Source: Candidatus Nanoarchaeia archaeon
Lineage (GTDB): Archaea; Nanobdellota; Nanobdellia; SCGC-AAA011-G17; JACPNG01
Length of the DNA: 64,000 bases
Assembly: GCA_028714095.1 (NCBI GenBank)
Contig: JAQTMY010000001.1
Location: forward strand, 185,787-249,786
Reading direction: 5' to 3'
The notes beneath the pieces are model-generated. The model did no database searches. It was not told the origin of the DNA and was given only the letters and a program-made list of their open reading frames with translations. This document shows, one piece after another, positions 1 to 64,000 of this stretch (its first letter is position 1; each line of letters starts with the position of its first letter). The position numbers and the translations under genes are program-made.

Positions 1-839
1 CAAATTCAATGTATGGATATGAAGGTTTCTTTGGTGCAAGGTGGTACTGCAAGGAAGCAGCGTCGTCAATTACTGCATTTGCAAGAGAACATATCCTTAA
101 GGTTGTAAAAGAAGCAGAAGAAAATGGATTTAAGGTTCTATATGGGGATACAGATTCAATCTTCTTATTATTAGGAAAGAAAAAAATATCAGAAGCAGAA
201 GAATTAATAGAAAAAATAAACAAAAAACTTCCAAAACTGATGGAACTTGATCTTGAAGGGGTTTCTAAACGTGGAATTTTTGTTTCTAAAAAAACCGAAG
301 AAACAGGAGCAAAGAAAAAGTATGCATTGATTGATGAAAAAGGGAACATTTCTGTTAAGGGTTTTGAAACAGTAAGACGTGATTGGAGTTATTTAGCAAA
401 AGAAACCCAGAGAAAAATATTGGAGATAATCTTGAAAGATGGTTCTTCAGAAAAAGCAGTCAAATATGTCCAGGATATAATTGAAAAAATAAGGAAAAAA
501 CAAATACCAAACGAAAAGATGGTCATAAGAACTTCATTAAAGAAACCGATTGAATCCTATAAGAATCTTGAAGCCCATGTTGTTGTGGCAAAACATATGC
601 AAAAGATGGGGATTCCAGTCTCAGTCGGAACAACAATAAGATTCATTGTCGCAGAAGGTTTAGGTTTAATGTCAAACAGGTCAAAAATACCAGAGGAAGT
701 TGAGGAAGGCAGTTATGATTCTGAATATTATATTAATAATCAGATAGTTCCTGCTGTGGAAATGATTTTCGAAGCACTTAAAAAAGACAAAAATATTCTA
801 ATTAAACAAAAATCGCAGAAAACACTTGGAGAGTTTTAG
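1..839 (+). CDS. polB: Family B DNA polymerase, C-terminal portion. The CDS is 5'-truncated by the window edge.
   Basis: YGDTDS catalytic motif (KVLYGDTDSIF) and a downstream thumb-like region. The ORF is open to the window start. Confidence 0.8.
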   Translation, partial: NSMYGYEGFFGARWYCKEAASSITAFAREHILKVVKEAEENGFKVLYGDTDSIFLLLGKKKISEAEELIEKINKKLPKLMELDLEGVSKRGIFVSKKTEETGAKKKYALIDEKGNISVKGFETVRRDWSYLAKETQRKILEIILKDGSSEKAVKYVQDIIEKIRKKQIPNEKMVIRTSLKKPIESYKNLEAHVVVAKHMQKMGIPVSVGTTIRFIVAEGLGLMSNRSKIPEEVEEGSYDSEYYINNQIVPAVEMIFEALKKDKNILIKQKSQKTLGEF

Positions 840-1718
840 ATGGAAACAGAAAAATTAGTTCGGGCAGGGAAAATCGCAGATGAATGTCTAAAGTTAGGAA
901 GAAGAGAGATAAGAATAGGCAATAAAGCATTGGATGTCTTAAGAAAGATAGAATCTTTAGTGGAAAAAAACAATGCAAAACTTGCTTTTCCAACAAATAT
1001 TTCAATTAATGAAGTAGCAGCTCACGAAGCTCTTAGTTTTGAGGATAATTTGATATTTAAGAAAAATGACCTGGTTAAATTAGATCTAGGAGTCCATATC
1101 GACGGAAACATTGTTGACTGTGCAATTACAATAGACTTGGGAAATAATAATGATTTAGTTCTTGCTTCAAAACAAGCATTGAAAGAGGCATTAAAACTGG
1201 CAGTTCCGGGAACAGAACTAAGGGAAATAGGTAAAAAAATAAATGAAGTAATTGAAGGTTATAATCTAAAACCAGTAAGAAATCTTTATGGCCATAGCAT
1301 TGAAAAATACAATATCCATGGTGGCTTAAAAGTTCCTAATTACGACAATGGAGATAAAACTAAATTAGAAAAAGGTCAGCTAATAGCAATAGAACCTTTT
1401 GCAACAGATGGCTTTGGTCTCATAGAGGAAGGAAAACCTTCAGATGTCTATACTCTAAAAAAACTAAAACCTCTCAGAAATTCAAAAGCCAAGGAAATTT
1501 TAGAATTTATTAAGGAAGAATATAAAACCTTGCCGTTTGCAAAGCGCTGGATTCTTGAAAGATTTCCAAATTCAAATACTTATTTTAATATATTGGTCAA
1601 GGAAGAAATCCTTGCAAATTACGGAAATTTAATTGAAAAGCAGAAAGGTTTAGTTTCTCAACATGAAACAACGATTTTAGTTGGAGAAAGAATTCTTGTT
1701 AATGAAAGTTTGAAATAA
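840..1718 (+). CDS. map: Methionine aminopeptidase, type 2 (archaeal MetAP)
   Basis: AFPTNISINEVAAH and DLGVHIDG metal-ligand regions typical of MetAP2. The start abuts the polB stop (839/840). Confidence 0.8.
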   Translation: METEKLVRAGKIADECLKLGRREIRIGNKALDVLRKIESLVEKNNAKLAFPTNISINEVAAHEALSFEDNLIFKKNDLVKLDLGVHIDGNIVDCAITIDLGNNNDLVLASKQALKEALKLAVPGTELREIGKKINEVIEGYNLKPVRNLYGHSIEKYNIHGGLKVPNYDNGDKTKLEKGQLIAIEPFATDGFGLIEEGKPSDVYTLKKLKPLRNSKAKEILEFIKEEYKTLPFAKRWILERFPNSNTYFNILVKEEILANYGNLIEKQKGLVSQHETTILVGERILVNESLK

Positions 1719-4013
1719 TCAACCCATATAATTTGGTTTCTCATTCAGTGCGGCCTTGGCATTTCTCAAATAATCCTGCTCAATGCTTTCATATCTCTCA
1801 ATTGTCTCTTTAGTCAAAGAACCAGTTATCTTTTTCATAGCCTTGTCAAAATGTTTCTTCTTGATTTCTTTTACATTAATGTCCTCTCTTAGAGCAAGCA
1901 TTGCAGCCTCACGACAAACAGCCTCGATATCAGCTCCGGTATACCCTTCAGTTTCTTCAGCCAGTTTTTTAACATTAACATCTTTCCCAAGAGGCATCTT
2001 CTTGGTATGAACATTGAATATTTTTTCTCTACCTTCAATTTCAGGAGGCTTGACAAATACAATCCTGTCAAATCTTCCAGGTCTAAGTAAAGCAGGATCA
2101 ATAATATCGGGTCTGTTAGTTGCAGCTATAACAACAATATCAGTTAATTCTTCTAAACCATCCATCTCAGCTAAAATAGTATTTACAACAGTTTCCATAA
2201 CCCTTGATCCAGAATTATCAAGCCCTCTTCTTGGTGCTAAAGCATCAATCTCATCAAAGAATATTATTGTAGGAGCAGCCTGTCTTGCTTTTTCAAATAC
2301 CTTCCTAACCCCCTTTTCAGATTCACCGACGAATTTATTTAACAACGAAGGACCTTTAACCAAAATAAAATTGGCCTCAGATTCATTTGCTACAGCTTTA
2401 GCTAATAATGTTTTTCCAGTTCCAGGAGGACCATACATCAAAACTCCCTTAGGAGGTCTTACTCCAAGTCTATTAAATGCATCAGGATGTTTCAATGGCC
2501 ATTCAATGCTTTCTCTTAACTCCTGTTTTACATCCTCTAATCCACCAATCTCTTCATACCTAACATCAGGAGTTTCAATAAATACCTCTCTTAATCCAGA
2601 AGGTCTTACAGTTTTCATTGCCTCTCTGAAATCATCTGCATTGACAACAAGTTTTTTTAATATATCATCTGGAATCTCTTCCTGTTTTCCATTCTTTCCT
2701 CTTAAGCTTAAATCAGGTAAGATTCTTCTTAGAACATTCATTGCAGCTTCCTTGCTTAAGGCATTCAAATCTGCACCAACAAAACCATGAGTTACCTCAG
2801 CAATCCTGTTGATGTCAACATCTTTTGCCAAAGGCATATTTCTTGTATGTATCTTTAATACCTGTTCTCTCCCTTTCCGGTCAGGAACTCCGATAATTAA
2901 TTCTCTGTCAAATCTTCCAGGTCTTCTTAATGCAGGATCTATTGCATTTGGTCTATTAGTTGCACCAATAACAATTACCTTTCCTCTTCCTTTCAGTCCA
3001 TCCATCATAGCCAATAATTGTGAAACAACTCTTCTTTCAACTTCGCCATGAACTTCCTCTCTTTGTGGTGCGATTGCATCAATCTCATCAATGAAAATAA
3101 TAGATGGGGCTTTAGCTTCAGCTTCCTCAAATATTTCCCTTACTTTTTTCTCAGATTCTCCATAGAATTTATTCATAATTTCAGGTCCATTCAATAACAT
3201 AAAGTTAGCCTCAGATTCATTTGCTACAGCCTTAGCCAATAAAGTTTTTCCAGTTCCAGGAGGACCATGTAATAAAACTCCCCTTGGGGGGTCTATTCCT
3301 AATCTTGAAAATAACTCTGGATGTTTTATTGGAATTTCTACCATTTCTCTTATTTTTCTTATCTCTTCTTCCAAACCCCCAATATCCTCATAGGTTACTT
3401 CAGGAATTTTTTCTTCAGTTATCTCCATAGCTTTAGAACTTAGATTAACACTGGTATTTTCAGTTACAATTATAGCTCCTTTTGGATTAGTGTTGGCAAC
3501 CACAAATCTTAAATCTGCTAAATTAAAATTCAAACCAAAACCTTTCTCAAAAAAGTCCTCAAAAATATCTTCAAACTGGCTTCCTGTAAAAGTTCTTTGT
3601 CTTCTTTTTGCTCCGCCTAAAACAACTAAATCTCCTTTAATCAAAGCTCTTCCTAATAATCCTCTCTTGAAGATTAATGGATCTCCCTGAACAGAAACAT
3701 TTTTTTGAGCAGGAGCAATGGTAACTTCCTTAGCTTCTTTAACGTTAGCTTTTCTTACCTTGACAACCTCACCAATGCCTGTCTTGGCATTTTTCCTCAT
3801 AATTCCATCCATCCTTATTACAGCCAAGCCAACATCAGTAGGATAAGCTCGGTCTACAATCCCAACAGTTAATTTTTGTCCTTCTATCTCTATGATATCC
3901 CCAACTCTGACTCCTAAATCCCTCATAGTCTCAGAATCAATCCTTACAATGCCTTTATAGGCCTCTTCCTGCAGAGCTTCCATAACTTTTAGTTTAACTT
4001 CCTGAATCGCCAT
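1719..4013 (-). CDS. cdc48: CDC48/VCP-like AAA+ ATPase (two AAA domains plus CDC48 N-domain)
   Basis: Two GPPGTGKTLLAKAVANE Walker A blocks, SRH regions, and an N-terminal double-psi barrel-like segment. Confidence 0.9.
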   Translation of the reverse strand: MAIQEVKLKVMEALQEEAYKGIVRIDSETMRDLGVRVGDIIEIEGQKLTVGIVDRAYPTDVGLAVIRMDGIMRKNAKTGIGEVVKVRKANVKEAKEVTIAPAQKNVSVQGDPLIFKRGLLGRALIKGDLVVLGGAKRRQRTFTGSQFEDIFEDFFEKGFGLNFNLADLRFVVANTNPKGAIIVTENTSVNLSSKAMEITEEKIPEVTYEDIGGLEEEIRKIREMVEIPIKHPELFSRLGIDPPRGVLLHGPPGTGKTLLAKAVANESEANFMLLNGPEIMNKFYGESEKKVREIFEEAEAKAPSIIFIDEIDAIAPQREEVHGEVERRVVSQLLAMMDGLKGRGKVIVIGATNRPNAIDPALRRPGRFDRELIIGVPDRKGREQVLKIHTRNMPLAKDVDINRIAEVTHGFVGADLNALSKEAAMNVLRRILPDLSLRGKNGKQEEIPDDILKKLVVNADDFREAMKTVRPSGLREVFIETPDVRYEEIGGLEDVKQELRESIEWPLKHPDAFNRLGVRPPKGVLMYGPPGTGKTLLAKAVANESEANFILVKGPSLLNKFVGESEKGVRKVFEKARQAAPTIIFFDEIDALAPRRGLDNSGSRVMETVVNTILAEMDGLEELTDIVVIAATNRPDIIDPALLRPGRFDRIVFVKPPEIEGREKIFNVHTKKMPLGKDVNVKKLAEETEGYTGADIEAVCREAAMLALREDINVKEIKKKHFDKAMKKITGSLTKETIERYESIEQDYLRNAKAALNEKPNYMG

Positions 4014-4075
4014 TTTTTACCATAAATTATAATAAGACCTTTACTTTAACAATTAATAAATTTTGTGGTAAAAAA

Positions 4076-4690
4076 ATGATAGAAAATGATATAGATATAC
4101 TAAAAAAACTGGTAAAAGAAGACAAAGGATTAACTTGCATATTTGGCGAGTCTGCAACAGGAAAATCCACTTTTTGCTTGATGTCTTCAATAAAAGAAGC
4201 AAGGAAAAATAACAAGGTTGTTTTTCTTGATACAGAAGGCTCTTTCTCAGTTGAAAGGATAAAACAAATGAATGGAAAGGATTGTTTGGATAATATTTTA
4301 TTAATGAACATAAAAAACTTTAGAGAACAACAAGACCAAATTAAAAACTTAAGTTTATTGTCTTCAAAAGTTTCATTGATAGTTATTGATACTCTAACCC
4401 ATCACTACAGAAATCTAATAAGAAAAAAACCAGAATTGGCCAGAGTAATGTTATTATCTCAGTTAAGAATGCTTAAAAAAATTTCAGAAAAGATTCCTGT
4501 TTTGATTACATCTCAGGTTTATCAGGACATAAATAATAATGTTCAAAAACCGGTTGGGGGGGGTCTTTTAATTAAAGAAGTTGATAATCTAATTAAATTA
4601 GTCAAGGAACCTAGAAAAGCTCTATTGTTAAAACCAGAACGTAATCATATTTATTTTAGAATTGAGAACGAAGGTATTTTTGAAAACTAG
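4076..4690 (+). CDS. RecA-superfamily ATPase, RadB/KaiC-like
   Basis: Walker A GESATGKST, followed by a hydrophobic beta strand and a D (LIVIDTL). Size is about 200 aa, as for RadB. Confidence 0.5.
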   Translation: MIENDIDILKKLVKEDKGLTCIFGESATGKSTFCLMSSIKEARKNNKVVFLDTEGSFSVERIKQMNGKDCLDNILLMNIKNFREQQDQIKNLSLLSSKVSLIVIDTLTHHYRNLIRKKPELARVMLLSQLRMLKKISEKIPVLITSQVYQDINNNVQKPVGGGLLIKEVDNLIKLVKEPRKALLLKPERNHIYFRIENEGIFEN

Positions 4691-5436
4691 ACTTCTACCT
4701 TAGAAAATAAATAAGTTCCAATTAAAGTAATAATCCCGGTTATAATTATAAGAATCAAGAAATCATTAAAAATACCTAAATGGAATGTTCCGATCAATGC
4801 TCCTCTGATACCATCAACTCCATAAGACAAAGGATTTAGTTTAGTAACAAAAGCCAATGCCCCAGGCAGACTATCTATTGGAAAAAGTGCTCCAGACAAG
4901 AAAAATAATGGCATAATAATAAAGTTCATAATCAACTGGAATCCCTGCATGTCTTCCAGTTTAGATGCAATTGCAGTTCCTAATGCAGTAAATAATATCG
5001 CAGTTATAAACATAAAGATGAATGATACAAACATCAAAGGAATATTAGATATTCTAAATCCTATGAATAATGAAATAATAAGAACTAAAAATCCTTGTAT
5101 CATCGCAACAGTTGCACCTCCAAGTGTTCTTCCAAGCATTATCTTATATCTTGAAACCGGAGCAACCAAGGTTTCTTTCAAAAAACCAAACTGCCTATCC
5201 CATATAACTTCTATTCCATTGAACATTGCAGTAAATAAGATACTCATTGCAATAATCCCAGGAGCTAAGAACTCAATATAATTCCCTCCTCCTGCTTTCT
5301 CAAAAATCGGACCAAATCCAAACCCTAAAGCAACCAAAAATAAAAGTGGCTGAGCCAAAGAGCCTATAACTCTTGCTTTTGATCTCCAGTATCTCTTGAT
5401 CTGTCTTAACCACATTATGTAAACAGGACTATTCAT
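4687..5436 (-). CDS. ABC-2 type transporter permease
   Basis: Six predicted TM segments; it overlaps the upstream ABC ATPase gene by 4 bp. Confidence 0.65.
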   Translation of the reverse strand: MNSPVYIMWLRQIKRYWRSKARVIGSLAQPLLFLVALGFGFGPIFEKAGGGNYIEFLAPGIIAMSILFTAMFNGIEVIWDRQFGFLKETLVAPVSRYKIMLGRTLGGATVAMIQGFLVLIISLFIGFRISNIPLMFVSFIFMFITAILFTALGTAIASKLEDMQGFQLIMNFIIMPLFFLSGALFPIDSLPGALAFVTKLNPLSYGVDGIRGALIGTFHLGIFNDFLILIIITGIITLIGTYLFSKVEV

Positions 5437-6287
5437 CTTCTCCCTCCATGGAACATTTTTCTTCTTAATCTTAAATGATCTTTGGCAGAAGCTGTTTCTT
5501 CCCTTATTGTTTTTCCAGTTAGTTTAAGAAAAGCTTCTTCAAGAGAACTAGAACTTGTATTTTTCTTTATTTCTGCTGGAGTCCCAATAGTAATTAATTT
5601 TCCATGGTCGATGATTGCAACCCTATTAGCTATCTTTTCAGCCTCTTCCATGTAATGGGTTGTAAGAAATACAGTCATTCTTTCTTTTTTATTCATCTCT
5701 CCAATGTATTTCCACAAGAAACTTCTCGTTTGAGGATCTAATCCAATTGAAGGTTCATCTAAAAATAAAATTTTAGGATGATGTATCAATCCTCTTGCAA
5801 TCTCTAATCTTCTTTTCATCCCTCCAGAAAAGGTTTTAACAAGATCATTTTTCCTGTCCTCAAGTTCAACAAGTTTCAATAATTCTTTTATCCTTTCCTC
5901 TCTTGTTTTTTTATCTACCTTATAAAAAACAGCATGAAACTCCATATTTTCATAAGCGGTAAGTTCATCATCTAAACTTGGATCCTGAAAAACAATTCCA
6001 AATGATTTTCTAACCTCATCTGTATCCTTGACAGGAGAATATCCATTTATATCTAAAGTTCCTGATGTAGGATGCAACAATGTTGTAAGCATTTTTATTG
6101 TTGTAGTTTTCCCAGCACCGTTCGGCCCTAAAAATGCAAAAACCTCTCCCTCTTCTACACTAAAAGAAATATTATCTACAGCTGTAAAGTCTCCAAACTT
6201 CTTGACAAGATCTTTGACAGTGATTATGTTTTTATCATTAACCATGCAAAAACAAACAAAAAAACAGTATATAAACCTTTTCTTCAA
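5433..6287 (-). CDS. ABC transporter ATP-binding protein
   Basis: Walker A GPNGAGKTT, ABC signature LSGGMKRR, Walker B ILFLDEPS. Confidence 0.85.
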   Translation of the reverse strand: MKKRFIYCFFVCFCMVNDKNIITVKDLVKKFGDFTAVDNISFSVEEGEVFAFLGPNGAGKTTTIKMLTTLLHPTSGTLDINGYSPVKDTDEVRKSFGIVFQDPSLDDELTAYENMEFHAVFYKVDKKTREERIKELLKLVELEDRKNDLVKTFSGGMKRRLEIARGLIHHPKILFLDEPSIGLDPQTRSFLWKYIGEMNKKERMTVFLTTHYMEEAEKIANRVAIIDHGKLITIGTPAEIKKNTSSSSLEEAFLKLTGKTIREETASAKDHLRLRRKMFHGGRR

Positions 6288-8344
6288 ATCTCATAACTAT
6301 TCCCAGTAACTTTATCTTCATCTTTTTTAGGGCATTTCTGATTAATACAAAATTCCCATGGCCTTTTACCTTTCCTGATTAGTTTAACAACCGGAAACCT
6401 ACAACTCTCGCAGATTTTACCAGCAGGTTTAACTAAACAATATTTAGGCAAAGAAAAAGTATTTGTACACTTAGGATAATTACTACAAGCGATAAAGTAA
6501 CTTTTGTTTTTCTTTGAATACATAATTCTTAGATCCCCATTACATAAATTACACTTGCCGATTATAGAACTTTCATCTCTAGTTTCAATATGAGCCTCGC
6601 TTAATTCTTTTCCAATTTCTTTTTCTTTTTTCTTAAAATCCTCTAGTATCTCAGTTAAAACTCTTTTAGCCTCGTTAAATACACTTTTAACATCTTTCTT
6701 GTTTTCCCTTATCTCTTCCATCTCTTCCTCAAAGTGTCTTGTTAATTTCTCATCAAGAATCGATGGAGCATATTTTTCCAAAGCATCAACAACCCTTAAA
6801 CCTAAAGTAGTTACCATTATTGACTTTTCTTTTAAATATCCTCGTTCATAGAGGTTATCAACGATTCCAGCTCTTGTTGATTTAGTTCCCAAACCTTTCT
6901 TCTCAAGTTCTTTGATTATGGAAGCAGGGGTATATCTTTTAGGAGGCTGTGTTTCTTTGCTTAAAATTTCAAATTTCTTAACATCAATTAAATCATTTTT
7001 CTTAAAGTGAGGTAGTTCAACATCTTTCAATAAAATATATCTTCCATAAATTTCATGCCATCCTTTCTCAATAGTTCTTGTTCCGCTTGTAATAAATATT
7101 TCATTATCAACATCAATTTTTAATGTAACAGTCTCTCTGATTGCTTTTTCTCCAAAACTAGATAATGTTCTCTTGACAATCAAATCATAAATCTTGAATG
7201 ACCTTTCTTTCAGATTACCTGGAATTTCTCCAGTAGGATAAATTGCCGGATGAGCCGGGTCTATTTTACTTCCATTATTTGGAAATAATTTGCTTTTCTT
7301 TAATAACTCCTCGCATATTTTGGAATATTCTTTTTGTTTTCCAAGTAATTGGATTATTTTCTTATATCCAATTGAAGGAGGCAACTGATTGCTTGAAGTT
7401 CTTGGATAAGAAATATATGAATTAGTGTAAAGTTCCTGTGCAATATCCAATGTTTCTTTAGGGCTTATCCTGAAAACTCTGTAAGCCTCCATCTGCAAAG
7501 AAGTCAAATCAAATGGATTTGGAGGCAGCTGGTCAAATTGTTTTGTTTCAATATCTTTTATCTTTCCGTTTTTTCCCTTAACTTTTTCATATATTTTCTT
7601 AGCTTCACTTTCATTCCAGAACTTATCTTTCTCATGTATTGCTTCTAATTCTTTAGCTTTTAACCATAATTCCCAGTAAGGAACAGGCTTGAATTTTATA
7701 ATTTCTCTTTCTCTCTCAGCTAAAATCTTTAAAGCAGGCCCCTGAACCCTGCCAGAACTTAAAATCTTGAACATTCCAGAACTTGCCCTTATCGAACTTG
7801 TTAATGCTCTCGATAGATTCATTCCGTAAATCCAGTCCAGCATATGCCTTGCTTCACCAGCATGAGCCTGGCCCCAGGACAAGGTTTTCATCCTGTGTTC
7901 ATAGCTGTCAATTAATTCATCTTTTGTTAATGTGCTGAACTTCATTCTTTCAGCGTCTTTTTTATTGGCAATAAATCTAGTAATATTAAGTCCGATAACC
8001 TCCCCTTCAACATCAAAATCTGTAGCAATTATTAATTCATCTGCTTCCTTGCATAATCTCTTAAGAACATCAGCATAAACTTTAGTAAAATTTGTTTTCT
8101 TGTTTTCAAAACTTGGCTTCCAGGTAATGTCAAAAACAGGGTATTTATACAGATTTTTCTTTTCTTCACCCACAATAAATAAATGACCTACTGCAGCCCC
8201 AATTAAAATTTTATTTTTATCCCTAATTATTTCGTAATAGGAAACCTTACCAACCTTGTTTGTTTTTACCTTTCCTTCTGCTAAAGCAGTAGCTATCTTT
8301 AATGAAGCGCTTGGCTTTTCAGCAATAATTACCTGCGTAGTCAT
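6284..8344 (-). CDS. topA: Type IA DNA topoisomerase (Topo I/III) with C-terminal zinc ribbons
   Basis: Toprim start (IIAEKPSA...), an active-site region with SYPRTSS-like tyrosine context (YISYPRTSS), and a C-terminal Cys4 ribbon cluster. Confidence 0.85.
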   Translation of the reverse strand: MTTQVIIAEKPSASLKIATALAEGKVKTNKVGKVSYYEIIRDKNKILIGAAVGHLFIVGEEKKNLYKYPVFDITWKPSFENKKTNFTKVYADVLKRLCKEADELIIATDFDVEGEVIGLNITRFIANKKDAERMKFSTLTKDELIDSYEHRMKTLSWGQAHAGEARHMLDWIYGMNLSRALTSSIRASSGMFKILSSGRVQGPALKILAEREREIIKFKPVPYWELWLKAKELEAIHEKDKFWNESEAKKIYEKVKGKNGKIKDIETKQFDQLPPNPFDLTSLQMEAYRVFRISPKETLDIAQELYTNSYISYPRTSSNQLPPSIGYKKIIQLLGKQKEYSKICEELLKKSKLFPNNGSKIDPAHPAIYPTGEIPGNLKERSFKIYDLIVKRTLSSFGEKAIRETVTLKIDVDNEIFITSGTRTIEKGWHEIYGRYILLKDVELPHFKKNDLIDVKKFEILSKETQPPKRYTPASIIKELEKKGLGTKSTRAGIVDNLYERGYLKEKSIMVTTLGLRVVDALEKYAPSILDEKLTRHFEEEMEEIRENKKDVKSVFNEAKRVLTEILEDFKKKEKEIGKELSEAHIETRDESSIIGKCNLCNGDLRIMYSKKNKSYFIACSNYPKCTNTFSLPKYCLVKPAGKICESCRFPVVKLIRKGKRPWEFCINQKCPKKDEDKVTGNSYEI

Positions 8345-8402
8345 AGAATTAAACTATACTAAAATCTTTTAAACCTTGTGTTTTAAAAAAGAAAAGAAAA
8401 AA

Positions 8403-9014
8403 TTAGGGTTTTAAACAAACCCCATCCTTACATCCATTTGGACATATGATTTCTACAGAAGCAATTTTTCCAGCATTGCAATAATACTCTATAAGCAGGT
8501 CTTTGTATTTATTATCTTTGTAAATTCCACCCAAGGTTTGAGCGCATGTATCGGTTCTCTGATAATTTCCGTAAGTGTCATATCCCTTAATCTCTCCTCT
8601 AAGATAATAATTTTTTCCGCCGTCATTGTCGCTACAGGATTCACCTTCTCTGAATAATACTGAAATCTGAGCTGATTTTTGATCTTCTTTATTGCTATAA
8701 ACAGCAAGTCTGTTATATATTTCCACTTCGTTTACAGTTCTTATTTTTCTAGAAGGGATCATATCTCCAATACCATCAACGTCTACAGTAATAACTTTGC
8801 TCCTTCCAACATCTTCCAGAGTAATTGTCCTGCCGCCAACCACAACGCTTTCTCCTACTTTCAATTCATAGGTTCCCTGTAGGAATTTCGTTGCTTCTCC
8901 AGACAAATCACTTACTTCTGTGTTTGTATTAATTCCAAAGATTATCATTGATACAATTGCAACTACTGCTACAACAAATACAACCCAGAAGTTAGCATCA
9001 ATCTCTTTTTCCAT
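8403..9014 (-). CDS. Signal-anchored small Cys-rich protein, paralog 1 of 3. The start is probably the ATG at 9014, preceded by a GAGGTGG RBS.
   Basis: N-terminal TM (FWVVFVVAVVAIV). C-terminal motif is Y-x-C...C-P-N-G-C-x-D-G-x-C; this family motif is shared with 9105..9491 and 9568..9984. Confidence 0.5.
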   Translation of the reverse strand: MEKEIDANFWVVFVVAVVAIVSMIIFGINTNTEVSDLSGEATKFLQGTYELKVGESVVVGGRTITLEDVGRSKVITVDVDGIGDMIPSRKIRTVNEVEIYNRLAVYSNKEDQKSAQISVLFREGESCSDNDGGKNYYLRGEIKGYDTYGNYQRTDTCAQTLGGIYKDNKYKDLLIEYYCNAGKIASVEIICPNGCKDGVCLKP

Positions 9015-9104
9015 CAATCTCCACCTCTTTTTAGTAAAAATAATTAAAAAGAATAAAAGACTCAAACTATTTAAATCTTTACAATAAATTAAAAAATAAA
9101 AAAA

Positions 9105-9491
9105 TCAAACTCTGATGTTTTCTCTTATGCAGGCTCCATTTTCACATCCATTTGGACATACATAAGATTCTACTTTCAAATAACCATCGTTGTCGCACCA
9201 GTATTCATAAACTAGGTTATCTACTGTAAATTGATCTCCCTCAAAATATCCGGGGTCAGCCATATCTTTCAAACAAGTATCTTGTATATCAGAATATTTT
9301 CCACCGCTCCACTGTCCAGCAGTCCTGCCTGCTTCAAAAAAGTCTTCTCCGCCGTCAGTTTCTATACAGACCTCTTTTGTAGCCAATCCTGAAACTTTTT
9401 CCGAGGCTGAATTTACAATAGAGAATGCAGCCATAGCAACTATTGCAACAACAGCTACTATAGAAACAACCCAAAAATTACTTTTTTCCAT
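9105..9491 (-). CDS. Signal-anchored small Cys-rich protein, paralog 2 of 3
   Basis: MEKSNFWVV... TM anchor; DGGEDF...YWCDNDGY...CPNGCENGAC. An AGAGGTG RBS lies 6 nt upstream. Confidence 0.55.
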   Translation of the reverse strand: MEKSNFWVVSIVAVVAIVAMAAFSIVNSASEKVSGLATKEVCIETDGGEDFFEAGRTAGQWSGGKYSDIQDTCLKDMADPGYFEGDQFTVDNLVYEYWCDNDGYLKVESYVCPNGCENGACIRENIRV

Positions 9492-9567
9492 TCAAACACC
9501 TCTTTGTTAATATAAATTAAAAAATAAAGAAATATTTAAAGGTTTTTAAAAAATAAAAAAGAAATTA

Positions 9568-9984
9568 TTAAAACCAATTTCCTGTTCTAGTCAGCTTTGT
9601 CAAACGACAGGCCCCATTACTGCATCCTTTTGAACAGCTCCTTGTGGTTTCTTTTACAGTAAAGCCACTTCCGCAAGAATATTCTAGCAAACGGCTGGAA
9701 GTATTGTAAAGTGAAGGCCATTTATCAGAGTAACATATATCCTCGTAGGTTACTGTTCCATTAATGTAAAACTGGGTCACAATCCCTTTAATCTCATAAT
9801 TTCTTCCCCCATCGCTATCTTTGCATGAAAGAAGATTTGGATCAGAACTAATATCCTTAGAGACTTCGCCTATGATATTCTCACCATTATTCTCATTCAC
9901 GCTGAAGAAAATAGTCATCCCTGCTATGGCTACAACAGCAAAAATTGAAACAAATAGGAGATCTTTACTAATTTTTTCCATCAT
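9568..9984 (-). CDS. Signal-anchored small Cys-rich protein, paralog 3 of 3
   Basis: TM anchor; CKDSDGGRNY...YSCGSG...CSKGCSNGAC. An AGAGGTG RBS lies upstream. Confidence 0.55.
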   Translation of the reverse strand: MMEKISKDLLFVSIFAVVAIAGMTIFFSVNENNGENIIGEVSKDISSDPNLLSCKDSDGGRNYEIKGIVTQFYINGTVTYEDICYSDKWPSLYNTSSRLLEYSCGSGFTVKETTRSCSKGCSNGACRLTKLTRTGNWF

Positions 9985-10036
9985 ATCACCTCTCTGTTAA
10001 TACAAATAGAAAACATAAGGAAATATAAAAACCTTG

Positions 10037-10639
10037 CTAAATATCTAAAATCTTCCCTACTCTCCCAACATTAATAACTTTAGTATCTCCAATTTTTTCT
10101 TCAAGTCCTTCTGCTTCATGAACATGACTGCATAACAAAATGTTTGGTTTGAATTTTTTGATAGCTTTTGTTACAGCCTCACTTCCAAAAACAAAATCAG
10201 AAAGTTTTTCCATCTTGCTTCCTTTTGGATGAGTATGTGTTACCATTATCTTGGTCTTGACATCTTTAAGATGATCAAATCCCTGTTTTAATAATTTAAA
10301 GGTTTCATCATTGCTTATTTGATGGACTCCAATATTAGTTGCACTTGCCCCAAAAAAACCAACATCCTTATACTTTACACTGTATCCATGCAAATTCTTT
10401 ACCCCATACAATTCAGCCATAAAATCTGCAGTAGCAACACTTTCATGATTCCCAGGAATTAGAATAATTCTTTGTTTTCTTTTGACAAAAGGCCCTAAAA
10501 TTCCCTCTGTAGATAACTCTGCCTGTGTCAAATCTCCGCATAAAACAACTAATTCAACTTTTTCTTTCTCAGCCATCTTAGCTAATTTCTCAGCCAGTTT
10601 GGAATCTCCATGAATATCCCCCGCAGCAAGTATTTTCAT
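10037..10639 (-). CDS. Calcineurin-like metallophosphoesterase
   Basis: GDIHGD, GDL, GNHE and HTHP motifs. Confidence 0.75.
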   Translation of the reverse strand: MKILAAGDIHGDSKLAEKLAKMAEKEKVELVVLCGDLTQAELSTEGILGPFVKRKQRIILIPGNHESVATADFMAELYGVKNLHGYSVKYKDVGFFGASATNIGVHQISNDETFKLLKQGFDHLKDVKTKIMVTHTHPKGSKMEKLSDFVFGSEAVTKAIKKFKPNILLCSHVHEAEGLEEKIGDTKVINVGRVGKILDI

Positions 10640-10691
10640 GCAAATAAGAAGTGTAACAAACCTTTTAAAGATTTTGTACCTAGATTAGAAG

Positions 10692-11513
10692 ATGCAAAAA
10701 ATAATAAAGCTCGCAAAAGAACTTGGTTTTTGTTCTGGGGTAAGAAGAGCGATAGACATAGTTGAAAAACAAAACAAGAAGTTAAATGTTTTAGGTGATC
10801 TAGTCCATAATAAAATAGTTATTGAAAATCTGAAAAAAAAAGAGATTAGTTTTATCAGTTCAATTGAAGAAGCAAACTCCAATGTAATAGTAATAACCGC
10901 TCACGGTCTTGCTGAATCAGTAAAAAAAGAAATAAAAAATAAAGGTTATGAGATTATAGATACAACCTGCCCCTTTGTTGAAAAAATACACAAACAGACA
11001 AAAGAAAAAGAAAAAAATGGTTATTTTATAGTTTTGATAGGCGAAAAGAATCATATTGAAGTTAAAGGCGTTGTTAAGGACTTAAAGAATAAAATTGTGA
11101 TTGATGATGAATCAGAGATTAAGAATATCCCAGATAAAAAAACCGCTGTATTTTGCCAGACAACCCAGGATACTGAAAAAGCAGAATTTCTTTTGAAAAG
11201 AATAAAAGAAAAAATAAAGAATGTTGAGTTTTATGATACAATCTGCAAGGCAACAAGAGACAGGCAGGAATCAGCAAAACAGCTTGCAAAGGAAGTTGAC
11301 CTAATGATAGTCATTGGGGGAAAAAACAGCAATAATACTCTAAAATTAAAAGACGTTTGTTCAAGTATTATTGAAACAAAACACATAGAATCCATAGGAG
11401 AAATAGACAAATCCTGGTTTGACAATAAAAAAACGATTGGGGTAACAGCAGGAGCATCAACTCCCCCCTATCTAATCGATGAAATAGTAACCAAAATAAA
11501 AAGTTTAAAATGA
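10692..11513 (+). CDS. ispH: 4-hydroxy-3-methylbut-2-enyl diphosphate reductase (IspH/LytB)
   Basis: GFCSGVRRAI, AHG, TCPFV-K-H, QTT, ICKAT-DRQ, VIGGKNSNN and GVTAGASTP blocks all align with LytB. Confidence 0.85.
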   Translation: MQKIIKLAKELGFCSGVRRAIDIVEKQNKKLNVLGDLVHNKIVIENLKKKEISFISSIEEANSNVIVITAHGLAESVKKEIKNKGYEIIDTTCPFVEKIHKQTKEKEKNGYFIVLIGEKNHIEVKGVVKDLKNKIVIDDESEIKNIPDKKTAVFCQTTQDTEKAEFLLKRIKEKIKNVEFYDTICKATRDRQESAKQLAKEVDLMIVIGGKNSNNTLKLKDVCSSIIETKHIESIGEIDKSWFDNKKTIGVTAGASTPPYLIDEIVTKIKSLK

Positions 11514-12526
11514 AAGATATAGAAATTTATAAAGAAAAAGTAAACAAAGAATTAATTTCTTTTCTTAATAAAAAACTCGAGGAAAATAAAAAGATTCATC
11601 CTTCAGTAAAGGAAATAATAGAAAACATTACAGAATACACTATGAGAAAAGGCAAAAGGATAAGGCCTTTGACAGCAATTTTTGCCTATAAATGTTTCAA
11701 GGATGATGATAAAATAATACTTCCTTCACTCTCCTTGGAATTAATCCAGTCCTATTTGTTGATTCATGATGATATTATGGATAAATCAGATTTGAGAAGG
11801 GGCCTGCCAACAATCCATAAGATATATGAAAAAAAAGACAAAAGTCTTGGAAACCCTGCAGCAATACTTGCAGGAGATATTTGTTCAAGTTATATTTATT
11901 ATCCAGTTCTAAATTCAGGATTCAATCCAGAAGAAAAAATTAAGGCAATAAATTATATTTCCTGGATACTTGAAAGAGAATGTCTTGGCCAAAGCCTAGA
12001 CGTTATTCCTAACTTTAAGGAATTAAAGGAAAGAGATATCTGGAATATTTATGAATTAAAAACAGCAACGTACACGATGCAGGGGCCTATCTACTTAGGG
12101 GCAGTATTGGCAAATGCTCCTGAAGAAAAGATAAAAAAACTGCAGGCCTATGCTTATAATATCGGAGTTGCCTTCCAGTTGCAGGATGATATCAACGGAA
12201 TTTTTAATGATGTTAAAGAAACAGGTAAAACTAATTCAGATGCAAAAGAAGGTAAAAAAACTTTGTTAATTATAAAGACTCTTGAACTCTGCAATAAAAA
12301 AGAAAAAGAGTTTATACTTGAAAAATGGGGAACAGAAAATATCTCTCAGAAAGAATTAGAAAAAATAAAGGAAATAATAAAAAGTTCAGGCGCTTTATCA
12401 TATTGCAATGAAAAAGTAATTAGTTTAATAGAAAAAGGAAAATCCTCAATAAAAAACCTAGAGTTAAGACAGGAAGGTAAAACCTTTTTATTAGAACTGG
12501 CAGATTATATCAAGAACCTGTATTAA
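11510..12526 (+). CDS. Short-chain trans-polyprenyl diphosphate synthase (GGPP synthase-like)
   Basis: First Asp-rich motif LLIHDDIMDKSDLRRG; second motif FQLQDDINGIF (atypical DDxxG). There is a 4-bp ATGA overlap with the ispH stop. Confidence 0.8.
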   Translation: MKDIEIYKEKVNKELISFLNKKLEENKKIHPSVKEIIENITEYTMRKGKRIRPLTAIFAYKCFKDDDKIILPSLSLELIQSYLLIHDDIMDKSDLRRGLPTIHKIYEKKDKSLGNPAAILAGDICSSYIYYPVLNSGFNPEEKIKAINYISWILERECLGQSLDVIPNFKELKERDIWNIYELKTATYTMQGPIYLGAVLANAPEEKIKKLQAYAYNIGVAFQLQDDINGIFNDVKETGKTNSDAKEGKKTLLIIKTLELCNKKEKEFILEKWGTENISQKELEKIKEIIKSSGALSYCNEKVISLIEKGKSSIKNLELRQEGKTFLLELADYIKNLY

Positions 12527-13239
12527 TTTTTGCCAAATCTTCTATCTCTTTTGCAGTAATCCTCAATCGCTTTAACTAAATCCTCTTTTTCAAACTCAGG
12601 CCATAATTTATCTGTAAAGTAAAATTCTGCATAGCTTCCCTGCCATAACAAGAATCCAGATATTCTTTTCTCTCCAGAGGTTCTTATTACCAAATCAGGA
12701 TCTGAATTAAGATAAAGATTTTCTCCGAATAACTTTTCGTTTATCTCCTCTAATTTTAACTTTCCATTTTTAACCTGTTCAGCAATCCTTTTAGTAGCAT
12801 CAACAATCTCGGCTCTCCCACCATAAGCCATTGCAAAGTTTACAAAATATTTATCATTATTCTTTGTCAGTTCCATCAATTTTTTCATTTTAGTATAAAC
12901 TTCTTTTGGGAACATCTCAATCCTTCCAATAAACCTGATCCTTATCTTATTTTTATTTAATTCATCAATTCTTTCTAGTACATTATCAAAAGATTCACTA
13001 AAAATCCTCATAAGCATATCAAATTCCTCTTTTGGCCTTCCAAAATTCTCAATAGAGAATGCATAAAGAGTTAGTTCTTTAATTCCAAGCTCAGAAGCCC
13101 AATTCAAAAGTTTCTCGATTTTCTCAGCCCCATACTCATGTCCTTTCCATGGTTTAAGCATTAATTTCTTTGCAAACCTTCTATTTCCATCTAAAATAAT
13201 GCCAACATGCTTAGGAACATTATTTAAACTTGGATTCAT
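12523..13239 (-). CDS. uppS: Undecaprenyl/di-trans,poly-cis-prenyl diphosphate synthase (cis-IPTase)
   Basis: HVGIILDGNRRFAKK N-terminal motif and a cis-prenyltransferase fold-length protein. Confidence 0.85.
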   Translation of the reverse strand: MNPSLNNVPKHVGIILDGNRRFAKKLMLKPWKGHEYGAEKIEKLLNWASELGIKELTLYAFSIENFGRPKEEFDMLMRIFSESFDNVLERIDELNKNKIRIRFIGRIEMFPKEVYTKMKKLMELTKNNDKYFVNFAMAYGGRAEIVDATKRIAEQVKNGKLKLEEINEKLFGENLYLNSDPDLVIRTSGEKRISGFLLWQGSYAEFYFTDKLWPEFEKEDLVKAIEDYCKRDRRFGKN

Positions 13240-13440
13240 AACAAATACAACAGAATTAACCTTTTAAAAATATTTCGCATAATAACCATAGTTTTCACTC
13301 AACATTAAAATAAAAAAACCATCAAAAACTTTATATATAAGCCCTAGAGTTATGATATTTAGTTTCAAACATAATGTTTAAAAATTAAAAGAGAAGAAGA
13401 CGATAAATATTAGCATAAGAGAGGATGATAGGGGGAAATA

Positions 13441-13713
13441 ATGGCAAGAAAAAAAGATATTTTTGAAGTATTCTTCAGAAAAAAACCAGCTATGATTCTC
13501 GTAGCACTAATGAAAAGCACTAAAAATAGGTATGGAAGTGTTCTAGCCAAAGAAGTAGACTGTACTTATTCTCATGCTGTTAAAATCTTACAGGAGATGC
13601 AGAAGGCAAATCTTGTCAATTTTGAAAAGAAAGGCCGTATAAAGGTTATTAATCTAACTGAAAACGGTACTAAAGTAGCCGAACATATTGAAAAGATAAG
13701 AGGATTCCTATAA
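13441..13713 (+). CDS. Small winged-helix DNA-binding protein (putative transcriptional regulator)
   Basis: 90 aa with an HTH-like core (YSHAVKILQEMQKANLV) followed by a beta-hairpin wing. Confidence 0.4.
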   Translation: MARKKDIFEVFFRKKPAMILVALMKSTKNRYGSVLAKEVDCTYSHAVKILQEMQKANLVNFEKKGRIKVINLTENGTKVAEHIEKIRGFL

Positions 13714-13772
13714 ACTCCTCTTTCCCTCTTTCTTTTTTTCGGGTTTAATTACCCAACATTTATAAAATCCTC

Positions 13773-14075
13773 ATGGTTATTCTATGTATGGCATTCAGCA
13801 AATCATTTCCAAGAACAGGGGAAAAGTATCCAGTTTGGGAAGAAGTAGAACTTACAAAAGAAGAAGAAAAACAACAGGAAGAGCTGGCAAGGAAAGAAAA
13901 CATAAAGATCCTTAAGCAATGCCTAGATGATGCAAAGCAAATCATCCAGGAAAATAATCTTAAAGCCTATCAAAGTGACATAGTAAAATTGGCAATTTCT
14001 CTTTTCGAGAAACAGGCCTCTCACCAGATTTATTGGAAGGAAAACAAAGCAAAAGATAAGTTCAATCATAAATAA
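13773..14075 (+). CDS. Hypothetical protein (Lys/Glu-rich)
   Basis: ORF only; no recognisable motif. Confidence 0.3.
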   Translation: MVILCMAFSKSFPRTGEKYPVWEEVELTKEEEKQQEELARKENIKILKQCLDDAKQIIQENNLKAYQSDIVKLAISLFEKQASHQIYWKENKAKDKFNHK

Positions 14076-14107
14076 ACTTATAAATTAATTAATTATATTT
14101 TTTCCCT

Positions 14108-14497
14108 ATGAATAAACTAAACATAGCTCTGAAAGAGGTTGAAATAATTAACGTAGATAAAATAAGCAAGGCTATGACTCTTTCTATAAGATATAAAGTT
14201 GAAAACAGAGAAAAGTTAATTAATCATAACACAAAACTAAAAGATGCAGAATTAATGTCTGAAGAAATATTCAAAAGAATAAGAGAAACAGAAGATAGAA
14301 ATTCTATTGATCTTAGTGATGATATCCTGTCTAATATAACTTTAATTTCTTTCGACAATCAGGAAGACGTTGAAGCAAAGTTAATTGGATTTCTCTCAAG
14401 GTTCAAAGAGCAGTTAAAAAACTTTGAAAAGACAAAAACAGCAACAAATTATCTTGATAAGTATCATAGTCTGAAGAATCAAAAAGTTAATTTCTAA
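14108..14497 (+). CDS. Hypothetical protein
   Basis: ORF only; there is a 2-bp gap to the downstream NTPase gene. Confidence 0.35.
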   Translation: MNKLNIALKEVEIINVDKISKAMTLSIRYKVENREKLINHNTKLKDAELMSEEIFKRIRETEDRNSIDLSDDILSNITLISFDNQEDVEAKLIGFLSRFKEQLKNFEKTKTATNYLDKYHSLKNQKVNF

Positions 14498-14498
14498 G

Positions 14499-15032
14499 AT
14501 GAAAATTAATGTCGGATCAAAAAACGAAGTAAAAATTCTTGCAGTTAAAGAAAGTATTAGCAATTACAAAATTTTTTCAAATGTCCAGATAGAAGGGATT
14601 AACGCTAATTCTGAAATTTCAGCTCAACCAGTCTCTATGGAAGAAACAATCAAAGGCGCAATGAACAGAGCAAAAAATTCCTTCAAAGATTGCGATTACA
14701 GTTTTGGTATTGAAGATGGATTAATAGAAGTCCCAAATACCAAAAGTAATTATATGAATATCTGTGTCTGCGCAATTTATGATGGTCAAAACTATCATCT
14801 AGGGCTTGGTTCTGCATTTGAGCATCCAAAAAAAGTTACCAACCTAGTTCTTCAAGACAATATTGAAATTACTGAGGCATTTTTAAGAACCGGTCTAATA
14901 GATAACCCAAAGATAGGTTCAGAAGAAGGAACAATTGGATTTTTAACAAAAGGGAGACTCCCCAGAAAAGAATACACAAAACAAGCAATCCAAATGGCAC
15001 TAATCCATATAGAAAACCCCAATCTTTTCTGA
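14499..15032 (+). CDS. Non-canonical purine NTP phosphatase (YjjX/DUF84, ITP/XTPase)
   Basis: ISAQPVSMEETIKGAMNRA (the SxQP...ET..GA.NRA core) and the C-terminal GAIGF/LTKG-like block match the YjjX family. Confidence 0.65.
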   Translation: MKINVGSKNEVKILAVKESISNYKIFSNVQIEGINANSEISAQPVSMEETIKGAMNRAKNSFKDCDYSFGIEDGLIEVPNTKSNYMNICVCAIYDGQNYHLGLGSAFEHPKKVTNLVLQDNIEITEAFLRTGLIDNPKIGSEEGTIGFLTKGRLPRKEYTKQAIQMALIHIENPNLF

Positions 15033-15076
15033 AATAAAAAGTAAAGTATATAAATGATTAAAGTTTAAATGACTCT

Positions 15077-15793
15077 ATGAAAGTTTCTTTAACAGACCAT
15101 CCAAAAAATCCAATCATAATAGAAGGATTTCCTGGCTTCGGCCTTGTAAGCACAATTGCAACAGAATTTCTGGTAAAACATCTTAGCGCAAAACCAATAG
15201 GAAAGATGTGGTCAGAAGACATGTTGCCAATCGCAGCAATCCACGAATCAAAGGTGATGGAGCCAATCGGAATTTTCTATGATAAAAAAAGCAATATTAT
15301 TCTAATTCATGCACTAAGTAATATTAAAAACAAAGAATGGGATGTTGCAGAAGCAATCAAAGAACTTGCAAAAGTCCTTGAAGCAAAGGAAATTATTTCC
15401 TTGGAAGGAATTGGAGCAACAAATCCAAATCTTACAACTTATTTCTATAGCAGCAACAAACAAAGAAAAGACAAGTTTGAATCCATTGGATTAAAACCAT
15501 TGAATGAAGGAATAGTAATGGGCGTAACCGGAGCTCTATTATTAAAAGAAAAAGAATTAACTTCAATATTTGTGGAATCACAAATCGGTTTAGCTGACTC
15601 AAAAGGTGCAGCAAAGATTATAGAGGTTCTTGACAAATATTTAGGATTGAAAGTTGACTACAAACCTTTGTTAAAAGCTGCAGAGGAATTCGAAGCAAAA
15701 TTGAAAACAATGATAACAAAGAACAAGGAGCTTGAGCAGATAGGGAAAGAAGCTCAGGAATCCAAGGATTTAGATATGGATTATGTTGGTTAG
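15077..15793 (+). CDS. PAC2-family proteasome assembly chaperone-like protein
   Basis: N-terminal IIEGFPGFGLVSTIA motif characteristic of the PAC2/PbaB family. Confidence 0.6.
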   Translation: MKVSLTDHPKNPIIIEGFPGFGLVSTIATEFLVKHLSAKPIGKMWSEDMLPIAAIHESKVMEPIGIFYDKKSNIILIHALSNIKNKEWDVAEAIKELAKVLEAKEIISLEGIGATNPNLTTYFYSSNKQRKDKFESIGLKPLNEGIVMGVTGALLLKEKELTSIFVESQIGLADSKGAAKIIEVLDKYLGLKVDYKPLLKAAEEFEAKLKTMITKNKELEQIGKEAQESKDLDMDYVG

Positions 15794-15795
15794 TT

Positions 15796-18009
15796 TTATC
15801 CTGCAACAATATTAATTCCTCCAGCCAGTATTGTAAAGACAATTATCCCAACTAATGAGATTATAACATAAAGTCCAACACCTATCAGCATATTTCTGCT
15901 CATGCTGTGTTGTTCACTTAACTTGTCAACCCCTTTCTCGATAGAATTGCTTAATATTGTTAAAACATAAACCATCTCAACAACAAATAATCCAACAACA
16001 AGCTGGAAATAGAAACTTGGAATAACGTTTGTTATGTTAAGTATGTCTGCCATCCCAGCTAACCCGCTAACTTCCTGATCAGCAACTTGGGTTCCAGCAG
16101 CCAAAGTCCCGCTTAGTTTATTTATTATTGTTGTAACCATTGTTGCAACCCCAACCACAATTCCTGCAATAACTGGAGTTAAAAAAGTAATTTGGCTTTT
16201 CATGCTTGATATAATATCAGACAATAAATCTTTTAGTCTGTTATTTACTTTTTCAATTCTGTCAACGTATTGGCTTATGCTTATTAAACTCTTGGCAACA
16301 ATTTTTGGACCTTTTCTTGCTCCTTCAATTAAGACCATCATGCTGCTTTGAATCAATCCAGAAGGATATCTTAACATAGCGCCATATTGTTTATGGAAAA
16401 TTGCATCTTTGATTCCCATTCCAAGTTTTCTTATGTTTAGTGCAACTAATTTGAAAAAATCTCCGGTCCTTGTTCCAGCAAGATTATTTGCAACTTTTTC
16501 AAAAGCTAACTCTGCTGGCAATCCATCCTCGATTGAATTTCCAAGCTGGAATAAACTCCCTGAAAATTCCTGTTCAAGAGTCTCAGTCTCTTTTTTTATT
16601 TTCATTAATTTCTTTGTTATTGTCTTGTAATAGAACCATAGCCCGATTGCAATTCCTAGGGGAATTAGCAAACTTAACAACAAAGCAACTAAACCATAAG
16701 GCCCTTTGCATGTTGTGGCTGAACCATAGGTACTGCATTTATAATCTAAAATTCCAACAACAAATGCACCCTTGCCTATCACTTTGCTATCCAAATCTGG
16801 ACTTGTGTAATGCAATATTATTGGCAAAAACCCAATCAAAACAAAAATCCCGATTATAAAAAACGTGATTGTTTTAGGATCAACATAAATCGGTTTATCT
16901 ACACTCCCAAGATTTAATTTCTGATAAATTCTAAGATTTGGATTCTGTTTTAAAATATCTGTATTTGTTTGTCCTGTCGGTCTTCTAGACATTAGATTAA
17001 TTCCTACAAAGAATACGATAACAGGCAGTAAAATATTATAAAATATCATTAGGTGATACCATTTCAATGCTCCCTGCAAGAATGCAGCAACTAAAGGTAA
17101 TACAACTAAACCCAGTATTGGAAGAATAATCCCCAGCATGTGCAGCATTGTAATTGGAGATTTAAGGTTCTGGGCAAAGCTCAGCATCCTGTTATAGCTT
17201 CCCTCAAGTATAACTTCCAGGGATTTGTCCAGTAACTCAAGTCTTCTCTCCTCGCTGGATTCATATAAACTTGATTCAATTAAATGAAAGCTCTGGACAA
17301 ATTCAAGATTATGTTCTTTCCAGCTTTCAAGATAAGAATCCAGACTTTCCTTAATGTTAGAATAATTCCCGGATTCAACGTCCCAGAATATTTTTCTTAA
17401 GTCAAGAGATAAAGGATATCCTACATGCTGTCCTGCAAACTTGATTGCATGTTCTAGATTAGAAGTATGTCTCATATACATAACAACATACAAAATACAT
17501 AAAACCATTTGATTGCCTGCTTCAATTCTCCATTTATTGGCTAAATAATGGGGAAAACCTGCAGCAGGTTTAATTAAAAAAGCTCCAATAATCATCAAAA
17601 CAAACGGGAAAAAAATTTTTAGTTTTGCAGTGTCTGCTCCGCCAGAAACTATTATATCAAAAATAAATGGAAATATTGCAATAACTAAAGCAAGAAATAT
17701 TATAAATAATCCTGCAAAAACCCCAAAACTATATGCCTCAGACGGAGTTATTGTTAAATGTGCAGCATTGATGCTCTCCTGTAATTTTTTTCTTTCCTCT
17801 TCTTTTGGATCTACTTTTATTATTCTTCCAATTTTTTTGCAGGTCTTTTCATAAAATGTTTCAGTTTTTCCTAAGGTTTCTTCCTTAAATATTTCATATT
17901 CTTTTGAAAAAGCCTGGTTATCAGGAAGATCATTTAATTCAAACTCTATGCTCCCCTTCAATCTCTTGTCATATTTCTCTAAAATTTCCTTAATCTTATC
18001 CTGATCCAT
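15796..18009 (-). CDS. Type IV pilus/archaellum-type membrane platform protein (TadC/FlaJ-like, T2SS-F domains). The start is probably the ATG at 18009, giving a TAATG overlap with the ATPase stop; the ORF track extends to 18057.
   Basis: Polytopic membrane protein about 740 aa long; its position is immediately downstream of, and overlapping, the VirB11/FlaI-type ATPase. Confidence 0.65.
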   Translation of the reverse strand: MDQDKIKEILEKYDKRLKGSIEFELNDLPDNQAFSKEYEIFKEETLGKTETFYEKTCKKIGRIIKVDPKEEERKKLQESINAAHLTITPSEAYSFGVFAGLFIIFLALVIAIFPFIFDIIVSGGADTAKLKIFFPFVLMIIGAFLIKPAAGFPHYLANKWRIEAGNQMVLCILYVVMYMRHTSNLEHAIKFAGQHVGYPLSLDLRKIFWDVESGNYSNIKESLDSYLESWKEHNLEFVQSFHLIESSLYESSEERRLELLDKSLEVILEGSYNRMLSFAQNLKSPITMLHMLGIILPILGLVVLPLVAAFLQGALKWYHLMIFYNILLPVIVFFVGINLMSRRPTGQTNTDILKQNPNLRIYQKLNLGSVDKPIYVDPKTITFFIIGIFVLIGFLPIILHYTSPDLDSKVIGKGAFVVGILDYKCSTYGSATTCKGPYGLVALLLSLLIPLGIAIGLWFYYKTITKKLMKIKKETETLEQEFSGSLFQLGNSIEDGLPAELAFEKVANNLAGTRTGDFFKLVALNIRKLGMGIKDAIFHKQYGAMLRYPSGLIQSSMMVLIEGARKGPKIVAKSLISISQYVDRIEKVNNRLKDLLSDIISSMKSQITFLTPVIAGIVVGVATMVTTIINKLSGTLAAGTQVADQEVSGLAGMADILNITNVIPSFYFQLVVGLFVVEMVYVLTILSNSIEKGVDKLSEQHSMSRNMLIGVGLYVIISLVGIIVFTILAGGINIVAG

Positions 18010-20294
18010 TATAATTCTTTCCTCTCTTTGACCTTTCTCTTCAGCCATTCTTCCCATTCAAAGAATATTCTTCTGCTGTCTAATTTTCCCGCCTCATCCA
18101 ATACCTTGTCCGAAATTCTGTGGAACATATCATTTGAATTTATTGTAAATTTAGCCTCAAGTAAATCATGATCCTTTGTTTCTTTTGCATACCTGACTAA
18201 TGTTTCCTTCATTTTCGCTCTTAACAATATATTATCCCATACCAAATCCCAGTTACCAACCCACTCTCTTACGTTTCCTGCTATACCTTTAATAATTTCA
18301 GAATCTCCGTTTAATAAATCAGCAGTAGGTTCTAAACTATCTGTACCTGGATTATATTTCATTAATTCAACAAAACCTTTTTCAGTGATTGGATCTCTTT
18401 CCCAGTGTTTCCTGACCTCTGTGATGCTTATCACCCTTCTCCATTTATGCAATCCATCAGGACTCTTGACAGGATTTGAAATAATAATGATGTCAGTAGC
18501 CTTGAAACTTGTAGCAGGAACTTTTAAGTCATTTACAACTCTGTCAAATACACCATAAGCACTGTCTCCATGTATTGTTCCGGCGACAACATTTGCCAAA
18601 GCACCAATTCTCATGGCCTCATACAATGCAAAAGCCTCGCTTGATCTTATTTCTCCAACTATTAAACTGGAGTCTCCCATTCTTAGCGTAGTCCTTATTC
18701 CTTCATCAGCAGCTATTTCAGATCCGCCTTTAGTCAAGGCACTTCTTACTTTCATTGGCTGTATGTTATATCCTAATTTTCTTAATGATTCGGTTGGTAA
18801 TTCTAAAGTATCCTCAACAGTAATAATCCTGTATTTTCTCATAACCTCGACAAGAGCAGACCCAAGCAAGGAAGTCTTACCCGAACTTCTTGTTCCTGCA
18901 AATAATAATGTTCTCGCTCCATCAATAAGGAAAGAGATTAATCCTGCTGCCAGGGGGTTTAACATTCTGTTTTCAATAAATAAAGCCAAGGTCCATGGTT
19001 TATCTCTGTGTCTTCTGAAGGCATAAGCTAATCCAAACGGATTTAATGGTTTTTGCACAATTGCTACTCTTGATCTTGAATCCGGGAGTATTAATTCTGT
19101 ATCCAAAATAGGATTTGCCTCGTCCAATGGCCTGCCGCTTAAGATTCTGAACTTGGATGCCCAGCCCTCAGCATCCTCCCGGCTTGGAATAATATTTGTA
19201 ACGCATTCATCAAAATCCTGATGCACTAAAAATACAGGATTTTCCCCAATCGGGCTGTTTATTGTAACATCCTGCACTTTCTCGTCGCTGAGCAAGATTT
19301 CTATTAGGCCAAATCCAACTGTATATCTTACTAAAATATTTGCCAAATCAATTAATTCATTATAACTTACCTCAATTCCTTTTGTTTGGGATAACTCCTG
19401 TAATAAATCCCTTCCAATATTAAAAAAAGTGATTCTCATTTTTTCAGGATCTAAGAATTCTTCTTCCCTTGGTTTGTGTTCAGCCAAGACCATCCTCGCT
19501 AGATCAAGTAGTTCATACTTATCTTCTGTTAATTTAAATTCAGGAGGGGTTAAATGATACAAATATTTAATGTCTTTTTCAATTCTATAGATATTAACTT
19601 CTGCGCCATTGACTGTATAAACATCAAGCTGTTCAGAATCCAGAGGAATCCTTGCCATTAACTGGGTAAAAATAAAATCAGGGGATATTGCAGGTCTGAA
19701 GATTAGGGAATATAACATCCTATCCCCGATATGATACCCAGCCAAATTATTTTTAACAAGGTTAATCAACTTTGTATTTTCTATCATGTTTTTCATTTCT
19801 TCTAATAATTCAATAAATTTTTTCTGGCCCTCAATTGCATTAAGAGGAATCCTGCTTGTTCTTACATTTTCCTCCCTTATTGCCCTGATTAATTCAACAT
19901 AAGCTCCAATAGGATCGCTCTTGATAAGATTAAGAATAATATATTGTACTCTTTGTCTCCATCCCTCAATAAAGGGATTTACTCCCGGATAAACTAAAAC
20001 ATTAGTCAAACTAATTATATTTTTCTGCCTGACCCATCTCTTGTATAAATTAGAGATTTCTATCAACATTTGTGTTTGATCAAAATCATAACTATAGATT
20101 CTCCTTTGAACAAAAATAATCCTTGAAACATTGGGAACTTCCACCAAAAAGTCAATCGTTCTTGACATAGTCAGGGCATTACCCTCGATAGAAGGGGAAA
20201 ATGCCCAGTTCTCAGCGTTTACTCTAAGCGCTTGCTCCTGGCCTTCTTTTACAACTTCATAGCCTCTTTCTTTGGCAGAAACCATAATCACCAC
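18009..20294 (-). CDS. Type II/IV secretion-family ATPase (FlaI/TadA/VirB11-like), with long N- and C-terminal extensions
   Basis: Walker A AGTRSSGKTSLL; TVEDTLEL (the Asp box region); and a His-box region (GTIHGDSA). Confidence 0.8.
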   Translation of the reverse strand: MVIMVSAKERGYEVVKEGQEQALRVNAENWAFSPSIEGNALTMSRTIDFLVEVPNVSRIIFVQRRIYSYDFDQTQMLIEISNLYKRWVRQKNIISLTNVLVYPGVNPFIEGWRQRVQYIILNLIKSDPIGAYVELIRAIREENVRTSRIPLNAIEGQKKFIELLEEMKNMIENTKLINLVKNNLAGYHIGDRMLYSLIFRPAISPDFIFTQLMARIPLDSEQLDVYTVNGAEVNIYRIEKDIKYLYHLTPPEFKLTEDKYELLDLARMVLAEHKPREEEFLDPEKMRITFFNIGRDLLQELSQTKGIEVSYNELIDLANILVRYTVGFGLIEILLSDEKVQDVTINSPIGENPVFLVHQDFDECVTNIIPSREDAEGWASKFRILSGRPLDEANPILDTELILPDSRSRVAIVQKPLNPFGLAYAFRRHRDKPWTLALFIENRMLNPLAAGLISFLIDGARTLLFAGTRSSGKTSLLGSALVEVMRKYRIITVEDTLELPTESLRKLGYNIQPMKVRSALTKGGSEIAADEGIRTTLRMGDSSLIVGEIRSSEAFALYEAMRIGALANVVAGTIHGDSAYGVFDRVVNDLKVPATSFKATDIIIISNPVKSPDGLHKWRRVISITEVRKHWERDPITEKGFVELMKYNPGTDSLEPTADLLNGDSEIIKGIAGNVREWVGNWDLVWDNILLRAKMKETLVRYAKETKDHDLLEAKFTINSNDMFHRISDKVLDEAGKLDSRRIFFEWEEWLKRKVKERKEL

Positions 20295-20372
20295 TTTTTA
20301 AGGTTAACATAACATTTAATAAACTTTTAAAAATAAGTAATGTATACTTACATTAAATAGTTTTCGATTAAG

Positions 20373-20771
20373 ATGAGTGGATTAGAAGTTACACAACAAC
20401 AAGATATCTCTTATACACTTAGTGATCTGACTGCCAGGATAAGAATCCTAGAATCAAAATACAATACCTATGGGGAAAGGATGCTCCTCATGAATCAGAA
20501 TATGATCACAGAATATCAAAAATTATCAAAAGAAATAAAGAATATGAATGAAGAAATAATAGATTTAAAAAGAAATCTGCAGGAATTAAAGGAAACAACA
20601 GAAAAAATCATAAGAGAAATGAATATTTTCGCAAAAAAAGACTCAGTAAAGGTTTTAGAAAAGTATATTAACCTTTGGAACCCTATGAAGTTTATAACTG
20701 AAGAGGATGTAAGAAAAATACTAAGAGGTGAACTAAAATTAATAACGAGCCCCCATTCGAACGAGCTCTAG
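20373..20771 (+). CDS. Hypothetical coiled-coil protein
   Basis: Heptad-rich sequence; divergent from the pilus ATPase operon. Confidence 0.35.
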   Translation: MSGLEVTQQQDISYTLSDLTARIRILESKYNTYGERMLLMNQNMITEYQKLSKEIKNMNEEIIDLKRNLQELKETTEKIIREMNIFAKKDSVKVLEKYINLWNPMKFITEEDVRKILRGELKLITSPHSNEL

Positions 20772-20836
20772 AATTAAAAAAACAGGGATTAGATGAAGAT
20801 TTAATTAGAAAAACATTAGCAGAAGAGGGCTTTCCC

Positions 20837-21454
20837 ATGTCTCAGATTGGTGAAGCAATAAACCAAATGGATATTAAAATAGGGGTTGAAGACCAGAAGT
20901 ATCCTTCAAAAGAAGAGAAGAAAAGTCCACTACAAAAGTTAGGAATATTCAAAATGCAAAAATCAAATACAAATCCGGGAATGCAATCCTCGATGATCGA
21001 TGAAGATGTTCCAGTACCAACGCCTGAAGCTTCATCTCAGCAGGATATGCAGCAATTTCAGACACAACCATCAGCACAAGATTTTAATTACTCAATACCT
21101 CAGCAACCATCCCCGGTAATAGATACCTCGAATGAAGAATTAATTGAATCCTTGATAGAGGAAAAGTGGCAGCAGGTTATTCAAAGTGTAGGTGATATGG
21201 ATGTATGGAAGGCGAGAGTAAAAGACGATCTTCTTTCAGTAAAACAGGAAATTCTGAGGATAAGCAGCAGAGTAGATAATTTACAGGCAGCAGTCCTTTC
21301 AAAAGTAAATGAATATTCTTCAAATTTGTCTGAAGTAGGAACCGAAATAAAAGCATTGGAAAAGGTCATGGAAAAAATCATAGAACCATTGACAACGAAC
21401 ATCAAGGAATTAAATAGGATAACAGAAGATCTTAAAAAAGGTTATCACAAATAA
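20837..21454 (+). CDS. Hypothetical protein, Q/P-rich N-terminal half and coiled-coil C-terminal half
   Basis: ORF only. Confidence 0.35.
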   Translation: MSQIGEAINQMDIKIGVEDQKYPSKEEKKSPLQKLGIFKMQKSNTNPGMQSSMIDEDVPVPTPEASSQQDMQQFQTQPSAQDFNYSIPQQPSPVIDTSNEELIESLIEEKWQQVIQSVGDMDVWKARVKDDLLSVKQEILRISSRVDNLQAAVLSKVNEYSSNLSEVGTEIKALEKVMEKIIEPLTTNIKELNRITEDLKKGYHK

Positions 21455-21455
21455 A

Positions 21456-21980
21456 CTATTTTCCGCCGCTTATCAATCTTATTGCCTGTGCAGCTACAAC
21501 TAAGATAAATAGTGCCCCAAGTAGTTTAGGGCTGAATAATATTTGCCCAATGCTCTTTGTTACATCCTCCCCCCCTTGCTCCTGGGTTAAGCCCTGAACA
21601 TCACTCCCAAAGGTCTTAGTCGCAGCATATCCAAAGATTCCTACAATAACAATGATTACAATTAACCATATCATCCAGGACTGTTGAAATACTCCAGAGA
21701 TTGCCTCTCCACCTACCCCAACAAACATGAATATAACAAGTATAAGTGATATAACCACAATCAAGATAACATACCATGGAGCAGCAATGCTAATTAAATC
21801 ACTAACTCCAGGCATTACGATGAATAAGAATGCAACAACAAAGGCAGCAGCCAGATTTAAGAAAGCATTACCAAAAAAGTTTGTTTTATATGCAATTGCA
21901 TAAAGCAATATAAATACAAATAAGAAAGTAAACAAAGGTTTCAGGAATGAAAAAAATGAAAAGTCAAGTAAAGATGCCAT
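21456..21980 (-). CDS. Four-TM membrane protein, tandem paralog 3 of 3
   Basis: Shares LPFLL..F...AVL.K...G and LPW/APW blocks with the two upstream paralogs. Confidence 0.5.
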   Translation of the reverse strand: MASLLDFSFFSFLKPLFTFLFVFILLYAIAYKTNFFGNAFLNLAAAFVVAFLFIVMPGVSDLISIAAPWYVILIVVISLILVIFMFVGVGGEAISGVFQQSWMIWLIVIIVIVGIFGYAATKTFGSDVQGLTQEQGGEDVTKSIGQILFSPKLLGALFILVVAAQAIRLISGGK

Positions 21981-22537
21981 TAGTCCTTCCTCTCAGTATG
22001 TTTTGCAATTCCTTCTAAGGCTTTTTTGGCCCAGTTTCCTTCGTCCTCACCACCACTCTTTGGTTCTCTTACAACTATGTAGATAACTATAACAAATACA
22101 GCTACAAATAATATGGTTGATTTTGTTTGTGGATCAATATTGCTCAACCAGCTTGGACCATTGACAAATAATTTATCAGCAGTCAATGCCCAAATTACAA
22201 ATACTAACGAAACAATTGTAGCTAGTCCAAGCATCCACCCCTTCCATTGGGAACCTCCCCCAAATAATCCAATTAGAAGAAGGAACATTAATATAACAAC
22301 CAAGAACATTGAGATGTTCGGCAAAAATCTGTTAACAAGTTCGACAAGATACTGGTTTCTTACAAATAACAAAGCAATTACAAATGAAACAACAACATTA
22401 ATCCCTCTTACGTTTTTTTCTTCCTTGCCGAATAACTTGATTTTTTGCAGAACTGCAAAGGTTAAAGTAAATACTAATAAGAAAGGCAATAAAACATTAT
22501 ATACCCCTATATTCTCCCAAGTGGTTAACCATTTCAC
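21980..22537 (-). CDS. Four-TM membrane protein, tandem paralog 2 of 3
   Basis: VLLPFLLVFTLTFAVLQKIKLFGK plus a conserved hydrophobic core; it abuts the paralog 3 start. Confidence 0.5.
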   Translation of the reverse strand: MKWLTTWENIGVYNVLLPFLLVFTLTFAVLQKIKLFGKEEKNVRGINVVVSFVIALLFVRNQYLVELVNRFLPNISMFLVVILMFLLLIGLFGGGSQWKGWMLGLATIVSLVFVIWALTADKLFVNGPSWLSNIDPQTKSTILFVAVFVIVIYIVVREPKSGGEDEGNWAKKALEGIAKHTERKD

Positions 22538-22564
22538 AAAATTAAGACTCTCTGCCAGACCCCA

Positions 22565-23104
22565 TCACCCCTCTTTTTTTTCCTTTTTACCTCCAGTAAC
22601 TACCAGTAAAATTGTTCCAACAATGATTAATACTAAAACAATCCCCATTATAAGTGTATCGGCCCACTTATACATAATAAATCCTACAAGGGGGGTTAGC
22701 CATCCAAATCCGTGAAGGAATATTGCAATGATTGCAATGAATGCAATAACCATTAAAAAAGTTCTCCATCCCTTGTGTTCATCAAACTTGAATTCTGTAT
22801 CACCAAAGGCAGTTCCAGCCAATAGCATGAACATTAAGATAGCCAATAATACTAAAACAACCCAAGGCAATGAGATCTTGAACGCATCAGTGATTTGTTT
22901 TGTAGCTACAACAAACAAGGCAACAACAAAGGCCAACATAGCATTAACATTTGTTTTTGGCTTTTCGTCTTTGGTTTTTCCAAGTATCTTTGTTTTCTCC
23001 AAAACAGCATAAACAATTACAAAAGTAAGTAAGAATGGCAGTACTACATCAAAAAAGCCTAAGTCTTCTAGAAAGTATATCGACTTGGCTAACGGAGATA
23101 CCAT
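22565..23104 (-). CDS. Four-TM membrane protein, tandem paralog 1 of 3
   Basis: VVLPFLLTFVIVYAVLEKTKILGK plus ISLPWVVLVLL. Confidence 0.5.
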   Translation of the reverse strand: MVSPLAKSIYFLEDLGFFDVVLPFLLTFVIVYAVLEKTKILGKTKDEKPKTNVNAMLAFVVALFVVATKQITDAFKISLPWVVLVLLAILMFMLLAGTAFGDTEFKFDEHKGWRTFLMVIAFIAIIAIFLHGFGWLTPLVGFIMYKWADTLIMGIVLVLIIVGTILLVVTGGKKEKKEG

Positions 23105-23139
23105 AAAGAATAAAAAAATAAACTAGTATAAAAAGGTTA

Positions 23140-23430
23140 TTATTCCTCTATTATGTTCTCTCCTTTTTCTTCATAAGATGGAATAGCAGCTTTAGAAATT
23201 ATCATAACATCGCCAACTGCCTTAACAAGTTGATGTGGGACTATTACTCCTTTGGCTCCTCCCAATACTTTTGTCAAGAAGGAATTTTTAGTTGCCTTAA
23301 CTCTCCACCCAAAGATTTTAGTCATTGTAAGAATTGCTTCCTCAACATCACCAAAATATTCACCTGTATCAGTATAAACAGGCATATTATACAATTCATT
23401 AATCTGCCTAAGCTTTAACATCAGGGTCAA
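23140..23430 (-). CDS. PRC-barrel domain protein
   Basis: About 95 aa with a PRC-barrel-like G..V.D......G motif pattern. Confidence 0.45.
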   Translation of the reverse strand: MTLMLKLRQINELYNMPVYTDTGEYFGDVEEAILTMTKIFGWRVKATKNSFLTKVLGGAKGVIVPHQLVKAVGDVMIISKAAIPSYEEKGENIIEE

Positions 23431-23486
23431 CCTCCTTTTATTTTCTTGGAAAACCTTTTTAAGTATTTAAAGATTTCTGTACTAAG

Positions 23487-24149
23487 ATGAAGATATATAA
23501 GAATTTAATAATCATAGGGACATCTCATATATCAAGAGAGTCAATCAACGAGGTAGAATCCACAATAAAAGCTGAATTTCCAGACCTAATTTGCCTGGAA
23601 CTGGACTCACAAAGACTTCCTGTTTTAACCTCAAACCAAAAAAGAAAGATAAAATTTTCTGATATATTTAAGATTGGAGTGAAGGGGTTGTTGTTTAATC
23701 TGATTGGGGCATATGCAGAAAAGAAATTGGGGGAAATTGTGAATGTAAAGCCTGGCTCTGAAATGAAAAAGGCCTATCAGCTAGCTAGAAAATTTAAGAT
23801 TAGGATAGCTCTGATTGATCAGCCAATTCAGATTACATTAAAAAGACTTTCAAAATCAATCACATTCAAAGAAAAAATGACTTTTGTAAAAGAAATAATC
23901 AAATCTATTTTCAAAAAACCAACCCTTAAGTTTGATTTAAATAAAGTTCCTGATGAAAAAATAATTGAAGAGTTATTGAAGGAGACCCAGAAAAATTATC
24001 CTTCTGTTTACAGAGTTTTAATAACAGAGAGAAATAATTACATGGCAAAAAATTTATATAAACTAATGCAACACCATAATAAGATAGTTGCAATTGTTGG
24101 AGCAGGTCACGAGAAAGAAATCATAGACATAATAAAAAAATGGAAATAA
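23487..24149 (+). CDS. TraB/PrgY-family protein, N-terminal domain
   Basis: IIIGTSHISRES motif (GTxHxS) and an acidic ELD motif typical of the TraB family. Confidence 0.6.
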   Translation: MKIYKNLIIIGTSHISRESINEVESTIKAEFPDLICLELDSQRLPVLTSNQKRKIKFSDIFKIGVKGLLFNLIGAYAEKKLGEIVNVKPGSEMKKAYQLARKFKIRIALIDQPIQITLKRLSKSITFKEKMTFVKEIIKSIFKKPTLKFDLNKVPDEKIIEELLKETQKNYPSVYRVLITERNNYMAKNLYKLMQHHNKIVAIVGAGHEKEIIDIIKKWK

Positions 24150-24874
24150 CAAAAAAAGAGGTAAAAGCAATTTTAATTGCATCATTCTTAATTGCACTTG
24201 TGTTCGGTTTTAATGATGGATCTGATTTATTTGAAATCCAGCACTGGATTCTTAATTTCTTGTTTATCTTTCTTGGAGCAGTATTAAGCACATTCATTTA
24301 TACGTTTGTAATCAAATTGGGGGCAATACATTACGGAGGAAAAGCAACCTACAGGATGTGGACAATAAAGCAGATATTCATAAGGCAGCAGATGAGGTTT
24401 GAACCTCCTATTCCTATCGGAGCAATAATAGGATTTTTATTTACATTGTTTTCAAACGGTAAATTATTTTTATTGGCAATCCACTCGCCAGAGGTAGTTT
24501 CTGACAAGGTTGCAAGAACAGGAAGATTATTCAAAAATATTTATGAAACCGAAATTGCAAAGGTGCATGCGCTAGGTCCATTAACATTATTAGCCCTTGG
24601 TTTATTGCTTAATGTAATCAATCCAGTATTATTTGACAGGTTGATAACAATGAACTATTTGCTTGCAATTTATCATCTAATCCCATTTTCAGATTTAAAC
24701 GGAACCCATTTGTTCATGGGTGCAAGATTATTGTATGTCTTTATAGTAATATTGGTTATTGGTTGTGTTATTCTTGCTCAGTTCCTTTCACCAATACAGT
24801 CCGTTATAGTTGCTTTGGTAATTGCCTTAATCCTGGGTGGCTGGTTGTTATTTGCAGCACTTGGAAGAAAATAA
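24140..24874 (+). CDS. Polytopic membrane protein, probably the C-terminal membrane half of the TraB-family gene (frame-shifted relative to 23487..24149)
   Basis: Archaeal TraB homologs carry a C-terminal TM domain. The junction falls on an A7 run at 24134..24140. Confidence 0.45.
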   Translation: MEITKKEVKAILIASFLIALVFGFNDGSDLFEIQHWILNFLFIFLGAVLSTFIYTFVIKLGAIHYGGKATYRMWTIKQIFIRQQMRFEPPIPIGAIIGFLFTLFSNGKLFLLAIHSPEVVSDKVARTGRLFKNIYETEIAKVHALGPLTLLALGLLLNVINPVLFDRLITMNYLLAIYHLIPFSDLNGTHLFMGARLLYVFIVILVIGCVILAQFLSPIQSVIVALVIALILGGWLLFAALGRK

Positions 24875-24876
24875 AC

Positions 24877-25146
24877 TCAGGAAAATATGGAAATAACTCC
24901 TTTGATGATTAGCCATGCAAAAGCTAAATAAGATATCCATCCAAATATTCCAAAAATAGCAAATATAACCACTATTCCTACTAATCCATCTACTGTGCTC
25001 CCAAAGTCAGGGAAAAACATAAATGCCTTGAATATTAAATAAATGGCTGCAGCCCAGGCCATTCTGGCTGGGATAGAATCAGTTTTAATTAAAAGTAGCA
25101 ATACGGCCGAAAGTATGTCAAATGCTCCAAATAGTTTAACTAGCAT
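24877..25146 (-). CDS. Small membrane protein
   Basis: Three predicted TM helices; ORF only. Confidence 0.3.
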   Translation of the reverse strand: MLVKLFGAFDILSAVLLLLIKTDSIPARMAWAAAIYLIFKAFMFFPDFGSTVDGLVGIVVIFAIFGIFGWISYLAFAWLIIKGVISIFS

Positions 25147-25179
25147 GAATTTTACCCCATAAAAATATATATAAAGCTT

Positions 25180-27174
25180 TTGAATAACATTTTAACTATG
25201 TATGCAGTTTCTAATTTCCAGCCAAGGGACTATCAATTAAATATTTTAGAAACCTGTAAGATAAACAATACCCTAGTAATACTACCAACAGGACTAGGAA
25301 AAACAAAAATAGCAATAATGCTTGCTGTAAACCGCCTTAATCTTATTAATAATTCTAAGATATTAATACTAACACCCACAAAACCTTTAGCAGAGCAGAT
25401 AGGACTTGAAATTAAAAATTCTAGCAATATAAAAAACATTGAGGTTCTTACAGGATTAATTCCTCCTGAACAAAGAAAAGAGTTATGGAAAAAATCCATT
25501 GTTATAGTCTCAACTCCGCAAGGACTTACAAATGACTTGATGAATGAAAAGATTTCCTTGGAAGATATCTCTCTTCTTGTTATTGATGAGGCTCACCGTT
25601 CTATTGGAGATTATGATTATGTCTGGATTGCTTCCCAATATAATAAAAAAGCAAAGATGCCAAGAATATTAGCTTTAACTGCATCTCCAGGCTCAGACAA
25701 TAAAAAAATAAAAGAGATTTGTAATAATTTGTTTATAGATTCAATTGAAATAAGGCATAGGGAAGATGAAGATGTAAAAAAATATGTTCAAGATATGAAT
25801 ATTTTATGGTTAAACGTTGATCTTCCGGAAGAATTCAAAAAAGTAAAAGATTACCTAGATCTATGTTATAAATCAATAATCCTAAAATTAAAAAACCTAG
25901 GTTTAATTGGTCCAAACCAGGAATACATTTCAAAAACTCAAACACTTGACATCCAAAGAAGAATCCAGGGCAAGTTATCCCAAGGAGAAAAAGACATAAG
26001 GCTCTGGCAGGGAATTTCCCTTGCAGCCCAGTTAATGAAAGTTCAGCATGCTCAGGAATTACTTGGAACACAAAATCTAAGATCACTTCATAACTATCTA
26101 AATGAAATTATTTCAAAATCATCAAAAGTAAAGGCAAACAAGAATCTCGCTAAAGATGTTAATTTTAAGTCTGCTTTGATTCAGACTAATTCGCTTATTG
26201 AAAATGAGTTTGAACATCCAAAAATAAAAAAGATAAAAGAGCTTGTTTTGGAGCAGTTAAACGAAAATAAAAACTCCAAGATCTTAATATTTAATCATTA
26301 CAGGGAATCAGCTTCATTACTTGAGAAAGAATTGAATAAGATTAAGGATGTTAATGCAAAGTTATTTGTTGGGCAGACAAAAAAATCAGGAACAGGATTA
26401 TCCCAAAAAGAACAGATGGAAATTATAGGAAAATTTTCTCATCTTGATTACAATGTCTTGATCTCAACTTCGATAGGCGAAGAGGGATTGGATATCCCTC
26501 AAGTGGATTTGGTAATCTTTTATGAACCTGTCCCTTCTGCAATTCGTTCTATCCAGAGGAGAGGTAGAACTGCAAGATTAAAAGAAGGCAAAGTCTTGAT
26601 TTTAATAACAAAAGGAACAAGCGACGAAGCCTATCATTGGTCTTCTTTTAACAAGGAAAAGAAAATGTACAAGACCCTAAAGGACTTAAAAGATAAAATA
26701 AAATTAAAATCACAGTTGCCATTGACAAGTTTCCAGAAAAAGGAATTTGTTATAGTTGCAGATCATAGGGAAAAAAATTCTCCTGTATTAAAAAACTTAA
26801 TAGAGGAAAATGCAGAGATAGAATTAAAACAGCTTGAGGTTGCAGATTATATTTTGTCAAACAAGATAGGTATAGAGAGAAAAACAGTAAAGGATTTTGT
26901 TGATTCTATTGTAGACCAGAGACTGATGAAGCAGATGGTTTCATTAAAAGACAAGTTTGAAAAACCTCTCTTGATAATAGAAGGGACAGAAAACATCTAC
27001 GAAGTCAGAAATGTTCATAAGAATGCAATCCAGGGCGCATTATCTTCTATTGCTCTTGATTTTAACATTCCAATCCTTTATACAAAAGATTCAAAGGAGA
27101 CTGCTTCTTTGATAAAAAACATGGCTTTAAGAGAAAATAAAAAAGAAACAGAGTTGCAGAAAAAATTAAAGTAA
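25180..27174 (+). CDS. hef: Hef-like helicase-nuclease (SF2 DEAH helicase fused to an ERCC4/XPF nuclease domain)
   Basis: Walker A PTGLGKT; DEAH box LVIDEAHRS; motif VI QRRGRTAR. The C-terminal ERCC4 region is VIVADHRE...ADYIL...GIERK. Confidence 0.8.
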   Translation: MNNILTMYAVSNFQPRDYQLNILETCKINNTLVILPTGLGKTKIAIMLAVNRLNLINNSKILILTPTKPLAEQIGLEIKNSSNIKNIEVLTGLIPPEQRKELWKKSIVIVSTPQGLTNDLMNEKISLEDISLLVIDEAHRSIGDYDYVWIASQYNKKAKMPRILALTASPGSDNKKIKEICNNLFIDSIEIRHREDEDVKKYVQDMNILWLNVDLPEEFKKVKDYLDLCYKSIILKLKNLGLIGPNQEYISKTQTLDIQRRIQGKLSQGEKDIRLWQGISLAAQLMKVQHAQELLGTQNLRSLHNYLNEIISKSSKVKANKNLAKDVNFKSALIQTNSLIENEFEHPKIKKIKELVLEQLNENKNSKILIFNHYRESASLLEKELNKIKDVNAKLFVGQTKKSGTGLSQKEQMEIIGKFSHLDYNVLISTSIGEEGLDIPQVDLVIFYEPVPSAIRSIQRRGRTARLKEGKVLILITKGTSDEAYHWSSFNKEKKMYKTLKDLKDKIKLKSQLPLTSFQKKEFVIVADHREKNSPVLKNLIEENAEIELKQLEVADYILSNKIGIERKTVKDFVDSIVDQRLMKQMVSLKDKFEKPLLIIEGTENIYEVRNVHKNAIQGALSSIALDFNIPILYTKDSKETASLIKNMALRENKKETELQKKLK

Positions 27175-27699
27175 ATATCTCTCAATAATTCTATACTTTG
27201 GCCCGTCCTTAGTCAAAGTACTTGAAAATAAAATAAACTCCTCAACAATAAACTCTCCCTTAATCTTAACATTCATTTTTTCAAAGAATTTTGTTTTATC
27301 ATTGACTTCATTGATTCTTCCAATAGTAACATGAGCCTTAAACTTTTGATCCTTATCCATACTATAATTTAATAATTCCCCATCAACCTTGCCCTGTAGA
27401 TCTAATATTTCCTTCTCAGGCTCTAACCCAATCCAAACAACTCTCGGTTTATGTTTGTCAGGAAAAAAACCAATCTCAGTAGCAGAAATCTTAAATGGTT
27501 TATGCTTAATATTTTTTAAAATCTCCTTGACTTCTTCAACTTTTTTCTCAGATAATTCTCCTAAAAATGCGAGTGTTAAATGAAGATTCTTTTTGGAAAC
27601 CCATCTCACCTTTGCTTCCTTAGAATTGATAGTTCTTTGTAAATCATAAACCTGTTGTTTAATTTCTTCAGGAACCTCTACAGCAACAAAAACTCTCAT
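27166..27699 (-). CDS. thpR: RNA 2',3'-cyclic phosphodiesterase (ThpR/LigT, 2H family)
   Basis: Two H-x-T-x motifs: HLTLAFLG and HVTIGR. Confidence 0.75.
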   Translation of the reverse strand: MRVFVAVEVPEEIKQQVYDLQRTINSKEAKVRWVSKKNLHLTLAFLGELSEKKVEEVKEILKNIKHKPFKISATEIGFFPDKHKPRVVWIGLEPEKEILDLQGKVDGELLNYSMDKDQKFKAHVTIGRINEVNDKTKFFEKMNVKIKGEFIVEEFILFSSTLTKDGPKYRIIERYLL

Positions 27700-27715
27700 A
27701 TAAAAAGAAACTATT

Positions 27716-28450
27716 TTAACCTTTTAAACTTAACTCATCCACAATCTTTTTGGCAATTTTGACAGTCATTCCATTAACATCTTTGTCAGGATTTACTTCA
27801 ACAAGGTCAATCATCTTTAGGTTATTTAGTAATTTTAATCTCCTTAAGAAATAAAATAATTCTTTAGAGCTAAGACCTCCTGGTTCTAAATATCCAGTTC
27901 CTGGAGCAAAAGCAGGATCCAAAACATCAATATCAATACTTAAGTATAAAGCATCAAACTTCATACAGTTCTCCATAACAACATCGCATATCTCCTCAAT
28001 ATTATTAAATAATTTCTTGTCATCAAAATAAATTATCTTTTCCTGCTGCAAAAATTGTTTCTCTTTAATATCCATAGTTCTAATTCCAACCAAAATAACA
28101 TTCTCTTTTTTAATAATTCCATCTCTGATTAAAACTTTGACAAAATCTTCATGGCTAGGAGGTCTAAAATCATTCTCGCAGTCAGGATGAGCATCAAAAA
28201 TAACCAGACCGGGGTTTTTGTATTTTTTAGATAGTTTCCTGAAACAGGAAAAAGTTATTGAATGGTCCCCCCCCACAATAAAACCCTCGTCAACAGAATT
28301 AAAAATATTTTCATTGGTTTCTTCAATGTTATTGGGATTAATCTTGATATTAACAGATTCTTTTCCCTCTAGTATTAAATCTGGAGCTTTCTCACACCCA
28401 TTATTCTTCCGTAAACTTCCCTGACTAGATTTAATTTTATAAAATTTCAT
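27716..28450 (-). CDS. speB: Ureohydrolase, agmatinase/arginase family
   Basis: GGDHSIT, DAHPD and SIDIDVLDP metal-binding motifs. Confidence 0.75.
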   Translation of the reverse strand: MKFYKIKSSQGSLRKNNGCEKAPDLILEGKESVNIKINPNNIEETNENIFNSVDEGFIVGGDHSITFSCFRKLSKKYKNPGLVIFDAHPDCENDFRPPSHEDFVKVLIRDGIIKKENVILVGIRTMDIKEKQFLQQEKIIYFDDKKLFNNIEEICDVVMENCMKFDALYLSIDIDVLDPAFAPGTGYLEPGGLSSKELFYFLRRLKLLNNLKMIDLVEVNPDKDVNGMTVKIAKKIVDELSLKG

Positions 28451-29583
28451 TATCCAAACATATTGACTTCGTTTTCTTCAACACTTTTTATCTTGTCAAT
28501 AGCAAGAAGAAAATCACTCTGGTTTACTTTATTTCTCTTGTCTCTTATAGCAAAATATCCTGCTTCAGTGCAGATTGCATATATCTCTGCTCCGCTTAAT
28601 CCTTCTGTTTTCTCAGCAAGCAAATCAAAATCAATTTTATTTTTATTCATTTCTTTAGTATGTACCCTAAATATTTCTTTACGTTCGTCTAATAAAGGCA
28701 AACCAACTTCAATCAATCTGTCAAATCTTCCAGGCCTTAAAACAGCCTCGTCTAAGATATCGACTCTGTTTGTAGCTCCAACAATTTTTACATTCTCTAA
28801 ATCTTTAAACCCATCAATCTCAGCGAGTAATTGCATAAAAGTCCTTTGGACTTCTCTCTCCCCGGAAGTTCCAATATCAATTCTTTGTGAAGCAATAGCA
28901 TCAAGTTCATCAATAAAGATAATTGAAGGGGATTTTTCTCTTGCTAGCTGGAATATTTCCTTGACTAGTCTTGCTCCATCCCCAATAAATTTCTGGTTTA
29001 GTTCAGAAGCAATAACCTCTATGAAAGTAGCATTTGTTGAAGCAGCAACAGCTTTAGCCAATAAAGTTTTTCCAGTTCCAGAAGGTCCAAACAGTAAAAT
29101 TCCTTTGGGAGGTTTAATTCCAATCTCTTTAAACAACTCAGGCTGTTTTAAAGGTAACTCTAATACCTCATGTATCTCCTTTGTTTGCTCCTTTAATCCA
29201 CCGATGTCTTCCCACGAAACCTTTGGTTTTTCAACAATAACAAAATCCTCAACGCTGAAAGTTTTGTCTTTCTCATTTAGTTTATCTATGACAGTAAAAC
29301 TCCTTTGCTCAACAATAACACTGTCTCCAGGTTTCAGGTCTTTTTTAAGATGTCCTGCAACCTCTACCAAGAAATAATTTCCATTAGGCAGCCTTATCAT
29401 CGCCTTTTCGTCAACCATCTTTTTTATATCGCATACAACTAAAGGTCTTTTCTTGAACTTATTGATTTCCTCCCTAAGGTATGTAACAGTAGCTCTCAAA
29501 ACCCTGTTCTCACTGTTTAGATCTATACTTTCTGCAAAATTTAAAGTTCCAAGTCTGTCCTCTTCCTTTGGGCTAGATTTCAT
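28450..29583 (-). CDS. pan: Proteasome-activating nucleotidase (PAN)
   Basis: N-terminal coiled coil, OB region, a single AAA module (GPSGTGKTLLAKAVA), and a C-terminal hydrophobic-Tyr-X-like tail. Confidence 0.85.
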   Translation of the reverse strand: MKSSPKEEDRLGTLNFAESIDLNSENRVLRATVTYLREEINKFKKRPLVVCDIKKMVDEKAMIRLPNGNYFLVEVAGHLKKDLKPGDSVIVEQRSFTVIDKLNEKDKTFSVEDFVIVEKPKVSWEDIGGLKEQTKEIHEVLELPLKQPELFKEIGIKPPKGILLFGPSGTGKTLLAKAVAASTNATFIEVIASELNQKFIGDGARLVKEIFQLAREKSPSIIFIDELDAIASQRIDIGTSGEREVQRTFMQLLAEIDGFKDLENVKIVGATNRVDILDEAVLRPGRFDRLIEVGLPLLDERKEIFRVHTKEMNKNKIDFDLLAEKTEGLSGAEIYAICTEAGYFAIRDKRNKVNQSDFLLAIDKIKSVEENEVNMFG

Positions 29584-29585
29584 AG

Positions 29586-30599
29586 CTAATAAGCTGCTTT
29601 TATCAACTTTAAAAGTTTTTCCCTCTCCCTTTTCATTGGCTTTAGTAATAAATTTATCTCTCTTGCAACAGAATTCTTCAAATCTAAAGGATGTAACTTC
29701 TTTTCTTTAAAGTCTTTTTCAATGCCTTTGTAATCTTCATACTCCAAATTGCCTCCATATTTTGCAGGCCTTTCAACAATAAACTTCTCATTTTTATCTT
29801 CTTTTATAACCATAACAACATTTTTCAAAAAAGCCAATAACCCATTATCAATTTCGCCTGAAACACATTCAGCTTCCTTAATCTTGTTAATTACCTCCTC
29901 CTCTGTATCCACTAAATCTATTTTGGATTTAACATCAGAGGAACTCATTTTCTTTCCAATCAATCCAGGAATTAATGGAGTCATTACCTCTATTCTGGGT
30001 TTATATCCTATTTTTGGGTGATTTTCTCTTGCAAACATGAATATCTTTCTTTGATCAACCCCCCCATACTGGACATCAACTTTAAGATATTCTTCATCAA
30101 GCATCTGCATTATTGGGTAGATTAATCCTGATAATTTTGGATTATCTCCAAACTTAACTACTTCAGAAGCAGCCCTCTTGCAGTCATTTATTGAAGCAAA
30201 AGTTGAAACTCTTAAAACATCAAACATATATTCTTTCTTAAGTTGGTAGTCAGAGCCCTTCACAATCTCAAAGTTCTTGATATTAACATTAATTGCTTCA
30301 AACATTAAAGGGATTAATTTTGAATAATAATCATATCTCTTTTCTAAAACCTCCCATGGGCAGTTATCCATTGCTCCATGCAGATCTGCCAGTAATAACT
30401 TTACCTTAAATCCTGCCTTTAGAAAATCTGCAAGTTTTAAAACCCATACAAAATAACCTACATGCGGTCTTCCTGTTATAGAAACTCCAAGATAAACAAC
30501 AGGATTTTTCTTTTTCTTCAATAACTCTTTTAGTTCCTGCTCTGTTACAATCTCTTCAGTGTTTCTTTTTATTAATTCAAGCTTTTTATCAGTATCCAT
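29586..30599 (-). CDS. tyrS: Tyrosyl-tRNA synthetase (archaeal type)
   Basis: HIGH-type motif ITGRPHVGY and KMSSS (KMSKS) motif. Confidence 0.85.
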   Translation of the reverse strand: MDTDKKLELIKRNTEEIVTEQELKELLKKKKNPVVYLGVSITGRPHVGYFVWVLKLADFLKAGFKVKLLLADLHGAMDNCPWEVLEKRYDYYSKLIPLMFEAINVNIKNFEIVKGSDYQLKKEYMFDVLRVSTFASINDCKRAASEVVKFGDNPKLSGLIYPIMQMLDEEYLKVDVQYGGVDQRKIFMFARENHPKIGYKPRIEVMTPLIPGLIGKKMSSSDVKSKIDLVDTEEEVINKIKEAECVSGEIDNGLLAFLKNVVMVIKEDKNEKFIVERPAKYGGNLEYEDYKGIEKDFKEKKLHPLDLKNSVAREINLLLKPMKREREKLLKLIKAAY

Positions 30600-30695
30600 G
30601 TCAATAAAGCAAACAAAGAATAATATAAAGATATCGGAAAAGATTAATATTATTTAAAAAGAAAGTTATAAAAACTGTTAAGATATTAATCGAGT

Positions 30696-31658
30696 ATGGA
30701 TCTCTTTTACCCATTAAAATTGTTTGCTGATTGGTTAACATATTCCTTATTTAATCTTTCAAAAGAAAATATAGTTGGAAGTTCTCTAAATTTCTTCATT
30801 TATGATGTTATTAAGATTTTTATTCTTCTCTGTATAATCATATTCTTCTTTGCGTTTATCAGAACCTATCTGCACCCAGAAAAAATCAAGAAGATACTTT
30901 CAGGGAAATTCAAGATAACAGGAAATTTTATTGCTTCATTTATTGGGATATTTACTCCATTCTGTTCTTGTTCCGCAGTTCCGTTGTTTATTGGTTTTGT
31001 AGAATCAGGAGTTCCTTTGGGGGTTACCTTTTCTTATTTAATTGCTGCTCCAATGATTAATGAAGTTGCAGCAGTCTTGTTGTTGGGTTTATTTGGTTGG
31101 AAAATTGCCTTGCTTTATGTTGCTTCAGGATTTATTATTGCAGTAGTTGCAGGTTTTATTTTAGGAAAATTAAAAATAAATCATCTTGTTGAAAATTATG
31201 TCTGGAACCTAAAAAACAAACAAGTTAAAGTTAAGAATATGATCTTCAAGGAAAGGATTAATAAATCCTATGCTGAAACATCTTCATTGGTAAAAAAAGT
31301 ATTTCCCTATATTTTAATCGGAGTTGGAATTGGTTCCTTAATCCATGGCTACGCCCCAGAAAATCTTTTAACAACAATCGCATCTAAACGTAATTTGTTT
31401 GCTGTTCCAATCGCAGTTTTAATTGGAATTCCTCTTTATTCTAATGCAGCAGGAATAATCCCTATAGTAAGTTCATTAATAGAGAAAGGCCTTCCCTTAG
31501 GAACCTCTTTGGCATTTATGATGGCGGTAACCGCCTTGTCAATCCCAGAAGCAATTATCTTAAGAAAAGTTTTAAAACCAAAACTCTTGGCAGTTTATTT
31601 TGCAATAGTTACTCTAGGAATTATCTTTACAGGTTATTTATTTAATCTGATTTTATAA
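30696..31658 (+). CDS. Predicted permease (COG0701/DUF318 family)
   Basis: FTPFCSCSAVPLF motif and a two-fold repeated polytopic architecture. Confidence 0.65.
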   Translation: MDLFYPLKLFADWLTYSLFNLSKENIVGSSLNFFIYDVIKIFILLCIIIFFFAFIRTYLHPEKIKKILSGKFKITGNFIASFIGIFTPFCSCSAVPLFIGFVESGVPLGVTFSYLIAAPMINEVAAVLLLGLFGWKIALLYVASGFIIAVVAGFILGKLKINHLVENYVWNLKNKQVKVKNMIFKERINKSYAETSSLVKKVFPYILIGVGIGSLIHGYAPENLLTTIASKRNLFAVPIAVLIGIPLYSNAAGIIPIVSSLIEKGLPLGTSLAFMMAVTALSIPEAIILRKVLKPKLLAVYFAIVTLGIIFTGYLFNLIL

Positions 31659-31721
31659 TATCCAAAACTTTTCCGAAAAATCCCAAATAATCTTTTTTAA
31701 AAAAATATATCTTAAAAGGTT

Positions 31722-32066
31722 ATGCAACAATCCACTTTGTTAAAAATCTCAATCCTATGTTCAGTTATAGGTTTGTTTATTTTAGTTATAGTTTCAGAAA
31801 ATCTTTCACTAAATAATTCAAATATTTCTTTGATAAATTCTTCCCAGCTAGAACAAAAAGTAAAAATAAAAGGGGTAATAAAACAAGCAACAAATAAAGA
31901 TACAGTTTCATTCCTGACAGTAGAAGACCTAACAGGGAATATTTCTGTAGTAGCTTTTCAGCCTAGTTATAAATTCCAAAAACAGGATATAGTTGAAGTA
32001 GAAGGGATTGTTTCAGATAACTATAATCAAATCCAGATTAACGCATTAAGCATAAAAAAATTCTAA
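31722..32066 (+). CDS. Signal-anchored OB-fold domain protein
   Basis: N-terminal TM followed by an OB-fold-like beta-rich domain (VKIKGVI...VSFLTVEDLTGNISVVAF...VEVEGIV). Confidence 0.4.
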   Translation: MQQSTLLKISILCSVIGLFILVIVSENLSLNNSNISLINSSQLEQKVKIKGVIKQATNKDTVSFLTVEDLTGNISVVAFQPSYKFQKQDIVEVEGIVSDNYNQIQINALSIKKF

Positions 32067-33328
32067 GTTCCTTCTTTCCAGCTGTTTAAGTATTTTATTT
32101 GTTCTTCTGTTAATTCATCAATAACAATATTCATAGCTTCTAATTGCAACTCAGCAATCTTGTTGTCTAATTCTTCAGGCAAGTAAATTACTTTCTTGTC
32201 TAATCTATGTTTAACTAAATATTCACAAGCAAGAGCCTGCCCACAGAAACTGGTTGACATAACCTCGCTAGGATGACCTTCAGCAGCAGCCAGGTTAACT
32301 AATCTTCCTTCTGCGCATAAATAAATTCTTTTTCCATTAACAATATATTCTTCTAAGAAAGGCCTTACCTCTCTTCTATGACTAGCAATTTTTCTCAAGC
32401 CTTTTACATCAACCTCAACATCAAAGTGGCCGCTGTTGGCAACAATTGCCCCATCTTTCATGTGTTCAAAGTGCCTTACAGTTATAACATTAAGATCTCC
32501 TGTTAAAGTACAAAAAATATCTCCAATCTTGCATGCCTCTTCCATTTTCATGACTCTAAACCCATCATAAGCAGCTTGTAATGCACAAAAAGAATCAACC
32601 TCAGTAACAATTACATTTCCACCAAGTCCTTTGCTTCTTAGTGCAAATCCTTTTCCGCAATCACCATAACCAGCAACAACGATGGTTTTTCCAGCAAACA
32701 AAATGTTTGTTGCTCTTATAAAACCATCAACAGTACTCTGTCCAGTTCCATAATAATTATCTAATAAATGCTTAGTCTTATTATCATTGACAGCAATAAC
32801 CGGATATTTTAAGATTCCTTCTTTCTCCATTGCCTTTAATCTTAAGATTCCTGTAGTTGTTTCTTCACAACCTCCAGTAATTGTATGAATTAGTTCAGGA
32901 TATTTAGTATGTATTTCTGTGACTAAATCACATCCGTCATCAATTGTAATAGTTGGTTTAAAATTAATAACATAACCTAAATATCTGTAATAATCTTCGT
33001 TAGTTTCTCCCTTATATGCCCAGACTCTAACATCTTCAGAAGCTAAAGCAGCAGCAACATCATCCTGTGTAGATAAAGGATTACATCCTGTAATTGCAAC
33101 TTCAGCTCCTCCCTTGATTAAAGTTCTAACTAAAACAGCAGTTTCTTTAGTAACATGTAAGGCCATCCCAATTCTTTGTCCTCTTAATGGCTTTTCTCTT
33201 TCAAATCTCTCTTTTATTTTCAACAAAGCCCCCATATTGGATTCAGCAAACTCAATCTTTTTTCTTCCCTGTTCAGCCAAGCTTATGTCTTTAACTTCAT
33301 AATGTTCTTTTTTGTCCATATAGATCAC
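32063..33328 (-). CDS. ahcY: Adenosylhomocysteinase
   Basis: AITGCNPLSTQDDVAAAL and the NAD-binding GYGDCGKG block. Confidence 0.9.
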   Translation of the reverse strand: MIYMDKKEHYEVKDISLAEQGRKKIEFAESNMGALLKIKERFEREKPLRGQRIGMALHVTKETAVLVRTLIKGGAEVAITGCNPLSTQDDVAAALASEDVRVWAYKGETNEDYYRYLGYVINFKPTITIDDGCDLVTEIHTKYPELIHTITGGCEETTTGILRLKAMEKEGILKYPVIAVNDNKTKHLLDNYYGTGQSTVDGFIRATNILFAGKTIVVAGYGDCGKGFALRSKGLGGNVIVTEVDSFCALQAAYDGFRVMKMEEACKIGDIFCTLTGDLNVITVRHFEHMKDGAIVANSGHFDVEVDVKGLRKIASHRREVRPFLEEYIVNGKRIYLCAEGRLVNLAAAEGHPSEVMSTSFCGQALACEYLVKHRLDKKVIYLPEELDNKIAELQLEAMNIVIDELTEEQIKYLNSWKEGT

Positions 33329-33350
33329 CTAAACCTAAACAAAAAACCGT

Positions 33351-34340
33351 TTAAATGTTTTTCGTAAATAAAATTCTATTAATTTCCTCTTTCTCGATTT
33401 TATCCAATCTTGCCCCGATTCTTTCAACAACCTTGGCAGCAAAATAATTCCCTAATCTGCCACATGTCTCCATCTCATAATTTTTACTTAATCCATACAA
33501 GAATCCAGCAGCATACATATCTCCAGCTCCAGCACTATCAATTAGTTTTACTTTGTATCCAGGAACCCTAATTATTTTGTTTTTGTTTTTGATCAAGCAA
33601 CCTTCTTTCCCGATTTTTACAACCGCAATATTACATAGTTTCCCTAAAAAATCCAAGGCCTCTTCTCTCTCCTTTCCAGTAAGAGCTTTAGCTTCATCCT
33701 CGTTTGCAAAAACAACATCAACATAATTCTTAAGAACATTTATCATTAATTCCTTGTTTCTTGAGATTACCCCCGCATCAGAAACATCTAATGAAACCAA
33801 AACATTATTTTTCTTTGCAAAATCCATTGCATGGATGATTGCCTCCCTGAATTCCTTATGTTCTAATTGATAACCTTCTACATGTAATATCTTAGATTCT
33901 TTAATTTCATTCAGGATTAAATCTTCTTTTTTGAATTTGATTCCTGCTCCAAGATAAACAGCAAAGCTTCTTTCCTTGTCTGGAGTGCTAAAAAGAATAA
34001 CATTTCCCGTTATATCCCCCTTACATCTAATCAAATTATTTTTTACATTAACACCAATTTCTTTTTCAAAATAATCTCCTAATTTATCATCTCCAATCTT
34101 GCCGGTTAAAGCAGCTTTTCCGCCCAATAAAGAAAATCCATAAATCGTATTTGCGCAACTCCCCCCTGCCTTCATCAGGATTTTACTTTCTTTTAATTCT
34201 CCATAAATCTTCTCAAATTCTTGTTTAGTCATTTGTTTGAAAATTCCTTTAGAAATATTAAACCTTAACAGATCTTCATCCTTAGTTTTAACTTGAAAGT
34301 CTATCAAAGCAGTTCCAATCCCATAAACATCATATTTCAT
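33351..34340 (-). CDS. PfkB-family carbohydrate/nucleoside kinase (likely adenosine kinase, given the ahcY neighbour)
   Basis: DSAGAGDMYAAGFLYG anion-hole motif and an N-terminal GG dipeptide region. Confidence 0.75.
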   Translation of the reverse strand: MKYDVYGIGTALIDFQVKTKDEDLLRFNISKGIFKQMTKQEFEKIYGELKESKILMKAGGSCANTIYGFSLLGGKAALTGKIGDDKLGDYFEKEIGVNVKNNLIRCKGDITGNVILFSTPDKERSFAVYLGAGIKFKKEDLILNEIKESKILHVEGYQLEHKEFREAIIHAMDFAKKNNVLVSLDVSDAGVISRNKELMINVLKNYVDVVFANEDEAKALTGKEREEALDFLGKLCNIAVVKIGKEGCLIKNKNKIIRVPGYKVKLIDSAGAGDMYAAGFLYGLSKNYEMETCGRLGNYFAAKVVERIGARLDKIEKEEINRILFTKNI

Positions 34341-34520
34341 GCCAATCCCTCAAATAAAGAATAATATAAATATATCGGAAAGCTTTTTAAAGTTAATATA
34401 ACTCAAAAAGATTGTAAATTTAACCATAGGCTTTTTTCTAGCCAAGATTCAAAAAAGAGGCAATAGTTGCTTCTATGAATTCTAATTGGATTTGGTTGGA
34501 GAAGCCGGAAAAGGAGAAAA

Positions 34521-35066
34521 ATGGATAAAATAAGAGAAGAAACAAAAGAATTTGAAACAACCCAGCTTATCCAAACGTTCGTCAAAAAATCAGTCTCTCT
34601 CGAAACCATGCTTAAAGCTCTATTTTGGAACATCAAACGTGAAAGCCTAATCCAATCACTTATGGATTTCCTATCATTCTTTCTCACCAACAATAACCTT
34701 GATTTACCTCCCAAAGAGGTCAGTCCTTCATGGAAAACTTGGAAAGAAAGGTTGGAAAAAACAAAAATCAAAAAAGCAGATGAAGCTATGATCTTCATTT
34801 ACTTTGGTGAAGTTGCAGGGCAACTACTCATATGCCATAAGAATAAAAAGCAAAAAAACGGACAACCTCGGGGGTGCGAACTTTTAGGATTTGATAATAT
34901 CTTAGGAATTGAGAATATAAGCCTCTTCCTTAATGATGACGTCCTCCAATGGACCTCTTCTTTAATCCCCCTCAAGGATTTTATGGACACCGCAATACCG
35001 GTCTATAAAAAATACAAGGAAGAATGGAAACGGAAGACGGAAGAAGATTCAGTATCAAAAAATTAA
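34521..35066 (+). CDS. Hypothetical protein
   Basis: ORF only, followed by an AGGCCC/GGGCCT hairpin plus T-run. Confidence 0.3.
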   Translation: MDKIREETKEFETTQLIQTFVKKSVSLETMLKALFWNIKRESLIQSLMDFLSFFLTNNNLDLPPKEVSPSWKTWKERLEKTKIKKADEAMIFIYFGEVAGQLLICHKNKKQKNGQPRGCELLGFDNILGIENISLFLNDDVLQWTSSLIPLKDFMDTAIPVYKKYKEEWKRKTEEDSVSKN

Positions 35067-35199
35067 ACTTCCATCCTAAGGCCCTTCCCCTCAAAAGGTT
35101 GGGCCTAAATTTTTACGCTCTAAGTATTTACATATATAATAAAAATCCTCCGGAAAAATTCTAAAATCAGATATAAACCTCTTAAAAAATTAAAATAAC

Positions 35200-36390
35200 A
35201 TGTTAGTGGAAATCCTAATCGCAATTCTTATAGGAATAGTCTGCGGAATAATCTCAGGCATAACTCCAGGAATTCATATTAATCTAATTTCAGTTTTAAT
35301 CTTAACTTTTTCTCCATTCCTATTGATTTATTTTTCTCCATTGGCTTTAGCTTCATTGATAATTGCAATGGGCATTATCCATACATTCCTTGACGCAATT
35401 CCATCTATTTTTCTCGGAGCACCAACAGAGGAAACAGCCATCTCAATTCTTCCAGGCCATAGAATGTTATTGGAAGGAAAAGGTTATGAAGCAGTAATGT
35501 TAACAATATTCGGAACAGTAACTGCATTAATAATTTCTTTTTTGTTTATTCCATTGGCTTTAGTCTTATTCCCCTTAGTCTATGAAAAAATAAAAATTTA
35601 CATAGGAATTATCCTTTTGTTTATAATTGGCTTTTTGTTGTTAAAGGAAAAATCAAAACTATTTTCATTGATGATTTTTCTCATGGCCGGAGTTTTAGGA
35701 ATAGCAACATTAAACATGGGGATTAAAAATGTCTTATTCCCTTTGCTTTCAGGACTATTCGGAATCTCAACTTTAATCATAAGTTTAAAAGACAAGCCAG
35801 TAATACCAAAACAAAAGATAACATTTCCAAAATTAGACAAGTCAAGTTACAAGGTTTCATTTATTTCGTTCATTACAGGGGCAATGTGTTCTTTTATGCC
35901 AGGTCTTGGTCCAGCCCAGGGAGCTGTATTAGGCTCCCAATTTATAAAAAAAATCCAGCAAAAAGATTTTTTGATTTTGGTTGGGGGGCTAAGCGCAGTT
36001 AATTTTTTCCTAAGCCTAATCTCCTTATACAAATTGGAAAAAGCAAGAAATGGGGCAGTAGCAATAGTCCTTAAGTTGGTAAATACAATAAATCTTAAAC
36101 AGTTTCTTATCCTTGTCTCAGTAACATTAATTGTTTTGCCAATAGCCGTTCTTCTCTCAGTCAAACTTTCAAAAGCTTTTTCTTTTTTAATAACAAAAGT
36201 AAACTATCAAAAATTATGTCTCTCAATAATATTATTTATCTTAATCTTAACAATCTTTTTATGTGGGATTCCTGGTTTTCTCATTCTTTTATTGTCAACT
36301 TTGATAGGAGTAATCCCCCAGTTAGCAAATACCCCAAAAAATCATTTGATGGGTTGCCTTATTTTGCCTGTTTTGTTTTATTTCCTTTGA
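35200..36390 (+). CDS. TctA-like/DUF112 membrane protein
   Basis: Two repeats carrying the G-x-x-PG-(I/L)-G motif (GITPGIHIN and MPGLGPAQGA) in a polytopic protein. Confidence 0.5.
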   Translation: MLVEILIAILIGIVCGIISGITPGIHINLISVLILTFSPFLLIYFSPLALASLIIAMGIIHTFLDAIPSIFLGAPTEETAISILPGHRMLLEGKGYEAVMLTIFGTVTALIISFLFIPLALVLFPLVYEKIKIYIGIILLFIIGFLLLKEKSKLFSLMIFLMAGVLGIATLNMGIKNVLFPLLSGLFGISTLIISLKDKPVIPKQKITFPKLDKSSYKVSFISFITGAMCSFMPGLGPAQGAVLGSQFIKKIQQKDFLILVGGLSAVNFFLSLISLYKLEKARNGAVAIVLKLVNTINLKQFLILVSVTLIVLPIAVLLSVKLSKAFSFLITKVNYQKLCLSIILFILILTIFLCGIPGFLILLLSTLIGVIPQLANTPKNHLMGCLILPVLFYFL

Positions 36391-39300
36391 TTATTTTAAA
36401 AATCCCAAGAAATTTCTTGCCATCCAAAGAATTAAATGAATCTTTAATGTCTTCTTTTTTCCATCTAGCCTTCAAAAGATTTGCCTCAATGACATTATCC
36501 TTAATCCCTTTTGATCTTGCATTTTTGATATAATTGATTACCTTGCTTAAATCTTTTTTAGGTTTCTCCTTAACAATCTTTTTCCCTTTCTTTAATTTAA
36601 AATAATAAAATCCTGCAACAGCAAAGATTATTAAGAAAATTATTATAAATACAAGCCAAGGGAACCCAGAACTTTCTTCTTCAGTATAATTGACTGTAGG
36701 TTCATAAATATTTTCCTCTTCTTCTGTGTTTTCATCTCCATAAAATTCACTTCTGCTGAGGTCTGTCCCGCACGTATTATCTTCCTTGCATATTTTACCT
36801 GAGGGGCATCCGCAGTCTTTGCAATTGAAAGCTAATATTCCTTTCTCACATTTCATGGGTTTTGATGAAGAACATATCCCGTTCTTTGTTCCATCTCTGC
36901 ATGTACTGCTACTTGAAGAACTTAATGTAGTATCACAATCATCGTCATCTTCATCAGTATCTCCATCACAGTCATTGTCTAAGTCATCACTGCATGAACT
37001 CTCTTCATCCTCCTCATAATCATCTCCGTAATCACACTCATCCCATTCTAAATCCTCATTGCATTCTTGTGTTGAATCCTCACAGACTCCTTCCTGTAAA
37101 CTACAATCCTGTTCATCCCCTTCTTCATCACATTCACATCCTTCATCAATGCTCCCATCGCAGTCATTGTCCAGGTCATCACATAAAGTTTCACTTGATT
37201 CATAATTTATAGAACTATTATAAACACAAGTACTCCAGGAATTACTTACACAAGTTGAATTTATTTTAGCGCAAACTCCAGATCCACAAACTTTAGTATC
37301 TCCATTAGAACAAATAGTTGTTGTTGAAGTAGTATCCATCTCATAGCAAGGACTGTCGCTAAAAGTATTAAACATACTACAGGCCTTATATAATTTGGTT
37401 GAGTCTTCTGCTTTGGATTCAGGATCAAATACCAATAAAGTAGATTTGCCGTCATTGGATTCTGTACTAATCCCGCTGCCAACAGTACTTAAATAATATA
37501 ATTTTCCTTCATATTGAACACTTGCCCCATTTCCAATCGGGAATTCTGGCTGATTAATTGTCTTAACATCAATCCATTTCTTTTGATCAAAATCATAATA
37601 TTCAACATTAGTAGTTCCTTTTTTATTGTTTAGAGTAGCTCCTCCGATAACATAAACTTTATTCCCCTTAACAACTATCCCAGGATCCAAACCATGCTCA
37701 TAAATACTATCCTGCAATTGGGTCCACGAATTTGTTATAGGATCATACATATGGAATAATTTTTGGTTTGAAGCATAATTTCTCCCATTAATATTAAATA
37801 TCCTCCCTCCAACAACATAAACTTTATCATTATAGCTAAACATACCAGGACTTTTTCTTGGGTTAGGAGCAGATTGTAATTTAGCTCTTCCTCCATTTGA
37901 AGCAAGAGTTTGAAATTTTGGGGTATATGGTTTTTCAGTATAGTATGTTATCTTTGAAGTATCAATAACAAATAAATCAGAAAGCCAATTTACTTTTAAT
38001 CCAAGTTCATCATAATTTTTAAAATCAAGTTCATCGTTCCCATACATTGCATTTGCAATCCCCCCAAAAACATAAATTTTATTTCCAATAACTGTACTTC
38101 CGTGGTACATGGTATTTTGTTGACCATAATTTACCCCTCTTCCGCAGTTTTCAGTTCTGCAATCAACTCCAATCGATGCAACTCTCCCCCACCAGTCTAT
38201 TTCAGGATTAAATGAATAAATTACAAATAAAGTATGGGCATTTACAGCAGGCAATCCAAACCCTGCAATAAGATATAGCCAATCCCCAACATTTTCAAGA
38301 CTATTCCCAACAAGGGGTTTATTACCTTCTTCATTTGCTCCCCCTCCTGTTTGAGAAGGGTCATACTTAACAACTAACCAATTTGTATAATCTGGATCTG
38401 GGGCCACCCATTTCTTTTCAGGTTCGTTATGTGTTTCCCATAATCCTGTAGTAAAATTATATTTCTCCATCTGCCCCACAATTGTAAAAGTAGATTTAGG
38501 TTTGGGAGTTGTACCCCATGCAACAAGCCAGCAGTATTTATCTATCCCCCACCATTTCTCTCCTAAATTAGTTCTTCCCGCAATCGCATATAATCCTCCC
38601 TCGTTAATTGCAGAACCTCCTTCTATATGTGGGAACATTGAATCAGGTAATCTTGTCCAGACCCCTTGACAATTTGTACATGTGGTACTGCACTTTTGAT
38701 ACTCATTCCATATACATTCTGCAGTGCAATCACTTCCAGAACAATCTTGGTCAATACCATCCCCGCAAATATCCTTAGATCCTTTTTTCACTAATGGATT
38801 TTTATCATCACAATCCTCACTTGAACAAATCCCATCACCGTCTTCATCAGAACCCTTTCCTGCCATTGTACATCTTCCGGGGATAAGAACCCAGGAAGGA
38901 TAACTTTCCTCACTTTCCTTACAAGGTTCATAATTATTAGGATCATAAACATTATCTACCGAGATAGGAAATTGTGTAACAATATTCTTTCCAGCACATC
39001 CATAACTCTCTCCTTCCTTAATCCCCCAGCAACCATTATCATCATTGTCGATCATCCCATCACCGTCATTGTCAATACCATCAGAACAAGCAGGTTTCTT
39101 TAGCTCACTAATTTCCTTCTCATCAAACCATTCTTCCCATGGTTGGGTAGATTTAGATTGTTTCCATTTAGCATAAGCACATTTGCAGGCCACATCTTCT
39201 TTACCTGGTTGTAAATCTATCTTTCCATCATTATCATTGTCGATGCCATCATAACAACTTCCAGTACCAATATTCTCAGAATTAAAATAAGTATAACACG

Positions 39301-40399
39301 AGCAGTCAGACGCTTTAGTTATTGTTTTTTCAGTTGCTCCGTCAAAGCATAAGGATTTGCTGTTTCCATCCTTGTCATATTGATTTACATAAAGGCATTT
39401 ATCATAAACAACTCCTTCAAGTATCAATAAATTATAAAGACTGTATTTGAAATTCAATGGTTTTGTATTACAACTTAAATCATTAAATCCTCGGATAAAA
39501 TTGGAGGATATTTTATTGTCAGTTTCAATCTTGGAAAATAATTTTAAATCAATACAACCATACCTGAGTTTTGCATTATCCCCCAATTCATTGCCGTTGT
39601 GAGCAACAACATTAAATAAATAACCTCCCCCTAAATCTCCAAAACTAAATTGCCCGTTAAAATCTGCTCCAGTCTCTAATTTTAATCTAGAACTTAAAAC
39701 ATCTCCATAGAAATATTCAAACTCGTTTACTCCAGAAGTTTTAAGATTAACTGAAGCATCTGTGATATCAAGCCTTTTGGCATTTTCATTTATAAAATTA
39801 TAAAATCCTTCCAGAACACCAATACCATAATTATAATCATCCTCACATTTTTTCTTTGCGGTTTCATCAGCTGCTTTTGTCAAACAATCTTTCTTTGTTT
39901 TTTCTAAGTTTGTTCTTCCTTCTGAAAAATGATTTAAGTTAGAGCTTTCAAAAGAAATTTTTCCTTCATATTTATTGCACACTAATAAAACTTCATTATA
40001 ACTCTGATAAACACTATCTCCTATCTTAACAGGTTCAAATAAAGTATTGTCTCCTTTGTAGACAAAAGCACAATCTCCTTCTTTAACCGCTTGGGAATAT
40101 GTTATTTTTGTAGCAATTTCATTCTCCCAAACATTTCCGGTTCCAGGAGTCTTGCTTACACATTTATTACTACTACAAGTTTGCAAGGCCCCACAGCAAA
40201 TATCATTGCAACAAGTTCCTGTACAGCAATCAACAGAACTGCAGCTTTGCCCGACATGAGCACAACTTCCTGGAGTGGAAGGATTATCTGGATCATTATA
40301 GCTTGGATCTTTGCTTATTGCAATTACAAAAACTGAAAGTAATATTGTTAATAACATAACCAGAATAATTTTATTTTTAGATTGCATAATTAAACTCAT
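36359..40399 (-). CDS. Giant (1346 aa) Cys-rich surface protein: signal peptide, Kelch-type beta-propeller repeats, acidic Cys-Asp repeats (C-x-D-x-D-N-D-C-D-G), a C-terminal TM anchor and a Lys-rich tail
   Basis: Propeller repeats: VYVVGGR...YDPITNSW and VYVIGGAT...YDFDQKKW. Acidic repeats: DDLDNDCDGSIDEGC and SDDLDNDCDGDTDEDDDDC. C-terminal TM FPWLVFIIIFLIIFAVAGFYYF, followed by KLKKGKK. Confidence 0.7.
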   Translation of the reverse strand: MSLIMQSKNKIILVMLLTILLSVFVIAISKDPSYNDPDNPSTPGSCAHVGQSCSSVDCCTGTCCNDICCGALQTCSSNKCVSKTPGTGNVWENEIATKITYSQAVKEGDCAFVYKGDNTLFEPVKIGDSVYQSYNEVLLVCNKYEGKISFESSNLNHFSEGRTNLEKTKKDCLTKAADETAKKKCEDDYNYGIGVLEGFYNFINENAKRLDITDASVNLKTSGVNEFEYFYGDVLSSRLKLETGADFNGQFSFGDLGGGYLFNVVAHNGNELGDNAKLRYGCIDLKLFSKIETDNKISSNFIRGFNDLSCNTKPLNFKYSLYNLLILEGVVYDKCLYVNQYDKDGNSKSLCFDGATEKTITKASDCSCYTYFNSENIGTGSCYDGIDNDNDGKIDLQPGKEDVACKCAYAKWKQSKSTQPWEEWFDEKEISELKKPACSDGIDNDGDGMIDNDDNGCWGIKEGESYGCAGKNIVTQFPISVDNVYDPNNYEPCKESEESYPSWVLIPGRCTMAGKGSDEDGDGICSSEDCDDKNPLVKKGSKDICGDGIDQDCSGSDCTAECIWNEYQKCSTTCTNCQGVWTRLPDSMFPHIEGGSAINEGGLYAIAGRTNLGEKWWGIDKYCWLVAWGTTPKPKSTFTIVGQMEKYNFTTGLWETHNEPEKKWVAPDPDYTNWLVVKYDPSQTGGGANEEGNKPLVGNSLENVGDWLYLIAGFGLPAVNAHTLFVIYSFNPEIDWWGRVASIGVDCRTENCGRGVNYGQQNTMYHGSTVIGNKIYVFGGIANAMYGNDELDFKNYDELGLKVNWLSDLFVIDTSKITYYTEKPYTPKFQTLASNGGRAKLQSAPNPRKSPGMFSYNDKVYVVGGRIFNINGRNYASNQKLFHMYDPITNSWTQLQDSIYEHGLDPGIVVKGNKVYVIGGATLNNKKGTTNVEYYDFDQKKWIDVKTINQPEFPIGNGASVQYEGKLYYLSTVGSGISTESNDGKSTLLVFDPESKAEDSTKLYKACSMFNTFSDSPCYEMDTTSTTTICSNGDTKVCGSGVCAKINSTCVSNSWSTCVYNSSINYESSETLCDDLDNDCDGSIDEGCECDEEGDEQDCSLQEGVCEDSTQECNEDLEWDECDYGDDYEEDEESSCSDDLDNDCDGDTDEDDDDCDTTLSSSSSSTCRDGTKNGICSSSKPMKCEKGILAFNCKDCGCPSGKICKEDNTCGTDLSRSEFYGDENTEEEENIYEPTVNYTEEESSGFPWLVFIIIFLIIFAVAGFYYFKLKKGKKIVKEKPKKDLSKVINYIKNARSKGIKDNVIEANLLKARWKKEDIKDSFNSLDGKKFLGIFKIIKGNKTKQAK

Positions 40400-41087
40400 A
40401 ACCTCCTGCAGTCACCTTGCACATTCTGTCTCTATCAACTAACATACATCTGTCAGGTCCATTTTCTATTCCAGTATCTAACCCCCATTCAACTCCAGAA
40501 TCCAAAAGAGCCCTGACCTGCCCAACCGCTTTGTTGTATAAATTTAAAAATGGTATGTCTGATTTATACTCAAATTGATTATAATTAACCTCTTCATTTC
40601 CTTTTTTGATTTTTAATGGAAAGTCTACCTTCAATAAAGTGCTATCCTCATAATAATTAACGTTAACAAAAATATCTCCGTAGTTTATAGTATACCCTTC
40701 AGTTTTAAATTCCTGAAAATAATTTACACAATTCAGAAAATTATCCCTAAAATAAAGATTAATTTCATCAATGATTTTTCCATCAGAAGGAGGTCCTCCA
40801 CCATAAGAACTATAAAACTTGGCAATGTTCAAAGAACCAACTTTAACAACATCCTGATGTTCCTTGTAGTTCCCTCCTTGTTTTGCAATTAATACCAATG
40901 AATCTTCTCCAACCTGTTCAACACAATCCTGCGTAAAATCATAGATTGCCTCTGTATCGCTTGAAATCTTTTCTCCCAATGTAGTTTCATTTCCAGAACT
41001 TCTTCCAACAATCAGGAATAAGGCAATGACAACAACTATAACAATCCCAATAATAATAAATAAAGTAACCTGCCCCCTTTTCCCCAT
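40377..41087 (-). CDS. Type IV pilin-like protein (class III signal peptide), co-transcribed with the giant surface protein
   Basis: N-terminus MGKRGQVTLFIIIGIVIVVVIALFLIV matches the archaeal prepilin (K/R)G-Q-hydrophobic pattern. It overlaps the start of the giant gene. Confidence 0.5.
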   Translation of the reverse strand: MGKRGQVTLFIIIGIVIVVVIALFLIVGRSSGNETTLGEKISSDTEAIYDFTQDCVEQVGEDSLVLIAKQGGNYKEHQDVVKVGSLNIAKFYSSYGGGPPSDGKIIDEINLYFRDNFLNCVNYFQEFKTEGYTINYGDIFVNVNYYEDSTLLKVDFPLKIKKGNEEVNYNQFEYKSDIPFLNLYNKAVGQVRALLDSGVEWGLDTGIENGPDRCMLVDRDRMCKVTAGGYEFNYAI

Positions 41088-41118
41088 AATATTTAAAACC
41101 TATTTATCCTATATAAAA

Positions 41119-44100
41119 TTAACTAAACCACCTGTTTAATCCTTCTTGCTTTTCAGACTCTTTTCCAAAAACACTTTCTATTCTTTTCTGTAATAATTCT
41201 AAAGTTTGTTGTAAATAAGGAGGCAAATCATATTTCTTGGCTAAATCCAGACTTGGTTCAAGATATTTAATAATAGAACCTTCAGCAATTGTAAATATAA
41301 TTCTTCCCCCACAGCTTAAACACTTCCCCATCAATGGAGGTCTTCTGTATTTTTCATTGCAGTCAACGCATCTGAATTGCTGCATTGAAAATTTTCTTAG
41401 GTTACCTTTAATATCTCTTAGAAAATGCCTTTCAATTATTAATCTTGCAACATCCCCCTCATCCACAGCTCTTATTTTTTCAGCCAAATCCATTTGTCCC
41501 TTTACCTTATCTTGCATGGAAGGAATTGTTTTGTATGCACTGCATAAAGTCCCTTGGTTTATGTCAAAAGGATCATGGGTAAATCCCATCCCCTCATACT
41601 GTTTCTCAGTTCCTAATCTTCCTCTATAAGTCTCAATCATTATCTCCCATGGGAACTTAAACTGCTCTGCAGATTCATAAAATTCTAAAGGATATTTCCA
41701 TGCAGTATCCATGTTGAATACCATATCATCAACTTCTGCAGGGATTAATTTAAAGTTTAAAACTAAAGGAGCATCCTGCCTTGCCCCTCTATGCCCGGGT
41801 AAATATAATTTTGAAAAATTAAGCAGAGCATCAAGGAGTAATACAACACAGGCTTCATCTCCATCCGCATCCCTCCTCATCATACAATGCAATAATGGAT
41901 GTGCATAAAATCCCTGGGTTTTTGAAAAGCCTATTACTCTGCATAAGTTTCCTGCAGAGGTGTGTGGACTTAAAGCAACCAACAAACTTCCTGTAACATC
42001 TTCTTCGCTTTTAAAATTATAATACCTTGATAATCCATATAAATTTTCTAATAGATCATCAACAAATCTTCCAACCCTGAATAAGATTTTATCAGCCCCT
42101 TCTTCTAAAGATCCCTCGCATGAAGGCAGGATAATATCTTGACACTTTAGTTCTATAACCTGATTTTCATCTACAATATCCCTTCCATAAATATCTTTAT
42201 CATACCCCAACTGTTTTATTTTTTTAATATTAGTTCCTATCTCCTTAAGCTTAAAATGAGTTAAAGCAGTCTCAGTCATATCATATCTTACAGTTCCATC
42301 CTTATTTACATGAATATTATATATGCTTCTCAGAATCCCCTTAACTAAATTCTCAGGGATTTTATCCTCACTCCAGACCCCCTTAACCCCTTTGATTAAA
42401 TCCTTATATTCTGTAATGTTCAGCTTTGCTAAGGCATTCCTGAAATAATGATTAACATCAACTCCGCGGCTTGTATAAGTTCTGCTTAGATGAGTCACTT
42501 CTTGTTCCTTCCCCTCCTTATCCTTTACCTTCTTGGTTTTTTCACATTTGGTTTCAAGAATTTTATCATCATCATAACAATAATATCTCTTTTGTGTTCT
42601 TATCCCACAAACTTCGCAGGTAGGATAAATTGTTTCCTTGTTGCATTTTATACAGTAAAAGTAAGGCCATTCAGCATTAACCTTTCCTTTTTCTAATGCA
42701 CTTTGCAGATTTCTCATTTTTCCGCCTTCCTCTCCTACTGGAAATAAGACATGGGGGTTTCCTGTTAATTTCCTTATCTTTGCTTTTTCAGGTCTTCCCA
42801 TCCTTGCACCGATGAAATGACCGTTCTTATCCTTAATATCAAAATTAAACATATTAAGAATCTTCAAACAATCTTCTTTGTTAAAATCCAGTTTTGAAAG
42901 GTCTTTAAAAATATAATTTAATACAAAACAATCCCCTCCGGAAATATAAACTTGATTCTCTATTACCCTATGCGGTACCCCTAATAATTCTAATGTCCTT
43001 TTAGGATCTTCTCCCTCAATAACTTCTTTGATGTCATATTCTAAAGGGAGAATAATCTCATTCTCTGTCTTAGTTGCATGCTTAATCCATTCAACAAAAT
43101 TTTCCAGTTGTTTTTTGGAAATATTTTTCCAATGGTATGTATATCTTGGATGCAGTGGAATTTTATATAAGGTGCTCATTTTTATTGCATCTTCTCCAGA
43201 AATTTGTTTGTACGGATTTTTTATTAGTTCATTAACAGCTTCATTTTTATTTTCTAATTTTTCAAGAATTGCCCTGTGCCATTCCTCATTATACCCGCAT
43301 GGAATTAATCTGTGCCCCCTGTCAAGAAAGTCTCCATAATTAATTAAAATATCTCCTAAAAATAAAATTTCTTCTATCTTATTTTTAAATAATAATGCTT
43401 TTTCCTCTGTGTCAACTAAAACAACATCCCCATTCTTTAATTTTACAATTGGCCCTTCAAGAGTATCACATACAGCCAAGACTGTAGACTTCCCAGGTCT
43501 CTCCGTTCTTAGCTGTGTTCCAACAGCTAAATAGTCATTTAATATTCTCATAGTTGCAGGATGTACCGCATCAGAACTGAATCCTGAATTTCTCGCTCTT
43601 CCATATCTTAATCTGAATCCTCCATTCCTTAATGGATAAGTTAGTATTGGCCTACCAGCAACTAAATCTTTTATAAAAGTATAATCTGGTTTAACTAACT
43701 GGTCAGAAGCAGTTTTTCCTTTTGATTTTGCTTTTATTTTTTTCTGTAATTCAACAAACTCCTCAAGGAAATCCATGCTGGTTATTCCAAAATCCTGTTT
43801 CCATTTTGAAAATTTGGAAAAGAACTTGGCAGCTTTTTGTGTTAAGCCCTCACCTATAACTAAAGCTATCCCATTCCTTAATCTGTTTGTTTCAATTCTT
43901 TCAAGGTTTTTATAATTGGAAACCTCAATTTTTTCAGAGGGTTCTCCATCAATCTGCACAGGTAAATGTTTTATCATAAACTCTATTTCAGGTTCTGAGG
44001 GAAAATACTGTAGATTAGTTATTCTCTCATGGAAATCTATCACTTCTGTAATCATTCTCTTGACTTCTTCTTCAGTGGGATCATAAACCTCATAACCCAT

Positions 44101-44628
44101 CTTTTGTCTTACATAATCTGCCAAAGCAACAAAAACACATGTAGCAGTTGTTCCAGCACTTCTTATTGGTCCTGAAAAAAATAGGGAAAAATAAGGCTTG
44201 CCATCTTTTCTTTTTTTCAAGGCTAGTTTAGTAAATCCCTCTAAGGGACTAGCTACAACCCCATTAGTAATATAAGCCAATCCAACTCTTAACCCTACTT
44301 CCATGGCCAACCTCTCGTCGCTAAACTTACAGAATTTTTGTTGTGCAACTTCCAATGCGACGGTAAATGCAATTCTCCAGTCCTGGCTTCCATATTGTTT
44401 TTCTAATTCCTCTATTCTTTGCAGAATTCCTGAACCTTTAACCTGGGGGGCAACAGTTCCAATTAACCCTTCTACCCTTGCAGCCATGTTTTTAGCTAGG
44501 TTTATTTCAACTTCATCAGCAGGATCATATCCTTTTTTTCTTGCCTTAGTTGCTAAATCATATAATATATCTAATTCATTCTTTAATTTATCAAAATACA
44601 TTTCCATATTTTCACTTGCCTGATTCAT
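41119..44628 (-). CDS. polD2: DNA polymerase II (PolD) large subunit DP2
   Basis: Length about 1170 aa with conserved DP2 blocks and C-terminal Cys clusters (CVDCNEKY...CLSCGG). It is immediately downstream of DP1 and cdc6. Confidence 0.9.
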   Translation of the reverse strand: MNQASENMEMYFDKLKNELDILYDLATKARKKGYDPADEVEINLAKNMAARVEGLIGTVAPQVKGSGILQRIEELEKQYGSQDWRIAFTVALEVAQQKFCKFSDERLAMEVGLRVGLAYITNGVVASPLEGFTKLALKKRKDGKPYFSLFFSGPIRSAGTTATCVFVALADYVRQKMGYEVYDPTEEEVKRMITEVIDFHERITNLQYFPSEPEIEFMIKHLPVQIDGEPSEKIEVSNYKNLERIETNRLRNGIALVIGEGLTQKAAKFFSKFSKWKQDFGITSMDFLEEFVELQKKIKAKSKGKTASDQLVKPDYTFIKDLVAGRPILTYPLRNGGFRLRYGRARNSGFSSDAVHPATMRILNDYLAVGTQLRTERPGKSTVLAVCDTLEGPIVKLKNGDVVLVDTEEKALLFKNKIEEILFLGDILINYGDFLDRGHRLIPCGYNEEWHRAILEKLENKNEAVNELIKNPYKQISGEDAIKMSTLYKIPLHPRYTYHWKNISKKQLENFVEWIKHATKTENEIILPLEYDIKEVIEGEDPKRTLELLGVPHRVIENQVYISGGDCFVLNYIFKDLSKLDFNKEDCLKILNMFNFDIKDKNGHFIGARMGRPEKAKIRKLTGNPHVLFPVGEEGGKMRNLQSALEKGKVNAEWPYFYCIKCNKETIYPTCEVCGIRTQKRYYCYDDDKILETKCEKTKKVKDKEGKEQEVTHLSRTYTSRGVDVNHYFRNALAKLNITEYKDLIKGVKGVWSEDKIPENLVKGILRSIYNIHVNKDGTVRYDMTETALTHFKLKEIGTNIKKIKQLGYDKDIYGRDIVDENQVIELKCQDIILPSCEGSLEEGADKILFRVGRFVDDLLENLYGLSRYYNFKSEEDVTGSLLVALSPHTSAGNLCRVIGFSKTQGFYAHPLLHCMMRRDADGDEACVVLLLDALLNFSKLYLPGHRGARQDAPLVLNFKLIPAEVDDMVFNMDTAWKYPLEFYESAEQFKFPWEIMIETYRGRLGTEKQYEGMGFTHDPFDINQGTLCSAYKTIPSMQDKVKGQMDLAEKIRAVDEGDVARLIIERHFLRDIKGNLRKFSMQQFRCVDCNEKYRRPPLMGKCLSCGGRIIFTIAEGSIIKYLEPSLDLAKKYDLPPYLQQTLELLQKRIESVFGKESEKQEGLNRWFS

Positions 44629-46255
44629 CTTCCCAAAAATTAATTATGCTTACCTCCCTTGTTTTAAGATTAATAACAGGAACTCTTCCAGGTTCTGCAA
44701 TATGTCCTACCTTGTCCTGGAAGGGGGTCTGTTTCTGCCATGCAGATGAAGCAATCATCGTGACATTATTATAATTTAAAACCGCCGCCCTATGGATATG
44801 CCCCGAAATAAAAAAATCAGGAACCTTCTCAATGACTAATGGATCTAAATCTTTGTATGGAACATACAATGTAGAGGTATGGCTTGGAGCCAAATGTCTT
44901 TTTTGGAGTAATAATTTCATAACTAAGTCTGTTCTTTCAGATATATTTGGTTTCATCAACCTTATTCTCTCAACCTTGTCAGCATAATAATCATAACTAT
45001 ATCCATGATATAATAAAAAATCAAATCCCATGAAGTGTTCAGAAGAATGTATATTAACAACAGAAGGGTTGCTTACAATAAAAACATTTTCCATGTTGTA
45101 GAGATCTTCAGCATAATGTCTTGGTTGTGGAGGTTGTGGCTCCCCAATCCTTAAAGCATCGTGATTCCCAGAAGTAATTATTATCTTGATATCCTTCCTT
45201 ATCTTGTTTAATAATTCCGCAACCCTTTTGTACTGTTCCCTTATATCCCTTAACGTTAATTCCTCTTCCTGGCCTGGATAAATTCCAAGTCCGTCAACAA
45301 TATCCCCCATAACAAAAAGATATTTTATCTTGCTTGCAATCCTCTTTTGTTTTATATTTCCATACTCCCCATTGAGCCATGAAACAAAATTAAGAAATTC
45401 TTTTTCCATAAATAAATTGCTTCCCACATGCATATCTCCAGTTATAACTGCATAAACCTCATCTTCAGATTTCTTAAATTCCATTGTGTGAGGCACATCA
45501 GGAAAAAATATATCAGAAACAAAAACAACCTTATCCCCCATTGTTCCATTAATTCCAATGACCTCATCCAGGACAATATCCTGTGCTTTGATGAAGGATT
45601 CGTTTGTTTTTGTGATAAGTATATTTATATTACCTGTATTGTCCTCCATTGCAATCTTAAGATGCCCCGCCTTGGTTGTTTGTATATCATTGACTAATCC
45701 AATTAAAGCAACAGGTTCTCTTAATGATTTATTCAAGGTCCTGTTAATTGAGATAACATTCTGTAGTTCATTTCTTGACTGCAACATCTCTTTTATTTTA
45801 TTATACCTTGCTCTAAAATACAAAACAAAATCCTGAACCTCTCTTTTACTTGCTTCTTCCATATAGGATTTCAGGACAACAACACTGCTCCCAATTTTTT
45901 CTTTCTCAATCTCATCCTTTTCAGGTTCCTTGATTTCTTCTAGAACCTTATCCATTACCTTCTTGGTTTTTTCAGATAGATTATAATTAAAAATATCCAT
46001 AAATAATTTGTAATCTTCTTCACTCCTTCCTTTTTCATGCATTGTTTTTGCTCTTTCAAACTCCTTCCAGCTCACATCCATTAAAACCCCTTTTTGGATT
46101 AGAGGTAGAATCTCCTTATTCAGAACCAGAACTCCCTTATCAGAATAAATATTGATTATCTCAGTTAAATTTTCATTTAATCCCTCAAGGACATCTTTGA
46201 GTTCTGGGCTGACTAATATTCCTTTTTCTAAAAAATAATTAATTGTATTTTTCAT
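44612..46255 (-). CDS. polD1: DNA polymerase II (PolD) small subunit DP1 (calcineurin-like phosphoesterase)
   Basis: GDMHVGS and GNHD phosphoesterase motifs; an OB-domain region lies upstream. Confidence 0.85.
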   Translation of the reverse strand: MKNTINYFLEKGILVSPELKDVLEGLNENLTEIINIYSDKGVLVLNKEILPLIQKGVLMDVSWKEFERAKTMHEKGRSEEDYKLFMDIFNYNLSEKTKKVMDKVLEEIKEPEKDEIEKEKIGSSVVVLKSYMEEASKREVQDFVLYFRARYNKIKEMLQSRNELQNVISINRTLNKSLREPVALIGLVNDIQTTKAGHLKIAMEDNTGNINILITKTNESFIKAQDIVLDEVIGINGTMGDKVVFVSDIFFPDVPHTMEFKKSEDEVYAVITGDMHVGSNLFMEKEFLNFVSWLNGEYGNIKQKRIASKIKYLFVMGDIVDGLGIYPGQEEELTLRDIREQYKRVAELLNKIRKDIKIIITSGNHDALRIGEPQPPQPRHYAEDLYNMENVFIVSNPSVVNIHSSEHFMGFDFLLYHGYSYDYYADKVERIRLMKPNISERTDLVMKLLLQKRHLAPSHTSTLYVPYKDLDPLVIEKVPDFFISGHIHRAAVLNYNNVTMIASSAWQKQTPFQDKVGHIAEPGRVPVINLKTREVSIINFWEDESGK

Positions 46256-47460
46256 AAACCCAATCCGGTTTTCAATAAATCCTTTACCTTAGGTACTGTT
46301 GAACTGGGAATTGCTAACCTTATTTCCCTTGTACGTCCATACCTCCCCTTGCTAATTACTTTAGCATTAATAATACCTAACATATCCAATTCCGCAATAA
46401 TGTCGGATACTCTTCTTTGTGTTAATGGTTTAAGCCCAACCTTGATGCATGCATCCTTGTAGAGTTCATAGATATCCCCTGTGAAGATTGGTTTGTCATC
46501 GCTGAAAGTCATACTAAAAATTGAATATAATGCCAATTTGAATTGTTTTGGTTGTGTACTTATTGTATCTAATACTCTATCCCTCTCTATTTTTTCCTGG
46601 GCATCATCAATGTGCTTCATTAAAATATGAATCTCATTACCTCTCTCTGCAATTTCTCCCGCAACTCTCAATAACTCTAATGCCCTTCTTGCATCTCCGT
46701 GTTCTCTTGCAGCATAAGCCGCACATTTTTCTATTACCCCTTCTTCCATTGCTTTCGGCCTAAACGCAATATTTACCCTTTCCCTCAAGATGCTTTGTAG
46801 CTGAACAGCATTATATGGAGGAAATACTAATTCTTCCTCCCCCAAACTGCTTTTTACTCTTGGATCCAATTCAGACGTAAAAGTTAAATCATTGGAAATC
46901 CCTATCAGAGAGATTTCTGTATTTTTTAATTCATGATTTAATCTTGTTAAATTGTACAAGATTCCATCATCAATCTTTTTTACTAGCTGATCAATTTCAT
47001 CTAAGATTAAGATAAGTAATATTTTTTCTTTGTCAATCTCTTTGATAAAAATTTTATAAACCTCATCTGTTGGCAATCCCGTTGCCGGAACTTCTACTCC
47101 TAACTCCCTTGTGATCTGGGCAATTAATCTATATTCTGTATCAGCAACTCTTTTTAATTTACAGTTAAGGTAAACAATTTTAAGGGGTAAATTATTTTTC
47201 TTGGCAATTTTAATTAGATCATCGCTAACTTTAGTAATAGAAACCGTTTTCCCTGTTCCGGTTTTTCCATAAATAAAAAGATTGCTTGGTTTTTCCATCC
47301 TTAAGGAAGGAGCCAATATTCCCGCAATATTTTTGATTTGATCATCCCTATGCGGAATGTTTTCCGGGGTGTAATTCATCTGCATTGCTTTCTTGTTAAT
47401 AAACAAGGGTTCTTTTTTTAAGAAATTCTCAAAGTAATTTATCAACTCTTTTTCAGCCAT
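46252..47460 (-). CDS. cdc6: Orc1/Cdc6 replication initiator
   Basis: AAA+ Walker A IYGKTGTGKTVS; Walker B ILILDEID; C-terminal winged helix. Confidence 0.9.
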   Translation of the reverse strand: MAEKELINYFENFLKKEPLFINKKAMQMNYTPENIPHRDDQIKNIAGILAPSLRMEKPSNLFIYGKTGTGKTVSITKVSDDLIKIAKKNNLPLKIVYLNCKLKRVADTEYRLIAQITRELGVEVPATGLPTDEVYKIFIKEIDKEKILLILILDEIDQLVKKIDDGILYNLTRLNHELKNTEISLIGISNDLTFTSELDPRVKSSLGEEELVFPPYNAVQLQSILRERVNIAFRPKAMEEGVIEKCAAYAAREHGDARRALELLRVAGEIAERGNEIHILMKHIDDAQEKIERDRVLDTISTQPKQFKLALYSIFSMTFSDDKPIFTGDIYELYKDACIKVGLKPLTQRRVSDIIAELDMLGIINAKVISKGRYGRTREIRLAIPSSTVPKVKDLLKTGLGL

Positions 47461-47958
47461 TTTAATTCTTCCCTCTTAGTTTTTATTTAAAGATTGTTGG
47501 TCTATAAAATTAATAGTTAAAATATAAACACCAACACCCCTATTTCATATAGAACAAATACATGAAAGATTTAATATAAAAAACTTCATTACCACTCTAA
47601 CTAAACACCAACCCTTCTTATGGAAAAATATTCAAACAAATAAATAATAAAATATATATGATAGAATATAGAAAATCTTTTAAATTAAATATATAAATTA
47701 TAAATCTAAATTCTTTAATATTTTAATACTACAACCCCTAGGAGTCTATTTTAGCCAATTAAAGTTCCATACCCCCACTTTATTAAAAAAGCTAAATCCA
47801 GGTTTCCATAGGTAATAGAGGTTACATTTGCTTCCAAATGAAAAAAAACCCAAAAACAAAATATTTAGAGGTTCCATATGAATTCAAGGTGTGAGGGTCC
47901 CAAAAATAATCCCCCTCCCTCCAAAAACCTTTAAATATTAAAAAACCTAACCAATAAC
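47461..47958. promoter_or_regulatory. Putative replication origin (oriC): an AT-rich unwinding element flanked by repeated TTCCA-N-A-TG (mini-ORB-like) motifs and C/G strings. The cdc6 promoter lies in this region as well.
   Basis: Mini-ORB-like repeats at about 47764, 47803, 47832 and 47871 (gttccatac, gtttccatagg, cttccaaatg, ggttccatatg). Paired acaccaacaccc / acaccaaccc elements at about 47528 and 47605. A nearly pure A/T stretch at about 47640..47720. The region is directly upstream of cdc6-polD. Confidence 0.5.
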
Positions 47959-48249
47959 ATGAATTGGTGGATGATTTTAATAGGTATCCTTGTTCTTTGG
48001 TTATTAATAGAGTTATTAAAACATCTTTTCTTGAGAAAGACTGCAAAAGTATTTATAACTTTGTTGATAATTCTGCTTTTATTTTTAGGAACAAGCAAGT
48101 TGATGATTGATAGTGATATAATTAAGAAAGATGATAGTGAAGTTATTACTACAGGAGCAGCAATAACAGACAAAATCCTCAATACTTTCGGAGAATCTAA
48201 GAAAATAAATATTAATGATCAGAATCTGACAAAATCATTCAAAGATTAA
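47959..48249 (+). CDS. Small membrane protein (hypothetical)
   Basis: Two TM helices; ORF only. Confidence 0.3.
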   Translation: MNWWMILIGILVLWLLIELLKHLFLRKTAKVFITLLIILLLFLGTSKLMIDSDIIKKDDSEVITTGAAITDKILNTFGESKKININDQNLTKSFKD

Positions 48250-48315
48250 AATATAACGTTAATAAACTAGAAAACTTTATAAAGAACTAAACCAAAAATA
48301 TTCGAAGGTGAGCAT

Positions 48316-48579
48316 ATGGCAGAAGAAGATAAAAGATATTCTAAACAACTTTTAGGCAAAACCATAGTTACAAAATCAGGAAAAAGATTTGGAGAAGTTG
48401 GTGCAATAACTTTTGAGACAAGAACCGGAGAGTTAATGCAGATAGTTATTAGAAATCCAACAAGTTTTGCTGACAGTCTTGAATTGGAAGAAGATGAAAA
48501 AGGTAATTTGTTGATACCTTACTCGGCTGTAATTGCCATCGGAGATTTTATAGTAGTTTCTGAAGAAGATATTATTTAA
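48316..48579 (+). CDS. PRC-barrel domain protein
   Basis: 87 aa; LLGKTIVTKSGKRFGEVGAITFE...IPYSAV is a PRC-barrel-like pattern. This is the second PRC-barrel gene in the window. Confidence 0.5.
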   Translation: MAEEDKRYSKQLLGKTIVTKSGKRFGEVGAITFETRTGELMQIVIRNPTSFADSLELEEDEKGNLLIPYSAVIAIGDFIVVSEEDII

Positions 48580-49066
48580 TTTTATTAAAATAATTTTTAA
48601 TTTTTTCATAACTAGATATAACTTTTTCAAGATTACCTTTAGTTTTTAATTTAGTTTGGGCATAAATCATGCTGGGGATTATACAATCAATACTCTCTCC
48701 GAATTTTTTAGTCCATGGATATCTTGGGAACATCCATATGTGAAAATGAGTCCATCTCTCTATCCCAATTTCTTCCTGAATAAGATCTATGTATTTTATT
48801 CCCAAGACTTTGTTTAATGCAACTCTTGTTTTGTATATTACCTCAATCAATTCCTCTCTTTCTTTTTTTGAAAAGTTCTCTATCCCTTTAATATGTTTTT
48901 TAGAACCAACAATCATAAACCCAGGAATCGGAGTTTGAAAATCCTGGCTTACTATAAAATTTTTTGTTTCATAAACCTTTAAAGTTTTAATTTTACATTT
49001 CTGGATATCACACCCAATACATTTTACTTTGCTTTTTATTCCCTCAAAAGATTCAAGTTTTGGCAC
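48572..49066 (-). CDS. HIT-family hydrolase
   Basis: Histidine triad HFHIWMFP and an N-terminal CxxC pair. Confidence 0.6.
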
Positions 49067-49117
49067 ATAAATCTTAAAACAAATAGCTTTTTAAATTTTT
49101 TCCATATACTAAAGGAC

Positions 49118-50974
49118 ATGGATTATAAAACAACTAAAGATATTAAGGTACCTGAAAGATTAGTAGACCAGATAATCGGCCAGGATCATGCTGTAGAGAT
49201 AATCAAGAAAGCAGCAATACAAAGAAGGAATGTTATGCTGATAGGTGATCCTGGTACAGGTAAATCCATGTTGGGTCAGGCAATAGCAGAAATTTCCCAA
49301 AAAGAAAAGTTAGTTGATCTCTTGGCTTTGCCAAATCCTTCAGATGAAAATCTGCCTTTAATAAGAACTGTCCCAAAAGGACAGGGTAAATTATTAATTA
49401 CAAAAGCAAAGCTGCAAGCAACGTCTTCTTTTAAGAATCAAAGTATTATTATGTTTATTTTTATAATTGTAATATCCTTAATGCCTTACTATTTCTGGAA
49501 AACCGGAAAAATCTCAGATGTAATATATGCTGCATCAATGCTCTCAAGCATGGTTCTTATCATAGGTTTAGTCTTATTCCTTAATGTAGGAAAGAGGATG
49601 GCCCTTGGAAAGCAAGGAGGAGAAATACCTAAACTATTAGTTGATAACTCAAACCAGAAAAAAGCGCCTTTTATAGATGCAACCGGAGCTCAGGCCGGAG
49701 CATTGTTAGGAGATGTTCTCCACGATCCTTTGCAGTCAGGAGGATTAGGAACTCCTAGTTATCAAAGATTATTATCTGGAATGATCCATAGGGCAAATGG
49801 AGGGGTATTATTCATAGATGAAATATCAACTTTATCTCCAAGGTCCCAGCAGGAATTACTTACAGCCTTACAGGAGAAAAAATATCCAATTACAGGCCAG
49901 TCAGAAAGATCTTCAGGAGCTCAGACAAGATCAGAGCCAGTTCCATGTGATTTTATTTTGGTTGCTGCAGGCAATGTAGAAACAATACAGCATATGCATC
50001 CTGCTCTAAGATCAAGAATAAGAGGTTATGGTTATGAAGTTTATATGAATACAACTATACCAGATACAAAGGAAAATAGGGATAAGATTGCTTTTTTTGT
50101 TGCTCAGGAAGTTGAGAAAGATAAAAAGATTCCTCACTTTGACAAGGAAGCTGTAGAAGAAATTGTGCAGGAAGCAAAAAAGAAAGCGGGTATGGCAGAT
50201 AAATTAACTTTAAGGTTAAGAGAACTTGGAGGTTTAGTAAGAGCAGCAGGAGATTTAGCCTTAGAAAAAAAATCAAAGGTTGTAACAAAACAGCATGTAA
50301 CAGAAGCGAAAAAACTGGCAAGAACACTAGAGCAGCAGATGGCGGATAAGTATATTGAGAACAAGAAAAAATATGAAGTTATAATTACAACTGGAAAACA
50401 GGTTGGAAGAGTTAATGGTTTAGCAGTTATCGGAAGTCAGGAAGCATCTTCAGGAATTGTATTACCAATAGAATCAGAAGTTACCCTTGGGGGAAAAAGA
50501 TCTGAGTTTATTGCAACAGGAAAATTAGGGCAGATAGCAAAAGAAGCAGTAAAAAATGTTTCAGCAATTATTCTAAAATACTTTGGTGAGGACATCAAAG
50601 AAAAATATGATATATATATTCAGTTCCTGCAAACCTATGAAGGGGTTGAGGGAGATTCAGCATCAATTGCAGTAGCAACAGCAATAATATCCGCATTAAA
50701 AGATGTTCCAGTACGTCAGGATACAGCAATGACCGGCTCTTTGTCTGTTAGGGGAAAAGTTCTTGCTATTGGGGGGGTTACCTCAAAGATAGAAGCAGCA
50801 ATAGAAGCAGGGATTAGGAGAGTTATAATTCCCAAATCAAATGAAGGGGATGTAATCTTATCAAAGGAAAAACTAAAAGAAATAGAAATAATTCCCGTAG
50901 AGACAATCTATGAAGTTTTGGAACATGCAATTGACTGGAAAGGAAAAGAATCAATTCTTAAGAAGATTAAATAA
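49118..50974 (+). CDS. lon: Archaeal membrane-bound Lon protease (LonB)
   Basis: AAA Walker A GDPGTGKS with a membrane insertion between the Walker motifs; protease Ser in [12 protein letters not shown] and a downstream Lys. Confidence 0.9.
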
Positions 50975-51667
50975 TTATTTCAAATACATCTCATTTATTT
51001 TATAATCTAAAAATTTAAGCTCATCATTATTGGTAATTATAAACTCAAAATAGCCTTTCATCAGGTGAGGATTAAAGATATCTTTTGCCAGGTCTATATA
51101 ATCTATTATGAACCTTACAAATTTCATATTTAGATTATTTTTTCCTATGAACCACTCCATTTTGTTTTCAATATGTCCTACTTTCCCCAAGTCTATCTTG
51201 CAGCTCAGGAATAATGGAATATCTCCATGAGACATTTTTTCAAGAGTACCTTCAGCAGCTTCAATTAATACCTCACTATTTTTTGAGATTATTACCCCTC
51301 CAATTTTATCTCCCACTCCATAATCTTCTAAGATAATTGTATATTTTTTACAATCTCTTGGATTAATGGTTTCTCTTAAGAAATTATTACATTCTTCAAA
51401 AGACTTAAGGTTCAGTTTATACCTCCTGGGCATTTCTTTAGTGTTTGGGATAGCATAAACAACAAATCTTGGATATTTATTTAAAAAATTTGAGACTAAG
51501 GGATCACCCGCCTTAATATCCTCAACATGGACTATAATAAAATCATAGATAGGAAGTCCTGAGCCTTTAAGTCTCCTCCAGTCTTCTAACTTATCTGAGT
51601 GAAATCTTCCTAAATCTATTCTTTCTTTTTCTGCAGCAATTACCCAATCAGAAATATTTTTATCCAT
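50975..51667 (-). CDS. Hypothetical protein (230 aa, unrecognised fold)
   Basis: ORF only; it starts 1 bp after the upstream wHTH gene. Confidence 0.4.
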   Translation of the reverse strand: MDKNISDWVIAAEKERIDLGRFHSDKLEDWRRLKGSGLPIYDFIIVHVEDIKAGDPLVSNFLNKYPRFVVYAIPNTKEMPRRYKLNLKSFEECNNFLRETINPRDCKKYTIILEDYGVGDKIGGVIISKNSEVLIEAAEGTLEKMSHGDIPLFLSCKIDLGKVGHIENKMEWFIGKNNLNMKFVRFIIDYIDLAKDIFNPHLMKGYFEFIITNNDELKFLDYKINEMYLK

Positions 51668-51922
51668 TTAGATCATCTTCCTGAATTGATCATAAGCTTC
51701 ATTAGTCATAATCCATTGTTTTCTTCTTATATGATTTTTATTAACCTGCCTGACTAATCCTCTCTTCTCCATGTCTAAAAGTAATCTTAATACAAACTCA
51801 TCATCCCTTATGATCTCATTGGCAAGGTCTTTGGTATACATTGGCTTTAAGTTTAAATCATACAATAAATACAGAATGTCCTGTTTAATCCTTTCAATCT
51901 TTTCCTTAGAAATCTGAGACAT
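51668..51922 (-). CDS. Small winged-helix DNA-binding protein
   Basis: 84 aa with an HTH core YTKDLANEI...LLLDMEKRGLV. Confidence 0.45.
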   Translation of the reverse strand: MSQISKEKIERIKQDILYLLYDLNLKPMYTKDLANEIIRDDEFVLRLLLDMEKRGLVRQVNKNHIRRKQWIMTNEAYDQFRKMI

Positions 51923-52015
51923 AACTTTCCTTAATTTCTTTAAATATTTAAGTTTTACGCGTTATTCGGTTAGAAGGCTAATCAAAATTAAAATAAAAAA
52001 CTACTTAAATAATGC

Positions 52016-53710
52016 TTGTTTTTCAAAACAAAAATGTTTGAACAAGAAATAAAGAAACTTCTTAATCCTCATATAAAACAGATCCAGATAGTATTAGAAA
52101 TACCCAAAAACCCGGAGTTTGGAGATTATTCTTTTCCCTGTTTTAGTTTGTCTAAACTAATGAAAAAGTCTCCGGTAGACCTAGCAAACGAGATTTCTTC
52201 AAAACTAAAGAGAACAGATTTAATAGACAAAATCGAGGCTGTTGGCCCATATATTAATTTTTTCATAAACAAGGAAAAACTGAATCAGTTTACATTAGAA
52301 AAAGTTCTAAAGGAAAAAGAAAACTATGGAAATTTAAAACAAAACCAATTAATCCTTATAGAGTCTCCAGGTCCAAATACAAACAAACCCCTGCATCTTG
52401 GCCATTTAAGAAACATGGCCTTGGGGATCTCCTTGTCTAATATCCTTAAGAAAGTCGGTTATAAGGTTGTTAATATTGATATCATTAATGACCGAGGCAT
52501 CCACATATGCCAGTCAATGATAGCATATAAAAAATATGGGAAAAATAAAGTTCCCGATGTAAAATCAGATTTGTTTGTTGGTAACTTTTATGTTCTTTAC
52601 AATCAGAAGCTGAAAGAAAATCCAGAGTTAGATAATGAATCCAAGTCCCTGTTGATTAAATGGGAGCAAAAAGACCCAGAAACCCTTAAATTATGGAATT
52701 TAATGACCAACTGGGCCTTAAAAGGCATGCAGCAAACATATAAAAGATTTGGCCTGGAAATTGACAAAGCCTATAGAGAATCAGAGCATTATGAAAAAGG
52801 AAAGAACCTTGTTTTAGATGCTCTTAAGAAAGGGATAGCAAAGAAAGACAAAGAAGGTTCAGTTATTGTGGATTTATCAAAGCAGGGATTAGGGGAAAAG
52901 ATATTGCTAAGACCCGATGGTACTTCCTTATATATAACCCAGGATGTTTATCTCGCCAAGAAAAGATATGATGAATTTAAGTATGATAAATTGATTTATA
53001 TTGTAGCTTCAGAGCAGATACATCATTTTAAGGTTTTGTTTGAACTTCTTAAGCAGCTTAAGTTTGAGTTTGCAGATAATTTATATCATCTTCCTTATGG
53101 GATGGTTTATCTTCCAGAAGGCAAGATGAAATCGAGGGAAGGGAATATAGTTGATGCAGACAACCTTATTGATGAAGCCGTTAATCTTGCCAAAAATGAA
53201 CTGAGAAAGAGAGATCCAAAAATCTCTAAGAAGGAGCTAGATGAAAGGGCAGAGAAAATAGGTATTGGTTCAATTAAGTTCTTTATTCTTAAGTATGACC
53301 CCTTGAAGGATTTTACTTATGACCCTAAAAAATCAATATCTTTCGACGGAGAAACAGGCCCCTATATCCAATATACTTATGCAAGATTAAAGAGCATATT
53401 GAGGAAAGAGCAGCCTAAAGACAAGATTAATTTTATGTTATTACAGAGTGATTTTGACAAACAAATCATTAGACAGATTTCAAACTATCCGGAAATAATC
53501 AGGAAGGCTGCAGAGGAATATAAACCCTCTTTAATAGCTACCTACCTGTTCGAATTATGCCAGAAACTAAATACTTATTATGTAAAATATCCTATACTTA
53601 AAACAGATAAAGATGTTAAAAATGCCAGGTTAAACCTTATCCTTGCCAGCTCATATTTAATCAAGAATGGCCTTAATCTATTGGGAATTGAGGCTCTAGA
53701 AATAATGTAA
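52016..53710 (+). CDS. argS: Arginyl-tRNA synthetase
   Basis: HIGH region PNTNKPLHLGHLRN and a C-terminal DALR anticodon-binding-like domain. Confidence 0.9.
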   Translation: MFFKTKMFEQEIKKLLNPHIKQIQIVLEIPKNPEFGDYSFPCFSLSKLMKKSPVDLANEISSKLKRTDLIDKIEAVGPYINFFINKEKLNQFTLEKVLKEKENYGNLKQNQLILIESPGPNTNKPLHLGHLRNMALGISLSNILKKVGYKVVNIDIINDRGIHICQSMIAYKKYGKNKVPDVKSDLFVGNFYVLYNQKLKENPELDNESKSLLIKWEQKDPETLKLWNLMTNWALKGMQQTYKRFGLEIDKAYRESEHYEKGKNLVLDALKKGIAKKDKEGSVIVDLSKQGLGEKILLRPDGTSLYITQDVYLAKKRYDEFKYDKLIYIVASEQIHHFKVLFELLKQLKFEFADNLYHLPYGMVYLPEGKMKSREGNIVDADNLIDEAVNLAKNELRKRDPKISKKELDERAEKIGIGSIKFFILKYDPLKDFTYDPKKSISFDGETGPYIQYTYARLKSILRKEQPKDKINFMLLQSDFDKQIIRQISNYPEIIRKAAEEYKPSLIATYLFELCQKLNTYYVKYPILKTDKDVKNARLNLILASSYLIKNGLNLLGIEALEIM

Positions 53711-53756
53711 ATATCACCAAAATCTTTAAATAAAGTCTTTCTTTTTAAACCTTAAA

Positions 53757-54185
53757 ATGGCTATAGTTGGTTTTAATTTTGATAAGATCCTTGTAGAGAG
53801 GAAAAAACCTCTGAAAGGAGAACTTAAGGTTAAGAATAACCTGGACATAAAATCCATAAAAGAAGAAGAAATGGATTTAGGGCTTAAACAAAAAATAATT
53901 AGATTTGAATTTGAATTTAATTCTAAATACGAACCCGGCATAGCCGACATTGAAATTCTAGGACATATCCTTTATGCAGATTCAGAGGATAAAGTAAAGA
54001 AAATCCTCGACGATTGGAAGAAGAAAAAAGATATTGAGATACAGCTTAAGACAAGGCTCATAAATATTGCTTTAGCTAAAAGTAATATTAAAGCTTTAAC
54101 ACTTACTCAGGATGTAAACCTCCCCCCCCACATTAAATTGCCCGTAGTTGCACCAAAGATGGATAAATCCAACTACATAGGCTGA
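53757..54185 (+). CDS. Hypothetical protein
   Basis: ORF only. Confidence 0.35.
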   Translation: MAIVGFNFDKILVERKKPLKGELKVKNNLDIKSIKEEEMDLGLKQKIIRFEFEFNSKYEPGIADIEILGHILYADSEDKVKKILDDWKKKKDIEIQLKTRLINIALAKSNIKALTLTQDVNLPPHIKLPVVAPKMDKSNYIG

Positions 54186-54186
54186 A

Positions 54187-54230
54187 ACACGCACGCACTC
54201 ACATAAGAATCACATTTGAAGCACATAAAA
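54187..54230. repeat. GC-rich CA/CG simple-sequence tract (acacgcacgcactcaca...), copy 1, intergenic
   Basis: Seen directly. A second, longer copy lies at 54506..54546. Confidence 0.7.
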
Positions 54231-54271
54231 TTATTTAAATTTCTAAAACATCCCTATCTATAGAGGGGAAA

Positions 54272-54892
54272 ATGGCTGAAAATGGGCTTAATTTTATAGA
54301 AAACGTTAAATTATCCTTTAGTAAGGCTAAAGATGATATAACTTCCTTAGAATTAGAAATAAATAAATTAAAACAAATAATTTCTGAACAAAATAAGAAA
54401 ATAACCAAATTAATTGAAAAAATTGATATTTTAACCATTAAAGAGAAACTTGAGGTTTTTCCAGGGTCTTCCGAAAATAGTTCCATAGGAACTCAAGGGG
54501 TAGAAGCACGCACGCACGCACGCACTCACATCACACTCACACCCCCTAAAAACACCTTTTCAGCCTTTAATATTGAAATAGACCAGCTTTTCGCCAAATT
54601 TACACAAAAGGATTTTCAGGTCTTTCTTACCATATATCAGCTTGAAGAAGAGAAAGGAAAGGTCACCTATACCGACGTGGCCACTCATCTTAATATGTCT
54701 GAATCCGGCATCAGATCATATATCTCCAGATTGATTGCTAAAAATGCTCCCCTCTCAAAAGAGAAAATCAATAACAAACTCTCACTTTTGCATATTTTGC
54801 CAGATTTTAGGAGCCTAAACCTCAAAAGCAAACTTTTGGATATGTACTATCACCAGGACTCACTCCAGAAAAAGCTTTCAGATCAGTTCTGA
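54272..54892 (+). CDS. Coiled-coil plus C-terminal winged-helix protein, carrying an internal simple-sequence repeat in the linker
   Basis: N-terminal heptads. The linker ARTHARTHITLT is encoded by (GCAC/GCACG)n. The C-terminal HTH is KVTYTDVATHLNMSESGIRSYISRL. Confidence 0.45.
   Translation: MAENGLNFIENVKLSFSKAKDDITSLELEINKLKQIISEQNKKITKLIEKIDILTIKEKLEVFPGSSENSSIGTQGVEARTHARTHITLTPPKNTFSAFNIEIDQLFAKFTQKDFQVFLTIYQLEEEKGKVTYTDVATHLNMSESGIRSYISRLIAKNAPLSKEKINNKLSLLHILPDFRSLNLKSKLLDMYYHQDSLQKKLSDQF
54506..54546. repeat. GC-rich (CACG)n/(CA)n simple-sequence tract inside the CDS 54272..54892, copy 2
   Basis: The tract is gcacgcacgcacgcacgcactcacatcacactcacaccccc. Confidence 0.75.
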
Positions 54893-55515
54893 ACTCTCAC
54901 TTTTTGTTTTTTAGCCTGTTTTTTCTGTATATTTAGACCCTTTAATACCTCATTCTTGTATTTTTCGTTGATATAAAACCTCTTTGTACCGTCTGATTCA
55001 GCCCTCTCCTCTATTAAACCCTCACTTTTATGCTTTATATTGTTAATCTGGCCTCTTATGGTAGATTTATCCTTGCCTAGTAAGGACTCCAAGTCTTCAT
55101 AGCTAAGTTTTATCTCAGTATTTAGTAAGGTCCATACCACTAGTCTCTCCATCATAGTCAAATTTTTCAGTTGGATGGCTGTTTGGACAGCTGTTTGGAC
55201 ACCCTCAAACGCCTGTTTGGACACATGTTTGTTTGTGCCTGTTTGTTTTTGGGGGGTTGTTTGGACAGCTGTTTGTTTTTCAAACAGGGAGGCAAGCTTC
55301 TTTTCAATCTCGTCCAATCTTGCATGGATATTTAAGAACTCTTTTTCATGTTTATGATTCTTCTCTTTGAAATGATTTATCCAATCAGAAATCTTACTCA
55401 TATCCTCCCTTACTTTTGCAAAGGATTGTTTGCTATTAGAATGAACATTATCAATTCTTTTGTGAATGTGTTCCTCTTTTTTTCTGGTAAAAAAACCAAA
55501 CAGCATAATAATCAA
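54883..55515 (-). CDS. Coiled-coil plus C-terminal winged-helix protein (paralogous architecture to 54272..54892), carrying an internal tandem repeat
   Basis: HTH core KLSYEDLESLLGKDKSTIRGQINNI. The linker GVQTAVQTA is encoded by tandem CTGTTTGGACA units. Confidence 0.45.
   Translation of the reverse strand: MIIMLFGFFTRKKEEHIHKRIDNVHSNSKQSFAKVREDMSKISDWINHFKEKNHKHEKEFLNIHARLDEIEKKLASLFEKQTAVQTTPQKQTGTNKHVSKQAFEGVQTAVQTAIQLKNLTMMERLVVWTLLNTEIKLSYEDLESLLGKDKSTIRGQINNIKHKSEGLIEERAESDGTKRFYINEKYKNEVLKGLNIQKKQAKKQKVRVQN
55173..55282. repeat. Imperfect tandem repeats of about 11 bp (CTGTTTGGACA / TGTTTGTTT) inside the CDS 54883..55515
   Basis: The sequence is ggctgtttggacagctgtttggacaccctcaaacgcctgtttggacacatgtttgtttgtgcctgtttgtttttggggggttgtttggacagctgtttgttttt. 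Confidence 0.7.
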
Positions 55516-55547
55516 ATATCCTCCTTATTTAATAACTTTTCTCTCTT

Positions 55548-56357
55548 CTAATCAAGAGGACTCTTGATTTTTTTGATTTGTTCCTGTGAAACATGTGTAT
55601 AAATCTGCGTTGTACTGAGTTGTGAATGCCCAAGTAACTCCTGTATCAGCCTTATGTCCGTCCCATTCTCGAGCAAATGAGTGGCAAAACTATGCCTTAG
55701 GGTATGTGGTGTAACCCTCTTCTTAATCCCTGCCTTAAATGCGACATTCTGTATGATTTTCTGTATATTTCTCGTCGTCAAACCCCTCTTTTCTTTTCCA
55801 GGGAATAGGTAAGGAGAGGCTTCAGGAAGTGTTTGAATATACTTTTCAAGGTCCTTTAATATCTTTCCAGCAACAATAGTTATTCTGTCTTTGTTCCCTT
55901 TTCCAGACTTAACCCTTATTGTTTTTTCCTTGAAATCAATTTGTTCTGTCTTTAGGTTTACAAGTTCAGAAACCCGGAGTCCAGTACTATATAACAATTC
56001 AATTATTAGCCTAGTTTTATTGTTCTTGGCATTTTTTATAAGCAAAAAAATTTCATCTCTGCTTAAAACTTCCGGGTTTGACTTGGGAATCTTGGGAGTT
56101 TTTAAATTAACTATATTTTTTCCCAAAATTTCATCATAAAAAAACTTCAATGCGCTCTTCTTCAAGGAAACACTTCTTGGCTTCAAGCTTAAATCAGAGA
56201 CTAAATAACTCATATACTTCTTGATATCCTCTTCTTCTACCTCTTTTGGTTCTTTTTTGATATAATCAAGAAATAATTTGTTATGCCTTATGTAAGAGCT
56301 GAGAGTTTCCTTGGAAAAACCCCTCAATTTTAATTCCATCTCAAGTTTATCTAACAA
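55548..56357 (-). CDS. Tyrosine recombinase, XerC/XerD (archaeal XerA)-like. The ORF as listed starts at a TTG codon.
   Basis: C-terminal catalytic region HTLRHSFATHLLENGTDIRLIQELLGHSQLSTTQIYTHV (R...HxxR...Y). Confidence 0.85.
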   Translation of the reverse strand: MLDKLEMELKLRGFSKETLSSYIRHNKLFLDYIKKEPKEVEEEDIKKYMSYLVSDLSLKPRSVSLKKSALKFFYDEILGKNIVNLKTPKIPKSNPEVLSRDEIFLLIKNAKNNKTRLIIELLYSTGLRVSELVNLKTEQIDFKEKTIRVKSGKGNKDRITIVAGKILKDLEKYIQTLPEASPYLFPGKEKRGLTTRNIQKIIQNVAFKAGIKKRVTPHTLRHSFATHLLENGTDIRLIQELLGHSQLSTTQIYTHVSQEQIKKIKSPLD

Positions 56358-56432
56358 TATATCACCCTTTTAGAAACTAAAATAACAAATTAGCCTTAAT
56401 AAGCATTTCGCTTAAAATTAGTCTTATCCGAA

Positions 56433-56687
56433 CTACTTGTAATCACTTTCCTTCGATCCAAGGATATTATCAAGCAAATAGGCCTTGATACTCTCAGGAT
56501 CCTTTATTGTTGGAGTTCCGACATTAAGCCCCAGAGGATAAAATTCAGCCTGGGTAGAATCAAAAGAATCGACAATCTCACATCTAAATCCTTGTTCAAT
56601 AGCTTTTCTGACCATATCTTCTATTCTACTATCAATACTAGACCTTTTTTCTGGCAAGAAGAGGTGGGGCAGATCCTCATTTTGCAT
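56433..56687 (-). CDS. Hypothetical protein
   Basis: ORF only. Confidence 0.3.
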   Translation of the reverse strand: MQNEDLPHLFLPEKRSSIDSRIEDMVRKAIEQGFRCEIVDSFDSTQAEFYPLGLNVGTPTIKDPESIKAYLLDNILGSKESDYK

Positions 56688-56826
56688 GATCCTTCTAAGT
56701 AACCCGAACTTAAATACATTTATGTTTATTATTATCTTAAAAATTTTAGTTTTCTCTAAAATATTATAATCCCTCGGAGAAGGCCGTAATATTTCCAGTA
56801 TTATTCTCTAAATCTTATTTAATCTT

Positions 56827-57753
56827 TTGTCTTATTGTATAGAAATGGGTTTAGAAGATACTTGGGATTTGATTGGAACGTTTGAACAACATTCAAGAAA
56901 CGCAAAAGGAGAGATACGAGTCTATCGTAGATCTAATGAAAGTACTTATTCTAATTGGAGAAACCCAAATCCTCCAGACCTTGAAGAAGTTTATGAGATA
57001 ACTGAAAACACCCCTAGATGTTTTGGGCATCCAATCCATCTTGATTACTTCGGTGTTTTGGTTAATTGTATTTCTCCGACAGGAAAAATTGATAAAGGAG
57101 CGAGGATTATTTTTAATATTCATTCTCAGGACGCAGAAATATCAAAGACCTATCCTAATTTATTTGTGAAAGGAGATAAAGTCTACCTAAAAGGTATTTT
57201 TTCAGAAGGACTCTTGTTTAATGTCTCAGATACAGTTGTTCAGGCTCAGTCTAAATCTCACACTCAGTTTCTAGATAAAGAGGAGTGGATTCACGGAGTA
57301 ATCTCTCAGGGGTGTTATGTAAAAAGTAATATCTACAGATTAAAAGGAATTTTTGATAGGCATTATGAATATAAAAGGACCAAACATGTTTACAGAGGAG
57401 TCTTAGTAGATGTTTTTAATCCAGCTCATCCAGATATTACCAATCAAAAATTAATATTTGATTATGAAATAAAAGAAAAATATGTAGGTCAATTATATGA
57501 ACCTTTATTCAAATCAGGTTTAGAGCTAAAGATTAAAGGACCAATAGACAAAGCCCTATGTGATATCTCCCAGATATGGATTGGCAAGGAGTATCCTATG
57601 GAACCTCCAAAAGTATTAGAATCTGCTCCTCAAGCACATCAATTATACAACCTCCCTCCTTTATCAGGTACAACTCCTTTGCCAAGGCCTCAAAAGGAGG
57701 AAGAGGATGAATATTCCTCATTTATTGATATCCTTAATGATAGGCCTTCCTAG
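56827..57753 (+). CDS. Hypothetical protein (308 aa)
   Basis: ORF only; locally higher GC than the rest of the window. Confidence 0.4.
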   Translation: MSYCIEMGLEDTWDLIGTFEQHSRNAKGEIRVYRRSNESTYSNWRNPNPPDLEEVYEITENTPRCFGHPIHLDYFGVLVNCISPTGKIDKGARIIFNIHSQDAEISKTYPNLFVKGDKVYLKGIFSEGLLFNVSDTVVQAQSKSHTQFLDKEEWIHGVISQGCYVKSNIYRLKGIFDRHYEYKRTKHVYRGVLVDVFNPAHPDITNQKLIFDYEIKEKYVGQLYEPLFKSGLELKIKGPIDKALCDISQIWIGKEYPMEPPKVLESAPQAHQLYNLPPLSGTTPLPRPQKEEEDEYSSFIDILNDRPS

Positions 57754-58105
57754 AAAGCTTTTTATATTTTCTCTATATTTAAATAACTTCATGAAAAGGT
57801 CATTTATCAAAGCACCATTATTTGTAATATTGACTTTAATGTTAATCCTCTTAGTTTTAAATCTAAAGCAGAAGGCAAGCAATGGTAGCTTTGGTTCAGA
57901 CTGGATAACCATAAAGATCCTTATAGGCCTTGTTTTAGCCTGGATATTCTGGTTAAGGTCTTACTTTAAGGAGAAGGAATTTATGAGAAAGGCAACCCTT
58001 AGTGGAAGCCCAGAGCTCACAGATGCAATTAACAAGTTTAAAGCCTTTGAGTTCAAGCTAACCCTCATCTTAATCTTCTGGATATTGGTTATTTTAGTAA
58101 TATGA
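57707..58105 (+). CDS. Membrane protein (hypothetical)
   Basis: Predicted TM helices; ORF only. Confidence 0.3.
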   Translation: MNIPHLLISLMIGLPRKLFIFSLYLNNFMKRSFIKAPLFVILTLMLILLVLNLKQKASNGSFGSDWITIKILIGLVLAWIFWLRSYFKEKEFMRKATLSGSPELTDAINKFKAFEFKLTLILIFWILVILVI

Positions 58106-58204
58106 TAATTTTATAAAGAAGTTCATTACTCTAATTAGCAATGAACCCTAGGCTATTCCAGCCAAATCTTAAATAAAAATATATAGTTAGTTCTATATTC
58201 CTGA

Positions 58205-58552
58205 ATGGATTTAGGGTGGAATAAGTCAACAAATCCAATTTACTTAAGGAGAACTTACATGAAAACTAAACTTTTAATCCTTGTTTTGATCCTTCTCGCA
58301 GGTATAATGGCCTATGTGGGGATAGAAGGACTCAAGAAGGATATCACCAGCGCCGAAGGACTTGCCGGAACAGCGCTTGCTCTAGCTCTTATTGTTATAA
58401 TCTATTTTGTTGGCAGGAATGCCAATAAAAAGGAAGAAAAAGAAGCAAGGCTAAAAGCTCTAACTGAAAAAATTGCTTCCGAACCAAGTCTGAACCCTCA
58501 GACTCTTGATGAAGAAATCATCAAGTCAGAAGGCGGACCCCCAGAAGGATAA
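58205..58552 (+). CDS. Small membrane protein with K/E-rich tail
   Basis: Two TM helices; ORF only. Confidence 0.35.
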   Translation: MDLGWNKSTNPIYLRRTYMKTKLLILVLILLAGIMAYVGIEGLKKDITSAEGLAGTALALALIVIIYFVGRNANKKEEKEARLKALTEKIASEPSLNPQTLDEEIIKSEGGPPEG

Positions 58553-58576
58553 ATAAGATTCTCTATCCTTATTGGA

Positions 58577-58606
58577 TTGAACCTCCTCTAACAGGAGGTT
58601 CCTTTT
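58577..58606 (+). terminator. Stem-loop (gaacctcct / aggaggttc) followed by a T-run
   Basis: A perfect 9-bp inverted repeat with a 5-nt loop, then cttttt, immediately 3' of the 58205..58552 CDS. Confidence 0.4.
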
Positions 58607-58777
58607 TATTTCTTATGTATAGATATGTATCCAGATTCCATAAACACTAACTTTTTTGTCTAATTTCCCCTACTTTTTTATTAAAAATAAGCAATTTTAT
58701 ACAATACATTCGCTTAATGGTGCTTATGCGAAATGATTAGAAATCTTTATTAATTTTCTCTTTTATTATAATTCCTT

Positions 58778-59506
58778 ATGGAATTAGAGGAAATTAGAAA
58801 GGATTTAGAAGAATCAAAAAAATTAACTAAGAACGGAATAAGATGGACCATCCTCCTAGGTCTTGTAGGGGTTTTGGTTTCTTTACTTTTGGGATATCTG
58901 GCAGGATATTTTCCAGTTAAACAGGAATTAGAAGAATTAAACCAAGATTATTTAGATTTACAAAAAGAAATGGAAATTTTGGATAAGGCAAATCTCCTAA
59001 GGGAAGGAGGGGATTATCAAGGGGCACTCGAACTAGCAGATCAAGTCCTAGACAAAGATCCCAGAAACAATATAGCGTGGAATGCTCGAGGGAATGCCCT
59101 TTTTTTGATGAAAGACTATGAAAAAGCTCTTTTAAGTTATGAGAAAGCAATCGAATTTAGTGAGGGGTGGAATAAAGGGGTAGCTTGGCACCACAAGGGT
59201 CTTTGTTTATTTTATTTGGGGGAATATAATCTTTCTGTAACGGCCTATGATGAATCTTTAAAAATAAATCCTTCTTTTGAAAATTCTTGGTTAAACAAAG
59301 GGGGAGCCCTTAAAAGACTTGAACTTTATGAAGAGGCCTTGGAAGCTTATGATAGAGTCCTTCAATTAAATCCCAACTATGCTATGGCTTGGTACCATCG
59401 AGGGATAACACTAACTAACTTAGGAGATTCGGCCAAGGCAAAAGACTCACTTTGTCAGGCTTGTAGGTTAGATTCTAATTATTGTGGAACCACATTCTGC
59501 AATTAA
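58778..59506 (+). CDS. TPR-repeat protein with N-terminal TM anchor
   Basis: Repeated W-x2-G-x2-(L/Y)-x8-A-x3-(Y/F)-x2-(A/S)-(L/I) TPR signatures (for example AWNARGNALF and AWYHRGITL). Confidence 0.6.
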   Translation: MELEEIRKDLEESKKLTKNGIRWTILLGLVGVLVSLLLGYLAGYFPVKQELEELNQDYLDLQKEMEILDKANLLREGGDYQGALELADQVLDKDPRNNIAWNARGNALFLMKDYEKALLSYEKAIEFSEGWNKGVAWHHKGLCLFYLGEYNLSVTAYDESLKINPSFENSWLNKGGALKRLELYEEALEAYDRVLQLNPNYAMAWYHRGITLTNLGDSAKAKDSLCQACRLDSNYCGTTFCN

Positions 59507-59547
59507 AAATAAATCTAGTTTCGCATAATCCCTCTTATCCGAACCTT

Positions 59548-60570
59548 TTAGAGAAATTCACTAACCGATTCGTTATAATGGACTGCTTCTATAGCCTTGT
59601 AGAATAGAGAAGCTACAGAAATCTCATGTAATTTGCCAGTAAAGTAAGATTTGGGTCTAAGGATAGTATCTGTTGTTACAAACTCATCAATTGAAGGATC
59701 CTTCTCGATTATTTCCTTTACCCCTTTCTCAAGTTTGTTGTGAGTCACAAAGGCTATAACATATCCTGCTCCGTCCTCTCTGACTTTATGGGCTGTATTA
59801 AGGATTGTTCTTGTACTTCCTGCCTCGTCATCAGGAATTAATACTAATTTTTTGTCTAAAGATTCATTACAATTAAGAGCCTGACTCTTAATTCCAACAT
59901 CTCTTATTCTTTCTTTATCTACATACCCTTTAATTACTTTTAATCCAGGATATTTTATCTCAAGTTTTTTCTTTATCGGATTTACTCTCGTGCTTAATGC
60001 TCCAGTATCTGGGGCAATTATGGCAATTTCATTATATTCCTTGATTTTAGGGATTAGATAATCCACTAAACAATCAGTAGCATTTAAAACTTCAGAAGAA
60101 ACGGTGTGGTATGCATTTAAAATAGCTTCATTATGCAATTCCATAAAAATAAGATGATTTAGTCCAGAAGCTTGGATCATCTTTGCTACCCATCTTGAGG
60201 TCCAAGGATCTCTTGGCTCTGTTTTTCTGTCCTGTCTAGATCCCATAAGATAAGGGATAACTGCCACTCTATACGCAGCTTTATCCATGCTCTCTGCCAA
60301 TATAAGTAATTCATTAAATCTTTTATGGAGATTCTCCCTTCCAGTTATCTGATGGATAGATTGTATGAGGAATACCTTTCTCCCTCTTATATTTTCTTCT
60401 GATTTAATAAGGGGTTCTCCGTCGTTGAAAGGTTTATCTTTGATTGAAGCCAGTTCAACCCCATCAGAGTTAACCACCCTCTCACCAAACTTCCTAGTAG
60501 CAGTTAAAGCAAAGATCATAGGGGGGCCATATTGATCATAAATAATTTTTCTTTTTTCAGGATCAATCAT
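59548..60570 (-). CDS. prs: Ribose-phosphate pyrophosphokinase (PRPP synthetase)-family protein, divergent
   Basis: Blocks FNDGEPLIKSEENIRGRKVFLIQS, VIPYLMGSRQDRK and IIAPDTGA are conserved. The PRTase loop is altered (LIPDDEAGSTRT). Confidence 0.55.
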   Translation of the reverse strand: MIDPEKRKIIYDQYGPPMIFALTATRKFGERVVNSDGVELASIKDKPFNDGEPLIKSEENIRGRKVFLIQSIHQITGRENLHKRFNELLILAESMDKAAYRVAVIPYLMGSRQDRKTEPRDPWTSRWVAKMIQASGLNHLIFMELHNEAILNAYHTVSSEVLNATDCLVDYLIPKIKEYNEIAIIAPDTGALSTRVNPIKKKLEIKYPGLKVIKGYVDKERIRDVGIKSQALNCNESLDKKLVLIPDDEAGSTRTILNTAHKVREDGAGYVIAFVTHNKLEKGVKEIIEKDPSIDEFVTTDTILRPKSYFTGKLHEISVASLFYKAIEAVHYNESVSEFL

Positions 60571-60638
60571 ATATCTAATTTTTTTTATCTCTTAAAAAGC
60601 ATTTTCTGTTTTGAAAATATAATATAAAGAATATAATC

Positions 60639-61379
60639 TTAGTTAACAAATCTTCCGATCATTATACAATTTCCATAAGGATAAGGCTTTCCAAACCTTG
60701 TTTTTAGTGCCTCACCCTTATCCACCTCTCCCCAGCTGTATTTCTTGATTCTTTTCAAGAATCTCATCTCAATTCCTAATTTATTTTCATTGATTAATCT
60801 GTCAAGATACCTATTATAACCAACAGGAACGGTAATAATTAATTCTCCTTTCTTGTTTAACAAACTCTTAAGTTTGGCAAATGTATCAATTATGTAAGAA
60901 TCTATTCCATTAAACTTGTCAGGAAATATGTCCCCTTCTATTCCTAAATGCTCCAAAGTTGAAATGGAAACTATTAAGTCATATTTTTTTCCAGGTTCAT
61001 AGTCAAATATCCCTTTGTTTATTACATTCTTTCCTTTCTCATATTTATCGACGATGTCCCAGTCAGAATTGAAATAATGGGATAACACATTTCCAAACTC
61101 CAATATGCTTTTTCCTTCATGTTTTTTTACATAATCCATCACTAAGGGAATTTCTACAGCCCTTTCATTTATCCAGGTTTCATTATATTTTCTGTGAAAA
61201 AAATTATAGGTTTTATTGTCAAAATTAAATATCCTATTAGGAACAAAAGGCAAAATAATTGGGGCAAAAGTCCTCCTAAACAGTTTCATGAATGAACAAA
61301 ATAATCCATATTTTTTTACAAACCAGCTTATCTTGGTGAAGAAGGGGCTTCCATCAGCCTCTACATAATTTTTACCCAT
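60639..61379 (-). CDS. Class I SAM-dependent methyltransferase-like protein
   Basis: ILEFGNVLSHY (motif I-like) and DLIVSISTLEHL (motif II-like). Confidence 0.45.
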   Translation of the reverse strand: MGKNYVEADGSPFFTKISWFVKKYGLFCSFMKLFRRTFAPIILPFVPNRIFNFDNKTYNFFHRKYNETWINERAVEIPLVMDYVKKHEGKSILEFGNVLSHYFNSDWDIVDKYEKGKNVINKGIFDYEPGKKYDLIVSISTLEHLGIEGDIFPDKFNGIDSYIIDTFAKLKSLLNKKGELIITVPVGYNRYLDRLINENKLGIEMRFLKRIKKYSWGEVDKGEALKTRFGKPYPYGNCIMIGRFVN

Positions 61380-61455
61380 TTTAATCCGTAAATTTTTTTC
61401 AAATAAAAACTTATGTATTCTAGAATGAAGCTATTAAAAAATTTAAAGAAGAGTA

Positions 61456-61758
61456 TTAAACTCTTCCTGCTTTTTTGATTGCTCCGCCGATGATGACTAA
61501 AGCTATTAGAATTATTATTCCTGCCCACCAGGGCCATAGAATATTGAACAAACCAAACAATAAAGCAAATACCCCTAACAACTGTAAAACCTTCCCAATT
61601 GTTACTAAAACAAGGTTTTCTGGTGGTTTTATAGGAGTATACTCCTTGAATATTTTTGTTTCTTTTGCTTTTGTTTCAATCTTTTTTGCAGGTTTTATAA
61701 CTTTTTTTGTAGTCTTTCTTTTTACGGTTTTTCTAGCAGCTTTCTTCTTTGTGGCCAT
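61456..61758 (-). CDS. Small Lys-rich protein with C-terminal TM helices
   Basis: ORF only. Confidence 0.3.
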   Translation of the reverse strand: MATKKKAARKTVKRKTTKKVIKPAKKIETKAKETKIFKEYTPIKPPENLVLVTIGKVLQLLGVFALLFGLFNILWPWWAGIIILIALVIIGGAIKKAGRV

Positions 61759-61863
61759 GTTTACCCCCGAATATGATTCAGATTATAGGGTATTACCTAT
61801 TTATTTATTTTTCCTATCAGAATTTTTCCGGTTTAGAGATTAAAAGTTCTAAGCAAAGCCTAA

Positions 61864-62169
61864 TTATTTTATCTTTGTTTTTAGGTCTTTAAAGATTTTA
61901 CTGAAGAGTTTATAGCTTAAATCAAGCTCTTTTTGACCTTTTTTTGTTAAGGAATATATTTTTTTCCTTCCTTTTTGTTTTAATTTTATTAAATTATTTT
62001 CTCTTAAAGATTTAAGCGCCGGATAGATAGTACCCGGCGTTAATTTATCACCCCTCTTGGTTCCGATTATTTCGGCCAAATCGTCCCCGCAGAGCTTATT
62101 CTTATTGATTTCGTGGAGTATCCTAAAACTAAGTAGCCCACTCATATCAATAAATTTTGGTTCTTTCAT
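61864..62169 (-). CDS. PadR-family transcriptional regulator
   Basis: GTIYPALKSLRENNLI recognition-helix/wing signature. Confidence 0.7.
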   Translation of the reverse strand: MKEPKFIDMSGLLSFRILHEINKNKLCGDDLAEIIGTKRGDKLTPGTIYPALKSLRENNLIKLKQKGRKKIYSLTKKGQKELDLSYKLFSKIFKDLKTKIK

Positions 62170-62380
62170 AATAATTCAAAATTAGTTTTAGTATATAAAC
62201 TTATCGGTTACACAATATATTGGATAAACAATTATAGGTTATCAAATAGATAGGTTAACCTATATATAGGACAAACAATATATAAAAATTTAATAATAAA
62301 AATTTCAATCAAAGCTTAAAACTTTTAGGCGTAAAAATTAGCCCAAAAACTACTTAAATGACTAAAAATTAATCTAAAAA

Positions 62381-62707
62381 ATGCAAATTAAAAATAAGAG
62401 AATAGATGCAAACGGAATAAAGTTCTTTATAGAAAAAGATGGAAGAGAAATAGCTAGGGCTTATTTATATTTGATGTATAATGATATGCATGAAAAACCC
62501 TTTGGTTTGTTAGAAGATGTTTTTGTTGAAGAATCTTTAAGAGGCCAAGGCATAGGAACTAAACTAACTCAGGAAATAATAAAAGAAGCAGGTAAAGTAT
62601 GTTATAAATTAATCTGCACAAGCAGATACTCCAGAGAAAAAGTTCATTCTTTGTATCAAAAACTTGGGTTTAAGGATCACGGAAAGGAATTTAGGATTGA
62701 TTTTTAA
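62381..62707 (+). CDS. GNAT-family N-acetyltransferase
   Basis: Motif A region VFVEESLRGQGIGTKL. Confidence 0.7.
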   Translation: MQIKNKRIDANGIKFFIEKDGREIARAYLYLMYNDMHEKPFGLLEDVFVEESLRGQGIGTKLTQEIIKEAGKVCYKLICTSRYSREKVHSLYQKLGFKDHGKEFRIDF

Positions 62708-63222
62708 TCTAAAAACAGTTTTTTATAATTAAATTTTTCAAGTTCTTTCTCTATCTCTTCAAAACTTTTCCCACAAAGCATCCCGCCAGCCAAAAATTCT
62801 TCATGAGTAACATCTGCTAAGCAAAAATCCGGCATATCAAAAAAGTCTTTTTCATCTATATCTTCAAACTCAAAATCAACAATAATAAGCCCACTTAAAG
62901 CTCCCTGGAAAACATCAATCTCAGCAATCCTGTTCCCATATTTGTAATAATATCTTATCTTGTGGGTTTTTTTACCATCTATTTTACTCAGATCCTTAAA
63001 CTCTCCCTCTGTTAAAATTATGGTTTGCTCTTTCTGTTCTGAAGCATCGTCCTCAATAGGCTCTTTCTTAGTCATTTCATATTTATCTCCATTTTTTCTT
63101 ATTCTTAATGTTGGATGCCTTCTGGATTTAGGTACGTAAACATCAATAATTTCCTTAAAATTACAATTTTTTAATCCTTCAGGAATCTTCTTAGCTAAAT
63201 AAGTTCTTTCCAATTCAATCAT
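62704..63222 (-). CDS. CYTH-domain (triphosphate tunnel metalloenzyme) protein
   Basis: N-terminal IELERTYL (the ExExK motif) and alternating acidic/basic beta strands. Confidence 0.5.
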   Translation of the reverse strand: MIELERTYLAKKIPEGLKNCNFKEIIDVYVPKSRRHPTLRIRKNGDKYEMTKKEPIEDDASEQKEQTIILTEGEFKDLSKIDGKKTHKIRYYYKYGNRIAEIDVFQGALSGLIIVDFEFEDIDEKDFFDMPDFCLADVTHEEFLAGGMLCGKSFEEIEKELEKFNYKKLFLD

Positions 63223-64000
63223 TTTATCCTCCTTGATGCATCTAAAAGATCTTCCACAATCTCATCTGCTTTAATATCAAACTTCTTATCGGTTCCGGCT
63301 TTGCCTGTTTTAACCAATATTGTTTTTAATCCAAAATCTTTCCCGCATTTAATATCACTTGTCTGGTCACCGATAAAGTAGGAATTTTTAATGTCAATCC
63401 TTCCGTTATAATCATTAACCGCTTTCTCGATCAAGCCCGTTTTTGGTTTCTTACAATTACATTCTTCTGTAATAGAATGAGGGCAGTAATAAATCTTGTC
63501 TATCTTGATTCCATATGGCCCTAATAGTTTAAACATATATCCATTTAATTTAAAAAAATCTTCTTTTGAAAAATAACCTAATCCAATCCCTGCCTGATCT
63601 GTAGCTATGATTATTTTGTATCCTTTATCCTGAATATCTTTTAGTCCTTCCAACGCATTCTTTGTAAACGTAAATTTTTCTGGTTCATAAAGATAAGAAA
63701 TACCTTCATTAATAACCCCATCCCGATCTAGAAATACAGCTTTAATCATTTCTTTGTCTTTATTTTCTATTGAAACATAATCTTCCTCAGAAGGCAGGTT
63801 TTTTATTTTTTCAAAAATGGCTGTAGTTGATGTTTCTTCTTTGATGGGAATTAGAATAACGCTTCCGCCATATTTTTCAACCAGAGGTTTTGAAGTTAAT
63901 TTATCCAGACTATAGTCTCCTGCTTTGATGTAAAAATCTGGTTTTATAAGTTCAATGTTAAGATTGTTATTAATCTCATTAAATAAAAAAACATAATCAA
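63219..64000 (-). CDS. HAD-IIIA phosphatase (GmhB-like), apparently fused to an upstream cytidylyltransferase-like domain (HldE domain II-like). The CDS is 5'-truncated by the window end.
   Basis: FLDRDGVIN (HAD motif I), CxH...CxC zinc ligands and GDQTSD (motif III). The reading frame stays open upstream of the annotated ATG (63749) to the window edge, encoding ...KAGDYSLDKL...EKYGGSVILIPIKEETSTTAI. Confidence 0.55.
   Translation of the reverse strand, partial: DYVFLFNEINNNLNIELIKPDFYIKAGDYSLDKLTSKPLVEKYGGSVILIPIKEETSTTAIFEKIKNLPSEEDYVSIENKDKEMIKAVFLDRDGVINEGISYLYEPEKFTFTKNALEGLKDIQDKGYKIIIATDQAGIGLGYFSKEDFFKLNGYMFKLLGPYGIKIDKIYYCPHSITEECNCKKPKTGLIEKAVNDYNGRIDIKNSYFIGDQTSDIKCGKDFGLKTILVKTGKAGTDKKFDIKADEIVEDLLDASRRIK

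Follow-up and report, generated by a model that had tools for sequence, protein, structure and literature searches.

The window, i.e., the whole 64-kb stretch of DNA that was analysed, is part of a chromosome of the Nanoarchaeia (DPANN) and contains two convergent genes, here termed A and B, each of which carries a GC-rich tandem repeat. Both open reading frames (ORFs) exist as described in the earlier note and share 10 nt where their 3' ends meet: A spans 54272..54892 on the plus strand (206 aa) and the ORF of B spans 54883..55515 on the minus strand (210 aa); in the public annotation, B starts at 55506 and encodes 207 aa. We compared the window with 81 related loci, each taken with 10 kb on either side (1.3 Mb in all). 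An A-type gene was convergent to B in 81 of the 81. The features considered here are as follows.

46252..47460, minus strand: orc1/cdc6 (NF001625, 510 bits).
47461..47958, minus strand: AT-rich intergenic region upstream of orc1/cdc6, with a GC content of 0.28–0.29 and GGTTCCATA-like repeats.
53757..54185, plus strand: ORF of a conserved 142-aa gene with no function assigned, 5' of gene A and in the same direction.
54188..54205, plus strand: upstream copy of the A tract, CACGCACGCACTCACAT, about 25 nt 5' of a TATA-like box; a proposed operator.
54230..54240, plus strand: putative TATA-like box of the gene A promoter, ATTATTTAAAT, conserved in the orthologous loci L001 and L002.
54272..54892, plus strand: gene A, modelled by AlphaFold with a helix (residues 3–61), a disordered linker (62–95), a winged helix (96–175) and C-terminal helices.
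54506..54546, plus strand: in-gene tract of A, (GCAC)5 TCAC, ATCACACTCACAC, translated as ARTHARTHITLT in the disordered linker.
54883..55506, minus strand: gene B, modelled by AlphaFold with a helix (residues 5–82), a disordered linker (84–105), a winged helix (106–178) and a C-terminal helix.
55173..55282, minus strand: in-gene array of B, comprising four TGTCCAAACAG copies and CAAACA fragments, translated as ..TAVQT..VSKQ..GVQTAVQT.. in the disordered linker.
55548..56357, minus strand: XerA-type tyrosine recombinase (Pfam Phage_integrase, 1e-46; NCBIfam NF040815 recomb_XerA_Arch, 282 bits against a cut-off of 220).

The 142-aa gene had a homolog in 67 of the 81 related loci and no match in Pfam or NCBIfam. 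Rfam at gathering thresholds returned no match in the whole window and no tRNA or tmRNA gene was found in it, indicating that it contains no RNA gene and no tRNA integration site. A literature search on DPANN origins, winged helices and repeats yielded nothing on the A and B families, and the literature matches to the motif strings were unrelated primer sequences only.

The AlphaFold models of A and B share one layout, in which a linker modelled with low confidence connects a long N-terminal helix to a winged helix. They bear out the shared architecture that the earlier note had proposed (coiled coil, linker, winged helix), and the paralogy that it proposed holds as well. The winged-helix block was modelled with pLDDT values of 84–96 in B and 81–94 in A, and the residues encoded by the tracts fell in segments with pLDDT below 50; the repeats do encode the linker, as the note had claimed. 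A and B were homologous over their full length (BLASTP E = 0.008; hhalign probability 96.3%, E = 1.9e-9) and, judged by these alignments, are distant paralogs. In B, the N-terminal peptide MLFGFF..KK is conserved. The best fold matches of B in the PDB (Foldseek) were the Lrs14-type AbfR2 (6cmv, E = 1.7e-4) and the MarR-type MepR (3eco), and the C-terminal domain resembled DNA-bound MarR- and Lrs14-type winged helices. Sequence searches were less informative: gene A matched Pfam models below their cut-offs (HTH_11, 21.7 vs 25; HTH_24, 19.6 vs 21.9), gene B matched nothing in Pfam with an E-value better than 0.016, neither passed the cut-off of any NCBIfam model, and a PDB sequence search with the B profile gave coiled-coil noise only. 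A and B thus share the winged-helix fold of the autoregulated MarR/Lrs14 regulators, with AbfR2 and MepR as the closest, but differ from them in having a long N-terminal helix and a disordered linker and in missing the Pfam cut-offs. The A family comprises at least 1380 proteins and the B family at least 1761. In DPANN archaea, most members of both carry the annotation 'hypothetical'.

Copies of TGTCCAAACAG with at most one mismatch were located in gene B at 55179, 55191, 55213 and 55257 on the minus strand (n = 4). Two of these are perfect 12-mers and two are separated copies; the earlier figure of about ten units was an overcount. CAAACA-type fragments are present in addition. Across the 81 loci, the same 11-mer was translated in two frames, with 185 instances of xVQT and 66 of xSKQ. 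The codons of the VQT frame departed strongly from background (Val GTC, 59% vs 9%; Gln CAA, 99.6% vs 70%; Thr ACA, 87% vs 46%), as did the Ser codon of the SKQ frame (TCC, 86% vs 8%). The strong constraint on synonymous codons and the use of two frames indicate that the B array is selected at the level of DNA rather than peptide. Without exception, the most conserved copies use the VQT frame, and Gln104 does not vary; therefore, a peptide-level constraint may coexist with the DNA-level one.

The B motif was also present in non-coding DNA. Regions upstream of B contained 2.1 sites per 300 nt compared with 0.009 in controls, i.e., they were more than 200-fold enriched. In 22 of 56 loci, a site lay within 30 nt 5' of a TATA-like box, in direct orientation in 12 and inverted in 10, which argues for recognition of double-stranded DNA. 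The arrays as a whole are in opposed orientations, both B upstream vs B in-gene and B vs A. In the window and its two closest relatives, where xerA adjoins gene B and therefore no upstream copies of the motif remain, occlusion of the B promoter is impossible. The in-gene array is retained even where the promoter sites are lost. The motif was absent from the remainder of the 64-kb window and rare elsewhere in the 1.3 Mb of loci. The earlier idea that TGTCCAAA/TTTGGACA might be a binding site fits these data, but instead of recurring genome-wide, the motif stays within the gene and its promoter. In the longest-common-substring test, B scored 11.4 with its own upstream region, 10.8 with the upstream regions of others and 8.7 with random DNA, indicating that the B motif is family-wide, without lineage-specific co-variation.

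In gene A, the (GCAC)n tract noted earlier was recovered by TRF with a period of 4 and 6 copies. The second CACG-type copy that had been reported 5' of the gene was likewise borne out: CACGCACGCACTCACAT, 17 nt in length, is identical at 54188 (upstream) and at 54515..54531 (in gene A). When the intergenic region was compared with 194 other 621-nt stretches of the window as a control, at most 11 nt were shared, and CACGCACGCAC had no further occurrence in the 64 kb, with 0 expected. The TATA-like box lies about 32 nt 5' of the ATG, and a GAGGGG Shine-Dalgarno-like element can be read between the two. The A orthologs in L001 and L002 contain (TCAC)6 with the position and length of the window tract, and the tract elsewhere in the A family is (NACA)n. 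Codon choice in the tract again departed from background (Asp GAC, 99% vs 33%; Asn AAC, 89% vs 31%; His CAC, 77% vs 30%), indicating that the A tract, like the B array, is selected at the DNA level. In the 81 loci (1.3 Mb), 86 of 88 (NACA)x4 tracts sit in A genes on the sense strand. By this distribution, the tract is a 4-nt-periodic element almost restricted to A genes.

The promoter and in-gene copies of the A tract changed together. Both copies were (CACG)n in the window, (CACT)n in L001 and L002, CAAACA-type in L003, L005 and L016, (TTCA)n in L004, CTTCGACA-type in L020, L032, L042 and L046, and ATGCACA-type in L072 and L079. Recognition-helix variants segregated with the tract type; this correlation follows clades and is not phylogenetically independent. 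The co-variation could also come from gene conversion between the direct repeats, which are 320 bp apart. In the commonest A subgroup, (NACA)n, a second tract copy was absent upstream and elsewhere in the 81 loci sampled. The longest common substring between the A linker and the upstream region in this subgroup was 9.0 for the own region and 8.9 for those of others, indicating that the promoter copy is absent.

The upstream A copy directly follows the stop codon of the co-directional 142-aa gene and could therefore be transcribed. The CA-rich tracts might act in the mRNA, as an unstructured translation enhancer, as a site for a protein or small RNA, or as a pairing partner of the upstream transcript. 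A role of this kind would suit the strong strand asymmetry of the tracts, whose C/A-rich strand is always the sense strand in A genes. However, Rfam gave no match, the predicted folding of the tracts was unremarkable (z-scores of -0.16, -1.61 and +0.46), and the A copies are direct repeats rather than complementary sequences. In addition, the copies in B promoters are found 5' of the TATA box and in either orientation, unlike a single-stranded RNA signal. We consider an RNA-level function highly unlikely.

The earlier note had interpreted the tracts as contingency loci, in which slipped-strand mispairing would shift the frame of the winged helix or the length of the linker and so produce phase-variable regulators. 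In-frame tetranucleotide repeats are the classic architecture of such loci, and the A tract shares this feature with Haemophilus lgtC and mod. Pure (GACA) runs of 8–10 units are present in L021, L027, L065 and L069, and the A gene of L040 is frameshifted just after the tract. However, the number of repeats in the linker did not differ within any of 10 clusters of proteins at least 90% identical (35 sequences), and no tract indel was found among 15 A-type relatives at 74–88% identity, in which the flanking linker takes indels while tract length stays fixed. Each of the three closest species had 6 A-tract units, and L040 was the only frameshifted copy among the 81 loci. Unlike those of lgtC and mod, the tracts here are short, impure (in the window, A has 5+1 units and B has 2 perfect 12-mers), conserved in length across strains and species and, except in L040, in frame; moreover, the locus is a conserved core chromosomal block, not a surface or restriction gene. 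The earlier note had named two observations that would speak against phase variation, i.e., invariant tracts and homologs without a repeat-encoded linker. The former was found in the assemblies of close strains; the latter was not, because the homologs do have repeat-encoded linkers. At the assembly level, the contingency reading is largely refuted, and we give it very little weight.

Slippage could also have left the tracts as a by-product. They would then be microsatellite-like sequences that only encode a flexible low-complexity linker, with their codon uniformity reflecting recent duplication of units. The short periods (4 in A, 12 in B), the low pLDDT of the encoded segments and the variation of unit sequence among A lineages with periodicity kept are all compatible with such an origin. 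Archaeal Borg elements, in which tandem nucleotide repeats create disordered regions, resemble the A/B locus in that their ORFs contain nucleotide repeats whose translation yields low-complexity, disordered peptide. However, identical codons are kept over about 80 species at 40–50% protein identity, indicating long-term constraint rather than recent expansion. A by-product is also difficult to reconcile with the enrichment of the B motif in promoter DNA in both orientations, with the co-variation of the two A copies, and with a tract length that is fixed despite indels beside it. The A/B tracts further differ from the Borg repeats in being conserved rather than fast-evolving, duplicated in promoters and confined to one gene pair, with the B motif read in two frames. 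Slippage as the whole explanation is, in our view, improbable.

By its score against the archaeal model, the recombinase is the housekeeping XerA equivalog. The recombinase noted earlier is real; however, in the window lineage it shares the strand of gene B and lies immediately upstream of it, across a 32-nt gap, not downstream. We treat xerA as a neighbour of B and claim no functional link. A Xer gene was present within 10 kb in 52 of the 81 loci, usually at about 2.7 kb and on the opposite strand. We considered XerA-mediated inversion or excision at the repeats and rejected it: Xer adjacency is not fixed, and the elements are multi-copy arrays, not two core sites. The suggestion that the genes belong to an integrated element was not supported, given the XerA equivalog, the syntenic block across 81 loci, the lack of a tRNA in the window and the lack of any relative of the B family in 2.9 million viral contigs.

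The A/B pair sits in a conserved chromosomal block adjoining orc1/cdc6 and polD. The distance from the pair to the orc1/cdc6 region is 6–7 kb in the window, with a median of 3.3 kb in relatives, and orc1/cdc6 followed by polD DP1 and DP2 was found near the pair in 40–50 of the 81 loci. The AT-rich region upstream of orc1/cdc6 is the probable replication origin. The upstream B array was rejected as a candidate oriC, as it is absent in the window lineage and the AT-rich region upstream of orc1 has different repeats.

This setting raises the possibility that the arrays, together with A and B, assemble near the origin into a nucleoprotein complex that serves chiefly for something other than gene regulation. 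The sites and binders would be those of the explanation that we prefer below, but their purpose would differ, and autoregulation would be a by-product. The complex might be a centromere-like tether, a site for SMC loading or organisation, or a polar replication-fork barrier of the RTP/Ter type. B. subtilis offers two comparisons: its spo0J gene contains a parS site, and the Ter sites bound by RTP adjoin the rtp gene. RTP, which acts at the terminus, combines a winged helix with a coiled-coil helix for dimerisation. Similarly, the putative A/B sites are origin-proximal and lie in gene and promoter, and A and B are winged helices with a long N-terminal helix. Beyond the synteny with orc1/cdc6 and polD, such a role would accord with the restriction of the sites to one locus (10 kb on either side of the loci and the 64-kb window), since a self-only regulator seems implausible, with the opposed orientations of the arrays, and with the conserved hydrophobic-basic N-terminal peptide of B (MFGFFKKK), which is like a membrane-targeting helix. 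However, A and B have neither the ParB fold nor a CTPase domain and no sequence match to ParB or RTP, no ParA-, SegA- or SMC-type partner was present among the conserved neighbours, and the pair, unlike RTP/Ter, is near the origin rather than the terminus. Furthermore, cumulative GC skew had no turning point at 54–55 kb, and the upstream arrays were lost in the window lineage. We consider a primarily chromosome-level purpose rather unlikely.

With moderate confidence, we interpret the GC-rich repeats as conserved cis-acting elements, most likely arrays of binding sites for the winged-helix proteins encoded there. They occupy the DNA that codes for the disordered linker, between the coiled coil and the DNA-binding domain, which is the only part of each protein where nearly any sequence is tolerated. 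Protein B would oligomerise through its long N-terminal helix and occupy the head-to-tail 12-bp TGTCCAAACAG units within its own gene. In most relatives, it would also occupy a second array that extends over about 300 bp upstream, where one site is near the TATA box. Protein A would likewise bind its own 4-nt-periodic tract and, in the subgroup of the window, also the copy just 5' of the TATA box. The immediate outcome of binding would be autoregulation, through promoter occlusion, looping between promoter and gene, or a roadblock to elongation, and binding in cis would be favoured by the coupling between transcription and translation. As the sites occur only at this single origin-proximal locus, the complex may also have a chromosome-level role.

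Known systems resemble parts of this proposal. Sites at a promoter, by the TATA box, and in transcribed DNA recall lac O2 in lacZ and gal OI in galE. The in-gene sites of A and B differ from these operators in being multi-copy arrays within the linker-coding DNA of the regulator itself, conserved over more than 1000 homologs and kept where promoter sites are lost. A layout of promoter and in-gene sites is compatible with looping or a roadblock. A parallel in gene structure is found in lambda, where the iteron region of ori-lambda in gene O joins two domains. The ori-lambda iterons sit in the middle of the gene, and the O protein gains residues when iterons are added (PMC7466680). Both cases have a translated array of direct repeats mid-gene, with the binder role being putative at A/B. 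However, A and B were related to the O protein neither by sequence nor by fold (Pfam, PDB-profile and Foldseek searches), and neither gene contained a distinct AT-rich block, the AT-rich region being upstream of orc1. The A/B locus further differs in belonging to an archaeal chromosome and in having Orc1/Cdc6 and a separate AT-rich region close by.

More tentatively, and at odds that we would call rather long, the Woesearchaeal, Pacearchaeal and related Nanoarchaeia may possess, beside oriC, a dedicated nucleoprotein element whose sites are written in the linker-coding DNA of its binders. It would act as a tether akin to a centromere, or as a complex that controls replication or forms a fork barrier. 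Genes and cis sites would then be inherited as one inseparable, self-specifying module, because the sites lie in the binders' own linker DNA.

To our knowledge, almost nothing is known of gene regulation, origin organisation or chromosome segregation in DPANN archaea. The results provide first handles on two large DPANN families, namely a DNA motif, a testable candidate binder and a conserved genomic setting near the origin. In at least six lineages, the A tract changes in promoter and gene together, which offers a natural series for the co-evolution of protein and site specificity. For annotation, the results advise caution, in that in-frame tetranucleotide repeats need not be contingency loci. 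If the tracts do bind their own products, a disordered linker would serve, in an arrangement retained by more than a thousand genomes, as free space for a protein's own cis-regulatory DNA, i.e., a striking case of overlapping codes.

In the window, part of a Candidatus Nanoarchaeia (DPANN) metagenome-assembled genome, the two convergent genes under study, A and B, overlap by 10 nt and encode proteins that are 100% identical to hypothetical proteins PHG05_01290 and PHG05_01295 of a 509-kb contig.

Genes A and B in the window
54272..54892, plus strand: gene A, 206 aa
54883..55515, minus strand: gene B, 210 aa from a TTG start (207 aa in the public annotation, from an ATG start at 55506)

A one-genome-per-species scan located B homologs at another 80 loci (L001–L080), in Woesearchaeota, Pacearchaeota and Nanoarchaeota MAGs, and all ORFs of these loci and the window were clustered (81 loci). 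Masked N runs at L007 (8408..8641) and in the A-type gene of L051 gave artefact ORFs, which were excluded from the counts.

The ORFs and the AlphaFold models, which drew on 105 aligned sequences for B and 10 for A, gave both genes an N-terminal helix, a linker and a winged helix, confirming the shared layout that the earlier note had described with an N-terminal coiled coil. The repeat-encoded residues of A and B were located inside the low-confidence segment.

Layout common to the A and B proteins in the AlphaFold models
N-terminal helix: B residues 5-82; A residues 3-61
Low-confidence segment (pLDDT < 50): B 84-105; A 62-95
Winged helix-turn-helix: B 106-178; A 96-175
C-terminal helices: B 181-206; A 177-205

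Neither protein matched a Pfam or NCBIfam model at or above cut-off. The closest solved structures to the C-terminal half of B were the Lrs14-type AbfR2 and the MarR-type MepR (E ~1e-4; TM ~0.5 on the target). Although A and B share only 22% identity (E = 0.008), their family profiles aligned over 163 columns (hhalign 96.3%, E = 1.9e-9), from an N-terminal SF..K.D motif through the 'GV' at the repeat start into the winged helix. They are distant paralogs, in line with the paralogy claimed earlier. In addition, a conserved hydrophobic-basic peptide (MFGFFKKKK, MFGLFGHKKR, MVWWLFRKKR) was observed at the N-terminus of family B, in gene B (55470..55506) and in its homologs at L001–L080; it resembles an amphipathic membrane-targeting helix.

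TRF and motif counts showed that the short repeats in the linker-coding DNA of both genes are real. TRF detected (GCAC)x6 in gene A (54506..54529) and, in gene B, a 12-mer that is perfectly duplicated (55178..55201). Gene B contains four copies of TGTCCAAACAG with at most one mismatch, all on the minus strand (55179, 55191, 55213 and 55257); the previous count of about ten units was too high, the remainder being CAAACA-type fragments. Elsewhere in the 64 kb, one further 1-mismatch match was found vs 1.2 expected. Meanwhile, CACGCACGCAC occurred in the 64 kb solely upstream of and inside gene A, with 0 expected. The upstream and in-gene copies have an exact 17-mer in common, whereas matches between the A-upstream intergenic region and 194 other window stretches were no longer than 11 nt, confirming the second CACG-type copy noticed 5' of gene A.

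We then compared the repeats across family B, which has at least 1761 members. The linkers read ..VQTAVQT.., ..LSKQ.. or, in some members, ..CPNS..; VQT, SKQ and CPNS are TGTCCAAACAG translated in its three frames. Across the 81 loci, copies of TGTCCAAACAG inside the gene (at most one mismatch) encoded xVQT 185 times, xSKQ 66 times and the third frame once, and the synonymous positions of the motif were constrained when compared with background codon usage. Family A (at least 1380 members, with a typical member as query) begins its linker with a conserved GGGGTTCCAACAGACAGACAGACAAACCAACAGACA, ACA at a 4-nt period, translated as GVPTDRQTNQQT, and its tract codons were likewise constrained. Homologs in both families carry repeat-encoded linkers and, judged from their sequences, the repeats are DNA motifs rather than peptide motifs.

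Codon usage inside and outside the repeats
B, Val in VQT: GTC 59%, GT[CT] 95%; background GTC 9%
B, Gln in VQT: CAA 99.6%; background 70%
B, Thr in VQT: ACA 87%; background 46%
B, Ser in SKQ: TCC 86%; background 8%
B, Lys in SKQ: AAA 97%; background 74%
A tract, Asp: GAC 99%; rest of genes 33%
A tract, Asn: AAC 89%; rest of genes 31%
A tract, His: CAC 77%; rest of genes 30%
A tract, Thr: ACA 88%; rest of genes 54%
A tract, Pro: CCA 84%; rest of genes 45%

The loci were aligned on a conserved B codon and scored for the core T[CT]CAAAC[AG]. As expected, the core peaked within the gene in sense orientation; it also formed a second, mainly inverted cluster across the 300 nt upstream of the B start codon, and an additional peak ~50 nt ahead of that codon. 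For the 56 loci whose B start is well defined, these 300 nt held a mean of 2.1 sites vs 0.009 in 540 control pieces, and 18 of the 56 held at least three. A site was present no more than 30 nt 5' of the B TATA-like box (..TGTCCAAACAGCGCGAAACATTTATAAAG..) in 22 of the 56 loci (12 direct, 10 inverted). Because both orientations are used in non-coding DNA, these sites argue for recognition of the B motif as duplex DNA. The window, L001 and L002 were exceptions: xerA, the tyrosine recombinase gene, lies directly against B there, and these loci lack the upstream array but keep the in-gene one. Outside B and its promoter, the motif was rare: a four-fold degenerate 10-mer matched 29 times on the two strands of the 1.3 Mb of loci. 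In the DNA scanned, the motif was thus local to the gene and its promoter. Isolated perfect 22-bp palindromes TGTCCAAACAG/CTGTTTGGACA, two B motifs back to back, were observed 0.9-4 kb upstream of gene B at two related loci (L028, 5854..5875; L033, 194..215) and could be further targets of the B protein.

In some lineages, the gene A tract also recurred in promoters. The 1.3 Mb of loci contained 88 (NACA)x4 tracts, 86 of them within A genes and in sense orientation. The window's upstream copy, GAAACACGCACGCACTCACAT, ends ~25 nt 5' of a TATA-like box ATTATTTAAAT, and this copy and the in-gene one are both (CACG)n; in the A orthologs of L001 and L002 (74% and 63% protein identity), both copies are (CACT)n with the unit number unchanged. 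The pairing of promoter and in-gene copy recurred with other units: CAAACA/CATCCCAAACA in L003, L005 and L016; (TTCA)n in L004; CTTCGACA.../CGACAGACAGAC in L020, L032, L042 and L046; and ATGCACA-type in L072 and L079. In the commonest A subgroup (N-terminus MDPIKEAF, (NACA)n tract), no promoter copy was found. The putative recognition helix of A changed in step with tract type: SESSIRDY with (NACA)n, SESGxRHY with (CAAA)n, SESGxRSY with (NCAC)n, TEGCxRTY with (TTCA)n and SQSSxRDYVSD with CTTCGACA. As the classes follow clades and are not independent evidence, this correlation is suggestive.

The repeats had been taken as a sign of phase- or length-variable contingency regulators. Repeat number was constant within each of ten protein clusters at 90% identity or more (35 sequences; nine clusters of B, one of A), whose members differed solely in called starts, C-terminal tails and point substitutions. 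Similarly, 15 A-type relatives at 74-88% identity had no tract indels, the linker just after the tract gaining 7-22 residues. Among the three closest species, A tract length was equal, and differences in B were limited to substitutions and a single 12-nt insertion. The A gene was frameshifted after the tract in one of 81 loci. Taken together, these comparisons indicate that the tracts are stable, not hypermutable, at assembly-level resolution; contingency was therefore unsupported. At the one exceptional locus (L040, Woesearchaeota MAG CAZSWH010000003.1), the frameshift, immediately 3' of the (NACA)n tract, divides the A-type gene that lies downstream of 10612 into two ORFs; a pseudogene, a misassembly or a rare OFF allele could each explain it. 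At the RNA level, Rfam contained no family for the tracts, and their predicted folding was unremarkable (z -0.16, -1.61, +0.46).

Neighbours of A and B in the window
41119..44628: PolD large subunit
44612..46255, minus strand: PolD small subunit (DP1)
46252..47460, minus strand: orc1/cdc6 (NF001625, 510 bits)
47461..47958: intergenic, directly upstream of orc1/cdc6, AT-richest part of the area (GC 0.28-0.29)
48316..48579, plus strand: 84-aa PRC-barrel gene
51668..51922, minus strand: 84-aa winged-helix gene
55548..56357, minus strand: recombinase, 269 aa

An integrated element had also been considered, with a recombinase directly downstream of the pair. The recombinase does adjoin B, upstream and on the same strand, and is an archaeal XerA equivalog (NF040815, 282 bits vs cut-off 220). 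A convergent A-type gene just after B was present in 81/81 loci (two copies outside the main BLAST cluster), accompanied by the 84-aa winged-helix gene in 64, the 142-aa gene that precedes A in the window in 67, the PRC-barrel gene in 61, orc1/cdc6 in 50 (median 3.3 kb from the B end), the small and large PolD subunits in 45 and 40, and Xer in 52 (usually ~2.7 kb upstream, opposite strand). PRC-barrel proteins have been linked to archaeal cell division. In the window, orc1 is followed by the small and then the large PolD subunit, and 47461..47958 contains three GGTTCCATA-like elements (~47765, ~47803 and ~47868). In other archaea, oriC abuts orc1/cdc6; by analogy, this region is probably the chromosomal replication origin. 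The conserved neighbours and nearby orc1/cdc6 identify the A/B locus as a conserved origin-proximal core block, not an integrated element; furthermore, the window contained no tRNA gene, and no B relative was found among 2.9 million viral contigs. Elsewhere in the window, an imperfect ~16-bp tandem repeat (62202..62284; ~5 copies, consensus TATAGGTTAACCAATA, with a GGTTAACC palindrome) lies between divergent ORFs 61864..62169 (minus) and 62381..62707 (plus); it is a possible array of binding sites for a regulator.

The sequence comparisons show conservation of the motifs as DNA, reading in two frames, promoter copies, co-variation, stable length and synteny, from which the binder of the tracts and the effect of binding are inferred. 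On the best-supported reading, the tracts act in cis as DNA sites, presumably bound by the winged-helix proteins that their own genes encode, and are placed in linker-coding DNA because the protein sequence is least constrained there. A B oligomer joined via the N-terminal helix would bind head-to-tail, for which the tandem 12-bp spacing is suited. TATA-adjacent sites predict autoregulation, and in-gene sites might be looping partners or roadblocks; coupled transcription and translation would, with in-gene sites, favour binding in cis. A chromosome-level role, centromere-like or replication-related, is compatible with autoregulation and is a serious possibility, because the sites are apparently confined to one origin-proximal locus and B has its conserved N-terminal peptide.

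The nearest precedent for binding sites within the binder's own gene, as proposed for A and B, is phage lambda gene O, in which the O-protein iterons lie mid-gene and extra iterons lengthen the O protein (PMC7466680). To our knowledge, the literature searched contains no description of a regulator pair with self-embedded arrays. Although the observation in the earlier note was largely correct, its contingency and mobile-element interpretation was unsupported; a conserved DPANN regulator gene pair with self-embedded motif arrays is the better description. DNA-binding proteins with sites inside their own gene are of an already known kind, of which the A/B pair would be a new variant.
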